Assembly: GCA_963677745.1 (NCBI GenBank)
Contig: OY782391.1
Span: 864,001-928,000 of the forward strand
DNA from: Candidatus Altimarinota bacterium
GTDB lineage: Bacteria; Patescibacteriota; Gracilibacteria; UBA1369
Length of the DNA: 64,000 bases
Direction of reading: 5' to 3'
Part shown: positions 1 through 64,000 of the stretch, piece by piece
Layout of the letters: every line of letters begins with the position of its first letter
Numbering within the stretch: the stretch's first letter is position 1
Made by a program: the position numbers and the translations under genes
The notes under the pieces: generated by a model
What the model saw: only the letters and a program-made list of their open reading frames with translations
The model's database searches: none
What the model was told of the DNA's origin: nothing

Positions 1-2078
1 GACTGCCTGAGGTGGATCTGGGATACGAGTCGGAACTGGAAAAAACTTACCGTGAACAAAAGAAGGAGGAAGAGCGGGAAGAAGAAGCCAGTCTGGCTGA
101 AAATACCCTGCCTGAAAACAGTATCCTGCCGGTAGGGGGACAACTGATTGAATCCGAAACACAGCCCTCAATAGCGGAAAAAATCAAAAAATGGCTGACT
201 GAGATATTAAACTCCTCCTTCACGGAAATCAGTGTGCTGGAAAGCCTTGAGGATTTGTCCGAATGGCTGGAAATCGAGGTCCCCAATGACCCCGGTCACG
301 GCGACCTGTCAACCAACACCGCGCTTAAACTGGCCAAGTTGCTCAATCAGCCTCCCCGCCCTCTGGCTGAAAAGATGGTGCAGGAACTACAGAAAAAGGC
401 CGAAAGTGAACCCGGCCTGATGGCAAAAGTTGAAGCGGTCGGTCCGGGCTTCATCAATTTCCATTTTGATCTGCAGTATTTCCAAAGCCGTCTGTCCGAG
501 CTGCTCCGGCAAAAAGAAAAATACGGCCGGCACAACCTGGGGCATGGTGAGAAAATAATGATTGAATGGGGTTCTCTCAATATAGCCAAGCCCTTCGGCG
601 CCCAGCATTTCATGACCACCATCATCGGCAATACGCTGGTGAACCTGTACAGAGTGATCGGCTACCAGGTGCTTTCTGCAGATTTTCCGGGGGACTGGGG
701 TACCCAGTTTGGCAAATCCATCTACGCCTATAAGCACTGGGGAGACAAAGACCAGGTTGAGAAAGATCCGGTTAATGAGCTTTTGAAGCTCTACGTGAAA
801 TTTCATGAAGAAGCGGAAAAAGATCCTGCTTTGGATCAAGCTGCCCGCGATGAATTCCGCAAAATGGAGGAAGGGGACCAGGACAATTTCAAACTCTGGC
901 AATGGATAGTCGAAGTGTCCACGCGGGATCTGTATTCTATTTATCAGACTCTGGGAGTCAAACACGACCGCAGTTATCCCGAATCAAAATACAATGAAGC
1001 CTGTCTGAGAATTCTGGAAAAGGGCAAACAGCTGGGGATAGTCACTCCCGGAGAGAAGGGAGCTTATATTGTAGATCTGGAAGCCGAACACCTGCCCCCT
1101 GCCCTGGTTCAGAAAGGCGACGGAACCACTCTCTATACCACCAGGGATTTGGCCAGCATCGAAGACCGGTTGACCGGCGACCCGGATTTGAAAAAACTTG
1201 TCTATGTGGTAGACGTCGCACAGACGCTTAGTTTTAAACAGCTCTTTGCCATTGCCAAACGCTTTCATCAGGCCGATCCGTCCTTTCCCACCGCCGAATT
1301 CAAACATGTGGCTTTTGGCAGAATGAGTTTTGGGGATAAAGGCATGAGTACGCGCAAAGGAAACATTATCCAGGGGCGTGAAATTATCAAAGAGGCGCAT
1401 GACCGCGCCGAAAAAATTGTCCGGGAAAAACTGCTGGAAAACGGGGCCAAGTTTTCGCCGGTGGAACTGAAAAACCTGATCCACGGTTTGGCCATCGGAG
1501 CCATTAAATATGCCATGATCTGCCAGTCTCCCGAATCCGATCTGGTTTTTGACTGGGACAAAGTCATTTCTTTCGAGGGCAACAGTGCCCCTTATCTGCA
1601 ATACAGCCTGGCCCGCGCCAGCAGTATTCTGCGTAAGGCCGATCACCCCCAACCTGACCCGGAAAGCCACCGGGAAGAGTCCAGCCCTCTTAAAACATCC
1701 AAACAGGTCAGCGAAGACCAGATCACTCTCTTTTCGCTGGAACAAACGCAAAAATACAGTCAGAAAGCCGAGGATCTGGCCGCCGCCGAAGCCGGCCAAA
1801 CGCCTTTCAGCCAGCCGCTCGAACAGGCCTTGCTCCGTCTGCTGGTGCAGTTCCCCGACAAAGTCGCGGCGGCGGCCCTCACCTACAAACCCAACACGCT
1901 CACTTCCTACCTCCATGAGCTGGCTCAGACCTTCAATTCTTTCTACACTGCTGTTCCCGTAATCAAGAGCAGCCGTCCCGAACTCCGGGAGGCCCGTCTG
2001 GAGTTGGTAAAAGCAGCTGTCCAGGTACTCAGAAGCGGCTTGCAGATATTGGGAATTGCCACTTTTGACCGTATGTAA
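1..2078 (+). CDS. argS: Arginyl-tRNA synthetase, 5' end possibly outside the window
   Basis: GDLSTN and GPGFINF N-domain motifs, GDWGTQFG, MSTRKG (KMSKS equivalent), FEGNSAPYLQY anticodon domain. The frame is open back to the window edge. Confidence 0.93.
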   Translation, partial: LPEVDLGYESELEKTYREQKKEEEREEEASLAENTLPENSILPVGGQLIESETQPSIAEKIKKWLTEILNSSFTEISVLESLEDLSEWLEIEVPNDPGHGDLSTNTALKLAKLLNQPPRPLAEKMVQELQKKAESEPGLMAKVEAVGPGFINFHFDLQYFQSRLSELLRQKEKYGRHNLGHGEKIMIEWGSLNIAKPFGAQHFMTTIIGNTLVNLYRVIGYQVLSADFPGDWGTQFGKSIYAYKHWGDKDQVEKDPVNELLKLYVKFHEEAEKDPALDQAARDEFRKMEEGDQDNFKLWQWIVEVSTRDLYSIYQTLGVKHDRSYPESKYNEACLRILEKGKQLGIVTPGEKGAYIVDLEAEHLPPALVQKGDGTTLYTTRDLASIEDRLTGDPDLKKLVYVVDVAQTLSFKQLFAIAKRFHQADPSFPTAEFKHVAFGRMSFGDKGMSTRKGNIIQGREIIKEAHDRAEKIVREKLLENGAKFSPVELKNLIHGLAIGAIKYAMICQSPESDLVFDWDKVISFEGNSAPYLQYSLARASSILRKADHPQPDPESHREESSPLKTSKQVSEDQITLFSLEQTQKYSQKAEDLAAAEAGQTPFSQPLEQALLRLLVQFPDKVAAAALTYKPNTLTSYLHELAQTFNSFYTAVPVIKSSRPELREARLELVKAAVQVLRSGLQILGIATFDRM

Positions 2079-2083
2079 AGTTT

Positions 2084-2113
2084 TTGACAAATATCAATAA
2101 AGAGTTATATAAT
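2084..2113 (+). promoter_or_regulatory. Sigma70 promoter TTGACA-N18-TATAAT
   Basis: Both consensus hexamers present, 33 nt upstream of ORF 2147. Confidence 0.75.
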
Positions 2114-2146
2114 CGGCACTCATTTTGATAAATTGTCTACTGTTAC

Positions 2147-3481
2147 ATGTCTTCCCCTTCCCAACATGACGGCTTGGCGGCTGACGGCCGGGATGAAATT
2201 TTCAGTTATGCTGTAGATTCATCACGTTCCACATCTGAAACACAGGAAATTGCGGATGAGGACCTGCGGGCTCTGTTTGCCCTCCGTATTGGAATGGCTC
2301 GCGGCCGCAGTCTGAAGATTTCCATGTTAAGGGATCAATTGGTCAGCCTGGAGCAGGATTATCTGCGCACCCGCGCCCTGGTGGACGGTCAGATGCAGGC
2401 TCAAAAGCGCCTGCGATTCGAGAATTTTTTGGCCATGGAATTCATCTCCGGCGATCCTCTCGCCCCGGAGGTTCAACTGCAAAAAGCCCGTTTTCTTTTC
2501 AGGCAGGCAGCTGTCTCCTGGCTTCTGGCCAATTATGAGGAAATCGAAAAAAAGTTCCGGATGGAGGCCAGTATTCTGGGTAAAGATGCGATTACCTATC
2601 AGGAGATCCTGAAAATGATTTTTAAAGAGATCCCCGCCCAGATCACCGAGCTGTTATCCTCCGAAACCTTATCTTTGCTTAAATCCTTTGTTGGTTCCCC
2701 CTTCGGCAACAGCTTCGATTTATATCAATTGTGTCAGGATTATCCTCATCTGACCGATTTGGAGGTTAATATTTACAACCGCGAGGATCTGGAAAGATTT
2801 CAGGGGCATTTATTGGGAACGCTCAGCGGAGTGGGTAAAAATGTCTGGGAAAACTATCAGCGCAAAAAGACTCAGCTGGCCAGGGAACTTAAGGAATACG
2901 GGGCGGACCGCTCTGCCCTGCCCGAGGCACATCATTTCGGCCGTTTGCGTGAACCGATGCGGATATTTCTGATCAGGGAACAGCTTCATGCCAGCGTCGA
3001 AAAGGCGGTCGCGGGCAACAACGGTGAAACTGAAAAAACAGTGGAAATACCCCGTCAACTCCTGGAACACTTCGATTATTTCGGCAGAAAAGCCGAGTCG
3101 GGCGAACTGGCCGAACGCTTCCACAGCCTGCCCGTCCAATCGGTATTCTGGGATGCCCTGCAGAGAGTTCTGGGGCAGGCCACACCCCGCCGGATGATTG
3201 CACAGCTGTCCGATCAAATCGAAAAAGAAGAGGCTCTCCTGGAAAAAATCTATCAATTAATGCAGCTGGTGAATTCATTGGAAAAGATGAGCGGCGCAGG
3301 CTTGTCCAATGACGAATGCCGTGGACTGGCCTCCATCTTCGGCCGGGATTTAAAACAAATCCTGGAAGGACTTAACAAACAAAAACAGCCAGCTGCCGAT
3401 CATCCTTTAAGCGTGGAGAGACAATTGGATGAAACACTGCAGCTGGCCGCCTATACTCACAAACAACTTCAAAACTCTTAG
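2147..3481 (+). CDS. Hypothetical alpha-helical protein
   Basis: 444-aa ORF behind a consensus promoter; no recognised motif. Confidence 0.7.
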   Translation: MSSPSQHDGLAADGRDEIFSYAVDSSRSTSETQEIADEDLRALFALRIGMARGRSLKISMLRDQLVSLEQDYLRTRALVDGQMQAQKRLRFENFLAMEFISGDPLAPEVQLQKARFLFRQAAVSWLLANYEEIEKKFRMEASILGKDAITYQEILKMIFKEIPAQITELLSSETLSLLKSFVGSPFGNSFDLYQLCQDYPHLTDLEVNIYNREDLERFQGHLLGTLSGVGKNVWENYQRKKTQLARELKEYGADRSALPEAHHFGRLREPMRIFLIREQLHASVEKAVAGNNGETEKTVEIPRQLLEHFDYFGRKAESGELAERFHSLPVQSVFWDALQRVLGQATPRRMIAQLSDQIEKEEALLEKIYQLMQLVNSLEKMSGAGLSNDECRGLASIFGRDLKQILEGLNKQKQPAADHPLSVERQLDETLQLAAYTHKQLQNS

Positions 3482-4392
3482 GACTGGGCGTGGTGAGTCG
3501 GGGTATGATGTTCTGCCGGAGCATGATGTTCTGGAGCCACATGATGGCTGCCGCGGAACTTCTCGACCTGTCCCTTCAGGCAGTATTGGAAGAGCGTATA
3601 AAAGGTACCAACAACTCCACCGGCAAAAGCACCGGCCAGAGAAGCAGCAGCTCTGCCCAAAACGGCGAAAACGGCACCCAGTACCCCGATCAGAATAGCT
3701 GAAGCAACAGCGCCAACCAGACCCATCAGTAAATAATTGCCAAAAATCGTCCAGGTCAGTCCATTGCAGAGTTCCAGACTTCTTTTCAGTGAACCGTCGA
3801 CTTCCGGTTTTTCAGCCGACCAGTAGATGGCATAGGACATCGAAGCGTTGATGATCTTGGTAAAGAAAAGCACCAAATAAACTATCACGGCCAGCGGAGA
3901 AAGCATCATCAGCATGCCGGAGAGAGCCGGCACAAAGGGGAGCAGAATTGCCGCAACCAGGAAATAGGCGATCATGATCCATCCACCGGTGTAAACAAAC
4001 AAATTGATGGCCAGTTTGATGGCATTGACGAAATGCGTTTGGACGAAGCTGAACAAGGCGGCAACATCCAGCTTTTTCCCGTCAAAAACATGGCTGGCGG
4101 CACGCATCACCATGCCAAAACCAAAGAAATTGATGATAACCGAAACCAGTGTCAGCAGCAGTCCCAGAATAATTACGACAATGGCGCCGGTATTATATAC
4201 TGCCGCCAAAATTGGCGGATAAAGATAACTTTCCAATAAGCCTGTAACCACCATCGGGGCCAGAAACAGGGCGATCAGCATCAATGGTTCTTTCTTGAGC
4301 AGTTCCCAGGCGGCCATAAACACCCCCTGAAACTTTACCATCTGCATCTGATTAATAACCTTATTTACATCAGGTTTTTGTGTGTGTTCCAT
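3478..4392 (-). CDS. Multi-pass membrane protein with His-rich C-terminal tail
   Basis: About 6 hydrophobic segments; ends HHVAPEHHAPAEHHTPTHHAQS. Confidence 0.75.
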   Translation of the reverse strand: MEHTQKPDVNKVINQMQMVKFQGVFMAAWELLKKEPLMLIALFLAPMVVTGLLESYLYPPILAAVYNTGAIVVIILGLLLTLVSVIINFFGFGMVMRAASHVFDGKKLDVAALFSFVQTHFVNAIKLAINLFVYTGGWIMIAYFLVAAILLPFVPALSGMLMMLSPLAVIVYLVLFFTKIINASMSYAIYWSAEKPEVDGSLKRSLELCNGLTWTIFGNYLLMGLVGAVASAILIGVLGAVFAVLGRAAASLAGAFAGGVVGTFYTLFQYCLKGQVEKFRGSHHVAPEHHAPAEHHTPTHHAQS

Positions 4393-4482
4393 TTTTATTA
4401 ATTTAATAATTATTCAAACTGGTCGGATTATATAGCAAACCGGCCGCAAACAGCAAATTGAACGGAATCAACTATTTTGAAA

Positions 4483-4558
4483 TGGAGGCGGCACCCGGGA
4501 TCGAACCGGGGAATGACGGTTTTGCAAACCGTTGCCTTAGCCACTTGGCTATACCGCC
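4483..4558 (-). tRNA. tRNA-Cys(GCA)
   Basis: Cloverleaf GGCGGTA...TGCCGCCT-CCA; anticodon arm ACGGT-TTGCAAA-ACCGT. Confidence 0.96.
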
Positions 4559-4573
4559 GTCCTCGTTACTTAA

Positions 4574-4666
4574 TGGCGGAGAGGGAGAGATTCGAACTCT
4601 CGCGAGGGGAAATCCCCTCCTACAGGATTAGCAATCCCGCCCCTTCAGCCACTTGGGTACCTCTCC
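4574..4666 (-). tRNA. tRNA-Ser(GCT)
   Basis: GGAGAGG acceptor, long variable arm, loop TTGCTAA, encoded CCA. Confidence 0.96.
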
Positions 4667-4803
4667 ACATATTATTTTCACGATTCATTTCTATGATCAC
4701 CGGCAGGCTTTCTGCCGCTTGGGCATATTAATATGAACCCCCCGAAAATGCAAAAACTTTTTCCCCGGCACCTTCGGGACCTCTTTTCGTGCACATACGG
4801 TCT

Positions 4804-4834
4804 TCATAAAGGTAAGATTTTCTTACTTTTATGA
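4804..4834. repeat. GTAAGA/TCTTAC palindrome, copy A
   Basis: TCATAAAGGTAAGA-TTT-TCTTACTTTTATGA; related to copies at 37632 and 43784. Confidence 0.6.
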
Positions 4835-5100
4835 TAAGTGACAGTCAGCCTCACCCCCCTGCCATACATATAAATGAATTTTACAAAATAGGTAAATTGG
4901 GTGTATAATCTTTAGATATGTTGAAGCCGCTTTTTGACACCCTTGAAAACCCGCATCAACAAGCCAAGCGGGGTTGACGAAAAATCTCATAAGTAGCCTG
5001 GTTAGCCAAAAACACCTCCGCCCCGTCCCGCCCGTTTTTGCCGATTTGACATGCCTGTCGGCGACTGGTATTCCAATGGTGAACTAACCCCCTTCTATCT

Positions 5101-5586
5101 ATGGATCAGCATCAACGACCAACCTGGGATGAATATTTCATGGCGGTGGCCGCCACGATTGCCGAAAGGGGGACTTGTGACAGGGCCAGGGTCGGCTGTG
5201 TAATCGCCAAGGACAAACAAATTCTGGTGACCGGATATAACGGCTCCCCGACCGGATTGCCGCATTGCGACGACGTGGGGCATCAGTTGAAAAAAATGAT
5301 CCATGAGGACGACAGTATCTCCCAGCATTGCGTCCGGACTGTCCATGGGGAACAAAACGCCATTTGCCAGGCTGCCAAGAGAGGCATTGCCATAGAGGGG
5401 GCAACGGTCTATTGCCTGATGACGCCCTGCCGTACCTGTGCCATGCTGCTGATTAATTGTGGTATCAAGCGGGTTGTTTGTGCCAAAAAATACCATGCCG
5501 GGGCCGAAACCGAGGCAATGTTCAAAGAAGCCGGTATTGAACTGGAATTCAGAGAAGACTCCGTTCTGAAATATCAGAACCAGTAA
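5101..5586 (+). CDS. dCMP deaminase / ComEB family
   Basis: RPTWDEYFM, TGYNG, HGEQNAI and PCRTC zinc motifs. Confidence 0.92.
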   Translation: MDQHQRPTWDEYFMAVAATIAERGTCDRARVGCVIAKDKQILVTGYNGSPTGLPHCDDVGHQLKKMIHEDDSISQHCVRTVHGEQNAICQAAKRGIAIEGATVYCLMTPCRTCAMLLINCGIKRVVCAKKYHAGAETEAMFKEAGIELEFREDSVLKYQNQ

Positions 5587-5653
5587 ACATTGGATAGCGA
5601 AAATCTGATAAGTGTGCTATTCTCTGGCAGTTCCAATCTTTAATAATACAAAT

Positions 5654-5881
5654 ATGAAACCAATTTCCATAATTGCCATGATTTTAGTCGTGGTCGGGGC
5701 TGTTAACTGGGGACTGACCGGTCTGGGGAATCTGATTTCCACCAACCTTAACCTGGTCAATCTGCTGTTTGGACAGTGGCCGGTCGTAGAAAGCGTGGTC
5801 TATCTGTTGGTCGGAATCTCGGGTTTGCTGCTGATTGGTTTGTTGGTTTCCAAGAAATGTCCGGTTTGCGAAAACAAGTAG
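5654..5881 (+). CDS. DUF378-type small membrane protein
   Basis: LVVVGAVNWGL...NLV..LFG...VYLLVGISG. Confidence 0.85.
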   Translation: MKPISIIAMILVVVGAVNWGLTGLGNLISTNLNLVNLLFGQWPVVESVVYLLVGISGLLLIGLLVSKKCPVCENK

Positions 5882-5908
5882 AGCTGATTCTCTATCAGTG
5901 AGTTTTTG

Positions 5909-5941
5909 AAAGCGCCCTGCCGTGCGGCAGGGCGCTTTTTT
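5909..5941 (+). terminator. Intrinsic terminator, possibly bidirectional
   Basis: AAAGCGCCCTGCC-GTGC-GGCAGGGCGCTTT followed by a T-run, between convergent units. Confidence 0.85.
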
Positions 5942-5952
5942 GCATATTAATA

Positions 5953-6042
5953 TGGCGGAGAGAGAGGGATTCGAACCCCCGAGGAGCTTGCGCCCCTAAC
6001 GGTTTTCAAGACCGTCGCTTTCGACCGCTCAGCCATCTCTCC
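5953..6042 (-). tRNA. tRNA-Ser(TGA)
   Basis: GGAGAGA acceptor, loop CTTGAAA, long variable arm, CCA. Confidence 0.96.
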
Positions 6043-6162
6043 CAGTCACGAAGCGCTGGCATATTAACCAACTTCCCGGCCGACTTCAAGAAAAATTTAC
6101 AAATATCTTAGCTTCCTTTCATCATGGACTGTTTATGGTGACGTCATAAATAAACAAATTCC

Positions 6163-6483
6163 ATGAACAGCTTTGATTTATCGGTTGAGACGCTTGGCAA
6201 CCTGCAGATATTCAGGGACCGGCATGTTATTGCCAACCAAAGCGGCCGGGAGGTTAAATTGCGCCGGCGCGAATTTCAGCTTTTTAATTTCTTATTTAAT
6301 AACATCAATTCGGTTGTCCACAAATGTGCTCTGTTGGAGCTGGTTTGGGACTTTGCCGATTTCTCCGCCAGCAATACGCTGGAGGTGCATTTAAGCACTT
6401 TACGCCGTAAACTGAAGGCACTGACAGACCGGGTGATCATCGAAACCGTGCGCGGAGTGGGGTACAGACTGGTTGCCGGTTGA
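6163..6483 (+). CDS. Stand-alone OmpR/PhoB-type winged-helix DNA-binding domain
   Basis: L.RREF.L...LLELVW...SNTLEVH...LRRKL...IETVRGVGY; no receiver domain. Confidence 0.85.
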   Translation: MNSFDLSVETLGNLQIFRDRHVIANQSGREVKLRRREFQLFNFLFNNINSVVHKCALLELVWDFADFSASNTLEVHLSTLRRKLKALTDRVIIETVRGVGYRLVAG

Positions 6484-6509
6484 GCCTAAAGAAACTACGG
6501 ACGAAGTGC

Positions 6510-7733
6510 TTACAATGTCTGCAGATATTTGACCGCCTCATCCAGTTGCCGGTCGAATTTATTGTCATAATCCTTGTCCTGCAGTTCCACGATCCGGTCG
6601 GGGACTATACCTTTTTCATTGATATCCCGCCCTTCCGGCGATAGCCAGCGGGCAATGGTGAAACGCAAACTGGAGCCGTCCGGAAGCGGATCGACTTCCT
6701 GTACCGTGCCTTTTCCATAGCTGGTTTCCCCCATCAGTATGCCTCTTTTGAGGTCCTGTACAGCCGCCGCCACGATTTCCGAGGCGGAAGCAGAGCCGTG
6801 ATTAATCAGTACCACCAGCGGCAGCTCGGGGAATTGGGCCTTACCTGAAGTTTTCAGTTTTTCATCCGATTTCTGATCGCGGTAATCGATTGACACCACC
6901 TGCTTTTCCCCGCGTATAAAAGCCGAAAGAATGTCCACCGCCCCGTCCAGATAACCGCCGCCGTTAAAGCGCAGATCCAGTATCATGGCCTTGGGATTTT
7001 TCAATTTTATTTCGTTCATGGTCCGGTTGAATTCCATCTTGGTGTCGTCGCTGAACTGATTGACAGAGACATACCAGATCCCCGGTTTGGTTTCTTCGGA
7101 GCTGACGCTCTCCACCGTGATGGTATCGCGTGTAATGGTCAATTCAAAAGGATCGGTTTTGTTTTTGCGGATAACCGAAAGCTTGACTGTGGTCCCTTTC
7201 TTGCCGCGTATCTTGTTGATGGCGTCAAAAAGTGACAGGTCCGCTGTATTCTGACCATCGATTCCCAGCACAACGTCATCCGGAAGCAGACCGGTCTTTT
7301 CGGCCGGCGATCCTTTCACCACGGCCACCACGGTCAGCAGCTGGTCGCGTACTGTCATTTCCGCTCCGATGCCTTCCAGTTCGGAATTCAGACTTTCGTT
7401 AAAATCAATCGTTTCCTGGGGATCCATAAATTCGCTATAAGGATCATCCAAGGCAGAAACCATGCCCTTAACCGCTCCATAACTCATGGCCTGGCCGTCC
7501 ATTTTTTCGGTGTGGATGTATTTTTTTTGCAGAAGATCTCTCACCATCCAAAAAGTTTTCAGACTGATTTCGGAAGAAACTTTATCTCCGCCGATCTCTC
7601 CCAAAACATTGGTGACATTGTCCGATTCCAACACCAGACTGTGGGTAGGCAGGGAATTGCCGACCAGCAGGCCGGTTGAAAATACCAGGCCAAAAATGGC
7701 TATATAACTGGCGATTCTTGTACTTGTTTTCAT
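6510..7733 (-). CDS. ctpA: S41 carboxy-terminal processing protease (PDZ + S41)
   Basis: LDDPYS, GIG, DLRFNGGG, SASASEI, SYGKG. Confidence 0.93.
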   Translation of the reverse strand: MKTSTRIASYIAIFGLVFSTGLLVGNSLPTHSLVLESDNVTNVLGEIGGDKVSSEISLKTFWMVRDLLQKKYIHTEKMDGQAMSYGAVKGMVSALDDPYSEFMDPQETIDFNESLNSELEGIGAEMTVRDQLLTVVAVVKGSPAEKTGLLPDDVVLGIDGQNTADLSLFDAINKIRGKKGTTVKLSVIRKNKTDPFELTITRDTITVESVSSEETKPGIWYVSVNQFSDDTKMEFNRTMNEIKLKNPKAMILDLRFNGGGYLDGAVDILSAFIRGEKQVVSIDYRDQKSDEKLKTSGKAQFPELPLVVLINHGSASASEIVAAAVQDLKRGILMGETSYGKGTVQEVDPLPDGSSLRFTIARWLSPEGRDINEKGIVPDRIVELQDKDYDNKFDRQLDEAVKYLQTL

Positions 7734-7759
7734 AATTTCAGATAATTCAGGTGGGCCGA

Positions 7760-8578
7760 TTATACACTAACCGGCTTGATTTGTATTCTATTAATTTTTT
7801 CGGGAAGTCCGCTTTGCTCATCAATATCCAGCAGCAGCGCGGAAAAAACCGCGTCGCCCTCCGCCATCCTGTGCCTGACCGGCATTTGCGTCAAAAACCC
7901 CTGGATTATCTCCTCCTTGGCCAGCCCGATAATCGAATCGATTGCTCCCACCATACCGACATCGGTGATGAAGCCGGTGCCGTGCGGCAGCAGTCTTTCA
8001 TCAGCCGTCTGCACATGGGTATGCGTACCGATAACCGCGCTTACCCGCCCGTCCAGATAATTGGCCAGCGCCGCTCTTTCGGAAGTGGTTTCGGCATGAA
8101 AATCAACAATAATGGCGGCCAGGCCCTGGCCCAGGCTCAGACCTTTCTCAGCCGTCTCTTCCAGTATCCGGTCGGCGGTCCGGAAAGGATCTTCCGGATG
8201 AAGGGGCATGTATACCCTGCCCAGCAGATTGATCACCAGTATTTTCTCCTTGCTTCCGGGCGGGCTGATCAGGGCCTGGCCGCGCCCCGGATTCTTTTCC
8301 GGATAATTGGCCGGCCGTATCAATGGATAGTCGGCCGTATCCAGAAAATTATAGATTTCCGGGACTTTCCAGATGTGGTTGCCGCTGGTAAAAAAATCAA
8401 TTCCGGCCGCTTTCATTTCCTGAATTTTTGAGTCGCTGACGCCTTTGCCGTGATGGATGTTTTCCACATTGGCTATCACCAGATCGATTTTTTCCTCCTC
8501 TTTGAGACGCGGCAGAACTTTCGTCACGGCCTGCCGTCCCGGCCTGCCAAAAACATCTCCAATAAATAATATGCGCAT
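7760..8578 (-). CDS. ymdB: YmdB-family metallophosphoesterase
   Basis: FIGDV.GRPG, TSGNH, RPANYP, DFHAE.TSE, GTHTHV. Confidence 0.92.
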   Translation of the reverse strand: MRILFIGDVFGRPGRQAVTKVLPRLKEEEKIDLVIANVENIHHGKGVSDSKIQEMKAAGIDFFTSGNHIWKVPEIYNFLDTADYPLIRPANYPEKNPGRGQALISPPGSKEKILVINLLGRVYMPLHPEDPFRTADRILEETAEKGLSLGQGLAAIIVDFHAETTSERAALANYLDGRVSAVIGTHTHVQTADERLLPHGTGFITDVGMVGAIDSIIGLAKEEIIQGFLTQMPVRHRMAEGDAVFSALLLDIDEQSGLPEKINRIQIKPVSV

Positions 8579-8732
8579 GAAATTTCCAGTTAAAGCCACA
8601 ATATGTTATCAGCAAAAACACTGTTAATCCAGAGCTGTCCTTTTTAGGATTTGTTAAGAAAAATTTTAATTTGGCGTCAGTTTGCCCGTGTATAAAAGAA
8701 ATATATTTTATCAACCTGTACAGGGTAAAATC

Positions 8733-8761
8733 TTGACGGTGAGTATTTGCTCACCTAAGAT
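8733..8761 (+). promoter_or_regulatory. recA promoter TTGACG-N17-TAAGAT with an inverted repeat in the spacer
   Basis: Near-consensus hexamers; GGTGAG-N6-CTCACC at 8738-8755. Confidence 0.65.
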
Positions 8762-8799
8762 TGGGCTAAAGTAAAAATTATTTAACTTTAATATATTTT

Positions 8800-9903
8800 A
8801 TGGCTATCTCATCAGAAAAACAAAAGGCAGTGGAACTGGCATTATCACAGATTGAACGTGCTTTCGGCAAAGGTTCAATCATGAAAATGGGTGAACAGCA
8901 CAATATCGCCATTGAGACTTTTTCCACCGGGGCGATGTCCCTGGACCTGGCACTGGGCGGTGGTGTTCCCAAGGGTAGAATTATCGAGGTCTACGGCCCG
9001 GAAAGTTCCGGCAAGACCACGCTTACTCTCCACATGATCACCGAAATTCAGAAGGCCGGCGGTATGGCCGCTTTTATTGATGCCGAACACGCGCTGGATC
9101 CCGAATATGCCCGCCGCATCGGTCTGGATCTGGATAATCTGCTGGTATCACAGCCCGACAGCGGAGAGCAGGCTTTGGAAATTGCCGAAACCCTGGTGCG
9201 TTCCAACGCTATTGATTTGATTGTAATCGACTCGGTGGCTGCGCTGACTCCCAAAGCGGAAATCGAAGGGGAAATGGGCGATTCCCACATGGGTCTGCAG
9301 GCCAGACTGATGAGTCAGGCCCTGCGCAAATTGACCGCCGCCATCAGCAAATCCAAAACCACCGTGGTCTTCATCAATCAGCTGCGCATGAAGATCGGAG
9401 TAATGTTCGGCAACCCCGAAACTACTACCGGCGGCAATGCCCTTAAATTTTATGCTTCGGTCCGTATGGAGATTCGTTCCATCGGCAAACTGGAGGAAGG
9501 TACCGGCGAGGAAAAGACTTATACCGGCCTGCGCGTGAAGGTAAAGGTGGTCAAAAATAAGGTTGCTCCGCCTTTCCGTACTGCCGAATTCGACATCATG
9601 TATAACCGCGGTATCAGCCGGGTAGGAGATATCCTGGATCTGGCCGCCAGATTTGAAATCGTCAAGAAATCGGGAGCTTTCTACAGTTTCGGCGAAACCA
9701 AAATCGGACAGGGACGTGACAACACCAAGGCCTTTTTGAGCCAGCCGGAAAACAAGAAAATTTTACAGGCTATTGAAAAGGAAGTTCTGAAATCGGCCAA
9801 ACTGGAAGCAGCTGCCAATCTGGGTGATGCCAAACCGATGGAAGCTGCCCCGGCGGTAGAAACACCTGTCAAAATCGCACGTTCCCTGGCAGAGAAAAAA
9901 TAA
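8800..9903 (+). CDS. recA: Recombinase A
   Basis: [33 protein letters not shown]. Confidence 0.99.
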
Positions 9904-9909
9904 AAGGTC

Positions 9910-10419
9910 ATGAACAAATTACAACAAAAACTGACACACTATTGCTACGATCTCCTGGCCCGTCGACGTTACTCCATTCACGAAATGGTTACCAAGCTGG
10001 AAGCAAAAAACCATCGATCGGCGGAGCAATGCACGGACCAGGAATTGCAGGAAATATTGGAGGCGTTGATTCAAGCCAACCTGCTCAATGATCATGACTA
10101 TGCCGGTTTTTATCTGGATAATCAGCTGCGCCGCAAGCCCGTTGGTAAGGCCAAAATAAGGCAGCAGCTGCGGGCCCGGGGGATTGATGAGACGATTATC
10201 AGCCGGACACTCAACCGGACCGATATTGATGAACTGGAACTGGCCCGGCAGCTGCTGCAAAAAAAGGCCAAAGCCTATACCGTCCGCCAGCTGGCCGACC
10301 AAAAAATTCAGGCGCGCCTGATGCGCTATCTTGCCGGCAACGGATTCAGGGGGGAAATTTGTTTTAAGGTTTTGAAGGAGCTTGGTCGGACTCCTTCATT
10401 TCATCCAGATACTTTTTGA
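9910..10419 (+). CDS. recX: Regulatory protein RecX
   Basis: LLARR..S..E, LND..YA, G..KI.QQL..RGI, RYL...GF; directly after recA. Confidence 0.88.
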   Translation: MNKLQQKLTHYCYDLLARRRYSIHEMVTKLEAKNHRSAEQCTDQELQEILEALIQANLLNDHDYAGFYLDNQLRRKPVGKAKIRQQLRARGIDETIISRTLNRTDIDELELARQLLQKKAKAYTVRQLADQKIQARLMRYLAGNGFRGEICFKVLKELGRTPSFHPDTF

Positions 10420-11032
10420 TCCGGCCTTCCAGCAAATGATAGGTGTTTTCATCTATTTTACCGGCCTTTAAACGGTCCTCTATCTGGTCTTCCAGTCTGT
10501 ACAGCTCGGCTTCGCAGCGTTTTGATTTCCATTTGTAGGAAGCGTAGACGTCATCAATTTCGTGAAGAAATTTTTTCAGGTATTTTCTTTTTTTCTTGTT
10601 GGCCAGCGAAAAACCGCTGACCGCCAGGAACAGTCCGACTACCGATACTATCAAAGCCAGCATCTGCACCCAGTATTCGCTGAACATTGACTGGATTTTT
10701 ACTCCCCAGCCCTTTCCATTATCTTTCCTGTCATTGGCGGCCTGAATAGTTCTTTTCAGAATATCGGGATTGATCACCACCGGCTTGATTGTTTCCGGGA
10801 CTTTGACCGTATCTGTGGTTGTTGAAGTTTCAGCCGTTGTAGCCGGTTCTGTGGTTAAGGCAGCCTTGTCGATGGTATTAAGTTTGATGGCCGTGCTGTC
10901 AAAAGTGCGTAGGGGCATTGCGGTCGTCTGCACTGGTTCAACCGCGTAACCCGCCTGAAAGAATCCTCCCGCCAGACAGAACAGGAACGACAGGGCCAAT
11001 GGCCGTAATATATTGAGTTTGTTGTTTTTCAC
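10364..11032 (-). CDS. Hypothetical membrane protein with signal peptide, Thr-rich linker, one TM helix and a cytoplasmic helical domain
   Basis: Hydrophobicity pattern; positive-inside KKKRK after the TM helix. Confidence 0.7.
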   Translation of the reverse strand: MKNNKLNILRPLALSFLFCLAGGFFQAGYAVEPVQTTAMPLRTFDSTAIKLNTIDKAALTTEPATTAETSTTTDTVKVPETIKPVVINPDILKRTIQAANDRKDNGKGWGVKIQSMFSEYWVQMLALIVSVVGLFLAVSGFSLANKKKRKYLKKFLHEIDDVYASYKWKSKRCEAELYRLEDQIEDRLKAGKIDENTYHLLEGRIKKYLDEMKESDQAPSKP

Positions 11033-11156
11033 AATAATTTTCTGGAAAAATACAATTGGGACTATACCCCCGGTTTGTTCTTTTTGGCAAACGGACTCTT
11101 CCTGTCAAGTGACCTTTACATCTGGCTTTAGATCAGGTAAATTTATAGTGCTATAT

Positions 11157-11174
11157 GGATCAAAATTTTGATCC
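11157..11174. promoter_or_regulatory. Perfect 18-bp palindrome upstream of nusA
   Basis: GGATCAAAATTTTGATCC. Confidence 0.4.
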
Positions 11175-11195
11175 TGGTATTTTAACGCGCACTGT

Positions 11196-12446
11196 ATGCA
11201 ATCACAATTTTTAGCCGCCATCAATCAGATTTGCGATGAGAAAAACATCCCGAGGGACCAGATAGTTGAGACTATCAAGGCCGCCGTACGGGCTGCTTAT
11301 CGCAAAGACTATGGAAACAAGGATCAGAACATCGATGTGGATCTGGACGAGAAAAGAGAAATGATCACCATCTATCTGGTCAAGGAAATAGTTAAAAAAG
11401 TGGAAAACCCCGATCTTCAAATTGCCCTCAAGGAAGCCCTTCGTTATAAAAAAGGAGCCAAAGTGGGCGGTTCGGTGAAAATTGATGTTACTCCTCTGGA
11501 ATACGGCAGAATCGCCGCGCAATCAGCCAAACAGGTGATTATTCAGAAAATTCAGGAAGCGGAACGCGACATCATGTACAACACTTTCAAGGACCGTGAA
11601 AACGAACTTCTGAATGCCATGGTGCAGCGTGTTGAATACGGCACGGTACACGTGAATCTGGATAACAAACTGACCACCATGCTGCCCTCCGATCAGCAGA
11701 TTCCCCGCGAAAGATATTATGCCGGACAAAGAATCAAATTGTATCTGGACAAGGTTATCAAAACCAGCCGCGGACCTCAGCTGATTATTTCCCGCAATCA
11801 TCCCAACCTGGTTAAAAAACTGATGGAATTGGAAATCCCGGAAATTAAAAACAACCTGGTGGAAATTAAAAACATTGCCAGAGAGCCCGGCGTACGTTCC
11901 AAAGTCGCTGTCTCCTCCAACGATCCAAAGATCGACCCGATCGGTTCCTGTGTCGGCCAAAAAGGCGTACGCGTGCAGAATGTCATGGATGAGCTGAACG
12001 GGGAAAGAATTGATATCATTCAATGGTCCGAAGATATTGAACAGTATATTCGCACGGCTCTGGCTCCCGCCAAGGTTGCCGCCATTGAACTCAGCAAAGA
12101 CGAAAGAAGAGCCAAGATATTTGTCAATCCCGATCAGAGACCTCTAGCCATCGGAAAAAACGGCCAAAATGTACGTCTGGCTTCCCGCCTGACAGGCTAT
12201 GAACTGGATATCATGGATATCGGGGAAATGACCGGCGCCGCCGAAGCCGCCAAAGAAGAGGCCAAGGTTCTGGAAATCAAGGATCTGCCAAATCTCACCC
12301 CGGAAATAGTCGAAAAACTGGCTGCCGCCAATCTGACCATGGTTCAGCAGCTCAAAGGACTTTCCATCGGTGATCTGGCCGGAATAGAAGGCCTTTCCGA
12401 AGATGATGCTTCCCTGATTGCCGAAGAAGTTTCCAAAGCCCTCTGA
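11196..12446 (+). CDS. nusA: Transcription factor NusA
   Basis: GRIAAQSAKQ, S1 and KH domains (AREPG.RSK, CVGQKG, AIGKNGQN). Confidence 0.97.
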   Translation: MQSQFLAAINQICDEKNIPRDQIVETIKAAVRAAYRKDYGNKDQNIDVDLDEKREMITIYLVKEIVKKVENPDLQIALKEALRYKKGAKVGGSVKIDVTPLEYGRIAAQSAKQVIIQKIQEAERDIMYNTFKDRENELLNAMVQRVEYGTVHVNLDNKLTTMLPSDQQIPRERYYAGQRIKLYLDKVIKTSRGPQLIISRNHPNLVKKLMELEIPEIKNNLVEIKNIAREPGVRSKVAVSSNDPKIDPIGSCVGQKGVRVQNVMDELNGERIDIIQWSEDIEQYIRTALAPAKVAAIELSKDERRAKIFVNPDQRPLAIGKNGQNVRLASRLTGYELDIMDIGEMTGAAEAAKEEAKVLEIKDLPNLTPEIVEKLAAANLTMVQQLKGLSIGDLAGIEGLSEDDASLIAEEVSKAL

Positions 12447-12465
12447 TCCAATCAATCTCACTCTG

Positions 12466-12498
12466 AAAGAACCGGCTGATCCAGCTGGTTCTTTTTTG
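12466..12498 (+). terminator. Intrinsic terminator after nusA
   Basis: AAAGAACCGGCTG / CAGCTGGTTCTTT hairpin plus T-run. Confidence 0.75.
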
Positions 12499-12539
12499 TT
12501 ATTTGTGCTAAAATATTGAGATATATTTATCAGTCAGTC

Positions 12540-14333
12540 ATGCCAGTAGATCCCCAAACAATCAAAGATCCCGCAGCATCTGCCGACGCAGCCCAGGCCG
12601 GCCAGCAGCCGGTTCAGCAGCTGACCGTGAGCAAGGCCGAACTGCAATCCACGGAGCAGACTCAGCAGACCGGGCAACCCGAGAAAACAGCAGAGCAGCA
12701 AAAAATGGAGAGCGGTTTGGAGAAAATCAACCGTGAAGCCAAAGAAAAGGCCACTCAGGAAAAGGCCGCTTCCATGAACATGAATTACGTCGACATTGCC
12801 GTGACCCCGGTCAATCCCGATCTGTTGAAAATCATCAGTGCCGAAACTGCCAAAAAGAATCTGATCATGCCGTTTTACCGGCTTGGTAAAAAGCTGCGCC
12901 TTACCGTGGCCCATCCCACCAATCCGTCAGTGCGGGAGGTAATTAATGAGCTGAAACAACAGGGCTACCTGATCAACATTAATCTTTCCTCGGAGGAGGG
13001 GATATTGGAAGCCCTCAAGCTCTATGAAACCGACCAGTACAAGGTCAAGAAAGAACTGGTCACCACCATGGACGAGGCCAAAATTAAGACTTACGAAAAG
13101 GAATTGGCCGAACTGTCCGGACTGGGCGCCAAAATCAAGGAAATTAATTCCGAAGAGGCTGTATATCTGATCGGAGTGGGGGCTTTGCGTGCCGGTTCAT
13201 CGGATATCCATCTGGAGGCCGAAGAGACTTACGTGCGGGCCAGATTCAGGATTGACGGTCTGTTGCATGAGGTTTTCCGCATCGACAAATCGGTCTGGCA
13301 GAATATCAGCAATCAGATCAAATATCTTTCCAAGATGCGTTTGAACGTCAACAATGTGCCCCAGGACGGACGCTACAATTTTCAGGTAAATGAACGCAAA
13401 ATCGACGTCAGAGTCTCGGTGCTGCCCACCGAATTCGGTGAAAGTTTTGTAATGAGACTCTTGGATTCTGGCAGACATTTGGTCAGCTTCGAGGAGCTTG
13501 GTTACAGCGGCCAGTATCTGCAAAAAATTGAAAATCTGACCAAAATCAGCCACGGCATGATCCTGATGACGGGCCCTACGGGCTCAGGTAAAACGACCTC
13601 CCTCTATACAATGCTTTCCAAATTCAATAATCCGGAATCAAAAATTATTACTTTGGAAGATCCGATTGAATACCACCTGGAAGGAATTTCCCAGAGCCAG
13701 ATTCATGAAAAGGGGGGATACACCTTTGGCAGCGGCCTGCGCTCGATTCTCCGCCAGGATCCCGAGGTGATCATGATCGGTGAAATCCGCGACCTGGAAA
13801 CGGCCGAAACCGCCGCGCAGGCCGCGCTGACCGGCCACGTCCTGCTGTCCACTCTCCACACCAATTCCGCCATTGAAACCATTCCGCGCCTGATCAACAT
13901 CGGTCTGCCCGCTTTCATGATTGCCCCTTCGCTGCATACCATTATCGCCCAGCGTCTGGCACGTAAGATTTGCCCCAATTGCCGCGAAGAAAAACCGGTT
14001 ACCAAAGCCGAGCTGGATGAGATTACCAGAGTGGTCGAGAGCATCAGGCGGGTCCGTCCCTCTGAGGAAATTGTCATACCGGCGACGCTTCCCGAAGCCA
14101 AAGGCTGCGAAATTTGCAGTCACACCGGTTACAAAGGCCGCGTGGCCGTCGTGGAAATGCTGGAAGTGGACTATGAACTGAAAGATCTGATCCTGAACAA
14201 AGCCAGTACCACCAAAATGATCGAATCGGCCCGCCGCAAGGGCATGATTACCATGAGGGAGGACGGAGTACTGAAAGTGCTTCAGGGCCTGACCAACCTG
14301 GAAGAAGTGCATCGCGTGACTTCCATCGGCTGA
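12540..14333 (+). CDS. Type IV pilus/T2SS assembly ATPase (PilB/GspE family)
   Basis: SDIH, PQDGR, GPTGSGKTT, EDPIE, LRQDP, STLHTN, CxxC...CxxC. Confidence 0.94.
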   Translation: MPVDPQTIKDPAASADAAQAGQQPVQQLTVSKAELQSTEQTQQTGQPEKTAEQQKMESGLEKINREAKEKATQEKAASMNMNYVDIAVTPVNPDLLKIISAETAKKNLIMPFYRLGKKLRLTVAHPTNPSVREVINELKQQGYLININLSSEEGILEALKLYETDQYKVKKELVTTMDEAKIKTYEKELAELSGLGAKIKEINSEEAVYLIGVGALRAGSSDIHLEAEETYVRARFRIDGLLHEVFRIDKSVWQNISNQIKYLSKMRLNVNNVPQDGRYNFQVNERKIDVRVSVLPTEFGESFVMRLLDSGRHLVSFEELGYSGQYLQKIENLTKISHGMILMTGPTGSGKTTSLYTMLSKFNNPESKIITLEDPIEYHLEGISQSQIHEKGGYTFGSGLRSILRQDPEVIMIGEIRDLETAETAAQAALTGHVLLSTLHTNSAIETIPRLINIGLPAFMIAPSLHTIIAQRLARKICPNCREEKPVTKAELDEITRVVESIRRVRPSEEIVIPATLPEAKGCEICSHTGYKGRVAVVEMLEVDYELKDLILNKASTTKMIESARRKGMITMREDGVLKVLQGLTNLEEVHRVTSIG

Positions 14334-14338
14334 TAAAT

Positions 14339-15433
14339 TCAATCGGCCAGTAATTTCCATTTTGAACCTTCCGTTTTTCCGATCACACCGGCAATTTCCA
14401 GTTTGCTGATGCTTTGCAGCAGTTCACTCCATTCCAGTTTGCCCATCATCAACAGTCCCTCGGCAGACTGCTCTTCCCGGCCCAGCAGGTCGATAATTCG
14501 CTTATCCGCCAATTCAAGATTAACGCCTGCACCGGCGCTCTGAGGCCGGGCGCTGATCAGCCGCCGGTCAGCCAAACTTTCCAATACATCGCCGACTGAA
14601 CAGACCAGCTGGGCCGGGCCCTTTTTAATCAGCTCATTGCAACCGCGGCTGGTTGGTTTGCCCGGATCACCCGGGAAGGCCAAAACGGTTTTTCCCTGTT
14701 CCAGAGCGTATTCGGCGGTTATCAGCGCTCCCGACTTTTTAGCCGCCTCAACGATCACCACGGTATGGGACAGAGCGGCGATAAGCCGGTTTCTCTCCAA
14801 AAAACGGTGTTTGAAGGCATCGGAAGTCACCGGATATTCGGAAATAATCGCCCCGCCCTTTTCCAGAATCCGGTCGGCCAGACCGGTGTGACTGGTCGGG
14901 GTTACTTTGGCTATACCGGAAGCCAGAATGCCGATTGTGAGTCCCCCGCTTTTGATCACCCCGGCATGGGCGGCCGCATCAATTCCGAAGGCCAGTCCGC
15001 TCACCACAGTCAGGGCGCGCTGGCCGCAGGCACCCGCCAGCGCAAAAGACAGTTTTTCCCCGGCGCCGCTGGACTTTCTGGTCCCGACTATCGCAATCCG
15101 GTTGGTCAGAACTGACAATTCCGCCCCTTTGCGGTAAATCAAAAAAGGCGGCGCCGTAATCTGCCCAAGTTCCTGCGGAAACTCCGGGCTGGCTCTGTCA
15201 ATCAGCTTTATATCCTGATCCCACAGCTTTTCCATGGCCCGTCCCAGATCGAGTTTCGCCCGAAGCTCCACCACCCGCCGGGAGTATACCTCTCCCAACC
15301 CCGCCGCCTCCAGCTCGGAGGCGGCGGCCCTTTCCCAGGCATACTGAAAATCCTGGAAGCGGCAGAAAATCTTCCATAGTTTTTGATAATCGGTATTTTC
15401 AACATGCCAGAAGGCATGAATATATTTTGCCAT
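14339..15433 (-). CDS. dprA: DNA processing protein DprA
   Basis: AIVGTR, VSGLA.GID, FLERNRLIA, SGALITA. Confidence 0.94.
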   Translation of the reverse strand: MAKYIHAFWHVENTDYQKLWKIFCRFQDFQYAWERAAASELEAAGLGEVYSRRVVELRAKLDLGRAMEKLWDQDIKLIDRASPEFPQELGQITAPPFLIYRKGAELSVLTNRIAIVGTRKSSGAGEKLSFALAGACGQRALTVVSGLAFGIDAAAHAGVIKSGGLTIGILASGIAKVTPTSHTGLADRILEKGGAIISEYPVTSDAFKHRFLERNRLIAALSHTVVIVEAAKKSGALITAEYALEQGKTVLAFPGDPGKPTSRGCNELIKKGPAQLVCSVGDVLESLADRRLISARPQSAGAGVNLELADKRIIDLLGREEQSAEGLLMMGKLEWSELLQSISKLEIAGVIGKTEGSKWKLLAD

Positions 15434-15547
15434 TTTCCTATAAGACAATTCAAATGAGCCGAGCCTTACCCAGCCTAGCAAAACATTATGATCCCGATAT
15501 AAAATTTTCTTAAAACCGGCCAACCGGCCGGTAATGCCAGATACGCT

Positions 15548-16222
15548 CTAAATATATTCGCTGGAGCCCTTGTCCCCGACAATTTTGCCGTTTTCCAGCT
15601 TTACCACCCGCCTTTTCAGCGAGTTGACGATCTCTTTGTTATGAGTGGTCAGAATTATGGAAATGCCTTTTTGATTGATATCCAGAAACAATTTGATAAT
15701 TTCCTGGGCGGTTTTCGGGTCCAGATTGCCGGTAGGTTCATCCGCCACCAGCAGTCCCGGCTGATGCACGAGTGCCCTGGCAATAGCCGTACGCTGTTTT
15801 TCACCGCCCGACAGCTGATTGGGGAAATGGTTGGCCTGATCCAGCAGTCCCACCACCTTCAGCACCTCATGCACCCTGCTCCGGATCATTGCCTTTTCCA
15901 CACCGCATACCTCCAGGGCAAAAGCCACATTTTCAAACACGGTTTTCTGCGGCAGCAGACGGTAGTCCTGAAACACCACCCCGATTTTACGGCGGTAATA
16001 TTGCATTTCTTTGTCGGTCATTTCTGTTATCCGGTAGCCGTCCACGGTGATGTTTCCACCCTGGATTTTCTCCGAGCCGATCAGCGCGTAAACCAGAGTG
16101 GATTTACCGGCGCCGGACGGGCCGATTACAGAAACAAATTCACCCGGCAGAATGGTCAGCGACACGCCGTCCAGAACTTTCTTGTTTTTATATTTTTTAA
16201 CTACCCGGTCAAAAATAATCAT
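15548..16222 (-). CDS. ftsE: Cell division ABC ATPase FtsE
   Basis: GPSGAGKS, RR.IGVVFQD.RLL, LSGGE, ADEPTGNLD. Confidence 0.88.
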   Translation of the reverse strand: MIIFDRVVKKYKNKKVLDGVSLTILPGEFVSVIGPSGAGKSTLVYALIGSEKIQGGNITVDGYRITEMTDKEMQYYRRKIGVVFQDYRLLPQKTVFENVAFALEVCGVEKAMIRSRVHEVLKVVGLLDQANHFPNQLSGGEKQRTAIARALVHQPGLLVADEPTGNLDPKTAQEIIKLFLDINQKGISIILTTHNKEIVNSLKRRVVKLENGKIVGDKGSSEYI

Positions 16223-16420
16223 GCGCAGTTTTTAACTGACATCATCTTAGCACAAACCTTATTCCGCACAAATTTTCACCACAAATCATACCGCAGCTGT
16301 CAATGACCGCTTTTGCTCACTTCGAACAACCCCTCTACAGGGCTTACACAAAGCCCTTAACAAGAGTCTGGATAATCAGCGAAGGACGACTGGCTAATCA
16401 ACAGATAAGGCGGAGCTGGA

Positions 16421-17380
16421 TTATTTGTGATATTTCTGATGAATTTCCTTCAACCGGCGATTAGTCAGGTGGGTATATATCTGGGTAGTCGTGATTGAGC
16501 TGTGGCCCAGCATTTCCTGAACGGAACGGATATCGGCGCCATTTTTCAGCAGTTCCGTGGCAAAACTGTGGCGCAGTTTGTGGGGAGTAACTCTTTTGAC
16601 CAGGCCCGCCTTGCGGGCATAATTGCGGATCAGATACTGAACCATGGTGGCAGTAATGCGGCGGTTTTCGTCACGTCCCACCACCGCCCGCTGCTTCTCG
16701 TCGAGAGATTTTCCGCGGCCGTGGCTGATAAATACCGGTTTCAGCGAGTCGCGGCGGGCAGCCAGATAATTGCCCAGTGCGGCAACAGCGTCATCGGACA
16801 GAAAAACAATGCGGTACTTGCCGCCTTTTCCAATTACCCGGAATTCGCGGGTTTCCAGATTTATTTGTTCGCAATCCAGGCCGACCAGTTCGCTGATACG
16901 CAGTCCCGTGGAATAAAGAGTCCGCAGTATGGCCAGATCCCTTTTTCCGTTCAACCCGGACAAATCCACGGCGGCAAACAACCTCTCCAGCTCCTCTCTT
17001 TCCAGAAAATCAACAGTGCGCTGCTGCGTCTTACCCAGCTCCACCTTTTCCGGCGCCAAAGTCTCAAAATCCTGCCGAGTCAGGTATTTCAAAAAAGCCC
17101 GCAGCGCGATAATATGATAGGCCTGCGTCTTGGCATTCAGCAGCGGTTTCCGGTCCTCGTCCTGCAACCTGTTCAGATATAACCGGTAACGATTGACCAA
17201 TTCCAGATCTATCTGCTTCACTTCCAGCTGTTCTCCGGCAAAAGAAGCGAATCGCTTAAGATAATGCCGGTAATTTTCCAGCGTTTTATCGGCCTGATTC
17301 CTGGTGATTTCGCAGTATTCCAGAAAGCGCCTGACGCCTTCGCCCAGAGTAATTTCCTGATTTGGAGAATTTTCTTTCAT
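16421..17380 (-). CDS. Xer-family tyrosine recombinase
   Basis: TGLRISE, GKG.K.R, TPHKLRHSFAT, LGH, TTQIYTH. Confidence 0.92.
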   Translation of the reverse strand: MKENSPNQEITLGEGVRRFLEYCEITRNQADKTLENYRHYLKRFASFAGEQLEVKQIDLELVNRYRLYLNRLQDEDRKPLLNAKTQAYHIIALRAFLKYLTRQDFETLAPEKVELGKTQQRTVDFLEREELERLFAAVDLSGLNGKRDLAILRTLYSTGLRISELVGLDCEQINLETREFRVIGKGGKYRIVFLSDDAVAALGNYLAARRDSLKPVFISHGRGKSLDEKQRAVVGRDENRRITATMVQYLIRNYARKAGLVKRVTPHKLRHSFATELLKNGADIRSVQEMLGHSSITTTQIYTHLTNRRLKEIHQKYHK

Positions 17381-17454
17381 GGCAGCGATATACTAGCACT
17401 TTTCAGCGGGCAAAAAAAATACTATACTTCGCAGGTAGTTAACGGCTGAAATCT

Positions 17455-17901
<447 letters not shown>

Positions 17902-18921
17902 TTAAACTCTGGGAACGTTCGGATCGGCTGGAATTGCCCCCGGTCCCTCGTTTCCACTTAGATCAACCTGCTTGAAATCCGGGCCGGCTTCTTCAGGAGT
18001 CGGTACAAGGGTATCAGCCTCAGCTGGCAGAGTATTCTGTTCAAAAGCCTTGGCTATCGCTTGAGCGGCTCTAAATTGTGCCAAAGCTTGATCTGCTTGA
18101 GCTTGTAGAGCAGGAGGTACGTTATTGCCTGCCTTGGCCAATTTCTGCTGTAAAACGCCGCTTTCCTGTCTGGCATTGGTTGCGTTGTCAACGGCCTCTT
18201 TTGCTTTTATGCCTCTATGTAATGACAAATCATCACTGACTTTTTTCAGAGATCCGCTTAAGCTGGTCAGATATGCATGATCTATTTTCATATCAGTCAG
18301 AATATCGTTAAATCTTTCTTTGACCAAAGGATCCTTTACTGCTTCAACTCCCTTGATCATCGCATCAAGATTGGCAACCCTTGCGTCAATGGAAGTCAAA
18401 GTATTGTCCAGATCTTTCTCGACAATATTTAGCGAGGTTACATCATTCGGTTTATCAAGCGGGAAGTCATTTGCAGTCAATTTTCCTAAGTCTTCCCCAT
18501 GTTTTTTGTCTTTTCCAATGGCATCCTGATCCAGCCTATATTCTCCGGCAACCTGAGTACAAGTAGTGACTTCTTTGGCTGTATTTTCCAGATTTTCCCT
18601 GGCGGCCAGAATATCATGTCTGGCTGCATCAACTGCATCTTTTATTGCGTTGATCGACCTTAACTGCTCTGCCGTCGAGGCAGAATCTCCCTCAACCTTA
18701 GTTTTATCAGGCAGTGCGCTCTCCACTTTGGTGATCGCATCCATTGCTTTTTGCTGTGCCTGTTCGGGCGTCATGCCGCCTGCGACATCCTTTTTTTCCT
18801 GTTCCTTGGCGGCCTCCAGCGCAGCCTTTTGGGCTGACTCATCTATTGGAGCATTTTCCAAATAAACAAATCTTTTTCCCAGCAGTTCCGGTTTCTCCAG
18901 ATTGAATTTGGTGTTTTGCAT
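17902..18921 (-). CDS. Hypothetical coiled-coil protein, paralog of the ORF at 18962
   Basis: Shares NTKFNxEKxxLxGKRFxY leader and a colinear helical body with its neighbour. Confidence 0.75.
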   Translation of the reverse strand: MQNTKFNLEKPELLGKRFVYLENAPIDESAQKAALEAAKEQEKKDVAGGMTPEQAQQKAMDAITKVESALPDKTKVEGDSASTAEQLRSINAIKDAVDAARHDILAARENLENTAKEVTTCTQVAGEYRLDQDAIGKDKKHGEDLGKLTANDFPLDKPNDVTSLNIVEKDLDNTLTSIDARVANLDAMIKGVEAVKDPLVKERFNDILTDMKIDHAYLTSLSGSLKKVSDDLSLHRGIKAKEAVDNATNARQESGVLQQKLAKAGNNVPPALQAQADQALAQFRAAQAIAKAFEQNTLPAEADTLVPTPEEAGPDFKQVDLSGNEGPGAIPADPNVPRV

Positions 18922-18961
18922 ATTGTAGTTCAAATTTTCTTTCGATGGATATCAATTCCAA

Positions 18962-19879
18962 TTAAGCCACCTTATTTGGATTGTCTTTATCCTGGTAGGC
19001 GGCAGCCACTGCCTGGGCGGCCTTAAATTCTGCATATGCCACATTAGCTTCTTCTTCCATTTTCGGAGTGACCGCACCGGCCTTTTTGGCGTTTTCCAGC
19101 TGGGTCTGCTTTGTTCCGCTGGCTTGCTGAGCTTCCAGCACTTTCTTTGCGGCTGCCTTCATCGATTCGCCTTTATAGGCATTCAAATCGGAAGAAACCA
19201 TGATCAGTTTTTCCTGGGTAAACTGCAAGACTTTTGCCTCGTTTGTAATTTCAGTCAACAAAGTACTGAACTTTTCTTTCATAGCGGGATCCTTGAGATT
19301 GGAAAGTGTTTCTCTCAGTGGAGTAAGGGCTTTTAGTCTGGCGTCTATAGTCGCGACTTGTTTGTCAATTCTGGTAACATTATTTGCGAGATCAGCCACA
19401 CCTTCTGGAGTATCCACCAGAAAATCTTCCCGTTTTAATTTTGACATACCATCGGCATCCGTTTTTTCAGTTGCTATCTCTGCTTTCATCGCAGTGAAGT
19501 TGCCTTCAGCGGCTGTGGCATCAGTTACATCTTTTTCTGTTACCTTTAAGCCGTTTCTGGCCTCTGATATTGCCCTTCTACAGGCATTGGCAGCGTCTTT
19601 AACCTGATTGAAAAGGCCCACCTGTTCTGCTTTTTCGGCGGCTCCTAAATCGGCATTCATCGGATCCGGTATAGACTTTATAATATTACTGATTGCATTT
19701 TGAGCATCAGTCTCTGCCTGATCGACAGATTTTCCGGTTTGGACAGCTTCTTTTTCCTGCTCCTTTACCGCTTCCAAGGCTGCCTGCTGGGCTGCCAGAT
19801 CAATCGGCTTATATTCCTGATAGATAAATCTTTTTCCGAACAGATCTAATTTTTCCTGATTGAATTTTGTGTTTTTCAT
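18962..19879 (-). CDS. Hypothetical coiled-coil protein, paralog of the ORF at 17902
   Basis: Same leader and helical body as the ORF at 17902. Confidence 0.75.
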   Translation of the reverse strand: MKNTKFNQEKLDLFGKRFIYQEYKPIDLAAQQAALEAVKEQEKEAVQTGKSVDQAETDAQNAISNIIKSIPDPMNADLGAAEKAEQVGLFNQVKDAANACRRAISEARNGLKVTEKDVTDATAAEGNFTAMKAEIATEKTDADGMSKLKREDFLVDTPEGVADLANNVTRIDKQVATIDARLKALTPLRETLSNLKDPAMKEKFSTLLTEITNEAKVLQFTQEKLIMVSSDLNAYKGESMKAAAKKVLEAQQASGTKQTQLENAKKAGAVTPKMEEEANVAYAEFKAAQAVAAAYQDKDNPNKVA

Positions 19880-19911
19880 GTTTGTTTTAATTATTTGTTA
19901 TTAATTAATTT

Positions 19912-20226
19912 TTAAATATTGTTCATTTGGTTGAGAAGCTTTTCTTCTTCGCCTTTATCTCTATCCACCTGGATTTTTTCCATTCTTTTTGAAGAATCTT
20001 TTTTCTCTGCTTTAACCAGATTGTTAAAATTGCTGACCTGTTTTTCCACCTCCTGGTTGAAATTATTGTTAATTTCATTGTGCAGATTGGCTTCTCTTTG
20101 AAAAATCCCGGCAAAGTCCTCCTGCAGCTGACCTTCTGCCTTTAGGATTTGCTGTTGCAGCTCCTTCGACATTGTCTTGAAGGCAGTCGAATTATTTATT
20201 AATTGTAGATAAACTGACTGATCCAT
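19912..20226 (-). CDS. Small hypothetical coiled-coil protein
   Basis: Q/E/K-rich ORF co-oriented with the paralog pair. Confidence 0.6.
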   Translation of the reverse strand: MDQSVYLQLINNSTAFKTMSKELQQQILKAEGQLQEDFAGIFQREANLHNEINNNFNQEVEKQVSNFNNLVKAEKKDSSKRMEKIQVDRDKGEEEKLLNQMNNI

Positions 20227-20338
20227 TTCTTGGGCTTTTAAAATATCTTTACATAATATCACAAATTATGGGTTTTGCCAAGAGTGCGGAAATATGTTAG
20301 AATAAATAGAAATCAATTATAAAGAGTCACAGAAAATT

Positions 20339-21322
20339 ATGAAAAAATACTTTCAACTGGTACTTCTGAGCGTTTTATTTTCCCTGCCGCTAATCGGCAA
20401 AGCGGCTGATACTGCTGCGGTATCCTGCCAGGTAGACAAAGTGGCAAAGCCTGTCTATTCAGGTCAACTGCTGTCTGTCATTGCTCCGCCTGTGGCGGAA
20501 CCCGGCCAGCTGGTGGGCATTTCCGTGAAAATTAAAAACACCGGCAATGCCACCTGGTTTTCCGGTGACGCTGAATGTCCTGGACAGTCGGCGACCTACC
20601 TGGGCACTACCAGAAATCAGGACAGAAACAGCGCCTTTCACGCTCCGCTGGTTTTCGGAGAAACAGCCTGGCTCACGGGAAGCCGCATCAAGATGAAAAC
20701 CGCCAGAGTAAATCCCGGCGATACTGCTGAATTTATTTTTAACGCTCATACTCCTTCCGAACCTGGCATCTACCGCGAATATTTTGCGCCGGTGATAGAA
20801 GGCAAGGCCTGGGTCAAAGATGCCGCCGAATTCAAATTTGACATGAAAGTGGGACAGCCTGTGGAGGACGAGCAGGTGCTCAAATATACCCGTGATATTC
20901 TGATGAGTATTAATCTGACCGATCCCAAATTTATCGGTGAAAAGAAAATCATTGTGGATCTTTCCACGCAGCGCATGACTCTCAAACTGGGGGACATTGC
21001 CCTCAAAAATTTCCCCGTATCCACGGGCACCAACAGTCATCCAACTCCCGTCGGTACAACCAAAATCCAGTTCAAACAGAACGTGAGGGTGGCCGGCAGC
21101 AGGCCCCATTACATCATGCCGCTGTTCATGCAGTTCCGCAAAGGCGGCTACGGAATCCACGCCCTGCCCAGCCTGGCCAATGACCGAGGAGTATACTGGA
21201 GAGAGGCTTTGAATCACATTGGGACCCGCCGCAGTCACGGTTGCATCCGCCTGCTGCCGGCCGATGCCGAATTTGCCTACAGTTTCGCCGATGTCGGCAC
21301 GGAAGTTCAGGTTGTCTGGTAG
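20339..21322 (+). CDS. Secreted L,D-transpeptidase (YkuD) with N-terminal Ig-like domain
   Basis: Signal peptide; IKNTG..TW; VDLSTQ, PVSTG, GIH, SHGCIRL. Confidence 0.88.
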   Translation: MKKYFQLVLLSVLFSLPLIGKAADTAAVSCQVDKVAKPVYSGQLLSVIAPPVAEPGQLVGISVKIKNTGNATWFSGDAECPGQSATYLGTTRNQDRNSAFHAPLVFGETAWLTGSRIKMKTARVNPGDTAEFIFNAHTPSEPGIYREYFAPVIEGKAWVKDAAEFKFDMKVGQPVEDEQVLKYTRDILMSINLTDPKFIGEKKIIVDLSTQRMTLKLGDIALKNFPVSTGTNSHPTPVGTTKIQFKQNVRVAGSRPHYIMPLFMQFRKGGYGIHALPSLANDRGVYWREALNHIGTRRSHGCIRLLPADAEFAYSFADVGTEVQVVW

Positions 21323-21457
21323 AGAGCCGGTAGGCGCAGCCAAATCACGATTCAGTCCGGTCTTCGCCGCAGAGAATATCTTCTGCGATTACGCAACAGC
21401 AATTTTTCCGGTAGTGGTTTATAATGCGGCCGCAGTAATTTTCTTGTCCAAATTTTA

Positions 21458-23710
21458 ATGACCAAAGACAGTCACCAGGATATGCTGGCGAATCTTAACG
21501 ACATGCAAAAGGAAGTGGTTTTGCAGCACGAAGGACCGATTCTGGTACTGGCCGGGGCCGGTTCCGGCAAGACCAGCGCGCTCACCACCCGCATTGCCTG
21601 GCTGATCCGGGAATATGGCGTTTCCCCCTGGAATATTCTGGCCGTGACTTTCACCAATAAGGCCGCCAATGAGATGAAAGAGCGCATCCTGCGACTGCTC
21701 AGAAAAGATGAAACGCATGCCCCCAATATCGGCACTTTTCATTCCACCTGCGTGCGGATTTTACGCAAGCAGATCCATCAGCTGGGTTACGATAACAGCT
21801 TTGTCATCTATGATACCGCCGACCAGCAGCTGCTGATGAAAAGGATCCTGGAAGAACTGCTGATCGACCCCAAAAAATTCAATCCCAAAGCCATTCTGAA
21901 TTTCGTTTCCGGTGCCAAGAATGAACTGGTCCCGCCCGAGGAATATGTGAAATTCGCCAATAATTATTTCACCGAAAAAGTAGCGGCTTGTTACACCCGC
22001 TATCAGCGTGAGTTGCAGCGCAACAACGCTCTGGATTTTGACGACATCATCATGAAAACCGTCGAGGTTTTCAGACAGTACCCCAATGTACTGGATTATT
22101 ATCAGGAACAATTCCGTTATATCTCGGTGGACGAATATCAGGATACCAACCACGCCCAGTACATTCTGACCAATCAGCTGGCTGCCAAATACCGCAATCT
22201 GTGCGTGATCGGCGATTCCGACCAGTCTATTTATGCCTTCCGCGGAGCCAATATCCATAACATCCTCAATTTTGAAAAGGATTATCCGGAGGCCAAGGTG
22301 GTTTATCTGGAGCAGAACTACCGTTCCACCCAGCTGATCCTGGACGCCGCCCATCATGTGATTGTCAAAAACACCCAGCGCAAGGATAAAAAACTCTGGA
22401 CCGAGCGGCAGGGCGGGGAGCCGATTACTATGAAGACTCTGGCCAATGAACGGGAGGAGGGGGAATACATTGCCAAGAATATCCTCTCCGGCATTGAGAA
22501 CAGCGAAGAAAAAGACTACCGCAATTTTGTGGTGCTATACCGCACCAACGCCCAGTCGCGCGTCTTGGAAGAATCTTTTCTCAAATATGCCATCCCCTAT
22601 AAAATCGTCGGCGGCATCAAGTTTTATGAACGCAAGGAAGTGAAAGACCAGCTGGCTTATCTGCGGGCCGTGGTTAATCCCAACGACTCAATCAGTCTGC
22701 TGCGGATTATTAATGTCCCGCCTCGCAAAATCGGCCAGAAGACCATCGACACCATTCAGCAGTATGCGGTGCAGAACGACCTCAGTTTCTGGCAGGCTCT
22801 CACACAGATCGACCGCATTGAAGCCATCCGTGACAGCAAGTCCAAAGCCCTGGAAGATTTCACCAAGTTGATTGTGGAACTGCAAAAGGTCAACCGTGAA
22901 TTTCCGGCCTCCGGGTTGATCAAGCATGCGCTGGAACTATCAGGCTATAAGCGGTTTTTGGATGATGGTACCGAGGAAGGGGAGAGCCGTTTGCAGAACA
23001 TTTACGAATTGATTTCGGTCGCCGGCAAATACGACCGGCTGCCGCCCGGGGAATCGCTGAGTATATTTCTGGAGGAAGTTTCACTGATCGCCGACATCGA
23101 CAAACTGGACGAGCAGGAAAATTCAGTCACGCTGATGACTATTCATTCCGCCAAGGGGCTGGAATTCCCCACCGTGTTTCTGGTGGGGCTGGAGGACGGC
23201 ATTTTTCCGCATTCCCGGTCGCTTTTGGAACGCACTGAAATGGAGGAGGAAAGACGACTGATGTATGTGGCGCTGACCCGCGCCAAGGACAAGCTTTATC
23301 TGCTCAATACCAGAAGCCGCATGCTTTACGGTGAAACCCAGTCCAATCCGCCCTCCCAGTTTTTGAAGGATTTGCCCGAGCATGTGCTGGAAACGGGTGC
23401 CAAAGATGAATCAACCGACACCACCTGGGAGAACACCCAGTATTTCCGCCGTGTGGCCGCCACCGGTAATATCACCGCCCGCGCTTTGCCTGAAGAAAGC
23501 GTCCAGGAAGGCCCGCGCCTGGTCCCCGAACCCGCCCAGTTTTCCGACGAATCGCCGGAACTCCATGAAGGAGACCGTGTCCATCACCAAACCTTCGGCG
23601 CGGGCACCATCCGCACCATCAAGGGCGGCGTGGCCACTGTCGAATTCGACGCCCTGCATTACGGCACCAAAAAACTGGCCCTCTCCATCGCACCGCTCAG
23701 TAAAATTTAA
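21458..23710 (+). CDS. pcrA: ATP-dependent helicase PcrA/UvrD
   Basis: AGAGSGKT, TFTNKAA, DEYQDTN, LEQNYRS, HSAKGLEF, EERRL.YV..TRA. Confidence 0.97.
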   Translation: MTKDSHQDMLANLNDMQKEVVLQHEGPILVLAGAGSGKTSALTTRIAWLIREYGVSPWNILAVTFTNKAANEMKERILRLLRKDETHAPNIGTFHSTCVRILRKQIHQLGYDNSFVIYDTADQQLLMKRILEELLIDPKKFNPKAILNFVSGAKNELVPPEEYVKFANNYFTEKVAACYTRYQRELQRNNALDFDDIIMKTVEVFRQYPNVLDYYQEQFRYISVDEYQDTNHAQYILTNQLAAKYRNLCVIGDSDQSIYAFRGANIHNILNFEKDYPEAKVVYLEQNYRSTQLILDAAHHVIVKNTQRKDKKLWTERQGGEPITMKTLANEREEGEYIAKNILSGIENSEEKDYRNFVVLYRTNAQSRVLEESFLKYAIPYKIVGGIKFYERKEVKDQLAYLRAVVNPNDSISLLRIINVPPRKIGQKTIDTIQQYAVQNDLSFWQALTQIDRIEAIRDSKSKALEDFTKLIVELQKVNREFPASGLIKHALELSGYKRFLDDGTEEGESRLQNIYELISVAGKYDRLPPGESLSIFLEEVSLIADIDKLDEQENSVTLMTIHSAKGLEFPTVFLVGLEDGIFPHSRSLLERTEMEEERRLMYVALTRAKDKLYLLNTRSRMLYGETQSNPPSQFLKDLPEHVLETGAKDESTDTTWENTQYFRRVAATGNITARALPEESVQEGPRLVPEPAQFSDESPELHEGDRVHHQTFGAGTIRTIKGGVATVEFDALHYGTKKLALSIAPLSKI

Positions 23711-24165
23711 AGCTTATCCGCCCGGGCGGCCTTTTCTTCACGGGCGCGGCGTTCGGCGTCGTATTTGTCGTCCTTGATTTTGTAGTATTGTTTGATGCTG
23801 CGCTCGGTGCCATAGGCAATATCGCAGGTGGGTTCGGCGCGGCGCCTGTCGCCCCTGTCCCTGCCTTTATCGTCTCCGGTCTCGGTCGCCGCCGTCGTGG
23901 CAGTCGCTTCCGGGGTTACGGCTGCACTTGCTGACTTGGCTTTCTGGCAGGCCTCAATTGGATATTTGAAATTAAAACTGGTGGGATGATAATCCACTAT
24001 CTGCTGGCAGGTCTTGCAGTAAAAAACAATGCCCTCCGGTACCGGAGTATTATCAACGGCCTGGCTGTTGGCTACCCGGGGACGTCCCTGACCACCTCCG
24101 GTTCGGCCTGGCGGGCCTCGGCGGCCTCCTCTGTCCCTTCTGCGTCTGTCGTTGTTTCTGGGCAT
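23707..24165 (-). CDS. Hypothetical protein with Arg/Gly-rich N-terminus and four Cys
   Basis: FYCKTC...C...CDIAYGTE. Confidence 0.65.
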   Translation of the reverse strand: MPRNNDRRRRDRGGRRGPPGRTGGGQGRPRVANSQAVDNTPVPEGIVFYCKTCQQIVDYHPTSFNFKYPIEACQKAKSASAAVTPEATATTAATETGDDKGRDRGDRRRAEPTCDIAYGTERSIKQYYKIKDDKYDAERRAREEKAARADKL

Positions 24166-24175
24166 TTGAAATTAA

Positions 24176-25207
24176 TTATAAATCCATTCTGTACATCTGG
24201 GGTTTCTTTTCTCCTGCGGGTTCGCTGCCTGCCGTTACGGGTCTGGCAGCGGCGGTTTTATGCAACATTGTTTCCAGCGTGGCCCCGACCTTCTGGGGTT
24301 TGGTTGCTGCAGAAGTGGAGATGATTTTTTCCTTGCCGAAATTGGCCGAAAAAGCATTGTTCTTAGCCTCCTTCGCCAGCAGTTTGCGTCTTTTCTCGGG
24401 AGTCAGAGTATCGCGTATCATGGTTTTCTTCAGATTTTCATAAAGTTTGGTTCTTTCATATTCCGTTTTCCCGACGGGGCTCCTCTCCGACATTCGTATG
24501 GCCTGCGCCAATGCCGGTACTACCGGAGCTGCCGGCATCTCCGTCATGGGCTCGGCTGCAATTTGTACAGAAGCCGCTTGCGCGAAAGCCGGTTCGGCAC
24601 TGATTACCGGGGCAGCTGCCATCACCGGTTCCGGAAATTGCCCGGCCGGAACAGCTGTACTCACCGGTGCCTGTGTTTCGGCTAAAACCGCTGCCGGTGC
24701 CGTCACCACCTGTCTGACCGGCAAAATAGCTTCTTCCTTCTCAAATTTCTTTCTGTAACTCACATATCCTCCCACGCAAATCATGACCGTGGCCACCAAA
24801 GCCAGCATCACCCCGATTTCCGATTTTTTGCTCATGATATTCAGACCGAACTGGGGATGAAAATAAACCGAATTGATAATCATCAGCAGATACATGGAGA
24901 AAAACCCCATTATCATCTGCTTCATACCCAGAGGACTTTCCTGCCATTTGGCCGTTACGCCACCTTTCAACACGGCATATAAAAGCGTTCCCGCGTTGAC
25001 CAGACAGAGGGCCAGGATTGATATCCCGACAAAATAAAGGGGGCCGTTCAATGCAGTATAAAAATCACCACTCCGGAATACGTCTTTATCGCTGTACCAG
25101 CCTAAAAAAAGGCTTACCACCAGTAAAATTGTCCCGATCAGGTTCAATTTTTGACCACTGGACAATTTACGCCAAAAGTTTTGATGCATATTATTGTTTC
25201 GTGACAA
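24176..25207 (-). CDS. Hypothetical 4-TM membrane protein with Ala/Pro-rich C-terminal region
   Basis: Hydrophobicity pattern. Confidence 0.7.
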   Translation of the reverse strand: MSRNNNMHQNFWRKLSSGQKLNLIGTILLVVSLFLGWYSDKDVFRSGDFYTALNGPLYFVGISILALCLVNAGTLLYAVLKGGVTAKWQESPLGMKQMIMGFFSMYLLMIINSVYFHPQFGLNIMSKKSEIGVMLALVATVMICVGGYVSYRKKFEKEEAILPVRQVVTAPAAVLAETQAPVSTAVPAGQFPEPVMAAAPVISAEPAFAQAASVQIAAEPMTEMPAAPVVPALAQAIRMSERSPVGKTEYERTKLYENLKKTMIRDTLTPEKRRKLLAKEAKNNAFSANFGKEKIISTSAATKPQKVGATLETMLHKTAAARPVTAGSEPAGEKKPQMYRMDL

Positions 25208-25271
25208 ACAGGAATAATTACATTAATATTCCCTCACTTGAAATTTACAAGAATTATCTTATTTGAACAAT

Positions 25272-26471
25272 ATGAAAATTGCCATAGATGTCCGTGAGGC
25301 CGATGGTCAAAAGACGGGCAAAGGCTTTTTCGCTTATGGACTGGTCAAGCAGTTGTTGGAACAGGACCTGAAAAATCACTATATACTCTACACCGACAAG
25401 GAAAAATCTCCTTTTGCCGAGTCATCCAATTCCGAAGTGCGCTTCATTGCCGGTGAAGGCCTCAAATGGCACTGGAATGTTTTAAAAGATCTCAAAACCC
25501 TGCGCCCCGACCTTTATCTGGCCCCGACCAGCTTCATCATTCCCGCCCTGGCGCCCCGCTGGCTCAAAGTGATTATCGTGGTGCACGATCTGGTGGCCTT
25601 CATGTTTCCCAGAAGCCATGCCAAAAAAGCCGTCATCATCGAGCGTCTGACTCTCCACTGGGCTCTCAAAAAAGCCCTCAAGGTGTTCGTGGTCTCCGAC
25701 AATACGCAGAACGACCTGATTAAAATTTTCCACTATCCGAAACCGTTGATGGTCAAGATTTCCTGCGCCCCGCACGCTCTTTACAAGGAGGAAATCAAAC
25801 CGGGCGAGTCCCAAAAAGTGCGCCAGAAATTCCATCTGCCGGAAAAATTTATTCTGGGTGTGGGAACTTTGGAACCCCGCAAAAACTTCAGCGCCCTGAT
25901 CAAGGCCTTTGTTATCCTGAAGCGGAAATTCCCCGAATATAAACTGGTGATTGTCGGCAAAAAAGGCTGGAAATATCAGGATATCGAACGGTCGGTGCGT
26001 GAGTTTGACCTGGAAAAAGACGTTATTTTTACGGGCTACATGTCGGACGAGGACCTGCATCATACCTATAATCTGGCTGAAGTGTTTGTCTTTCCGTCAC
26101 TCTATGAAGGTTTTGGGATTCCTCCTTTGGAAGCAATGGCCTCCGGTTGTCCGGTTATCTCATCCAATGCCGCTTCCCTGCCCGAAGTGGTGGGTGATGC
26201 CGGCCTGCTGATTGATCCCAACAGTTCGCACAAAATAGCCGATGCCGTGGCCAGCCTGATTGAAAATCCCCAGCTCAGAAACACCCTTTTGGAAAAAGGC
26301 TTTCACCGTTCCCGTAATTTCTCCTGGGAAGAGTCGGCCCGCAAAGTTCTGGAGGAATTTGATGCGGTTGAGCAGGCTCCCAGTCTCTCCAAAGAACCTG
26401 CCATCCAGCCGGAAAGCATCGCAGCGGTTTCAAAAAGCCAGGATGCAAATATCTCTAAAAAATCGGAATAA
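25272..26471 (+). CDS. GT4 glycosyltransferase
   Basis: [29 protein letters not shown]. Confidence 0.93.
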
Positions 26472-27159
26472 GATCAATAAACCATTGTAGCACCGGGCCG
26501 GGGAAACCGCTCAGGCTGCTTTGCCATAAAAACAGCAGCATTTGTCCGACAAATCCGGCTGCCAGAGGAACGGTCAGATTATCATCCAGTTTGCCTGTCC
26601 ACAGTTCCACCAGACTGGCCGTCATGGCCATCGGCAGGAAAATTCTCCAGTCACCGGGAATCACCAGCATTCCAACCACCACATTCATCATCAAACCGGC
26701 CAAAAAACCTTCCAGTGTTTTCTTTCTGAACATGCGTGTGCGGCCTACGCTCATTCCTACCAGCGCAGCCGTAATATCGCCGAAAATCGTGCAGAGCAGG
26801 GCCAGCAGGGCGATCGGGTAGTCGTAGGCCGCAAAGCATATGATGGTCGAAGCAATAAAGAAGATGTTCCCGGCAATATTGTCTTTTTCATGACGACGCA
26901 GAATATCGATCACCAGAGGCAGTCTCAGTTTATATTCCAGCCTGATGTATTCAATTTCCAGCAGTATTATCAGTAATACCGTCAAAGCCAGTATACCCAG
27001 TTTGGGGCCGTACAGACTGGCCAGCAGCGTGTAGGTGAGAAGCACCGGCAGCTCCAGAAGATGGACGAATTTTCTCAATAATTCTTTCCGGAGCGCCAGT
27101 CTGTGTTCCTCGGTTTTTTTCTGCATCAAAGCCTGTTTTTGTTCTACAGAGATCTTCAT
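26455..27159 (-). CDS. CTP-dependent polyprenol/diacylglycerol kinase (SEC59/VTE5/DGK1 family)
   Basis: RK.VH, GD..AA.VG, KKT.EG, DDNL.VP; overlaps the A2M stop codon (ATGA). Confidence 0.85.
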   Translation of the reverse strand: MKISVEQKQALMQKKTEEHRLALRKELLRKFVHLLELPVLLTYTLLASLYGPKLGILALTVLLIILLEIEYIRLEYKLRLPLVIDILRRHEKDNIAGNIFFIASTIICFAAYDYPIALLALLCTIFGDITAALVGMSVGRTRMFRKKTLEGFLAGLMMNVVVGMLVIPGDWRIFLPMAMTASLVELWTGKLDDNLTVPLAAGFVGQMLLFLWQSSLSGFPGPVLQWFIDLIPIF

Positions 27160-30100
27160 TCCGTGACATTAAACAGCTTGCCCGCGCTGCGTCCGAACAC
27201 TTCCGGGAAATATGTTTCCTGAGCCAGTGTGGGCAGATCGGCGAAGTTGCCGACCGAGGTGGCCCTCAGATAATAATCAATTTCATAGACTCCTCTGGGC
27301 AGATAGTCGGCAAAGTACATCACCCGGTCATCCCGCACCTCCGAATGGTTGAAATACCAGTCACCGTAACAATAATAACCGCAGCCTTTTCCATCGCCGC
27401 CTTTGCCGTCACCGGCCTGCAGATTCATTTCGGAAGTTTTCAGGTTAAAGTCTATGCCTTCCAGTCCGGCCGGCAGGAAATCCTCAATCATCACATAATG
27501 TCTGTCCTCCGGGACGATTATGGTCAGTTTGCCGTGCAGGTTCTGGCCGGCCTTGGCTGTTGTAACGGGAGTCTGCAGTTTGGAATCCTCAATCGTGAAA
27601 TATTCCTGCACCACTTCGATCCCTTCGTTTTCAGCCTTCTGATCCTTGAGAGGCAGATAGTATTCCAGATTCATGTCGAAGTAGAGCCGTCCGTCGCCGA
27701 TCTTCTGAGCCGCCACCTCATTGTCCAGATTGTTGGGCAACAAGTCGGTCAGGGGGATTTTGGTTTCCTTCACTTCAAAGAGATTTTTGCTGGTGAAATT
27801 GGTGTCGATGATATTCTTGCCGTTGATATCCACCAGGGCCTGATAAGCGGGGGTAAGTTCTTTCGATTTCTCCAGATATTCGATCATGGACAGCAGACCG
27901 ATGGCGGTCTCCTGGGTGGTGGAAAAATGTCCGCCTTTTCTTTCCCGCAGCAAGGCCTGTAGAATCTTGGGAATAAGCGGATTTTCAGGATTGACCCGGT
28001 TGAGGGCTTTCATGATAACCGCTGTGGTGCGGGTATTGGTATCAAACAAACTGTAATCCAGGTTTTTTTCCTGGAAACTGACGCCGCGCGGTGTCTGAAT
28101 TGAAGAATTTTCCAGATCCTTCCTGAGCGCCTCGATCTTATCGGAGGTGGACTTTTCCGAAGCCTTTTCGGAAAGCTGATTTTGGAAGGCCATCAACAGA
28201 TAGGAACGGGAAATCAGACGCAGCTGGTCTTTCTTTTCATAAAGGCTGTTGAGCATGCCCAGGTCGCCTTTGCCGGCTTCACCCAGCACATACATCACAT
28301 AAGCCTTGGTATTCAGACGGTAGTCTTCGCTTTCATTGGCATCGGCTTTCTGGGGCAGATAATTTTTAAGATATTGCAGCGCAGAGTCATAAACATCTTT
28401 ATCAATTTTATAGCCGGCCTTTTCAGCTTCGTTCATGGTGTTGACTACATAAGCCGTCAGATAGGCGCGCGGTTGGGAATTGATCCAGAGCCCGAAGCCG
28501 CCGCTGGCCTGTTGATTCTTGTAAAGTTCCTGTAAGCCGGTCTCGACATTCTTGTCCACTATGGCGGCGGTTACCCCCTCTATCTTGAATTTACCGGTAT
28601 TTAGCAGTCTCTTCGCCGCCACGTTGGGTAGAATGGCGGAAGTCAGCTGTTCGGTGCAGCCGTAGGGGAAACTGACCAGATATTTGAGACCTTCGCCGAT
28701 TGAACCGGCCAGCGTGGCGGCGGCTGTGATACGCAGCGAGCCGTCTTTCAGATTAAGTCCGATCGGCAGCCAGACCTGTTCTATTTCTTTGGCGTCGGTA
28801 GAAAGGACCTTGGCCATTGCCACGACTTCCGGGAAGCTGCTTTCCTTGACGGGCAGGGTCTGTTCGACGCTGTCCCCCCGCTCACCTCCATTGGCCACGG
28901 CGGTAAAGCTGATCTTGGCCTGATCGGCGGCACCAACCGTTACCTGCCAGTTGAGTTTCTGTGAACCCTTGGCGACTATCGTGGCGGATTTCTCCGTGCC
29001 GTCCAGTATCTGCAGTTCCCCGGATTCCAGAGTGACTTTCAGGGCCTGGTCGGTGTCGGTATAATTATGAACAATCGCCGAAATTTGCATCCGGTCGCCT
29101 TTGGTCATGAATCTGGGCAGAACTGGCCGGACCAGAATGTCCTTGTTGGACAGGAAAGAATATTTATTGCTTCCCACCAGGGCCCGGGCCGACTTGGTGT
29201 CATTGCTGATACCGATAGCCAGTACCTGCCAGGTAGTCAGATTATCGGGTAACTTGAATTCCAGCGTTCCCTCGCCATTGGCATCGGTATTGAGCGTGGC
29301 CTCAAAATAAGCCGTATCTTTGAAAGTGGCGCGTTTCTCGGTATCACCGCCGCCTCCGCCTTTCATTCCCGCCTCCACCTGTACATTGATTCTGGAAATG
29401 GCTTTGGTCAGGGTATGGGCAATGTTAACTCCCAGTAACCTCTTTCGGTAAAATATATTGAGCAAATCGGCTGTCACGCTTTCAGTCAGACTGAGCACGC
29501 TTTCGTCAACCACCGCCAGTGACAGTTCGGCCGCCACCGGTTGGGCGCCGGCGTCGGTTGTTTTTACGGTCAGTTTAACCGTCTCTCCCGGCGAGTAGCG
29601 GGCCTTATCACTCTTGATATCTATATTCAACCGTTTGCCTTCCGTATTGACCTGCAGAGTGGCATAGCCGACCTTGAAAGCCGCCACCTGCCGTTCGTCC
29701 GGCGCACCCTCCGCCGGCGCCGTCAGTCCCGCATCATAGGCATTGCCTTTCATCAGTACCACCGATACGAAAACGTTTGGTAAAAACTTTTCGGTAATCG
29801 GCACTTCAATGGTTTGTGAATTGGATTCCAGTTTGATCACTTTCTGATCCAGCACTTTGTCTTTCTCGTAGGTAACCAGCGCATAGACGTTCCGGTAAGG
29901 GGATTTGACCATTACCCTGGCGGTATCGCCGACTTTGTATTCCATCTTGTCGGTTACCAGTTCGATTTTGTCGTTGTTTTCACTGCCCCAGTTTACAAAG
30001 TCACCGGAACTGACATAGACGGTTGTGGAACTGACAATCTGGTTGTTTTTCTCATCTTTGCCGGTTGCTTCGACTTTGTATACCCCGCCCTTGGCAAATT

Positions 30101-33100
30101 TGAATTCCAAAGTGCCCAAGCCGTGTTCGGCGGTTTTGACGGTCTTCTTTTCCAGCAGTTTATCGTCGTAACTGTTTTCAAAATAATAATCTCCGTCCAC
30201 ATTCTTGCGTTTTACCGTGTTCCAGCTTCTTTCATAGAGCGCCACTTCCACTTCTTTCCCGGGCAGTTCCCGGCCGTCGCTGCTCACAGTGAGTACATCG
30301 AATTTGGCCGGCTTTTCCGTGTCGGCCAGATAGTCTTGACTGCGGATTCCCACATAGAATGATCCTTTGTGTACCGGGAAACTGATGCGGTTGGAGACGC
30401 TCTGATTATTGGCATCCGTTACGGAAGCTTCCAGCGTGTAGATTTGGCTTATTTTCTTGTCGCTGATATTGAGCGGCAAAGTCACCAGGGCCAGACCCTG
30501 TTCATCGGTTTTGCCTTTGCCCTGGCTGACTATGGAATTTTCTCCGACGCAGCCCCAGTAACAGAAATAACCTTCATCGGCGAAGCTGAACCAGCCTCCG
30601 GCCAGTTTGGCGGCCAGTTCTTCTGGCAGGATAAAATAATAATCCTGAGCCTTGAGAGTCCATCTGATTTCAGCGTCTTTGAGAGGTGCGCCGAAGAAAT
30701 ACCCGGCTTCCACCCTCACGTTGGCGCTTTGATTGTTCACATATTCTTTTTTGTCGCTGGAAAGATCCAGTTTGTATTCCGGCTTGCGGTATTCATAAAC
30801 CTTGAAGGAAGCGTAAAATTCCGTCATCCAGGAGGGACCTTTGGCATCCAGCAATTCAGTGTGAATCGAGAAGTCGCCGGTCGGAATTTTGTCCCCCAAA
30901 GTCAGTTTGCCGATAAAGGTGCCGTTGTTGCTGATGGCCAGCTCCTGCTGGTAAATCTGATTGCTCTGGGCATCGTTGATGGTAACTTTAACTTTTTTCA
31001 GGTCTGGCAGTTTGAATTTATAATCTTTTTCCTGGCGGACAATGCCCTTGAAATAGACCTCCTGTCCCGGCCGGTAAATCGGACGGTCGGTGTATTGATA
31101 CAGATAATATTCCGGGGAAACCGGTTCCGAATTGATATTGAAATTCCAGGGGGCGATTCCTTCGCTCCAGCTGGTATGGACAAAGCCCGTATCATTTTCG
31201 CGGTCGCCAAAAACCAGGAAATCTCTGTAAAAATCTCCGCTGGCCCCAGGCAGTTTGATTCTCGCCAGTCCGCTGGCATCCGTTTCTCCGCTGGCCGCCT
31301 CGGTATGCAGCGCGTCCATTACCGTGATTTTCTCACCGGCAACAGGTTTACCGTCCTTCAGATCGGTGGCCCAGACCAGCATTTCGGTCAAAGTGGTTTT
31401 GATGGCCAGTGAAGTCTTGCTGACCACGAAGAGAGTTTTCTCGATTTTCGGAACTTCATGACAACCCGGATTTTCTTTTGACTGCCACTCATAGACACAT
31501 TCGGTGGTGGTGACTTTGGGGTTGCCGAGTTCCAGATAGTAAAAACCGCCGGCCAGTTTACCGCCGCTCAGGGCATCCAGATCAAGGGCGGTGTGGCCCT
31601 TCTCATTGAAGCCCAGTGTGACGGCCAGTTTACCTTCAAAATCAAAATCTGTCAGAGACTTGAAGGTTTCATTATTATAATCGATATAACCCTCAGAATA
31701 TAATCTTGAAAACTGTTCCGGGGTCAGTTTCTTTAGTTTGAAAGCCGCATAATCGATATTGACCGATTTTACGTAAAACCTGCTGGCCTGATAGCCGTCC
31801 AGTACGCTCAAATCGGTGCCCTTTTCCAGATCCAGTGCCGGTTTGGAAGCGGGTGTCGTGAATTTCAGTTCGGTTTTTTCATTGTAACCGTTTCCGAAAT
31901 AATCTTTGACGCCCGGGTCGATCGTAATTGTATAGTCGGTGGAAGGCAGATAATTATATCCAATATGAACTGAAGTATCGGTATATGTAACCACCTCTAC
32001 CGGAACCGGACTGCCCTTTTCGTCCTTCTGGGAAGGCTCTATCCGCACCTTGCCGCGGAAGCTGCGCAGATCCAGGGGGTTGCTGTAGCCGAAAACCGGA
32101 TATATAGAATTTGGATCGTCATTGTTTTTACTGTCTGATGAAAGCAGTTTCAATTCACCCAGAGTTCTCATTTCATAATTGACATCATTACCGGTGGTAA
32201 GCGGTCCCTCCGCGCCTTTCAGACCTTTTCTGATTTGCAATGCATAATTGGTGTCCGCTTTCATTTTTTGGGAAGGTGAAATAACCAGCATTTTTTGCAG
32301 CTCATCTTCCTTGAGAACTTCAACCTTGTCACCTTCTCCCGAAGAAGCAGTGGTGGGGGCTTCCTTGATCTCTTCATATTGACTCATTTCCGTGATTTCA
32401 ATCAGCCGCTTTTGCTGCTCTTTCCAGTCATCGGCTGTAAAATATCTCACGGATATGCCTTCCTCATTGGTTTTATTGTCTTCAACCCTGTTCAGCTTAA
32501 TCAGTTCTTTGGCGCTGCCCAGATCCACCTTCTGGTTAAAACTAATCACAAACCGGCTGCCGGTGGAGACCTGATAGGAATTTTGCGTATCAGTAGTGTG
32601 CCAGTTCTGCGCTTCGGGCCGGAGTGTCTCAAAGCTGGAAGTAAACTCGCCTTCCGTATAACCGCCGTCCAGCACCTGTGTGCCCTGCGGGATAGTCACC
32701 TTATAAGCGGTGGACAGGGCCAGTTTGTCGGGAATGAACTGAATGGCCGAGGTGCCCAGCCACTTGAAGCGGCCCTGAACATAAGGTTCAATCTTGATAT
32801 TGGGGAAATTCTCCCGGCCCGCATCCAGTGTGGTCAGTCCGGTCAGGGGACGGTCAAACATGATATTGATCTTACTGTCTGCCGTTATCGCCTTGGAACC
32901 GTCATTGGGAGTCATCAGCACCACCTTGGGCGGGGCGACGATTTTATAGAATTCACTGTAATCGCCGGCCAGCGGTTTCTGGAGGAAACTGACAGCTTCC
33001 TTGCCGACGGTGATCTTGTAGGTATCGCCGATTTTCAATTGCTCGGCCGGCTTGAAGATCAGGCTGTTGCCCTGCCAGCTGAAAGTACCTTTGGTTTCCG

Positions 33101-33536
33101 GTTCAATGCGGAAAGCTTTTTCCACCGACGCGTTGTTCATCAATTGGTTGAAAGTGATTTTCAGCGGGGCATTGACCGAAATATTACGGGTACCGCCTTT
33201 CATCAGATAACCCTGAACGGTAGGGGCGGGAATCATTGGATAAGAAATTATTCCGGCCAGTACCACCACCACCAGTGTGCCCAGTGCCATTGCCCAGCCT
33301 CTGACCCTGAAATCGGACCACAGACTGAAACGTTTCTCTGTCTTTTCCTTTTTTGATGTATTCATAGTGTGGTGTTTTTCAAGTAATTGATTTTTTAAAT
33401 TTTGTGAAAACTGCCGGTCGGCCGGTTGCGGTCCGTTCGATTTAATGGCATCGGTTAGCTCGGACCATTGTGGGTCCTTCCCGCTGTTCTCCAGCCTTTT
33501 TTCCAGCTCCCTGATTTTTTTATTGGGTCGCAGCAT
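27156..33536 (-). CDS. Membrane-anchored alpha-2-macroglobulin with Ig-like repeats and a cytoplasmic N-terminal extension
   Basis: YTDRPIYRPG, EY.KP, LAVVDE, LPDNLTTW, thioester motif FPYGCTEQ, STTQE, TYFPEV.GR; TM helix around aa 82-100. Confidence 0.93.
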   Translation of the reverse strand: MLRPNKKIRELEKRLENSGKDPQWSELTDAIKSNGPQPADRQFSQNLKNQLLEKHHTMNTSKKEKTEKRFSLWSDFRVRGWAMALGTLVVVVLAGIISYPMIPAPTVQGYLMKGGTRNISVNAPLKITFNQLMNNASVEKAFRIEPETKGTFSWQGNSLIFKPAEQLKIGDTYKITVGKEAVSFLQKPLAGDYSEFYKIVAPPKVVLMTPNDGSKAITADSKINIMFDRPLTGLTTLDAGRENFPNIKIEPYVQGRFKWLGTSAIQFIPDKLALSTAYKVTIPQGTQVLDGGYTEGEFTSSFETLRPEAQNWHTTDTQNSYQVSTGSRFVISFNQKVDLGSAKELIKLNRVEDNKTNEEGISVRYFTADDWKEQQKRLIEITEMSQYEEIKEAPTTASSGEGDKVEVLKEDELQKMLVISPSQKMKADTNYALQIRKGLKGAEGPLTTGNDVNYEMRTLGELKLLSSDSKNNDDPNSIYPVFGYSNPLDLRSFRGKVRIEPSQKDEKGSPVPVEVVTYTDTSVHIGYNYLPSTDYTITIDPGVKDYFGNGYNEKTELKFTTPASKPALDLEKGTDLSVLDGYQASRFYVKSVNIDYAAFKLKKLTPEQFSRLYSEGYIDYNNETFKSLTDFDFEGKLAVTLGFNEKGHTALDLDALSGGKLAGGFYYLELGNPKVTTTECVYEWQSKENPGCHEVPKIEKTLFVVSKTSLAIKTTLTEMLVWATDLKDGKPVAGEKITVMDALHTEAASGETDASGLARIKLPGASGDFYRDFLVFGDRENDTGFVHTSWSEGIAPWNFNINSEPVSPEYYLYQYTDRPIYRPGQEVYFKGIVRQEKDYKFKLPDLKKVKVTINDAQSNQIYQQELAISNNGTFIGKLTLGDKIPTGDFSIHTELLDAKGPSWMTEFYASFKVYEYRKPEYKLDLSSDKKEYVNNQSANVRVEAGYFFGAPLKDAEIRWTLKAQDYYFILPEELAAKLAGGWFSFADEGYFCYWGCVGENSIVSQGKGKTDEQGLALVTLPLNISDKKISQIYTLEASVTDANNQSVSNRISFPVHKGSFYVGIRSQDYLADTEKPAKFDVLTVSSDGRELPGKEVEVALYERSWNTVKRKNVDGDYYFENSYDDKLLEKKTVKTAEHGLGTLEFKFAKGGVYKVEATGKDEKNNQIVSSTTVYVSSGDFVNWGSENNDKIELVTDKMEYKVGDTARVMVKSPYRNVYALVTYEKDKVLDQKVIKLESNSQTIEVPITEKFLPNVFVSVVLMKGNAYDAGLTAPAEGAPDERQVAAFKVGYATLQVNTEGKRLNIDIKSDKARYSPGETVKLTVKTTDAGAQPVAAELSLAVVDESVLSLTESVTADLLNIFYRKRLLGVNIAHTLTKAISRINVQVEAGMKGGGGGDTEKRATFKDTAYFEATLNTDANGEGTLEFKLPDNLTTWQVLAIGISNDTKSARALVGSNKYSFLSNKDILVRPVLPRFMTKGDRMQISAIVHNYTDTDQALKVTLESGELQILDGTEKSATIVAKGSQKLNWQVTVGAADQAKISFTAVANGGERGDSVEQTLPVKESSFPEVVAMAKVLSTDAKEIEQVWLPIGLNLKDGSLRITAAATLAGSIGEGLKYLVSFPYGCTEQLTSAILPNVAAKRLLNTGKFKIEGVTAAIVDKNVETGLQELYKNQQASGGFGLWINSQPRAYLTAYVVNTMNEAEKAGYKIDKDVYDSALQYLKNYLPQKADANESEDYRLNTKAYVMYVLGEAGKGDLGMLNSLYEKKDQLRLISRSYLLMAFQNQLSEKASEKSTSDKIEALRKDLENSSIQTPRGVSFQEKNLDYSLFDTNTRTTAVIMKALNRVNPENPLIPKILQALLRERKGGHFSTTQETAIGLLSMIEYLEKSKELTPAYQALVDINGKNIIDTNFTSKNLFEVKETKIPLTDLLPNNLDNEVAAQKIGDGRLYFDMNLEYYLPLKDQKAENEGIEVVQEYFTIEDSKLQTPVTTAKAGQNLHGKLTIIVPEDRHYVMIEDFLPAGLEGIDFNLKTSEMNLQAGDGKGGDGKGCGYYCYGDWYFNHSEVRDDRVMYFADYLPRGVYEIDYYLRATSVGNFADLPTLAQETYFPEVFGRSAGKLFNVTE

Positions 33537-33539
33537 CGG

Positions 33540-34133
33540 CTAAAATAGGTTATTTAAATCGGGTTTTATTTTGCGCAGGACGCGGTAGAGAATGATGCCT
33601 ACATTGCTTTCGGAGAGGTTTAGTGTCAGGGCAATTTCCCTGTTGGTCAGTCCGCTGAAGAATTTCATCTGCAGAATGGAAAGTTCCCGTTCGGGCAATT
33701 TATGCATTACCTCACGCACTTTTTCCTTAAGTTCACTTTCCTTGGCCTGGACGGCCGGCTGAAAATCCTTTTTTTCGTCTTTTATTTCCATTCCCTCTTC
33801 CAGCGGCAGATTTTCCGTCCGATGGTTTTTGGCATAGAAGTCGAAAACCACATTGCGGGTAACCGTGAACAGCCAGGCTGCAAACGGCAGCCCCCGGTCA
33901 TGGTAGCCGGGCAGGTTTTCCAGGATTTTCATAAACACGTCGCTGACAATGTCCTCCGCAGCCGATTGATTGCCGACTTTGGACATGACAAAGGCGTAAA
34001 CCCGGGGAAAATAAAAGTCATACAGTTGGGCGAAGGCTTCACTGTCGGTCTTGGCGCGTTCCACTATTTGCGGATCAAAATCTTTTTTTTGTTCCAAGGA
34101 CTGTATCACAAATTCCCTAAATTTATAAGCCAT
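33540..34133 (-). CDS. ECF RNA polymerase sigma factor
   Basis: AF.QLY, AED..S.VF, F.AWL...RN, region-4 HTH (EIA..L..S..NV); 197 aa. Confidence 0.93.
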   Translation of the reverse strand: MAYKFREFVIQSLEQKKDFDPQIVERAKTDSEAFAQLYDFYFPRVYAFVMSKVGNQSAAEDIVSDVFMKILENLPGYHDRGLPFAAWLFTVTRNVVFDFYAKNHRTENLPLEEGMEIKDEKKDFQPAVQAKESELKEKVREVMHKLPERELSILQMKFFSGLTNREIALTLNLSESNVGIILYRVLRKIKPDLNNLF

Positions 34134-34220
34134 TTATCAGCCAAAGACAAGTGGTTGCATCGGCTGCCGGCTAATAATCAAAACAGTCCCCCAAAAAAAG
34201 TATTACATATTTTCCCGGAT

Positions 34221-35156
34221 CTATTTCCAGAATCCTTTTCCTTTGTTTAAATCCAGCCCTGATTCCTGGGCCAGCTCCTGGTAAAGAGTTTTTTCTTTTT
34301 TGGAAAGTTTGTTCGGCACCACCACGTTGATTTTTACATAATGATCGCCTTTTTCATCGCTGTGTAGTTTTTGGACGCCGTAACCTTTCAGTTTGAAAAC
34401 TTTACCGGGTTGTGAACCGGCTGGAATCTTCAGCGTTACTTCACCCTGTAGTGTTTTTATTTTTATCTCGCCCCCCAATACCGCCATCAGCAGGCTGATT
34501 TCGGAGCTGCTATGAATATCAAAACCATTTCTGATAAATTCACGGTGCGGTGCCACGCGAATATGTACGTACAGGTCTCCGGCCGGTCCTCCGTTGCTGC
34601 CCGGGTCGCCTTTGCCGGACAATCTGACCACCGAATCGTTATCTACGCCCGCCGGTATCTTTACTTTAAGTGTTTCGGTGGTTTTCTCACCGCTTTTCTT
34701 GGGTCTGGTGATCACCAGTTCTTTATCGCAGCCGAAAACCGCTTCCTCAAATTCCACCCGCAACTCAAACTCCAGATTGCGGCCTTTGCGGGGGCCGTTG
34801 CTTCGCCCTCCGAAACCGGTGAAAAAGGCCTCAAAAATATCAGCAAAGCCCTGTCCGTCAAAATTGGTCTGATAACCGCTGAAGTCAAAACCTCCAAATC
34901 CTCCTCCGGCTCCACCACCGCCGCCTCCGCCAAAATTGCCGGCTGACTCGCCGAACTGATCATACATGGCCTTCTTCTGGGGATCACTAAGGGTCTGGTA
35001 AGCGTTGTTTATTTCCTTGAATTTTTCCTCGGCCGTTTTATCGCCTTTGTGTTTGTCGGGATGCCATTCCATGGCCAGTTTTCTGTAGGCCCGCTTGACG
35101 TCCGTTTCATTGGCATCTTTCTTGATGCCCAAAATTTCATAATAATCTTTTGCCAT
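34221..35156 (-). CDS. DnaJ-family chaperone, class II (no zinc finger)
   Basis: DYYEILG, HPD, G/F-rich linker, C-terminal domains; CxxCxGxG repeats absent. Confidence 0.92.
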   Translation of the reverse strand: MAKDYYEILGIKKDANETDVKRAYRKLAMEWHPDKHKGDKTAEEKFKEINNAYQTLSDPQKKAMYDQFGESAGNFGGGGGGGAGGGFGGFDFSGYQTNFDGQGFADIFEAFFTGFGGRSNGPRKGRNLEFELRVEFEEAVFGCDKELVITRPKKSGEKTTETLKVKIPAGVDNDSVVRLSGKGDPGSNGGPAGDLYVHIRVAPHREFIRNGFDIHSSSEISLLMAVLGGEIKIKTLQGEVTLKIPAGSQPGKVFKLKGYGVQKLHSDEKGDHYVKINVVVPNKLSKKEKTLYQELAQESGLDLNKGKGFWK

Positions 35157-35190
35157 ACCAAAATAAAAAAAGTTGGCCTCACCATTAATT

Positions 35191-35217
35191 CTAGCACTGA
35201 CTTTAGCAGATTGCTAA
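35191..35217. promoter_or_regulatory. CIRCE-like operator (HrcA site)
   Basis: CTAGCACTG-N9-GATTGCTAA vs consensus TTAGCACTC-N9-GAGTGCTAA (3 mismatches), 35 nt upstream of the DnaJ gene. Confidence 0.75.
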
Positions 35218-35327
35218 TTCAAGCTCAAGGCAATGTCAGGCAAAAAATTTTCTTGAAATAAATTCGTTTCTATAGCAATATCAGCGGGCAGGCCAAAGAT
35301 AGTTCCCGGCGTATGGTCTGCAATCGG

Positions 35328-35403
35328 GCAACCTTAGCTCAGTTGGTAGAGCGTCTCGTTGACGTCGAGAAGGTCAGAGGTTCGAATCCTCTAGGTTGCA
35401 CCA
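35328..35403 (+). tRNA. tRNA-Val(GAC)
   Basis: GCAACCT/AGGTTGC acceptor, TCTCG-TTGACGT-CGAGA, CCA. Confidence 0.95.
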
Positions 35404-35414
35404 TTTAAATATGC

Positions 35415-35489
35415 GGTCCCATCGTCTAGCGGTTAGGACGTCGCCTTCTCAAGGCGAAAACCGGGGTTCGATTCCCCGTAGGACTACCA
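35415..35489 (+). tRNA. tRNA-Glu(CTC)
   Basis: TCGCC-TTCTCAA-GGCGA, T arm, CCA; one C.A mismatch in the acceptor stem. Confidence 0.93.
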
Positions 35490-35539
35490 AAATAAAACCT
35501 TCACGGCCTCCAGGCCGCTTTTTATCGTTCCAACCAGAG

Positions 35540-35567
35540 TTGACAAAAGGGAAAAAGTTAGTATAAT
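35540..35567 (+). promoter_or_regulatory. Sigma70 promoter TTGACA-N16-TATAAT
   Basis: Consensus hexamers; implies start codon 35590 rather than 35569. Confidence 0.7.
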
Positions 35568-35589
35568 AATGCAAATTATTAATTTCAAC

Positions 35590-37578
35590 ATGTCTACAAA
35601 CAAGTCTTTTCCTCACAGCTCCGGCAACAACCCTGCTCTCACGGTAGGTAGTTCCGCTCTGGAATCACAAGGGCTGGATCAGCAGTCACTGCAACTTCTT
35701 CCCGCCTCTGCCCATCCGGTTTTGTCTGCCCGTGAGTTATTGGCCCAGGCTGTAAAAAACCTGGCTGAGAATGAGCAGAAACGGTCTGAAATGAATCGGC
35801 AGCAAGAGGCCCGGATGCGGCAGCAGCTGGAGGAAAGTCAAAAAGAAGCCCGTCGGCAATATGAACTGCAATTAGCCGCATATAATAATGCCAAAGCACA
35901 GGCTGTGGAACATCGTCAGAAATATAAAGAAACATGCGTTAAAGAAATTGCCAGAAGCTGTGAAAATCCGGTATTTTTTCAGGAACATGCCGTCAAATAT
36001 CTGGTTGAACACAAACAGGAAATCCTCGACCATTTGCGTCAAGATCTGATTGGCGGCGGAAGGGGTGTAATCGATTCGGATCACTTGACTGCCCATATTT
36101 TCAATAAATATATTTTTCCGGCAATTGCTTCTCAGGTTCAATTTCCAGATGCCAAGAGTTTCTCTGCTGACCATCTTTTAGCTGATGTTACCACCGTGGG
36201 GATATTTTTACGGCATGCCTTGACTGACTTTTTTGATGATCTGAAAAGAGGTGCGGGCACTCACAATCTTTCCGGCTATTTGCGTGAGCTCCAATTATCT
36301 GAAGCCACAGACCTGCAAGACCTTGGCAAACGGCTGCAGTCCTTTGCCAAAGAGCGTGGATGGGATAGCAGGAGTTTTAGTGATAATCGCCGTTCTGTCA
36401 CCGGTGGAAAAATTTTACAGGAATGTTCCAGGACTGAGATCCTGTCCAATCTTGGTTACTATATTTATGAAGGGACCAGCAGTTTTAACGTAACCAACCA
36501 GAATATTGACCTTAAAAACCCGGACAGTCTGGAAAATTATTATCAAAAACTTTTACAGTCAATGGTCCCCGTAACTCCGGCCATCGTCCCTCAGGCCCCG
36601 CCTCCTAAACCTGAGCAGGACATTGTACAGGGATCTCCAAAACCGCAAGTACCCAAAGAACAGGAAACTCTTCTGGATGCCAAAGATATCCTTCCCAACC
36701 TGGAAGGACTGCACAACTTAAAAAGGGAGATGGAGATTCATTTGATCCGGGTTAGCTTGCACGATCAGGCTGATGGAGCCTCTACCCCCGAAGCAATGAG
36801 TCAGGTGGACCGGGACTTCCTTTCCCAATTCAATGAGAGAGCCAATCCGGGAAATATCATCGAAGAATACAAAAACCTGCCGCCGCTCTTTGTCTTGATT
36901 TTAGCTTTGATGTATTACCGAGCCTATCTGTGGATTTATGGTAAAAGTTGGAAAGGTCAGTGTGCTGAAAAGGATCGAAGTCGTGTCAGCCGCCAAATCA
37001 GCCGCAGCCAGTGGCTGAAAAAAGAGCACACTACCACCGAAGGCGTGGCCGACCTCTACAATTTTATCAACTACGTCTACCGGATTTATGACCAGGGGAT
37101 GTCCTATATCAGGCATGGTTCGGACAGGCAGAAGCGCCTGGGGCGGGTACTGCTGGAAGTAGCCCGCATCAATGCCGACATGATCAAAGAAGTTACCGCC
37201 AACCTGGAAATCAAGATCAGACATGGCGATACCGAAGAATTTGCCAAAAGATTGCGTCTCTCCACCGCTAACGTCGCATCTCTTATCTCCGGCAGTCCGG
37301 AAGAGGTGATGGCCCTGATGGAAGCCGCCCAGGAAGGATTGCAAATTGGCAAGGAAATCAGTGAGGTGGCCGGTTCAAGCCGGGACCAGCTGGCCGGATT
37401 TGACCGGAGACTGGCTGAAAGTACCGCTGCCTTAACAATCACAGCAAAACCCGTTGGTAATGTTCGCGTTCAGAGCGCCGGAGATTCTCCAAGTGAGGAA
37501 GACACACAAGCTGAGGCAGAAGCCGAAGCAATGGCACAGGAAGAAGCTGCTGCCGCAGCCAGTCGTAATCTGATGTAA
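35590..37578 (+). CDS. Large hypothetical helical protein
   Basis: Coiled coil, central Pro-rich linker, acidic Ala-rich tail; no recognised family. Confidence 0.7.
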   Translation: MSTNKSFPHSSGNNPALTVGSSALESQGLDQQSLQLLPASAHPVLSARELLAQAVKNLAENEQKRSEMNRQQEARMRQQLEESQKEARRQYELQLAAYNNAKAQAVEHRQKYKETCVKEIARSCENPVFFQEHAVKYLVEHKQEILDHLRQDLIGGGRGVIDSDHLTAHIFNKYIFPAIASQVQFPDAKSFSADHLLADVTTVGIFLRHALTDFFDDLKRGAGTHNLSGYLRELQLSEATDLQDLGKRLQSFAKERGWDSRSFSDNRRSVTGGKILQECSRTEILSNLGYYIYEGTSSFNVTNQNIDLKNPDSLENYYQKLLQSMVPVTPAIVPQAPPPKPEQDIVQGSPKPQVPKEQETLLDAKDILPNLEGLHNLKREMEIHLIRVSLHDQADGASTPEAMSQVDRDFLSQFNERANPGNIIEEYKNLPPLFVLILALMYYRAYLWIYGKSWKGQCAEKDRSRVSRQISRSQWLKKEHTTTEGVADLYNFINYVYRIYDQGMSYIRHGSDRQKRLGRVLLEVARINADMIKEVTANLEIKIRHGDTEEFAKRLRLSTANVASLISGSPEEVMALMEAAQEGLQIGKEISEVAGSSRDQLAGFDRRLAESTAALTITAKPVGNVRVQSAGDSPSEEDTQAEAEAEAMAQEEAAAAASRNLM

Positions 37579-37631
37579 TCAATGCACCGACCCGGCGCAG
37601 CCGGGGCGGTGGGGGTTGGGACACAAGCGAA

Positions 37632-37666
37632 CTTCGCAAACGTAAGATTTTCTTACGTTTGCGAAG
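37632..37666. repeat. GTAAGA/TCTTAC palindrome, copy B (perfect 16-bp stem)
   Basis: CTTCGCAAACGTAAGA-TTT-TCTTACGTTTGCGAAG. Confidence 0.65.
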
Positions 37667-37919
37667 ATTAACATAGAACAAAATATCCCTTGGTGATCCT
37701 GTTGTAATTGCATTATTGGTTACGGCATCACAGTTGACCAGCCCCGTCACTTGATCATGGCAAAAAAAGTGCTATAAACATACTTTGTAACTTCGGATTC
37801 GGCCCTCCGGATAAATCCCGGAAAAAACCGCAAAAAGAAAATCAAAACCAGCAAAGTTGTTCCTGTCCACAACCTTCTGATTACGCCGATTGTAGACAAA
37901 AAGAACTTTACTAAACATC

Positions 37920-39011
37920 ATGAAAGCGTCTAATACGAGCACACCATTCAGGGAAGAAGTTGATTTCACAATGCAGATAGAGCCACGCCACAACCCTATG
38001 GAATGGGCAGACTTCCATAATAATTACCCCCCTTGTTCAGTCGCCATCGACGGCTATGTGAAAGGCGGTGTCCACAAAGACCTGGCCAAACCCATCGCCT
38101 CCTATGACCATCACCTGGATCCGGAAGAGCAGGATAAAAAAATGGTGGACCGGTCATCGATGAGGGCGACCATGGGCCAGATTATGATGGCTGTCCGCGG
38201 GGGATTTTATTCGGTTTTCCGCAATGAATACGGACCCAAGGTCAATGCCTTTTTCAAGGGCTGCGATGAAGATGATTGTTTCAGCAAACTGCTGCTGGCA
38301 GAACCGCAATTGATTTTTAGTGATGTGCGCGGCCGTCTGGAGCGCCTGGTGGGATTGGCCGAAAAAATGGACACCACCGCCGGAACTTATCAGACCTATC
38401 CGGATTCAAAACTTTACGAAGCTCTGGTTTGGGTCACCGATCCCTACCGGGAATTCCGGCAAAGCGGCCAGCTGGACCATCATATTGCCAAAGAATACGC
38501 CGACATCATGGACCAGGTGGGGACACGCATTAAACGCTTTATTAACGGAACCCACCGCCATCTCAAACCGGACACCAGCTATCTGGAACTGGGCGGCGGA
38601 CCCGGCTGGATTATGATCGAGGAAACCGGCAAACAGGGCCGCATGGGCGCCATTAACGACGGCTACCAGGCCATTGTCTCGGTCCGCCGCCTGCCCAACG
38701 GCAAGTACGCTTATGTTTTTACCAGACTCTCCGATTATATTACCTATTTTGATCTGCCCTTTTTTATCAGGACTCTCAACACTTTCGAATTGATGAACGG
38801 GAATTCGACACATCAATGGGGAGGCAGCGGGGATTTGGTTATGGGCAGTCCCTGGGGAGTCGGTACGGATTTGGACCCCGTAGCCATGGAAGCTCTCATT
38901 AACAAGATGATGACCCATGCAGTTCCAGCATCCCTGATTGAAAATCTGCCCCGCAACGGAAACGACAATGGTAACGATCATCACCATAAACGTTTGCAGA
39001 TTTGCCACTGA
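37920..39011 (+). CDS. Hypothetical protein, possible DHH-like phosphoesterase
   Basis: AIDG, YDHH, DEDD and WGGS...GSP motifs. Confidence 0.55.
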   Translation: MKASNTSTPFREEVDFTMQIEPRHNPMEWADFHNNYPPCSVAIDGYVKGGVHKDLAKPIASYDHHLDPEEQDKKMVDRSSMRATMGQIMMAVRGGFYSVFRNEYGPKVNAFFKGCDEDDCFSKLLLAEPQLIFSDVRGRLERLVGLAEKMDTTAGTYQTYPDSKLYEALVWVTDPYREFRQSGQLDHHIAKEYADIMDQVGTRIKRFINGTHRHLKPDTSYLELGGGPGWIMIEETGKQGRMGAINDGYQAIVSVRRLPNGKYAYVFTRLSDYITYFDLPFFIRTLNTFELMNGNSTHQWGGSGDLVMGSPWGVGTDLDPVAMEALINKMMTHAVPASLIENLPRNGNDNGNDHHHKRLQICH

Positions 39012-39050
39012 TGCGTATAATTACAACCGAAAACAAATAAAAAGAAGGTC

Positions 39051-39626
39051 ATGGACCTAAAACTTTCCTGGGATCTGTTCATCATTGTATTCTTTGCCAT
39101 TGTGACGGCATACAGCTTTATTATTGGCCGCAGGGAGACCCTCAAAATCATCATCGGTACCTATGTGGCCATCATCAGCGCCGACGGCCTGGGCAATCTG
39201 TTTGGCAAATATGTCGGCGGAACTTCTTTCTTTACCAAGCTGATGAAATTTCTGGGATTCGGCGGCGATATCGTCCAATTTTCTTCGATAATAAAAATTC
39301 TGCTGTTTATCTCCGTGATCGTCCTGCTGACTATTTTCGGTGATTATCATGTGGATGAACAACAGGACAGGAACGCTTTCTTTTCCTTGATCATTATTAC
39401 CGCTCTGTCACTGCTCAGCGGGGGACTGATACTCAGCACCATCATTGTTTTCGCCAATGGCGGCAGCCTGATTGACGGTACCGGATCAATCTCCGAGTCT
39501 TTCCGCATGGTTTATGACGAGTCGCGTTTCGTGCGGGGACTGCTGGACTGGCACGATATCTGGTTCGCCCTGCCGGGACTGGCTTTTGTACTGATCAGTA
39601 TTTTTCAGCGGAAACAGCAGCAATAA
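39051..39626 (+). CDS. Membrane protein, loosely CvpA-like
   Basis: WD..I...F......GR start, about 5 TM segments. Confidence 0.65.
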   Translation: MDLKLSWDLFIIVFFAIVTAYSFIIGRRETLKIIIGTYVAIISADGLGNLFGKYVGGTSFFTKLMKFLGFGGDIVQFSSIIKILLFISVIVLLTIFGDYHVDEQQDRNAFFSLIIITALSLLSGGLILSTIIVFANGGSLIDGTGSISESFRMVYDESRFVRGLLDWHDIWFALPGLAFVLISIFQRKQQQ

Positions 39627-39716
39627 CCGTCACCGTAAAATTTTCTTGATTTACGGGGCTTTCTCGAATAATATTGCCCCGCGCCGCAGATCAGGCGTAC
39701 ACCAACACATCAATAC

Positions 39717-39792
39717 GGGTCATTAGCTCAGTTGGTAGAGCGGCTCCCTTTTAAGGAGAAGGTCGCCGGTTCGAGACCGGCATGACCCACCA
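39717..39792 (+). tRNA. tRNA-Lys(TTT)
   Basis: GGGTCAT/ATGACCC acceptor, loop CTTTTAA, CCA. Confidence 0.95.
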
Positions 39793-39847
39793 TTGAATTC
39801 CAGTCAGGCTTCAAAAGTGTTATAATACAAAGATATTAAGTTTGATT

Positions 39848-41293
39848 ATGCTTTTTGGATTGTTGGGCAAAAAATCGGGAGAAAGTGAAAGACCGGCGAA
39901 ACACCGGGAGTCTGCTCGGAACAGACCTGATGCCGCCCCCATCGTGAACACTTCCCCGGCAGACAAATCTGCCGAAGCCGAACAGATAGATGAAAAGCGG
40001 CGCCAGTTAACGCAGGGTATTTTGGCTTTGATCGGTGCCGCGACTTTGGGAAAAGTTTTACCGGGCTGCACCACCTATGAGGATTACACCAAGAGATTTA
40101 AAAACAATTTTGATTACTGTCCGGACAAACAGTTTACCGAGGAAGATCTGGAAACGGCCAACAGCCGCAACAAAGTAAAAATGAATGCGGAGGATTGCCG
40201 TTGGATTTTCCAGAAGGCGATGGACGAACAATTGTCGGACCGGATCGACCTGGACGACATTTTTTACCTGCACGACTCAGAGGGGCTGGTTACTGCCACC
40301 AATAAAATTTTAAGTCCGGAAAGCCAGCAGGCCCTGATGAAGAAATACCCCTTTATCCAGTCGATCAAAGAGGTGGAAAGCCTTACTTATATCTTTAATT
40401 ATGAGTTCACCACCGATCATGGTTACCTCTATTTTTCGGTTAATAAAAGCAGGGTGGTGGTGAATGACTTTGGTCTGGGCTGCAGCATCGGCATGCTCTA
40501 TAACACCAGTGATCCCTATGTACAGACCAGCCCTGAATACCGGGATTATCAGCGCAGGGTAACCGTCTCCGGCCAGAATAAACAGGGGGGTAAATATCTG
40601 CGGGAACTTACCTGCGAAACCGGACATGGCGTCCTGGAACACCAGGGGTTGAGGGTGCAGGCCTTCTCCAGCGACCAGTTTCCCAGAGAACATATTTATG
40701 AAACGGAAACTTTTACCGAATTTCTCAGAAATACTCAAAGCACGCCGGTGGTGGACTCATTTCTTAAAAATGTAAAGGAACAGAATGAGCTGCTCCAGGA
40801 AGAAAAAAATGGGGTACCTCCAGCTCCTTCCGAATCAGCGTTCAGTTTGACCAATATCGAAAAGATTGATCAGTTGATTGAAATTTTCAGGTTATTGCCG
40901 GCTGATCCAAAAATGTACGGTTTGCTGCTCAGATCCTGTCTGCAGTACAAGCTATATGACAGGACTGTCAAAGATGAATTCAGAAATCCCGTCACCACTT
41001 TGCGCTCGGGATGGGCCGATTGCGATGATTTCGCCGTGATAAATTATTTCTGGGCTTTTCTGCACCGCTTCAATCCCAATATGACGGTAATCACAAATAA
41101 TCGAAATAACAGCCATCATGTTTTTATCTGGTACAGGGATGATCAAGACCGTTTTGTTGTTATGGACAACAATGACACACTGGAACTGGATTCAAGCTAT
41201 GACGTCGAAAAATATCTGCAGGACTTTAGCAGCAACTATCAAGGTGCAAAGAAAGGAGACAGTTACACCATCAATTATAATGATCCTGTGTAA
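39848..41293 (+). CDS. Putative exported protein/lipoprotein with C-terminal transglutaminase-like Cys-His-Asp domain
   Basis: RRQL + hydrophobic stretch + LPGC; P..TL..G.ADCDDFA, HVF, VMDN. Confidence 0.65.
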   Translation: MLFGLLGKKSGESERPAKHRESARNRPDAAPIVNTSPADKSAEAEQIDEKRRQLTQGILALIGAATLGKVLPGCTTYEDYTKRFKNNFDYCPDKQFTEEDLETANSRNKVKMNAEDCRWIFQKAMDEQLSDRIDLDDIFYLHDSEGLVTATNKILSPESQQALMKKYPFIQSIKEVESLTYIFNYEFTTDHGYLYFSVNKSRVVVNDFGLGCSIGMLYNTSDPYVQTSPEYRDYQRRVTVSGQNKQGGKYLRELTCETGHGVLEHQGLRVQAFSSDQFPREHIYETETFTEFLRNTQSTPVVDSFLKNVKEQNELLQEEKNGVPPAPSESAFSLTNIEKIDQLIEIFRLLPADPKMYGLLLRSCLQYKLYDRTVKDEFRNPVTTLRSGWADCDDFAVINYFWAFLHRFNPNMTVITNNRNNSHHVFIWYRDDQDRFVVMDNNDTLELDSSYDVEKYLQDFSSNYQGAKKGDSYTINYNDPV

Positions 41294-41478
41294 AGGCCGC
41301 TGCATGCTGTTGTGTTCACGAAAACTGCGATAAAAAAATTACCAAGCTCTCACCAAATTCTCTCACATCGTCAAGAGGCTTTTTCGCCCATCACTTGATT
41401 ATACGGAATGATTAACTAATATAGAAACGCAGCTTGCCGCTGATAAAATTTAATTAGTCATTTTAACTAGTCAAAACC

Positions 41479-41913
41479 ATGGCTGAAACCCTGTACACCA
41501 TCCAAGAAGCTGCTGAGGCAGCCGGTAAATCCATCCAGACCATCCGCCGCGCTTTGAAAGCAAAAAAGCTTACCGCCAAGAAACAGAAGACGCCACAGGG
41601 CTTCAACTATTTAATCGGGGAGGATCAATTGCTGGCCTTTTATAAAATCGAAAGACCGCACGGCAAAATCAAGGGCACGTCCGAAAAAGCCGAGCAGACT
41701 TCACTGATCACGGAATACGCTTCCAAGGAAGAAGTTGTCGAACAGAAAAGGGTTCTGGACAGACTGGTCGATGAAAACCGCAAAGACAAAGATACCTTCA
41801 TGAGATTCGTAAAAGTTTTCCAGGAAAGATTTACTTCTCTGGAAAGCCAGGTGAAATTGCTGGAAGAGCCCGGTAAAAAGAAAAGATGGTTTCAGTTCTG
41901 GAAAAGAGGCTAA
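41479..41913 (+). CDS. MerR-like HTH + coiled coil + amphipathic tail protein
   Basis: YTIQEAAE..GKS.QTIRR; C-terminal KKKRWFQFWKRG. Confidence 0.75.
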   Translation: MAETLYTIQEAAEAAGKSIQTIRRALKAKKLTAKKQKTPQGFNYLIGEDQLLAFYKIERPHGKIKGTSEKAEQTSLITEYASKEEVVEQKRVLDRLVDENRKDKDTFMRFVKVFQERFTSLESQVKLLEEPGKKKRWFQFWKRG

Positions 41914-41927
41914 AACACTCTCACTGA

Positions 41928-44504
41928 ATGTCCAAAAAATCTAAAAGACCGTTCTGGCATTGGCTGTTATTGGTGCTGGGATCTTTATTTTTATCGGTTC
42001 TGGCGGGATACCTGTATATTGCCTGGCTGCTGCCGCTGCCCGACAGTCTGGATCTGCGTCCCAGGCACGTTTCCACCAAGATTTATGACCGGAACGGTCA
42101 GTTGCTCTACGAGGTCTTGAGCAAGGGAGAAGGAAGGAAAACTTATTTAAGACTGGATGAAATGCCGCTGCTTTTTCAGAAAGCAATAATCGCCAGTGAA
42201 GACAGCGATTTTTATTCCCATGCCGGAGTTGATCCGGGAGCAATTGCCCGGGCGCTTTTTTATAATTATCTGGAACAAAAAGTCACCAGCGGGGCCAGCA
42301 CCATCACGCAACAGCTGGTCAGAAATTTGCTGGGGACCAACCGTGAGCGGAACCTCCAGGAGAAATTATTGGAAACCGTTTATGCCATCCGCATCAGTCA
42401 TGCCTACAGCAAGGAGAGGATTCTGGAAGAATATCTGAACACTGTTTATTTTGGCAATTTGTCCTATGGCGTGGCCGAGGCCGCCCGCAATTATTTCGGA
42501 AAAAATCTGTCCGATCTGGATCTGGCGGAAATTTCCATCCTGGCCGGTCTGCCCAAAGCCCCTTCCGCCTATAATCCGCTGGTAAATCCGGAAAAGGCCA
42601 AAAAAAGACAGCAGTATGTGTTGGGGCGCCTCGTGGCGCAGGGCGATATCACGGCCGCCCGGGCCGAAGAGGCGGCCGCCCGCGTGCTGCATTTCAAGAG
42701 CGGCAAAACCGCCATCGAGGCGCCCCATTTCGTCCACCACGTGCTGGCCCAACTGGAGGAAGAATACGGGCATGATTTTGTCTATAGCGGAATTTCCGTA
42801 CGCACCACTCTGGACCTGAATTTGCAGCAGGAAGCCCAAAAAATCGTCAACCGCCAGCTGGATCTGTTGAAACAGAAAAATGTCGGCAACGCCGCCCTCC
42901 TGGCCGCCACCGTGCCGGACGGGCAGGTACTGGTCTGGCTGGGCAGCCGAGATTATTTTGATGATTCCATCGACGGCCAGGTGGACATTATCGGCGCTGC
43001 GCGCCAGCCCGGCTCCGCCCTCAAACCGTTTCTCTACCTGCTGGCCTTGGAAAACGGCGACACTCTGGCCAGCCTGATCGAGGACTTGCCCATCAAGGTC
43101 AAGACGGAGGGCGGCGTCTATTCACCGCTCAACTATGATCTGGACTTCCACGGCCCGGTTCGGCTGCGTGAAGCTTTGGCCAATTCTTTCAATATTCCCG
43201 CGGTTAAAACCCAGGAAAAACTGGGCACTTCCCGTTTTCTGAATTTCCTGCGCCGCCTTGGTATGGATACCCTGGATCAGGATCCTGAATATTATGGTCT
43301 GGCCCTCACTCTGGGAGGAGGGGAAATCCGGCTGGCCGACCTGGCCAACGCTTATCTGACCTTGGCCGATTACGGTCGAAAAAAAAATTTCAGCACCATT
43401 CTGGAAATAACAGACGCTTCCGGCGGCACCATTTATAAATGGACTGCCCCGCTTTCCTCCCGTGTCCTTGGAGCCAACGGCGAACAGAATGCCTGGCTGA
43501 TTGCAGACGCACTTTCCGACCCCAACGCCCGTCTGAAAAGTTTCGGAGAAGGTAATGTCCTGGAACTCTCTGTCCCGGCCGCCGCCAAAACCGGCACCAC
43601 CCGTAATTTTCGCGACAACTGGACTTTTGGCTTCACGCCGCAGCTTCTGACAGCGGTTTGGGTTGGCAATTCCGATGCCACCCCCATGGAAAACATTTCC
43701 GGAATCGACGGCGCCGGCCCGATCTGGCACGATTTCATGACACTGGCCTACGAAAAACTCCCCGACACCCCCGTTTCCTCCACTGTCGATATTCGTAAAG
43801 GTAAGAAAAGTAAGAATAATCTTACAAATCTTACTTTTACCGACACCGCAAGTAGCCCGTTGCTCCCTCCCCCCCGCCTGATTGAACAGCAGATTTGTGC
43901 TGTATCCGGGCTGGCGGTCAGCGAAAATTGCCAGGAAAGCCTGAATGAATGGTTCATTGAGGGGACCCAGCCGCTTCAAAAGGATTATTTCTGGCAAAAA
44001 TACAGCTGTGGCGCGGTCAATAGCGGCACAGCTGCTCCGGCCGATGAGCCCGCCGGCAGCGTCCGGTATTTTATTAACTATCCTTTTGTGTATCAAAATT
44101 GGGCCAAGGAAAGGGGTTTCCTGCCCACTCCCGACTGCCGGCCGCTGCCTCCGGAAAACCTGCCGGCGGCGTCCGCCGATTTGCCGCCCCTGCAAATTGT
44201 TTCCCCGCTGGCCGGAGATTCCTTTCAGATAAACGCAAATCTGCCTCTGGACAGCCAGAAAGTCCCGCTTAAAATTATTGTCTACCCGGCCCGTTTTACT
44301 GACCAGTCCAATCCGCCTAGCCAAATTGAGCTGATTATCAACGGAAAAGTGATCAAAAGCCAGTCATTGAGCGGCTCCGCCGCTCCCCTGGAAATAAAGG
44401 AATTTTGGTTACCCGAACGCGGCCTGCAGCAAATAGAAGTCCGGATTACCTCAGAGAATAAGGCAGAACTGGCAAAAGACAGCGTGCAGTTCAGTGTGGA
44501 GTAA
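41928..44504 (+). CDS. pbpC: Class A penicillin-binding protein, PBP1C-like
   Basis: SED..FY.H.G, GASTITQQ, SALK, SFN, KTGT; C-terminal I.SP..G Ig-like domain. Confidence 0.85.
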   Translation: MSKKSKRPFWHWLLLVLGSLFLSVLAGYLYIAWLLPLPDSLDLRPRHVSTKIYDRNGQLLYEVLSKGEGRKTYLRLDEMPLLFQKAIIASEDSDFYSHAGVDPGAIARALFYNYLEQKVTSGASTITQQLVRNLLGTNRERNLQEKLLETVYAIRISHAYSKERILEEYLNTVYFGNLSYGVAEAARNYFGKNLSDLDLAEISILAGLPKAPSAYNPLVNPEKAKKRQQYVLGRLVAQGDITAARAEEAAARVLHFKSGKTAIEAPHFVHHVLAQLEEEYGHDFVYSGISVRTTLDLNLQQEAQKIVNRQLDLLKQKNVGNAALLAATVPDGQVLVWLGSRDYFDDSIDGQVDIIGAARQPGSALKPFLYLLALENGDTLASLIEDLPIKVKTEGGVYSPLNYDLDFHGPVRLREALANSFNIPAVKTQEKLGTSRFLNFLRRLGMDTLDQDPEYYGLALTLGGGEIRLADLANAYLTLADYGRKKNFSTILEITDASGGTIYKWTAPLSSRVLGANGEQNAWLIADALSDPNARLKSFGEGNVLELSVPAAAKTGTTRNFRDNWTFGFTPQLLTAVWVGNSDATPMENISGIDGAGPIWHDFMTLAYEKLPDTPVSSTVDIRKGKKSKNNLTNLTFTDTASSPLLPPPRLIEQQICAVSGLAVSENCQESLNEWFIEGTQPLQKDYFWQKYSCGAVNSGTAAPADEPAGSVRYFINYPFVYQNWAKERGFLPTPDCRPLPPENLPAASADLPPLQIVSPLAGDSFQINANLPLDSQKVPLKIIVYPARFTDQSNPPSQIELIINGKVIKSQSLSGSAAPLEIKEFWLPERGLQQIEVRITSENKAELAKDSVQFSVE
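43784..43845. repeat. GTAAGA/TCTTAC palindrome, copy C, in frame inside the PBP gene
   Basis: GTAAAGGTAAGA-AAA-GTAAGA-ATAA-TCTTAC-AAA-TCTTACTTTTAC flanked by TGTCG/CGACA. Confidence 0.6.
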
Positions 44505-44638
44505 AGCCGCGGCAAACGTTAATAGCATAACAATTCCCCAGCCTGTCATCTGAATTGCTGAAACGATTAGTCAGACTCAAAGTTAATATAAGTGCTTGCC
44601 AACGCGCAAAAAACAAAAAACAGCCAAAATTGGCTTAA

Positions 44639-44667
44639 TTGACATAAAATTCCCTCTTTGATAAAAC
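44639..44667 (+). promoter_or_regulatory. Candidate promoter for the S-layer leader (TTGACA-N17-TAAAAC, TG extension)
   Basis: Perfect -35, weaker -10. Confidence 0.5.
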
Positions 44668-44699
44668 ATCTCAGCCGGTCGTAATCAGCCAGCGTTTAA

Positions 44700-45065
44700 G
44701 TAGTGTGTTCCAGACTGCGGTTATCGGTAAGGTTGCAGTTCGAATCTGGAAAGTACCCTTCAGCGCATGGCGTAAACAAAAACGACGGAAATACGTTCAT
44801 TGAAAACCAGCGGGTAGTCGGAGTTAACCGGGCGTTCTCCCTCGGCCGCCTTAAAACGGCCCAAGACAGCGTAAGGCAAATTGTCCGACTACAGCAAGAG
44901 CATCATTGGGTTTCCACCCGGGAACAAACTTCATGATGGCTTTGCCCGAGTTTTCCAAATCAAGGACCCGTCCACAAGGTCCGGTGATTTTCAGGATACA
45001 ACACCTGGAAGTCCGGTTGGGTACTCCTCAAAAATTCTCCCAGAAAATGGCGTTATCCGCCAAAA
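44700..45065 (+). ncRNA. Candidate large structured RNA or 5' leader of the S-layer mRNA
   Basis: Multiple nested helices (see findings); no credible ORF. Confidence 0.55.
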
Positions 45066-45193
45066 CCCCAAAGTTTAAATTTAAACTTTAAGATCGCTTT
45101 TACTCAAGGTAAAAAAGCGGTCGCACTACTATGTACGTCAAGTTCAGACTTTATGTACATCGATGTTTATTTATCTATCTATTTATTCTAATT

Positions 45194-48100
45194 ATGGATT
45201 TATCCACAACATTTGCGTCAATTCGCAAACAAGTTGCTGGTCTTAGCTTGGTAGCACTCGTTGCAGGTCTCTTTGCAGCAGGTGTTGCTACAGCCGCAAC
45301 TGAGAATATTTTCTCAGATGTTCCAGCCGATGCGTGGTATGCAGGTTATGTAAATGACCTCGCTACTGCGGGAGTAATCGACTCCACAAAAGATATGTAC
45401 AGACCAGGTGACCTGGTCAACAGAGCTGAAATGGGCAAGTTTGCCTTCATGGTTTCCGGACTTCCTCTGGAGACTGCTTCAGCCGCTCCTTACAAGGATG
45501 TCGCTATGGGCCAATGGTATACAGATTATATCTATACCCTGACCAAGAACGGCATCGTCAGCGGAGACAAAGCCAATGGTGTCCCCACCGGTTATTTCAG
45601 ACCGGAAGCTCCTTTGAACAGAGCTGAGGCCGCCAAGATGCTTGTCAATGCTGCTGCCATGGCCGAAGACATTACAGGAAATCCTCATTTCCCTGATGTC
45701 ACTTCCGGCGCCTGGTATTTCAACTTTGTTGAAACAGCCTTCAATAACGGTGTTGTATCCGGCTATCCGGATGGCAACTACAGGCCTTCCAACAACATCA
45801 ACAGAGCAGAAGCCGCCAAGATGGTATTCCTGAGCATGAACCCGGTTGCTGCCGGCTTCACTCTGGATTCCGCCGCCGCTGCTTCCAAGACTACTGTTGA
45901 ACTGATCTTCTCGATGAACGTTGACTCCACTCTTGCTGCTGACGAAGCCAACTATCTCATCGAAGACTCAAGTGGTACCAAGCTCATAGTTTCCGCCGCT
46001 GAAGTAACAGCTGCCGACACTGTTATGCTGACTACCAGCACACAGACAGAGGGCAAAGTATATTATGTAACTGCCAAGAATGTGGAATCCGATGCCGGCG
46101 ATGCTCTCGCTAGCAGCGATTCCGTATCATTCCTCGGCTACGGTGCCGACGTCAGTGGTGGAGCTCTTGAAGTAGCTCTTTCCACACAGACTCCGGTTGC
46201 CGGATCCATTCCAAGTGGTGCTACAGGCGTAGTATTTACTTGTTGGGATTTCATGGCTGGTTCCAGCGATGTGACAGTTAAATCTGTTCACGTACATCGC
46301 GTAGGCCCAGGTTCACAAGGTGATTTTGACAATGTTTACCTGTACAATGGTGATCAGAGACTTACCACCGGAAGAACAATCAGCAGCGAAACTCAATTGG
46401 TTGAGTTCAACAACATCAACCAGGAGGTTGCCGCTGGTGACAACATGAAGCTCTGCGTAGTTGCAGATCTTAAAGCTGGTGCAAACGGAGGCGTACACGC
46501 TTTTGAACTTGCTTCAGCCGATTCAGTTATGAGCAACTCTTCAGACATGACTGGCTCCTTCCCGCTCCGCGGTGCCGATCAACTGATTACCTCTGCCCAA
46601 GTAGGCAAGAGCTACATCAGAAGAAACGGTACTCTGAACGAGGCCACCATTGGTGAAAAGGGTGTCAGAATTGCCCAGTTCGAGATCGAAGCTGACGGTT
46701 CAGAAGACCAGCAGCTCGAAAGAGTAGCTTTATATGTGAGAGGATCCATCAGCACAGGTGCAGTTTCCAACATGAAACTGTTTGTTGAAGGAGATTCCAC
46801 AGCTCTGGCCGCCACCGATGCCGTTGGTGCCAAAGAATTGGCTACCTTCTCTCTGGACAAACCATTCAAGATTGGACGTGGTATGAGAAAGATTTTCTAT
46901 GTCACGGGCGATCTGAATCCTGGCAAGAACGGTGATACTATCAAGATTTATCTTGATGAAACCACTGATCTTAACGTAACCGGAACAACTTACGGTTATG
47001 GAACCAGAGTCGACGCTACCAAATATGACGGTGGCGACGGTGCTGACCTTTTGGTCAACACATCTGATGATGAATATTCTTATGTCACCATCAAGGGTTC
47101 CGACTTCGTAGCTAACTGGACAGGTCCTTCCGCCTCCAATATTCCGGTAGGACAAAAAGCCGTAAGCTGCTTGGATCTGACCCTCACCAACTCTTCCGGT
47201 GAAGATCTCGAGATCAAAGACTGGGAAGTTGATGTAGCTGTTGCTCCAATCGTAGTAGCCGCCGATGGTGGTCTCTACAACGCGACAAACTCGACTCCAA
47301 ACTACACTCTCTTCAAGCTCGCCAGGATCAATGACGATGGAACCCTCGGTGGTTCCCTGCTTGGTCCAAACGAACTTCCAGGTGTAGTTGATGCTCTTCA
47401 AACCGTTAAACTTGGTGGAAGTGCCAACATCACTGCCGGTGAAACTGTCAAGGCCGCTGTCGTATTCGACATTGCCAACAACACTCTCATGAACGGTGAT
47501 AAAATCACTTGTACCCTGAAGGCCTTGAATGGCTCAGGCAAGGATTATATCCGCGATATCAATGGAGATGCCTTAACAGCTTCGTCCATTACTCCTTCTT
47601 CCGACATCGTCGGTAATCCTCTCAAAGTGGTAGATGCCGCTTTGAAGGTGAAGGTTGCTTCCACTCCTGCTTCTCAGACAGTTGTAAAGGGTGTAAGCGA
47701 TGTCAGCCTGCTCGGTATTTCTCTGGAATCCGGAGTTTTGGATTCCACACTGAAGACTATCAGCATTGCATCTGCTATCGATACAGCTCCAGCAGCTGTT
47801 CCAGCAGGTGATGCAGACGTTCTCCTGACACAAAGGGTTGAGAGCGGCAAGGCCACCAAGGATGTGGTCACCAACCTCAAACTTTATGATGGGGCAACTC
47901 AGGTGGGTACAGTGGAAAGCATCAATGATTCCACAGGAAAAGTAACCTTCAACAACCTCAGCGTATCTATTCCGAAAGGAACAACTAAACTGTTGGTTTT
48001 GAAAGGTAACATCTCCAACTCCACTTACACTGATACTCTGATCAAGTTTGGTGTTGTCGCTAATACAGACATCACTGCTCTTGATAACAACAGCCAGACA

Positions 48101-49492
48101 ATTTCCGGTATCAGCACAGTCAATGCCGAAAACGGCTTGAATGCAGGCGCAAACCTCATTCCAAGTGCTACCGGTACTACCATCACCATTAAGGATGCTG
48201 GTACTGTCAATGTTGCTTCTACCAGCCAATACACATCCAAACTGATTGGTGGTGGAGTAACTGCTGAAAAGATTGGCAACATCAAGTTCAACATGACTAA
48301 TGCTCCTGCCACGCTTGATGACTTCGTTCTGTCCGTATTGGGCGAACCAGCCGGTCTGCAAACTGTTTATCTGTTTGACTCCAGCTGTTCAACAGCCAGG
48401 GGCTCAGCCACAGGTTATTCTGTAACCGGTGGAACAGTCACCGTAACTGATGCCGCCATTGCTCTGCCAATTGGACAAACCACACTCTGTATCAAGGGTG
48501 ATTTTGCTCCGGTCAGCAGCACTCTGGTTGACCCACCAGTATCCGGTAAATTCGTTGCCATCGCTTTGACTGAAGTAAATCAGATCACATCCGGTGGTTC
48601 CGATATCAACGGTAACTTTGCTTCCTCAGTTGGTACAGAGACCGTTGGTATGACCGCTATTGCCACCAACCCCACCCTTTCCGGTGCTGTTGCTGCTGGT
48701 GACGTTGTTAAGATCGACGAAGAGTTGATGTATGTATCTTCAATCGGTCCAGTAGTAGTTATCAGAGGTTTTGCCGGTACAGCTGCCAATGCGCATTCCG
48801 CAGGCGCCGCCTACCAGGTATTGACCTCCGGAGTAACCAAACTGTTTGAATTGAATACTGCCACCTATAACAGGGGCACTGTTCTTTCCGATGGTACAAA
48901 CTACTTAATGTGTTTGAACCCAGTTTGCGCCGTAGCCGCTACAGATCAGTTGATCATCTCCGGTGTTACATTTAACCCAGCAGCTACCGCTCTGGATGTT
49001 AAATTTAACCAGGCAGGTGAAGCCTTCAAACTCAGAAAGGCTGCTCCAACTTTGGCTCTCTCCAACTCTGTAGTAGGAGGAAACACGCTCGCCACCTCGA
49101 CTCAGTTCGCTGTTGCAGCATTCTCCATTACAGCTGCAGGTGTGGGCGCAGTTGAATTCCAGCCAACCGATGCTATGAACTTTACAGTCGGCACCGGAAC
49201 AACTGTCAACTCTTGTGCTTTATACGGTCCAGGCGACCAGAAGTTATCTACCAACGATGCTTCACCAGCATCTATTGCTTTCGACAATGTAAGTGCATGG
49301 TCGATTTCAGCAGGTGAAACCAAAGTTCTCACTGTAAAGTGCGATCTGACCACAGTTGGTGGTGATGATTTCCAGATGACATTGGATAGTTTTAGCTACA
49401 GTGACGGAGTAGTTGCCAATATTACCGGCGACACCTCATTGATTGTTAATACTCTGCCAATCGCTGGCCCAACATTTACCAGACCCACATAG
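45194..49492 (+). CDS. S-layer protein with N-terminal SLH domains
   Basis: Signal peptide; three SLH repeats (FSDV...WY, NRAE x3); Thr/Ala/Gly-rich beta-sandwich repeats; distinct codon usage suggesting high expression. Confidence 0.9.
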   Translation: MDLSTTFASIRKQVAGLSLVALVAGLFAAGVATAATENIFSDVPADAWYAGYVNDLATAGVIDSTKDMYRPGDLVNRAEMGKFAFMVSGLPLETASAAPYKDVAMGQWYTDYIYTLTKNGIVSGDKANGVPTGYFRPEAPLNRAEAAKMLVNAAAMAEDITGNPHFPDVTSGAWYFNFVETAFNNGVVSGYPDGNYRPSNNINRAEAAKMVFLSMNPVAAGFTLDSAAAASKTTVELIFSMNVDSTLAADEANYLIEDSSGTKLIVSAAEVTAADTVMLTTSTQTEGKVYYVTAKNVESDAGDALASSDSVSFLGYGADVSGGALEVALSTQTPVAGSIPSGATGVVFTCWDFMAGSSDVTVKSVHVHRVGPGSQGDFDNVYLYNGDQRLTTGRTISSETQLVEFNNINQEVAAGDNMKLCVVADLKAGANGGVHAFELASADSVMSNSSDMTGSFPLRGADQLITSAQVGKSYIRRNGTLNEATIGEKGVRIAQFEIEADGSEDQQLERVALYVRGSISTGAVSNMKLFVEGDSTALAATDAVGAKELATFSLDKPFKIGRGMRKIFYVTGDLNPGKNGDTIKIYLDETTDLNVTGTTYGYGTRVDATKYDGGDGADLLVNTSDDEYSYVTIKGSDFVANWTGPSASNIPVGQKAVSCLDLTLTNSSGEDLEIKDWEVDVAVAPIVVAADGGLYNATNSTPNYTLFKLARINDDGTLGGSLLGPNELPGVVDALQTVKLGGSANITAGETVKAAVVFDIANNTLMNGDKITCTLKALNGSGKDYIRDINGDALTASSITPSSDIVGNPLKVVDAALKVKVASTPASQTVVKGVSDVSLLGISLESGVLDSTLKTISIASAIDTAPAAVPAGDADVLLTQRVESGKATKDVVTNLKLYDGATQVGTVESINDSTGKVTFNNLSVSIPKGTTKLLVLKGNISNSTYTDTLIKFGVVANTDITALDNNSQTISGISTVNAENGLNAGANLIPSATGTTITIKDAGTVNVASTSQYTSKLIGGGVTAEKIGNIKFNMTNAPATLDDFVLSVLGEPAGLQTVYLFDSSCSTARGSATGYSVTGGTVTVTDAAIALPIGQTTLCIKGDFAPVSSTLVDPPVSGKFVAIALTEVNQITSGGSDINGNFASSVGTETVGMTAIATNPTLSGAVAAGDVVKIDEELMYVSSIGPVVVIRGFAGTAANAHSAGAAYQVLTSGVTKLFELNTATYNRGTVLSDGTNYLMCLNPVCAVAATDQLIISGVTFNPAATALDVKFNQAGEAFKLRKAAPTLALSNSVVGGNTLATSTQFAVAAFSITAAGVGAVEFQPTDAMNFTVGTGTTVNSCALYGPGDQKLSTNDASPASIAFDNVSAWSISAGETKVLTVKCDLTTVGGDDFQMTLDSFSYSDGVVANITGDTSLIVNTLPIAGPTFTRPT

Positions 49493-49526
49493 TCTGTAGT
49501 GTTGTAGAAAACTAATTCTTAGTTTT

Positions 49527-49574
49527 AAGCCCGCATGGAACCCCGCTTCGGCGGGGCCCCCAGCGGGCTTTTTT
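49527..49574 (+). terminator. Intrinsic terminator of the S-layer gene
   Basis: AAGCCCGC...CCCCGC-TTCG-GCGGGG...GCGGGCTT plus T-run. Confidence 0.85.
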
Positions 49575-49589
49575 GTGCCTGTTTAACTA

Positions 49590-49618
49590 TTGACAAATAT
49601 ATGAAAATATTGTATCAA
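49590..49618 (+). promoter_or_regulatory. Promoter TTGACA-N17-TATCAA of lipoprotein gene 1
   Basis: Same relative position as the promoter in unit 2. Confidence 0.6.
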
Positions 49619-49697
49619 ATAGATGTCAAGTTGACCTTCGACATTTAGCTCCCGATTCCGAGGAGGGAAGAAGGGAGGAAAGGGAAAGGAAAAAAAC

Positions 49698-50609
49698 ATG
49701 AAGCGCTACGGATTTGGACTGTTTGTGGTGGCTGGCATGCTGATGCTGTCGGCGCTGCTGGGGCAGGCCTGTGTGTTGGATACATACGGGACACTGTTCG
49801 CTGACGGCGGCGCGGATGCCGGTCCGGACTGCAACGCTCTCTGCGAGGAAGCGGCTGCAGGAAGCTCCGGAAATGCCGGAACTGCCGGTCAGGGCACGCC
49901 CGATGTGGATGTGCCTGACACCTGCGACTGCGGAGATGCCGGAAGCGGTGGATCTGCCGGAGCAGGAGGTACTGGTGGAAGCGCCGGAACGGGCGGAGCC
50001 ACCGGCGGCACCGGAGGCTCGGCCGGACAAGGCGGAGCAACCGGAGGTACTGGCGGATCTGCCGGAAGCGGCGGAGAAGCTGGACAAGGAGGAACTGGCG
50101 GAGCAGCCGGAGGCGGCGGTCAGGCCGGACAAGGCGGAGCCGGCGGTTCGGGGCCAACCTGCGTAGTGGCAGGAGACGACGGAACTATCAACAAGATCAC
50201 CGCCGAAGCCATCCGGGTCTATCTGCACTATGCAGACGATTCCGAGACGTTTCTGTCCTACAGCCCGGTCAACTTCAGCTTCGATACCAAGCCGCTGTCC
50301 GCTCAGGCTGTTGTCTTGGGCAGCAATGGGCTGAGCTTCGGACTGTGGCATGATTCCACGCCTACACCCACTGTGCTCTATACAATTGATGAGGCAACCT
50401 TGCCGGCCGCAGAATGCACCGGAGTCGACATCAGGAGCATCGAGTGCAGCCGGATCTTGGCGAAGAGTTTCAGGTGCCAGTTCCCGCCCTACAACGAGGT
50501 GGTCGGCTGTCCAGCCAACGTTGCGTTCACCGCGCAGCTGGCCAGTGACAGCTATGCCGATCCGTCTGGGGGATACCAGATGGTACTCGCTGACATTTAC
50601 TGCCCCTAA
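49698..50609 (+). CDS. Gly-rich predicted lipoprotein with Cys-containing C-terminal domain (paralog 1)
   Basis: Signal peptide ending LGQAC; GGSAG/GQGG repeats; VYLHYAD...FRC domain. Confidence 0.8.
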   Translation: MKRYGFGLFVVAGMLMLSALLGQACVLDTYGTLFADGGADAGPDCNALCEEAAAGSSGNAGTAGQGTPDVDVPDTCDCGDAGSGGSAGAGGTGGSAGTGGATGGTGGSAGQGGATGGTGGSAGSGGEAGQGGTGGAAGGGGQAGQGGAGGSGPTCVVAGDDGTINKITAEAIRVYLHYADDSETFLSYSPVNFSFDTKPLSAQAVVLGSNGLSFGLWHDSTPTPTVLYTIDEATLPAAECTGVDIRSIECSRILAKSFRCQFPPYNEVVGCPANVAFTAQLASDSYADPSGGYQMVLADIYCP

Positions 50610-50646
50610 ACCCCAACCCCTCACCCGACTCAGAAAGGGAGTCAAA

Positions 50647-50784
50647 GTCGAAGTTCAACAACAGCTCGCCGACGCTTGAGTTGCCAAACAACCGCAAGGT
50701 AGTAGCAACGCAGGCCCAGGCGGAAAAGCAAGCCCCGCGCTGATCGTCCATACAGGACTTGATCGCGCGGGGCTCTTCGACGTG
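50647..50784 (+). ncRNA. Structured 3' RNA element, copy 1
   Basis: Repeat of 51725-51860 with compensatory changes. Confidence 0.7.
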
Positions 50785-50800
50785 TTTTTTTACGCCCAGA

Positions 50801-50828
50801 TTGACAAAATTAGAAAAAAACGTATAAG
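50801..50828 (+). promoter_or_regulatory. Promoter TTGACA-N16-TATAAG of lipoprotein gene 2
   Basis: Near-consensus hexamers. Confidence 0.6.
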
Positions 50829-50905
50829 TATAAGAGTAACATTGATCTTCGACATACACGCTCCCATCCCTGAAAAGGGACAATGGAAGGGAAAGGAAAA
50901 TTCCG

Positions 50906-51652
50906 GTGAACAACAAGTACAATCATTTCGTCTGGTTTTTCTGCCTGTTAACAGGCTGTCAGAGTGACGATGCCGCACTGTTCGGCGAAGGAGGAGCTCC
51001 CGCCGGCGGAAACGGCGGCGCTGGAGGTGAAACGGGCATCGCCGGACAGGGCGGCACCGCAGGAACGGCTGGAGCCGGTGGAATTGCCGGTTCGGATGCC
51101 GGCGGCGCTGATGCAGGTGCCGGAGGAACTGCCGGTAGCGGTGGAATCGCCGGCAACGGAGGAAATGGAGGCGCCGGCGGCGCTCTGCCTCTGGTCTGCA
51201 CTCCTGGTGCGGCCGACAACCCTGCCTCATGGTCGATCAACGGCGGGACCAAAGCATCGGTCTATCTGCGCTACGCAGACGGCACCGAGGGCTACAGCAC
51301 CGCCAACCCCAGTAACATCAACTTCCCGCTGGATTTCCCGGGACAACTGGTGGGGTCCACGGCCGACGGCATGACTATCAACCTGATCTACAACTCAGGC
51401 TCGGCGCCCGGCAACGACTTCTACCAGGTGACGACGGACAACGTACCGGAATGCGCCGGAACGAACTTCTACAGCCAGGCCTGCGACCAGAAGGTGGCCC
51501 AGGACTTTCGCTGCCTCTACTTTCCTGCAGAGGAAGCGGATTGCGGCAACGTCAAGGCGGCCTTCCTCTCGCTGGGGAAGCAGAAGTCGTACTCGGCGGC
51601 CTTCGCCGGCAACCGGAAAGTGCTGGTATCCGTCCGCTGTTCCTCGCCCTGA
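50906..51652 (+). CDS. Gly-rich predicted lipoprotein with Cys-containing C-terminal domain (paralog 2)
   Basis: Lipobox LTGC; GG.AG repeats; VYLRYAD...FRC domain. Confidence 0.8.
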   Translation: MNNKYNHFVWFFCLLTGCQSDDAALFGEGGAPAGGNGGAGGETGIAGQGGTAGTAGAGGIAGSDAGGADAGAGGTAGSGGIAGNGGNGGAGGALPLVCTPGAADNPASWSINGGTKASVYLRYADGTEGYSTANPSNINFPLDFPGQLVGSTADGMTINLIYNSGSAPGNDFYQVTTDNVPECAGTNFYSQACDQKVAQDFRCLYFPAEEADCGNVKAAFLSLGKQKSYSAAFAGNRKVLVSVRCSSP

Positions 51653-51724
51653 ACCGGTCCTGCCGCAACAGCATATTTCCCGCCGTCCCATGTCTCCCAC
51701 CGAACCCCGATTCCATCGGGAGCA

Positions 51725-51860
51725 GTCGAAGATCAATGGCATCTCGCCCAGGCTTGAGTCACCAGACAACCGCAAGGTAGTAGTGACGCAGGCCAAAGCG
51801 GAAAAAAAGGCCCCGCGTGATCGTCCTTCCGGACTTGATCGCGCGGGGCTCTTCGACGTG
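51725..51860 (+). ncRNA. Structured 3' RNA element, copy 2
   Basis: Repeat of 50647-50784. Confidence 0.7.
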
Positions 51861-52316
51861 CCTGCCCGGCTCCAGCCCCCGCCCGAGCCCTGCAAAGTAT
51901 TGCTGCATGCAAATCGCGCCAGAAAAAATTTAACTAAAATTAACCGAAACTTAATCCTGATTTGTCATGATTGCGTCAATTTATCATGTCATTTCCGCTG
52001 TATGCTGCCGCTTCTGACCTCTGTCCTGATCTGGCTGCTGTTTATGGCCGTTTCCGGCCATCCGCCGCTGTCGCCGGGTTGAACCATTCTGTCTGCCACT
52101 TTTGTGCCCGGGCCCAAATTTATCCCGAATTTATCTTCATTTCATGCCGGCCTGCCATAATCAGACCCGGTCAGCTGCCCTCACGGCCCGGGCCCGGCTC
52201 AATCTAAATGCCCTGGAATAGCTCCGCGCCCCGGGCAGCTGCTCAAAAGACAATTTTCTTGGTATACATTCCCCGGTTTGGCATCGGCGTTTTTTTGTAC
52301 TATATTCAGCTCAGTT

Positions 52317-53078
52317 ATGAATACCAAACAAAATCTGGAAATTGTGACCCAGCTGGTGCGCGGGGAGTTCAAACTCCGCTATAAATCCTCTTTGCTCGGC
52401 TACTTTTGGACCCTCTTCAAACCACTGATGTTGTTTGGGGTGATTTATCTGGTTTTTTCGGTTTTCCTGAAAAGTCCCATGGAAAATTATTCGGTTTATC
52501 TGCTGCTGGGTATCATCCTCTGGACCTTTTTCACCGAGGCCACCATGACCGGAATGAACAGCCTGATCAGCAAACGCGACCTGATCACCAAAATCTTTTT
52601 CCCGCGCGAAAACCTGGTATTTTCCGCCACTCTTTCCAGTCTGATCACTCTGCTTCTGAATCTGGTTATCTTTGCGGTTTTCTTTTTCGGCGCCGGCCTG
52701 CATCCGGGCTGGAGCGCCCTGCTTTTTCTGCCTTATCTGGTTTTGCTGTTTCTCTTCACCACCGGCATCTCTTTGATTTTGGCCAGTCTTTATGCCCGTT
52801 TTCATGATCTCTCCCATATCTGGGAAGTGATCCTGCAGATCCTGTTCTGGATCACGCCTATCGTCTATGATCTGTCTTTTGTGCCGGAGCAGTATCGCAC
52901 CTGGCTTTACCTCAATCCCATGACCCAGTTTATCTCCTTTTCCCGCCGGATTTTTTTGATTGACCAGGTGCCTTCCCTCAAACAGCACGCTGTGCTTTTG
53001 CTCACCAGTCTGCTGGTATTCGGTATCGGTTACTGGTTTTTTAAAAAACAGGAATACAAAGTAGCGGAAATGATCTAA
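52317..53078 (+). CDS. wzm: Glycan ABC exporter permease
   Basis: FKLRYK.S.LG..W..., TPI.Y, LNP. Confidence 0.92.
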   Translation: MNTKQNLEIVTQLVRGEFKLRYKSSLLGYFWTLFKPLMLFGVIYLVFSVFLKSPMENYSVYLLLGIILWTFFTEATMTGMNSLISKRDLITKIFFPRENLVFSATLSSLITLLLNLVIFAVFFFGAGLHPGWSALLFLPYLVLLFLFTTGISLILASLYARFHDLSHIWEVILQILFWITPIVYDLSFVPEQYRTWLYLNPMTQFISFSRRIFLIDQVPSLKQHAVLLLTSLLVFGIGYWFFKKQEYKVAEMI

Positions 53079-53083
53079 CCTCA

Positions 53084-53830
53084 ATGACCCACCAAATTAC
53101 CCTCCAAAATCTGTCCAAAAGCTTCCAGGTGCCGCATCAGCGCCGCACTACCCTCAAGGACAGTTTTGTCGATTTTCTGGCGGTGGGGCTGTGGCGGCGG
53201 CCCGTCAATGAGAAGTTTTTTGCTCTGCAGGAAATCAATCTGCAGGTTAGTCCGGGAGAATTTGTCGGCATTATCGGGGCCAACGGCTCGGGCAAATCCA
53301 CTTTGCTTAAAATACTGGCCGGCATTTACCGGCCGGATCACGGTCAGCACGAAGTCCATGGAACCATCGCTCCGCTGCTGGAACTGGGGATCGGTTTTCA
53401 GCAGGATCTGTCCGCCCGCGACAATATTTTCATCAATGCCGCTCTGCTCGGACTTTCCGCCCGGCAGACACATCAGCTGCTTCCGGAAATAGTGGAATTT
53501 GCCGAAATCGGACATTTTTTGGATCTGAAAATTAAAAATTATTCATCCGGTATGCGCCAGCGATTGGCTTTTGCCATCGCCGCTCACATCAATGCCGACA
53601 TCTACCTTTGTGATGAAGTCTTTGCGGTGGGAGACGAAAATTTCCAGGCCAAATGTCTGCGCGTTTTTCAACTGTGGCGCGAAGCCGGCAAAACCATACT
53701 GCTGGTTTCCCACAACACCACTCAAATTGCCACCATCTGCGACCGGGCCATCCTGCTGAAGGAAGGACGGATTGTGGCTGACGGCGGCGCACCGGAAGTG
53801 GTAGCCTGCTACCAGCAAAATATTTTATAA
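53084..53830 (+). CDS. wzt: Glycan ABC exporter ATPase, no C-terminal CBM
   Basis: GANGSGKST, YSSGMRQRL.F, DEV.AVGD..F; 248 aa. Confidence 0.92.
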   Translation: MTHQITLQNLSKSFQVPHQRRTTLKDSFVDFLAVGLWRRPVNEKFFALQEINLQVSPGEFVGIIGANGSGKSTLLKILAGIYRPDHGQHEVHGTIAPLLELGIGFQQDLSARDNIFINAALLGLSARQTHQLLPEIVEFAEIGHFLDLKIKNYSSGMRQRLAFAIAAHINADIYLCDEVFAVGDENFQAKCLRVFQLWREAGKTILLVSHNTTQIATICDRAILLKEGRIVADGGAPEVVACYQQNIL

Positions 53831-53990
53831 AATTTCCATTCCCGCCACCCCGACACCAGATAAATGAGTAGCCGTATTTTCGCGTTGGTAAGCAAGGATT
53901 TTACCTTTCCCGATCAATAAATTAGTGATAAATAATAAGCCTGAGTTGACTAATCAAAGGATTACCATCTGAATAGCCGGAAAGCTGCGC

Positions 53991-56900
53991 ATGATCAAAC
54001 AATCCAGAAAAATCCGTTTGCCCGCCGATCTGTATTCCCGCAATACGCTTTTTGGGCTGCTCACTGAATACATCCTCAAAGAAAGAAAACCGGAGGACAG
54101 CCGTCATAGTCTGGAAATTTTGGATGTGGGGGGGTATGAGGGCAAATTGGCCTGGTTTATGCCGCAACATACCCGCCTGACCATTCTGGACCGGAAGCCC
54201 TCGCCGCCGGACGGCAAAACCAGTTATATTCAGGGACAGGCGCAGCATCTGCCTTTTGCCGACAAAAGCTTTGATCTGGTGATCAGTTCGGACATGCTGG
54301 AACACCTGTCGCCGGAAGACCGGATGACGGCTGTCCGGGAAATGTTCAGGGTATCCAGGCGCCATGTGATTTTGGCCGCTCCCTTCAATACAATTTACAA
54401 TCAAAAAGCCGAGGAATATATAAATAAACAATTCCTGGACCACACCGGCCAGAATCATCCATTCCTGATCGAACACATTCAGAACGGATTGCCGGAACTG
54501 GAGGACTTGGAGCAGTATCTGGCCGAAAAAGCCTTTTCCTACATCAAGCTGGGGGAAGGGAATATCTACAATTGGTATCTGCAGCAGCTAACCACCGGGT
54601 CCAAACTCAACCAGCCCGAAACTCCCGGTCAGCCGCAGAGTTTCAATGATTTCTTTAATGAAAATCTGGATAAATTGGGGAATTTCCGCGCGCCGACCTA
54701 CCGCACGGTGCTCTTCTGCGATCAGCAGGAAGCCGTCGGTCGGCGCGCGCTGTTGGAACTGGTGGAAAACCACAATAATTTCCACACCACTACCTACCTG
54801 GAAGCCTATAAAAAAGCTTTTGACGAAATGCACTGGCTGCTCCGGCTGAAAGAACAGGAAATTATCAACAAAGAAGGCCGCAATCTGGAGATTTACCAGA
54901 AAATCAGCGATCTGGAAGAGCGTCTGGAAAACGAATGGGAACTTTCCAAACAGAAGGAAAGTAAAATCAAACTGCTCAATTCCCAGCTGAGCGAAGCTCA
55001 GTTGATTCTGCAGGAAAAGGATCAGCAGAATTTGAAACTCGGTGAACAACTTCAGGAGCAGCAGCAGCAACAGTCCGTGTTGCTCGGGCAGATCCAGGAA
55101 CATGCCCGCCAACTGGCCCTCTATGACACCCAGGTTCGCTCCCAGGATTTGCTTCTGGAAAGGCTTAAACAGGAGTTGGACAGCAGCCAGAAAAATGAGC
55201 AGGAATTGACCAATCTGATCGTACTGAAAGAACAATCCATCCATGAGAAAAATGAGGAACTAGACCGGAACAATTTGCAGGTTATCAATCTTCAAACCTC
55301 ACTGAACGAGTATAAGCGTGAGTTGGAAACCGTGCTGATGTCGCGTTCCTGGAAGCTGGTGCGGATTTACGGTACAATCAAAAACCTTATTTACGTCCGT
55401 CCCAAAAACCTTCTGCAAACTTCCTGGCAGGTTCTGCGTAAAATGGGTCCACGTGAATTTATTCGCCGCGCCCGCAGAAAAATTTTTAAATCAAAGCAGA
55501 CCGCTCTGCCGGCCTCCTCCGATTATCAGAGATATCTGGATGAAACAATTCTCTCCGGTTCCGACCAGAAAAAGATCCGGGAGGAAATCTCCGGTTTTGA
55601 ATACAAACCGCTGATTTCCATACTGGTACCGGTTTACAATGTGCCGGAAGTGTGGCTCAGGAAAGCCATAAAATCCGTGCAGGCCCAGCTGTATCCCAAA
55701 TGGGAATTGTGTCTGGTCGATGACGCTTCCACCGAACCGCATATCCGCACTGTTATGCAGGAGTTCGCCCATCAGGATAGCCGCGTCCGCGTCCATTTTC
55801 GTCCCCATAATGGCGGTATCGTCAAGGCTTCCAATGCCTGTTTGAAAATGGCCAGAGGTGCTTATGTGGGTCTTTTGGACAATGATGACGAACTGGCTCC
55901 GGAAGCTCTATATGAAGTTGTGAAAGCCCTGCAGGGCGCCCGCTACGATCTGATTTATTCCGACGAGGACAAACTGGAGATGGACGGCAGCCGGACGGAG
56001 CCGTTTTTCAAGCCGGATTTTGATCAGGATTTATTGTTTTCCAATAATTATGTCTGCCATTTCAGCGTTTTGCGGCGGAAAATCATGGAGGAAGTCGGGG
56101 GCTTCCGGGAGGGCACGGACGGGTCACAGGATTATGACCTGGTACTCCGTTTTACCGATAAAAAACGCCAGGTTCGCCATATCCCCAAAATACTTTATCA
56201 CTGGCGGAAGATACCGGGTTCCACCGCCGCCGAAGTCAATGCCAAGCCCTATGCCTATGAAGCGGCCAAAAAAGCCCTTCGGGACGCTCTGGTGCGCCGA
56301 AATATCAAGGGCGAGGTCACCGACGGTCTTTGGACCGGTTCCTACCGCCTGCGCCGGGAAATTCAGGGCGAGCCGCTGATCTCCATCATCATTCCTTTCC
56401 GGGATCAGGTAGAGGTATTAAAAAAATGTCTGGAAAGTGTTTTTGCCAAAACCACCTGGCAGAATTATGAGATTTTATTGGTCAATAATTCTTCCGAATT
56501 GTTGCAGACGCGTGAATACATGCGCGAAATCGAACATTGCCCGCGGGTCAGGCTGCTTCATTACAATGCCCCTTTCAACTATTCGGCCATCAACAATTTT
56601 GCCAGTCTCAAGGCCGCCGGGGAGTATCTGGTGCTTCTCAATAACGATACCGAGGTGATCGAACCCGACTGGTTGCAGAGTATGCTGGAACACGCCCAGC
56701 GGCCCGAAGTCGGTGCAGTGGGGGTCAAATTGATTTATCCGGACGAAACAATCCAGCACGCCGGCGTGGTGATCGGTATCGGGGGGGCGGCCAACCACGC
56801 TTTTGCTCATACTCACCGCGATCAGCACGGTTACTTCGGCCAGCTCAAAGTGGTACGCAGTTACAGCGCCGTTACGGGAGCCTGTATGATGGTCCGCAAA

Positions 56901-57200
56901 ACCGTTTTTGACGAGCTGGACGGCCTGGATGAGGAAAATCTGGCGGTTTCCTTCAACGACGTGGATTTCTGCCTGAGACTGCGGGAAAAGGGCTACCTGG
57001 TAATCTATACGCCTTTTGCCATGCTCTATCATCATGAATCACTGTCCCGCGGCTACAATGTCAGTTTCAATGAAGAATACTTTCTGCGCCGCCGTCACCA
57101 GGGAATTTTTGAAAAAGGTGACCCCTGTTACAATCCCAATTTATCGCGTGAAAGGCTGGACTTTAGTCTGAAAGTATTGGATAAGATAAAGGATGAATAA
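53991..57200 (+). CDS. SAM methyltransferase - coiled coil - GT2 - GT2 multidomain protein
   Basis: LDVGG, LPF.D.SFDLV...LEH; long heptad region; SRSWK; two GT2 domains (SILVPVYN/DDAS/DNDD and SIIIP/NND.E). Confidence 0.9.
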   Translation: MIKQSRKIRLPADLYSRNTLFGLLTEYILKERKPEDSRHSLEILDVGGYEGKLAWFMPQHTRLTILDRKPSPPDGKTSYIQGQAQHLPFADKSFDLVISSDMLEHLSPEDRMTAVREMFRVSRRHVILAAPFNTIYNQKAEEYINKQFLDHTGQNHPFLIEHIQNGLPELEDLEQYLAEKAFSYIKLGEGNIYNWYLQQLTTGSKLNQPETPGQPQSFNDFFNENLDKLGNFRAPTYRTVLFCDQQEAVGRRALLELVENHNNFHTTTYLEAYKKAFDEMHWLLRLKEQEIINKEGRNLEIYQKISDLEERLENEWELSKQKESKIKLLNSQLSEAQLILQEKDQQNLKLGEQLQEQQQQQSVLLGQIQEHARQLALYDTQVRSQDLLLERLKQELDSSQKNEQELTNLIVLKEQSIHEKNEELDRNNLQVINLQTSLNEYKRELETVLMSRSWKLVRIYGTIKNLIYVRPKNLLQTSWQVLRKMGPREFIRRARRKIFKSKQTALPASSDYQRYLDETILSGSDQKKIREEISGFEYKPLISILVPVYNVPEVWLRKAIKSVQAQLYPKWELCLVDDASTEPHIRTVMQEFAHQDSRVRVHFRPHNGGIVKASNACLKMARGAYVGLLDNDDELAPEALYEVVKALQGARYDLIYSDEDKLEMDGSRTEPFFKPDFDQDLLFSNNYVCHFSVLRRKIMEEVGGFREGTDGSQDYDLVLRFTDKKRQVRHIPKILYHWRKIPGSTAAEVNAKPYAYEAAKKALRDALVRRNIKGEVTDGLWTGSYRLRREIQGEPLISIIIPFRDQVEVLKKCLESVFAKTTWQNYEILLVNNSSELLQTREYMREIEHCPRVRLLHYNAPFNYSAINNFASLKAAGEYLVLLNNDTEVIEPDWLQSMLEHAQRPEVGAVGVKLIYPDETIQHAGVVIGIGGAANHAFAHTHRDQHGYFGQLKVVRSYSAVTGACMMVRKTVFDELDGLDEENLAVSFNDVDFCLRLREKGYLVIYTPFAMLYHHESLSRGYNVSFNEEYFLRRRHQGIFEKGDPCYNPNLSRERLDFSLKVLDKIKDE

Positions 57201-58227
57201 GCTTTCCCAACCTGTCGTTTCAGTGATTATTCCGGTTTATAACGGGATGAAATTCCTGCCCGAATGTCTGCCCAGTGTATTGGCTTTGGATTATCCGAAC
57301 CGGGAAATAATTGTTATTGATGATCATTCCGCCGACGGAACTTTTGAATACCTCAAAAAGCATTATCCCGATCTGACGGTGATCCGTCATGAAAAAAATC
57401 TGGGACTGGTGCGCGGTTTCAATGAAGGGTTCCGGATGGCCGGAGGAAAATACGTCTTTTATGTAAATCAGGACACTGTTTTTAGCCCTGACTACCTGAA
57501 AATATGCGTCCGAAAAATGGAAGAAGATTCGGGGGTGGCGGCCATTGCCGGAAAAATTTTAAAATATGATTTCGACGCGCACCGGCGCACCGGGATAATT
57601 GATTCGACGGGCTTGCAGATGCTTAAAAACCGCCGTGTATTGGACCACGGACAGGGGGAAGAGGACCGGGGACAACACCAAAAGGCCGGCCGCGTTTTCG
57701 GCATAACCGGCTGCTGCCCGCTCTACCGCCGCTCTGCCCTGGCCGAAATCGCCATTCCGCTGCCCGGCCGGCCCCATCCCGAACTGTTTGATGAGGATTT
57801 TTATATGTACAAAGAGGAAGTAGACCTGGCCTGGCGCCTGCGGCTTTTCGGCTGGCAGGCCTGGTACGAACCCGCGGCGGTGGCTTGGCACGGCCGCGCC
57901 ACCGCCGCCGTCAAACGCCCGGGTTATCTGGGTATTCTCCGCAACCGCGGCCGGCTTTCCGCTTTCCAGAAATATTATTCGATCAAGAACCGTTATCTGA
58001 TGCAGCTGAAAAACGAGTTGCCGGCTCTCTACTTTCGTCACTTTCCGCGTATTTTCTGGAACGATTTGCTTTATTTTATGTATAATTTGTTTTTTAATAT
58101 AAAAAACATCAAAGCCTACTTTGCCGCTCTGGCACAATTTCCCCAAATGCTGGTCAAAAGGCGCTGGATAATGAAACACCGCCGGGCCTGCAGCAGCGAA
58201 ATGCAGCAGTGGTTTAAAACCAAATAG
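57193..58227 (+). CDS. GT2 glycosyltransferase
   Basis: SVIIPVYN, IDD.S.D, N.D, FDE.F.MY.EE.DL..R. Confidence 0.92.
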   Translation: MNKLSQPVVSVIIPVYNGMKFLPECLPSVLALDYPNREIIVIDDHSADGTFEYLKKHYPDLTVIRHEKNLGLVRGFNEGFRMAGGKYVFYVNQDTVFSPDYLKICVRKMEEDSGVAAIAGKILKYDFDAHRRTGIIDSTGLQMLKNRRVLDHGQGEEDRGQHQKAGRVFGITGCCPLYRRSALAEIAIPLPGRPHPELFDEDFYMYKEEVDLAWRLRLFGWQAWYEPAAVAWHGRATAAVKRPGYLGILRNRGRLSAFQKYYSIKNRYLMQLKNELPALYFRHFPRIFWNDLLYFMYNLFFNIKNIKAYFAALAQFPQMLVKRRWIMKHRRACSSEMQQWFKTK

Positions 58228-58229
58228 TC

Positions 58230-60335
58230 ATGATCAAAAAAACAAACGGCAGCGACATGGTCCGACCGGCAAAAAAAAACGGTAACCACAGTCTCAAATC
58301 GGCCAAATCAAATCACAATGCCTGCAACTTCAAAGTTTGTGATGAGGATATCGTGAAGCAGGGGTTGTTGGACCGGTTTATTGAATGGCATATTTATCTG
58401 CTGATTGTGCTCATTCCCCTGGCCTTCTGGCTGGATACGCAGACCATCTTTACTCTGCCCAAACTGCTGATTCTCCGCACCGTCAGCCTTTCCGCCGCCG
58501 TTTTCATCCTGATGAAATTTTTCCGTGACCGCGAGGTCAAACTGGTTTTTCCGGGGCGCAGCCTCTTTCTTGGTTTCTGGCTGATCAGCCTGATTCTCAG
58601 TACTATATTTTCAATCAATCCGCTGACCAGTGTTTTCGGACAATACGGTCGTTACATCGGAATAATCACCTGTATCAATCTGTTTTTGATTCCCATTTAT
58701 CTTGCCACGTTTTTCCCCAAAGAAAAATTAAAAAAACTGCTCGGTCTTTCAGTAATAACCGCGGTCCTGGTCGGAATCTACGGACTTCTGCAATATGCCG
58801 ATTTCTTTGGTTTGTGGAAGCCTCCTTTTGAGTGGACCGATTCCCCCCAGAACCGCGTTTTTGCCACCATGGGACATGCCAATCATCTGGCCGCTTATCT
58901 GGCCTCACATTTTCTGATGCTGTCTTATTGCCTCTGTCTGCCGGAAAAAAAGCATGAAATCTGGCTTTTCCTGGGAAAATTACTAGGCATGGTCATTTTG
59001 GTGTGGGTGCTGATTCTGACAGCCAGCCGCGGCGCCATCCTGGCTCTCGTCGGCGCCACACTGCTGCTTATTCTGCTGCGCACCTGGAAATACCGGGCCA
59101 CCATGCGCAATCATATTAAAAGAATTGCGCTGATTACCGTAATCCTGGCGGCTATCGGTGGCACCTCTTATCTGATCTTTGCCGAGAAACTACAGGACTT
59201 GTCGCTTATTAAACGGACGGAGCAGACTATCACCTCCATTCAAAAAGGAGTTGTGCCCGAACGCATCAGTTTCGTTTACAGTTCCTGGTCCATGTTTCTT
59301 GATCATCCGCTGCTGGGTACGGGTTTGTCGACCTTCCGGGACGCTTATTCCACCTACCGACGCTCCGATTACTACATCGACGGGCCGGGTAATGCCCAGT
59401 ACATCACCATTCCCGAGTCGGCCCATGACGAATACGTAAATATACTTGCCACATTGGGACTGTTCGGGAGTATCTGTTATCTGGGAGTATTGATTGCCCT
59501 GTACAGTCTTTTGATCAAACAATACCTGAATGCCAAAACCGAACATGAGAATTATCATCTGGCGGTTTTGGGAGGTGTCCTGATTTTTTCCCTGCAGACC
59601 ATTTTCAATTTCGGTGAAATTGTGAACTGGTTTCTCTTTGCTTTATTTACGGGGGTGGCCTTCATGGAGGACACGCGCTTCTATAAATTGCAGTTTCGCC
59701 TGTCCAATTACGTTGCCTATCCTCTGACCATAATTCTGCTTTTCGGAATTATCTGGGGATTTAAATTCGGGGTTTTGTCGGAGGGGATTGCCGATTATTA
59801 TTACCGGCAGGCCAATCTGGCCAATGCACGCCAGCAGTATCAGTTGGCTGACAATTATTTTCAGGTTGCCACCTCGTCCAAACCGCTGGAATATCAGCTG
59901 TGGCAGTCCTATGGAGATTTTTCCATCAATGCTGCCGTAGCCGTGGCCAAAACCAGCGTTGATAATTACAAGTCCACCACTGAATACCTCAAACAGGCGG
60001 TTAATTCATATCAGGAAGCGATCCGGCTCAATCCCCATTATCCCAGCACTTACCACAATCTGGCCCTGGCCTATTTGCAGTTAAACCGCATTACGGGAAA
60101 AGGTGAGTATAAAACCGAAAGCTGGAAGAATTTCCAGTTATCGGTAAAGAAATCGCCCAACAATCCCCGTTATCTGTATGAATTTGCCCGTAAACTGCAC
60201 ACCGAATGGAACGATCGTCAGGGAGCAGTCCGCTTGCTGCGGCAGGCCCTGGACATTGCTCCGGGCTATCCGGAACCCCAGGATTATCTGGACTTCCTTT
60301 ATAAATACCATCCGGAATTGATGAACGTCAGATAA
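58230..60335 (+). CDS. O-antigen ligase-like (Wzy_C) oligosaccharyltransferase with C-terminal TPRs
   Basis: About 12 TM segments, G..N, T.SRGA, HP..G.G, SAH.E; TPR-like tail. Confidence 0.85.
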   Translation: MIKKTNGSDMVRPAKKNGNHSLKSAKSNHNACNFKVCDEDIVKQGLLDRFIEWHIYLLIVLIPLAFWLDTQTIFTLPKLLILRTVSLSAAVFILMKFFRDREVKLVFPGRSLFLGFWLISLILSTIFSINPLTSVFGQYGRYIGIITCINLFLIPIYLATFFPKEKLKKLLGLSVITAVLVGIYGLLQYADFFGLWKPPFEWTDSPQNRVFATMGHANHLAAYLASHFLMLSYCLCLPEKKHEIWLFLGKLLGMVILVWVLILTASRGAILALVGATLLLILLRTWKYRATMRNHIKRIALITVILAAIGGTSYLIFAEKLQDLSLIKRTEQTITSIQKGVVPERISFVYSSWSMFLDHPLLGTGLSTFRDAYSTYRRSDYYIDGPGNAQYITIPESAHDEYVNILATLGLFGSICYLGVLIALYSLLIKQYLNAKTEHENYHLAVLGGVLIFSLQTIFNFGEIVNWFLFALFTGVAFMEDTRFYKLQFRLSNYVAYPLTIILLFGIIWGFKFGVLSEGIADYYYRQANLANARQQYQLADNYFQVATSSKPLEYQLWQSYGDFSINAAVAVAKTSVDNYKSTTEYLKQAVNSYQEAIRLNPHYPSTYHNLALAYLQLNRITGKGEYKTESWKNFQLSVKKSPNNPRYLYEFARKLHTEWNDRQGAVRLLRQALDIAPGYPEPQDYLDFLYKYHPELMNVR

Positions 60336-60351
60336 ACCGGTTAGGGAGTTT

Positions 60352-61140
60352 TCACTTAATTACTGCCACCACAGCAAATCTGCCTGTCTGGCCTTTGTCT
60401 TTGCGGAAAGAAAAAAACTTGGCGCCATCCTCCGGATCGGCCGTGTCGATTTTGGCCACCTCGATTTTATTGGGTTGTATGCCGTGGGAAATCAGCTGAT
60501 GGCGGGAATATTCCCACATATCCAGATGGTTGTTTTTTACAAAAGGCCGGAACTCGGGTCCCAGTTCCTTTTCAGGATCGCTGAATTGGCTGTGAGCAGG
60601 TCCCAGGGAAGGGGAAATTCCCACCAGTATATGGGCAGGATTGGATCCCAGTTTTACCATTTCTTTAATAATTTCGGCGTTGATATCCTGCTTCAGACCC
60701 CTCCAGCCGTTATGCGCCAGTCCGAGAATTTTTTTACCCGGATCAAAAAACAGCACCACCTGGCAGTCGGCCACTTTCATCATCAGTCCGATGCCGGGTT
60801 GATTGGTTACAAAGCCGTCCGTCTCGTCCACTTCCACCGTGCGGTGTCCCGGACCGAAAATCTTTTCCCGGATTATTTGGTCCACCGTCAGAACATTTTT
60901 ACTGTGAATTTGATGGGCCGACAGACAATACCGCAGTCCCATTGCTCGTAAGATGCGGCGGCGGTTCTCGAGAACATTTTCGCGTTTGTCGCCGTTGTCA
61001 AAACTGACATTGAGGGAATTATAGGGGGCCGGGCTTACGCCGCCGCTTCTGGTAAAAACGGCATGGTCCAGATCTCCGGAAAACCCTTCGATCAGATGAA
61101 ACTGGAAACAGGGCAGTCCGCCCCTGGAAATTTTTTTCAT
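60352..61140 (-). CDS. YfiH/PgeF family protein
   Basis: FTR.GG.S, SLN, Q.HS, ADC, AH.GWRG, FFS.R. Confidence 0.9.
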   Translation of the reverse strand: MKKISRGGLPCFQFHLIEGFSGDLDHAVFTRSGGVSPAPYNSLNVSFDNGDKRENVLENRRRILRAMGLRYCLSAHQIHSKNVLTVDQIIREKIFGPGHRTVEVDETDGFVTNQPGIGLMMKVADCQVVLFFDPGKKILGLAHNGWRGLKQDINAEIIKEMVKLGSNPAHILVGISPSLGPAHSQFSDPEKELGPEFRPFVKNNHLDMWEYSRHQLISHGIQPNKIEVAKIDTADPEDGAKFFSFRKDKGQTGRFAVVAVIK

Positions 61141-61143
61141 TGT

Positions 61144-61998
61144 TTATTTTAAGATGTCTTTGACAATAAACGGGATTTCTTGGGCCAGGTCGCTGGAGGT
61201 GAAGGCATAGCCCTTGTTCTTCAGCAAACGGTCCCCGGCGCTGCCCATAATGAAGGCACCGCAGGCGCAGGCATCATAAGGAGTGAGTCCCTGCGCAATC
61301 AAACCGGCCACCAGGCCGGACAACACGTCTCCGCTTCCTCCGACCGTCATTCCGGCATTGCCGGTGTTGTTTTCTTCAACCCGTCCGTCCTCGCCGGCAA
61401 TAATATCGAGAGGGCCTTTCAATAAAATATTAATATTCAGATCCTTGGCCAAAGTCCGTATCACCCTGATTTTGTGATCTTTGAGATCCTGAATTTTGAA
61501 AGGTTTGCCGGTCAATTTTTCAAATTCCGTATGGTGGGGAGTAATCACCAGAGGCTGCTTGAGAGGCATCTTGTCGAGCATTTCCAATACCTGTATGGCC
61601 GTGGAGTCCAACACCGTGGGAATTGTAAACTGTTCTACCAGGTGTTTGAGCGTGCGCATGGTTTCCGTCCGGTCGCCCAGTCCTGGTCCCAAGATCACCA
61701 CATCGGCTTTTTTAGCCATAGCCAGTATGGTTTCCTGCGCGCGGGTAGTCAGAAATTCCCCGGGATATTTTCGGACAATCAAATCGGGCGCAAAGCTTCT
61801 GGTTACATCAAAATTGCACTCAGGCACGGCCATATAGACCATGTCGGCACCAGAATTCAACGCTCCCCAGGCCGAAAAAATCGGAGCACCGTGATAATCA
61901 ATGCTGCCCCCAACCACCAGCACCCTTCCGTTTTTGCTTTTGTAACTCTGGGGATTCCTTTTGGGAAGATTCTTCTTGATGTCGGAAAGTTTGAACAT
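61144..61998 (-). CDS. nnrD: ADP-dependent NAD(P)HX dehydratase
   Basis: G.VLVVGGS..Y.GAP, GPGLG, TPH..EF, LKG, GSGDVL.G. Confidence 0.92.
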   Translation of the reverse strand: MFKLSDIKKNLPKRNPQSYKSKNGRVLVVGGSIDYHGAPIFSAWGALNSGADMVYMAVPECNFDVTRSFAPDLIVRKYPGEFLTTRAQETILAMAKKADVVILGPGLGDRTETMRTLKHLVEQFTIPTVLDSTAIQVLEMLDKMPLKQPLVITPHHTEFEKLTGKPFKIQDLKDHKIRVIRTLAKDLNINILLKGPLDIIAGEDGRVEENNTGNAGMTVGGSGDVLSGLVAGLIAQGLTPYDACACGAFIMGSAGDRLLKNKGYAFTSSDLAQEIPFIVKDILK

Positions 61999-61999
61999 A

Positions 62000-63520
<1,521 letters not shown>

Positions 63521-63535
63521 TTAATAATCACTCAT

Positions 63536-64000
63536 ATGGAAATCAGCAAACTCAAGGATCAGGGACTGCTCATCAAAACCAAATCGGGCAATCTGGCCAT
63601 CAACCCTCTTCTCAAGGACGGGAAAATTCCGGCGGATGCCGCTAATTGTGATTTTATACTGTCCAGCCTGCCTGAACTGGAAATGGATAAATTTGCGCAA
63701 GACAAACGGATTTTTAGCTGGCCGGGAGAATACGAAATAAAAGGGATTGCCGTGCATTCCAAACCGGTCGCGGCTTATGGCCACGACAGTAAAGCTCCGC
63801 TGCTTTTTGTGATTTATACGGAAGAGGAAAAATGTTGCTATCTTCCCGAGATCCAGGGGCCACTCAGTTCGGAACTGATTGAAAATATCGGGGACGTGGA
63901 CGTGCTGATTTTTCCCGCTGTCGGGGATGAAAAACTCTGGCATTCCACTATCGAGGCAATCGAACCAAAGTCAATGATTCCGCTTTTTGAAGACGGGGGA
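63536..64000 (+). CDS. MBL-fold hydrolase-like protein, truncated at the window end and absent from the ORF track
   Basis: Manual translation MEISKL...SWPGEYEIKGI...IGDVDVLIFP...IEPK.MIP. Confidence 0.75.
   Translation, partial: MEISKLKDQGLLIKTKSGNLAINPLLKDGKIPADAANCDFILSSLPELEMDKFAQDKRIFSWPGEYEIKGIAVHSKPVAAYGHDSKAPLLFVIYTEEEKCCYLPEIQGPLSSELIENIGDVDVLIFPAVGDEKLWHSTIEAIEPKSMIPLFEDGG

What the first reader, a model, noticed from the sequence alone, without database searches (positions are those of the whole stretch)
50647..51860. Conserved ~135-nt 3' RNA domain with compensatory changes and a built-in strand switch
Seen in sequence: both genes are followed by the same element (50647-50784, 51725-51860), which appears better conserved than the proteins. 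Helix GTTGC/GCAAC in copy 1 becomes GTCAC/GTGAC in copy 2 (two compensatory pairs). It encloses an invariant ACC-GCAA-GGT GNRA hairpin. A second long hairpin GCCCCGCG..GATC.GTCC-loop-GGAC..GATC..CGCGGGGC differs mainly in its loop. The element ends in CTTCGAC (50775-81, 51851-57), the same 7-mer as in the 5' UTR, so the 5' UTR and the 3' end compete for one GTCGAAG strand. Inference: two mutually exclusive folds, switchable by 3' processing or by a ligand/protein. I do not recognise the motif as a known family.
Basis: partly seen in the sequence, partly recalled or inferred. Interest (0 to 1): 0.82.

Follow-up and report, generated by a model that had tools for sequence, protein, structure and literature searches.

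The report
mRNA ends zipped by 3' RNA domain
Two neighbouring surface-protein genes of a tiny groundwater bacterium (Candidatus Peribacteria) carry a conserved folded RNA tail whose first part is complementary to the start of the same messenger RNA, so the two ends of the message probably pair, a rare arrangement in bacteria that most likely controls how long the message lasts.

Summary
Two ~140-nt copies (50647-50781, 51725-51857) are 92% identical, although the proteins upstream share only 29-36%. There is no Rfam match.

Relatives in three other Peribacteria genomes keep the helices through compensatory changes: 16 of 47 pairs changed on both sides, and 0 of 500 shuffles reached this. The GCAA loop is not invariant outside this genome.

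The shared 7-mer is part of a larger feature. The ~36 nt just 5' of hairpin P2 are complementary to the first ~40 nt of the same gene's 5' UTR (-33 and -35 kcal/mol here). This holds in 7 of 8 loci tested at about 2.5% or better. The cognate leader is the best partner for 7 of 8 targets, and the sequences differ from gene to gene.

Full-length mRNA folds pair leader with anti-leader and never form P1. RNA truncated at the 5' end forms P1.

My reading is a cis 5'/3'-UTR clamp joined to a structured 3' domain and terminal hairpin, controlling mRNA stability or processing. No RNA data exist, so function is inferred. It is a new variant of a known kind (hbs, icaR).

The parts
49590..49618 (+). Predicted promoter of gene 1 (TTGACA at 49590-49595, 17-nt spacer, TATCAA at 49613-49618). 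The predicted transcription start is near 49623-49625.
   Evidence: Read. The same TTGACAA-N17 layout stands upstream of all homologous genes. It was not called by the simple scan because the -10 hexamer lacks the final T. This is an inference.
49629..49663 (+). Leader 1: 5' UTR segment, containing CTTCGAC at 49636-49642 and GCTCCC, that pairs with anti-leader 1.
   Evidence: RNAduplex gives -35.0 kcal/mol; 0 of 1000 shuffled leaders and 0 of 1000 shuffled targets reach it. There are 30 leader:anti-leader pairs in the full-length MFE fold.
49698..50609 (+). Gene 1: a 303-aa secreted protein with a signal peptide, a Gly-rich linker and a conserved Cys-containing C-terminal domain.
   Evidence: ORF. 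No Pfam match.
50628..50663 (+). Anti-leader 1: the 36 nt immediately 5' of P2, complementary to leader 1. It contains the P1 5' strand GTCGAAG (50647-50653).
50665..50723 (+). P2 of copy 1: an irregular hairpin made of P2a CUCGCC/GGCGG, P2b GCUUG/CAGGC, P2c GUUGC/GCAAC, a conserved CAAACA / AGUAG internal loop, and the tip ACC-GCAA-GGU.
   Evidence: Fold. Covariation: P2c has 4 of 5 pairs changed on both sides, and P2a has 3 of 4.
50731..50774 (+). P3 of copy 1: a GC-rich 17-bp terminal hairpin, preceded by the A-rich linker GAAAAGCA.
   Evidence: 18 pairs, 98.8% paired. A 90%-identical hairpin at G000:969226 lies outside the window and is followed by U6 on the opposite strand.
50775..50791 (+). 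P1 3' strand CTTCGAC (50775-50781), which mimics the leader, followed by GTG and a T7 run (50785-50791).
   Evidence: P1 forms only when the leader is absent.
50801..50828 (+). Predicted promoter of gene 2 (TTGACA at 50801-50806, TATAAG at 50823-50828). The predicted start is near 50833-50835.
   Evidence: This is an inference.
50839..50866 (+). Leader 2: CATTGATCTTCGAC (50840-50853) and GCTCCC (50860-50865).
   Evidence: A 14-bp perfect helix plus a 6-bp helix with anti-leader 2, at -32.9 kcal/mol; 0 of 1000 shuffles either way. In the gapless-helix test 0 of 300 shuffles reach it.
50906..51652 (+). Gene 2: a 248-aa lipoprotein-like paralogue, 29% identical to gene 1 over the C-terminal 150 aa.
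51706..51741 (+). Anti-leader 2: GGGAGC (51718-51723) and GTCGAAGATCAATG (51725-51738). The latter includes the P1 5' strand at 51725-51731.
51743..51801 (+). P2 of copy 2 (P2c is GUCAC/GUGAC here).
51809..51850 (+). P3 of copy 2.
51851..51857 (+). P1 3' strand CTTCGAC of copy 2. No T run follows it.
   Evidence: The next terminator-like site on this strand is at 52273-52296.

Best explanation
Each gene is transcribed from its own strong promoter into an mRNA whose 3' UTR carries a modular RNA domain. The modules are: (1) a ~36-nt anti-leader complementary to the first ~40 nt of that same mRNA's 5' UTR; (2) directly next to it, a conserved irregular hairpin P2 with a sequence-conserved internal loop (CAAACA / AGUAG); (3) an A-rich linker and a GC-rich terminal hairpin P3.

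In the full-length transcript, leader and anti-leader zip the two ends of the message into a 20-30-bp helix. This helix meets P2 and P3 at a junction, and the coding region forms the closed loop. In this genus the tail after P3 (CUUCGAC) copies the leader core. RNA that has lost its leader can therefore close the same junction locally with the 7-bp P1.

The most likely job is post-transcriptional control of these envelope-protein mRNAs. One version is that both ends are buried away from the 5' exonuclease RNase J, RNase Y and 3' exonucleases. The other is that the long duplex is an RNase III site that times processing or decay.

Shown: the sequences, the structure covariation, the gene-specific 5'/3' complementarity, and the in-silico mutual exclusion with P1. 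Inferred: the transcript boundaries, pairing in vivo, and the effect on stability.
For: Structure:
- z = -7 for both copies.
- On 5 sequences from 4 genomes, 93% of cells are paired and 16 of 47 pairs changed on both sides; 0 of 500 shuffles reached this. Versions slid by 1-3 columns gave 0-5 such pairs.
- The U-G pair in P2b is kept in all copies, which fits sense-strand RNA.

5'/3' pairing under one uniform rule (45-nt predicted leader against the 36 nt ending 10 nt 5' of the first GCUUG). Values are kcal/mol, then shuffled leaders and shuffled targets reaching the value, out of 1000 each:
- win1: -35.0 (0; 0)
- win2: -32.9 (0; 0)
- G002a: -24.3 (0; 0)
- G004: -30.8 (0; 0)
- L015: -21.5 (3; 10)
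- G002b: -22.2 (15; 12)
- G024: -19.3 (25; 19)
- G003: -16.3 (88; 72)

The cognate leader is the best of 8 leaders for 7 of 8 targets. The eighth target (win2) is beaten only by its paralogue's leader. The paired sequences differ between genes: GCUCCC:GGGAGC here, AGCUCGGA:UCCGAGCU in G002a, ACAGGCUC:GAGCCUGU in G004.

Full-length mRNA folds: 30 and 19 leader:anti-leader pairs, with pairing probability about 1.0 and P1 at 0. RNA lacking the 5' 60 nt forms P1. Leader nucleotides paired to the 3' UTR numbered 35, 19, 21 and 23 in win1, win2, G002a and L015, each above all 18 shuffled-leader controls. G024 gave 26, with 1 of 18 shuffles at or above it.

The complementarity starts a few nt after the predicted start and does not reach into the promoter.

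The genome encodes RNase III, RNase J and two RNase Y-like proteins, and no RNase E/G was found.

Precedents, read from abstracts: a 14-bp 5'/3'-UTR interaction modulates RNase Y cleavage of B. subtilis hbs mRNA (PMC5737220); icaR 3'UTR-5'UTR pairing creates an RNase III substrate (PMC3868564).
Against: - There is no transcript evidence: no RNA run holds the locus. Transcription starts, 3' ends and co-transcription of the two regions are predictions.
- Less targeted tests are weaker. With the first 130 nt of each 3' UTR as target, only win1, win2 and G002a reach p <= 0.005. G024, G002b and L015 sit at 0.06-0.07, and G004 (whose element lies beyond 130 nt), G003, G017 and G015a are not significant. 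Fisher's combined p for the six divergent loci is 0.26.
- In the gapless-helix test only win2 is clear, at 0 of 300 shuffles; win1 is at 17 of 300.
- In full-length MFE folds the leader pairs with the 3' UTR at 0, 3 and 4 nt in G002b, G004 and G015a. G003 is no better than shuffles, with 9 of 18 at or above it.
- The 36-nt rule was fixed after I had seen where the pairing falls in the first four loci. The ACUUC anchor for G003 was chosen post hoc.
- The covariation alignment was fitted to the model, and only 4 genomes carry the full form.
- The 92% identity of the two copies may partly reflect recent gene conversion rather than long constraint. Positional orthologue G002b has a different 3' UTR.
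- MFE folds of 1-kb RNAs are unreliable and ignore ribosomes.
- The direction of the effect (stabilising or destabilising) is unknown.
Confidence: 0.55

Rival explanations
1. A 3'-UTR-derived small RNA acting in trans. Processing upstream of the anti-leader releases a ~140-170-nt RNA with a 5' seed (the anti-leader), a structured body (P2) and a terminal hairpin (P3). This RNA pairs with the leaders of other copies of the same mRNA as feedback. P1 masks the seed in the free RNA.
For: The layout of seed, structured body and terminal hairpin is that of a classic base-pairing sRNA. P1 forms when the leader is absent. Each anti-leader matches its own gene's leader, which suits autoregulation. The icaR authors also examined icaR mRNA dimers, judging by a methods heading in the outline; I did not read that section.
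Against: No promoter-like sequence is seen in front of the element (none called). Genome-wide, the anti-leaders have no uniquely good target: win1's own leader is best by only 0.9 kcal/mol, and win2's own leader is not among the top 12 seeded windows. That leaves the same-molecule advantage as the simplest source of specificity. No RNA data exist. I did not search for Hfq or ProQ.
Confidence: 0.15
2. An elaborate transcription terminator or 3' stabiliser only. P2 and P3 protect or define the 3' end of abundant envelope-protein mRNAs, and the complementarity to the leader has no function of its own.
For: In G024 and G004, P3 is a canonical GC hairpin followed by a U-tract. A near-identical hairpin elsewhere in this genome sits between convergent genes with a U6 on the other strand. 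In copy 1, P1 is followed by GUG and U7. The neighbouring S-layer gene also has a conserved nested terminator.
Against: This reading does not explain the gene-specific complementarity that is kept while the sequences change in 7 of 8 loci, including a perfect 14-mer. I computed a chance expectation of roughly 3e-6 for two regions of 45 and 36 nt. It also does not explain why the tail after P3 copies the leader in this genus. In the window, P3 itself is not followed by a U-tract and was not called terminator-like.
Confidence: 0.12
3. A ligand- or protein-sensing switch. P2, with its conserved internal loop, binds a factor that decides whether the GUCGAAG strand pairs with the leader or with the 3' tail.
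For: The loop sequences of P2 (CAAACA / AGUAG) are conserved while the flanking helices co-vary, which is typical of a binding or tertiary-contact site. Two mutually exclusive folds are predicted.
Against: The leader duplex is far stronger than P1 (-33 to -35 against -11 to -18 kcal/mol), so there is no balanced equilibrium to tip. The competition is absent in G002a, G024 and G004. The apical loop is not conserved. More distant homologues lack P2c and the internal loop. The location in a 3' UTR is unlike known riboswitches.
Confidence: 0.08
4. A DNA-level feature. Inverted repeats flanking each coding region would serve site-specific inversion (phase variation of a surface protein), or paired operator sites would serve a looping repressor.
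For: At the DNA level, leader and anti-leader are inverted repeats that bracket the coding region, with the promoter outside them. Surface proteins are typical targets of phase variation.
Against: The repeats are imperfect and contain a G-U-type position (GCUCCC with GGGAGU in gene 1). Their sequences differ from gene to gene while staying complementary, which does not fit a shared recombinase or repressor site. No serine recombinase was found, and the nearest of 3 tyrosine recombinases is about 33 kb away. No strand-switching joint appeared in contigs of 4 runs, although contigs drop rare variants. The adjoining P2 and P3 are clearly RNA-level.
Confidence: 0.05

Closest known systems
B. subtilis hbs mRNA 5'/3'-UTR interaction (Braun, Durand and Condon 2017, PMC5737220; abstract read)
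   Same: There is long-range base pairing between the 5' and 3' UTR of one mRNA: 14 bp in hbs, and a perfect 14-bp helix plus a 6-bp helix in gene 2 here. Both organisms have RNase Y and RNase J, and the window's genome lacks RNase E. The gene product is expected to be abundant in both cases.
   Different: The pairing here is longer (up to about 30 pairs). It sits directly beside a conserved structured domain and the terminal hairpin. It is kept by co-variation across a gene family in several genera. In this genus it is accompanied by a local mimic helix (P1). No experiment exists for this case.
S. aureus icaR mRNA 3'UTR-5'UTR pairing (Ruiz de los Mozos et al. 2013, PMC3868564; abstract read)
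   Same: [quoted passage not shown] The window's genome has RNase III.
   Different: icaR pairing covers the Shine-Dalgarno region and blocks initiation. Here the paired leader segment lies mostly upstream of the purine-rich ribosome-binding region, so direct occlusion of translation is unlikely.
Processing stems of rRNA operons (5' and 3' flanks of 16S/23S pair and are cut by RNase III); recalled from general knowledge, not taken from a call
   Same: A long helix formed by sequences flanking a kilobase-sized loop; a candidate RNase III site.
   Different: Here the loop is a translated mRNA, and no processing has been shown.
Intrinsic (Rho-independent) terminators
   Same: P3 is a GC-rich hairpin at the end of the transcription unit. 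A U-tract follows it in G024 and G004.
   Different: In the window, the sequence after P3 is the leader mimic rather than a U-tract. Copy 1 has U7 only after P1, and copy 2 has none.

Membership tests
Any Rfam 15 family | Covariance-model score at or above the family's gathering threshold | tested here: not met
   the window has 6 matches, all tRNA, and none lies in 49500-52000. (E <= 10): 6 weak matches. The only one overlapping the element is Yar_2 at 16.5 bits against a gathering score of 50 (E 2.1), and that model has no base pairs.
Bacterial 5'/3'-UTR interacting mRNAs (hbs / icaR type) | Extended complementarity between the 5' UTR and 3' UTR of the same gene, beyond chance | tested here: met
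   7 of 8 loci reach about 2.5% or better against 1000 shuffles on each side, and the cognate leader is best for 7 of 8 targets; a perfect 14-bp helix in gene 2, reached by 0 of 300 shuffles.
Bacterial 5'/3'-UTR interacting mRNAs (hbs / icaR type) | Both segments lie on one transcript and pair in the cell | not testable with these tools
   No RNA run holds the locus. Only in-silico folds are available.
Bacterial 5'/3'-UTR interacting mRNAs (hbs / icaR type) | Pairing alters RNase cleavage, mRNA half-life or translation | not testable with these tools
   RNase III, J and Y genes are present, but there is no functional assay.
icaR-type anti-SD 3' UTR | The 3' UTR motif pairs with the Shine-Dalgarno sequence | tested here: not met
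   The paired leader segments are nt 7-41 (gene 1) and nt 7-34 (gene 2) of 5' UTRs about 75 nt long. The purine-rich ribosome-binding stretch lies mainly downstream of them.
Intrinsic terminator | GC-rich hairpin followed within 0-2 nt by a U-rich tract | tested here: inconclusive
   Not called for P3 in the window. Copy 1 has U7 starting 3 nt after P1, and copy 2 has none. G024 and G004 have a U-tract right after P3.
GNRA-tetraloop hairpin as a conserved tertiary element | GNRA loop conserved across homologues | tested here: not met
   The loop is GCAA in G000 (both copies) and G024, CCCG in G002a and AUCA in G001.
Riboswitch | Conserved aptamer upstream of the regulated gene, with an expression platform | tested here: not met
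   The element always follows the stop codon of its gene family. What lies downstream differs: a promoter and paralogue for copy 1, about 410 nt of non-coding DNA for copy 2, and a stretch without an obvious gene for about 150 nt in G024.
Mobile repeat (MITE / REP) or integron attC | Many dispersed copies, or a cassette array beside an integrase | tested here: not met
   The genome holds only 2 full copies plus one P3-only site. The position is syntenic in other genera, between the S-layer gene and the ABC-2 permease. No recombinase is adjacent.

The most novel reading that the evidence does not exclude
This would be a bacterial closed-loop mRNA. A phylogenetically maintained end-to-end helix, together with the P2/P3 junction, brings stop codon and start codon within a few tens of nucleotides of each other. 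It then forms a dedicated platform, for example for a protein bound at the conserved CAAACA/AGUAG loop, that couples termination to re-initiation or sets mRNA lifetime for envelope proteins of an ultra-small CPR bacterium. P1 would act as a built-in sensor that reports loss of the 5' end. If so, it would be the first 5'/3'-UTR circularisation module in bacteria defined by covariation across genera, rather than in a single gene.
Probability: 0.15. Interest if true: 0.85.

Novelty: new variant of a known kind. Interest (0 to 1): 0.62.

Why it matters
Base pairing between the two UTRs of one bacterial mRNA has been documented in only a handful of single genes, hbs and icaR among them. To my knowledge, which is recall and not a systematic review, it has not been supported by comparative covariation.

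Here the pairing is kept by compensatory evolution in a whole gene family across several genera of uncultivated Peribacteria. It is physically joined to a conserved structured 3' domain that is not in Rfam.

If confirmed, it gives a testable model for how organisms with 1.3-Mb genomes and few regulators tune the expression of surface proteins at the RNA level. It would also add a defined RNA motif (anti-leader, P2, terminal hairpin) that can be searched for elsewhere.

Tried and rejected
**Rfam.** Searches at gathering and at E <= 10 returned nothing relevant.

**Wider distribution of the element.**
- The BLAST-type DNA search of 61 genomes matched only G000, G002 and G024.
- Model R2 on a 151-genome sample of the order matched only G000 and G024. 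That sample held 22 of the family's genomes.
- The P2-only model R3 on all 36 family genomes added only G004 (E 0.014) and a weak hit, probably chance, on G002 contig 4 (E 0.10).
- The weak R1 hit in G004 contig 24 is only a terminator-like hairpin.

**RNA evidence.** No RNA holder is listed for the locus. Laying contigs of 4 runs gave a few strain variants, no strand-switch joint and one 581-nt skip in the Gly-rich repeat region of gene 1 in one run. This says nothing on expression.

**Trans-target scan.** It showed no unique genome-wide target.

**Whole-3'UTR duplex tests and gapless-helix tests.** These were weak outside genus g1. My first versions used a wrong start for win1 and missed the G004 element because it lies about 335 nt after the stop.

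**Protein context.** There is no Pfam hit. The word-index homologue search found only the query itself. The full HMMER scan found 46 proteins. The AlphaFold model is confident (pLDDT 94.4) but has no PDB fold match: 0 of 337 listed matches reach E <= 0.001.

**Ideas considered and dropped.**
- Hammerhead or other self-cleaving ribozymes: no Rfam hit, and the core motifs are not seen by eye.
- A CsrA site in the P3 loop: the GGA is part of the stem and the loop is not conserved.
- K-turn or loop-E identity for the P2 internal loop: this cannot be tested here.

**Literature.** Full-text searches for Peribacteria/Peregrinibacteria and for 'candidate phyla radiation' with 'RNA motif' and 'covariation' listed no paper describing this element. 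The Peribacteria genome paper PMC4736985 has 0 occurrences of UTR, ncRNA, non-coding or terminator (find mode).
Full report
**What is there.** The window comes from a complete 1.336-Mb, 47% GC genome. Its closest relatives are titled 'uncultured Candidatus Peribacteria bacterium', so it belongs to the Candidate Phyla Radiation.

Downstream of a 1453-aa SLH-domain S-layer gene (45131-49492) lie two tandem genes on the + strand, at 49698-50609 and 50906-51652. Each has its own TTGACA-type promoter, a ~75-nt purine-rich 5' UTR, a signal or lipoprotein-type N-terminus, a Gly-rich linker and a ~150-aa Cys-containing C-terminal domain.

The two copies are 92% identical over 142 columns. The proteins are 36% identical overall and 29% over the C-terminal 150 aa.

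**Structure.** Each copy folds into a three-way junction with these parts:
- P1, 7 bp (GUCGAAG/CUUCGAC), closes the junction.
- P2 is a long irregular arm: P2a, P2b, P2c, an internal loop, and a 3-bp tip with a GCAA loop.
- P3 is a 17-bp GC-rich hairpin.

The folds reach -70.5 and -80.5 kcal/mol, with z = -7.0 and -7.1, and 0 of 200 shuffles fold as well. Rfam 15 has no match at gathering thresholds or at E <= 10.

**Relatives and covariation.** The full form was found in few genomes:
- A covariance model built from the two copies found it in G001 and G002 (same genus) and G024 (another genus), among 36 family genomes.
- A five-sequence model found nothing further in a 151-genome sample of the order.
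- In G002 and G024 the element sits after the orthologous gene, in the same neighbourhood: S-layer terminator upstream, ABC-2 permease downstream. In G001 the contig ends inside the locus.

On the five sequences, 93% of cells form pairs and 16 of 47 pairs show changes on both sides (0 of 500 shuffles). Partners slid by 1-3 columns give only 0-5 such pairs. P2c reads GUUGC/GCAAC, GUCAC/GUGAC, GCUGU/ACAGC and GCCGC/GCGGC. P2a and the tip of P3 also co-vary.

Two caveats apply: that alignment was fitted to the model, and only four genomes contribute. The internal-loop sequences CAAACA and AGUAG are conserved while the helices change. The apical loop is not conserved: GCAA, CCCG, AUCA.

**More distant homologues.** The gene family occurs in 8 of 201 genomes of the order and in 4 metagenome loci. 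Distant members keep a reduced core: P2a, P2b (GCUUG...CAGGC), an A-rich linker and a terminator hairpin. This is seen in G002b, G003, G015c, L013, L015/L016 and G004. In G004 the element lies about 335 nt after the stop.

G017 shows no such core. G015a shows only a short GCAA-tipped hairpin before its terminator. One metagenome gene is followed directly by its paralogue.

**The 7-mer is the tip of a long 5'/3' complementarity.** CTTCGAC alone is unremarkable, with 74 + 46 copies in the genome.

The region just 5' of P2 is a different matter. It includes the P1 5' strand and is complementary to the start of the same gene's 5' UTR:
- Gene 2: CAUUGAUCUUCGAC and GCUCCC pair with GGGAGC and GUCGAAGAUCAAUG (14 + 6 perfect pairs, -32.9 kcal/mol).
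- Gene 1: an almost continuous imperfect duplex of about 30 pairs (-35.0 kcal/mol).

I then applied one rule to every locus that has both UTRs: the 45-nt predicted leader against the 36 nt ending 10 nt 5' of the first GCUUG. The cognate duplex beats 1000 dinucleotide shuffles of either partner in win1, win2, G002a and G004 (0 of 1000 each). It is at 3-25 of 1000 in L015, G002b and G024, and at 72-88 of 1000 in G003.

The cognate leader is the best of eight leaders for 7 of 8 targets. The exception, win2, is beaten only by its paralogue's leader. The paired sequences differ between genes, and even the two paralogues of G002 are specific for their own partners. This is co-variation of a long-range helix, and it argues for action on the same molecule.

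**Weaker results, told in full.**
- With the first 130 nt of each 3' UTR as target, only win1, win2 and G002a reach p <= 0.005. G024, G002b and L015 are at 0.06-0.07, and the rest are not significant. Fisher's p for the six divergent loci is 0.26. G004's element lies outside that 130-nt range.
- The single gapless-helix test is clear only for win2.
- In full-length MFE folds, leader nucleotides paired to the 3' UTR number 35 (win1), 19 (win2), 21 (G002a), 26 (G024) and 23 (L015). They number only 9 (G003), 0 (G002b), 3 (G004) and 4 (G015a).
- Shuffled-leader controls, 18 per locus, are all lower for win1, win2, G002a and L015. One of 18 is at or above the observed value for G024, and 9 of 18 for G003.
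- The anchoring rule was set after I had seen the first four cases.

**The switch.** In partition-function folds of the predicted full-length mRNAs (1168 and 1034 nt), each nucleotide of GUCGAAG pairs with the leader at probability 0.99-1.0 and with the P1 3' strand at 0. P2 and P3 are unchanged. Removing the first 60 nt makes P1 form.

This competition is a feature of this genome and is not conserved:
- In G002a, P1 uses a 5' strand about 95 nt upstream of the anti-leader.
- In G024 and G004 an ordinary U-tract follows P3.

I read P1 as a local stand-in for the leader helix that closes the same junction when the 5' end is missing.

**Mechanism.** The genome encodes RNase III, RNase J and two RNase Y-like proteins, and no RNase E/G was found. 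This is a Bacillus-type decay system, in which a free 5' end and accessible leader sites start decay.

Two published cases work this way, both read from abstracts. A 14-bp 5'/3'-UTR interaction modulates RNase Y cleavage of hbs mRNA (PMC5737220). icaR 3'UTR/5'UTR pairing creates an RNase III substrate and blocks initiation (PMC3868564).

Here the paired leader segment lies mostly upstream of the ribosome-binding stretch, so I favour control of stability or processing over occlusion of translation. Whether the clamp protects the mRNA or marks it for RNase III cannot be decided without experiments.

**Rivals.**
- A trans-acting 3'-UTR-derived sRNA is possible, but the anti-leaders have no unique genome-wide target.
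- A mere terminator or stabiliser does not explain the gene-specific complementarity.
- A ligand switch lacks a balanced equilibrium and a conserved competition.
- DNA inversion or operator pairs fit poorly with repeats that differ from gene to gene, with a G-U-type position, with no nearby recombinase and with no inverted joint in contigs.

**Concerted evolution.** The two copies are 92% identical, yet the genes are old paralogues. Gene 1 is closer to G002b and G024 than to gene 2, and G002b has a different 3' UTR. The 3' domain was therefore probably copied between the two genes in this lineage. This weakens the argument 'better conserved than the protein'. The four compensatory substitutions in P2c since that event remain a clear sign of selection for structure.

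**Limits.**
- There are no RNA data.
- Transcription starts are predicted from promoter spacing.
- Few genomes carry the family.
- Supplementary files of papers were closed.

**Verdict.** This is a real, structured, lineage-restricted 3'-UTR RNA domain that is not in Rfam. Its 5' segment pairs with the mRNA's own leader. It is a new variant of the rare bacterial 5'/3'-UTR interaction, with unusually good comparative support and an untested function.

Noticed in passing
window 49528-49576; also L005 121-170 and the upstream flanks printed: The S-layer gene ends in a nested two-level terminator: an outer stem GCCCGC...GCGGGC enclosing a CCCCGC-UUCG-GCGGGG hairpin, then U6. Its outer sequence (CCGCAUGG ... 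CCCAGCGG + U-run) recurs upstream of the homologous genes in G024, G004, G002b, G015a and L014. It looks like a second conserved structured 3' end in this gene neighbourhood.
   Followed up: partly
window 51858-52270, especially about 52185-52222: About 410 nt of apparently non-coding DNA lies between copy 2 and the ABC-2 permease gene. It contains a block (CGGGCC-GGCTCAATC-AAATGCCCTGGAAT) that is nearly identical in G002. Its function is unknown. It could be another small RNA or a regulatory site. A terminator-like hairpin plus T7 at 52273-52296 overlaps a promoter-like site for the permease.
   Followed up: partly
G000:C1:969226-969271 (outside the window; L003): A hairpin 90% identical to P3, preceded by the same A-rich linker, sits after a small membrane-protein ORF. 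It is followed by U6 on the opposite strand, so it looks like a bidirectional terminator between convergent genes. Why an unrelated locus shares this exact hairpin is unexplained.
   Followed up: partly
window 49698-50609 and 50906-51652 (C-terminal ~150 aa): The C-terminal domain defines a rare orphan family: 46 proteins at E <= 0.001 among 1.84 billion representatives. Five cysteines are invariant. The AlphaFold model is very confident (pLDDT 94.4, pTM 0.89), yet no PDB chain matches at E <= 0.001 and the best TM-score is below 0.3. It may be a new fold of a CPR surface protein.
   Followed up: yes
window 49590-49650 and 50801-50866; homologous promoters: All family members share a TTGACAA -35 box, a 17-nt spacer and, about 10-25 nt into the transcript, a GAUCYUYGAAMA-like leader box containing the palindromic core UCGA/UUCGAA. 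Its sequence is more conserved than pairing alone would require, so it may also be a protein or RNase recognition site.
   Followed up: partly
G000:C1:263847-265352 and 714814-716304: The 1.3-Mb genome encodes two full-length RNase Y-like proteins of 519 aa each, one above and one below the NCBIfam cut-off. No RNase E/G was found.
   Followed up: no
window 49635-49655 (run X7, depth about 2): A related strain in a freshwater-sediment metagenome shows several substitutions in leader 1. Among them, C>T at 49635 makes it read like leader 2. There is also an 11-nt insertion behind 49644 that repeats part of the leader box. The depth is too low to trust, and the matching anti-leader was not covered.
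   Followed up: no
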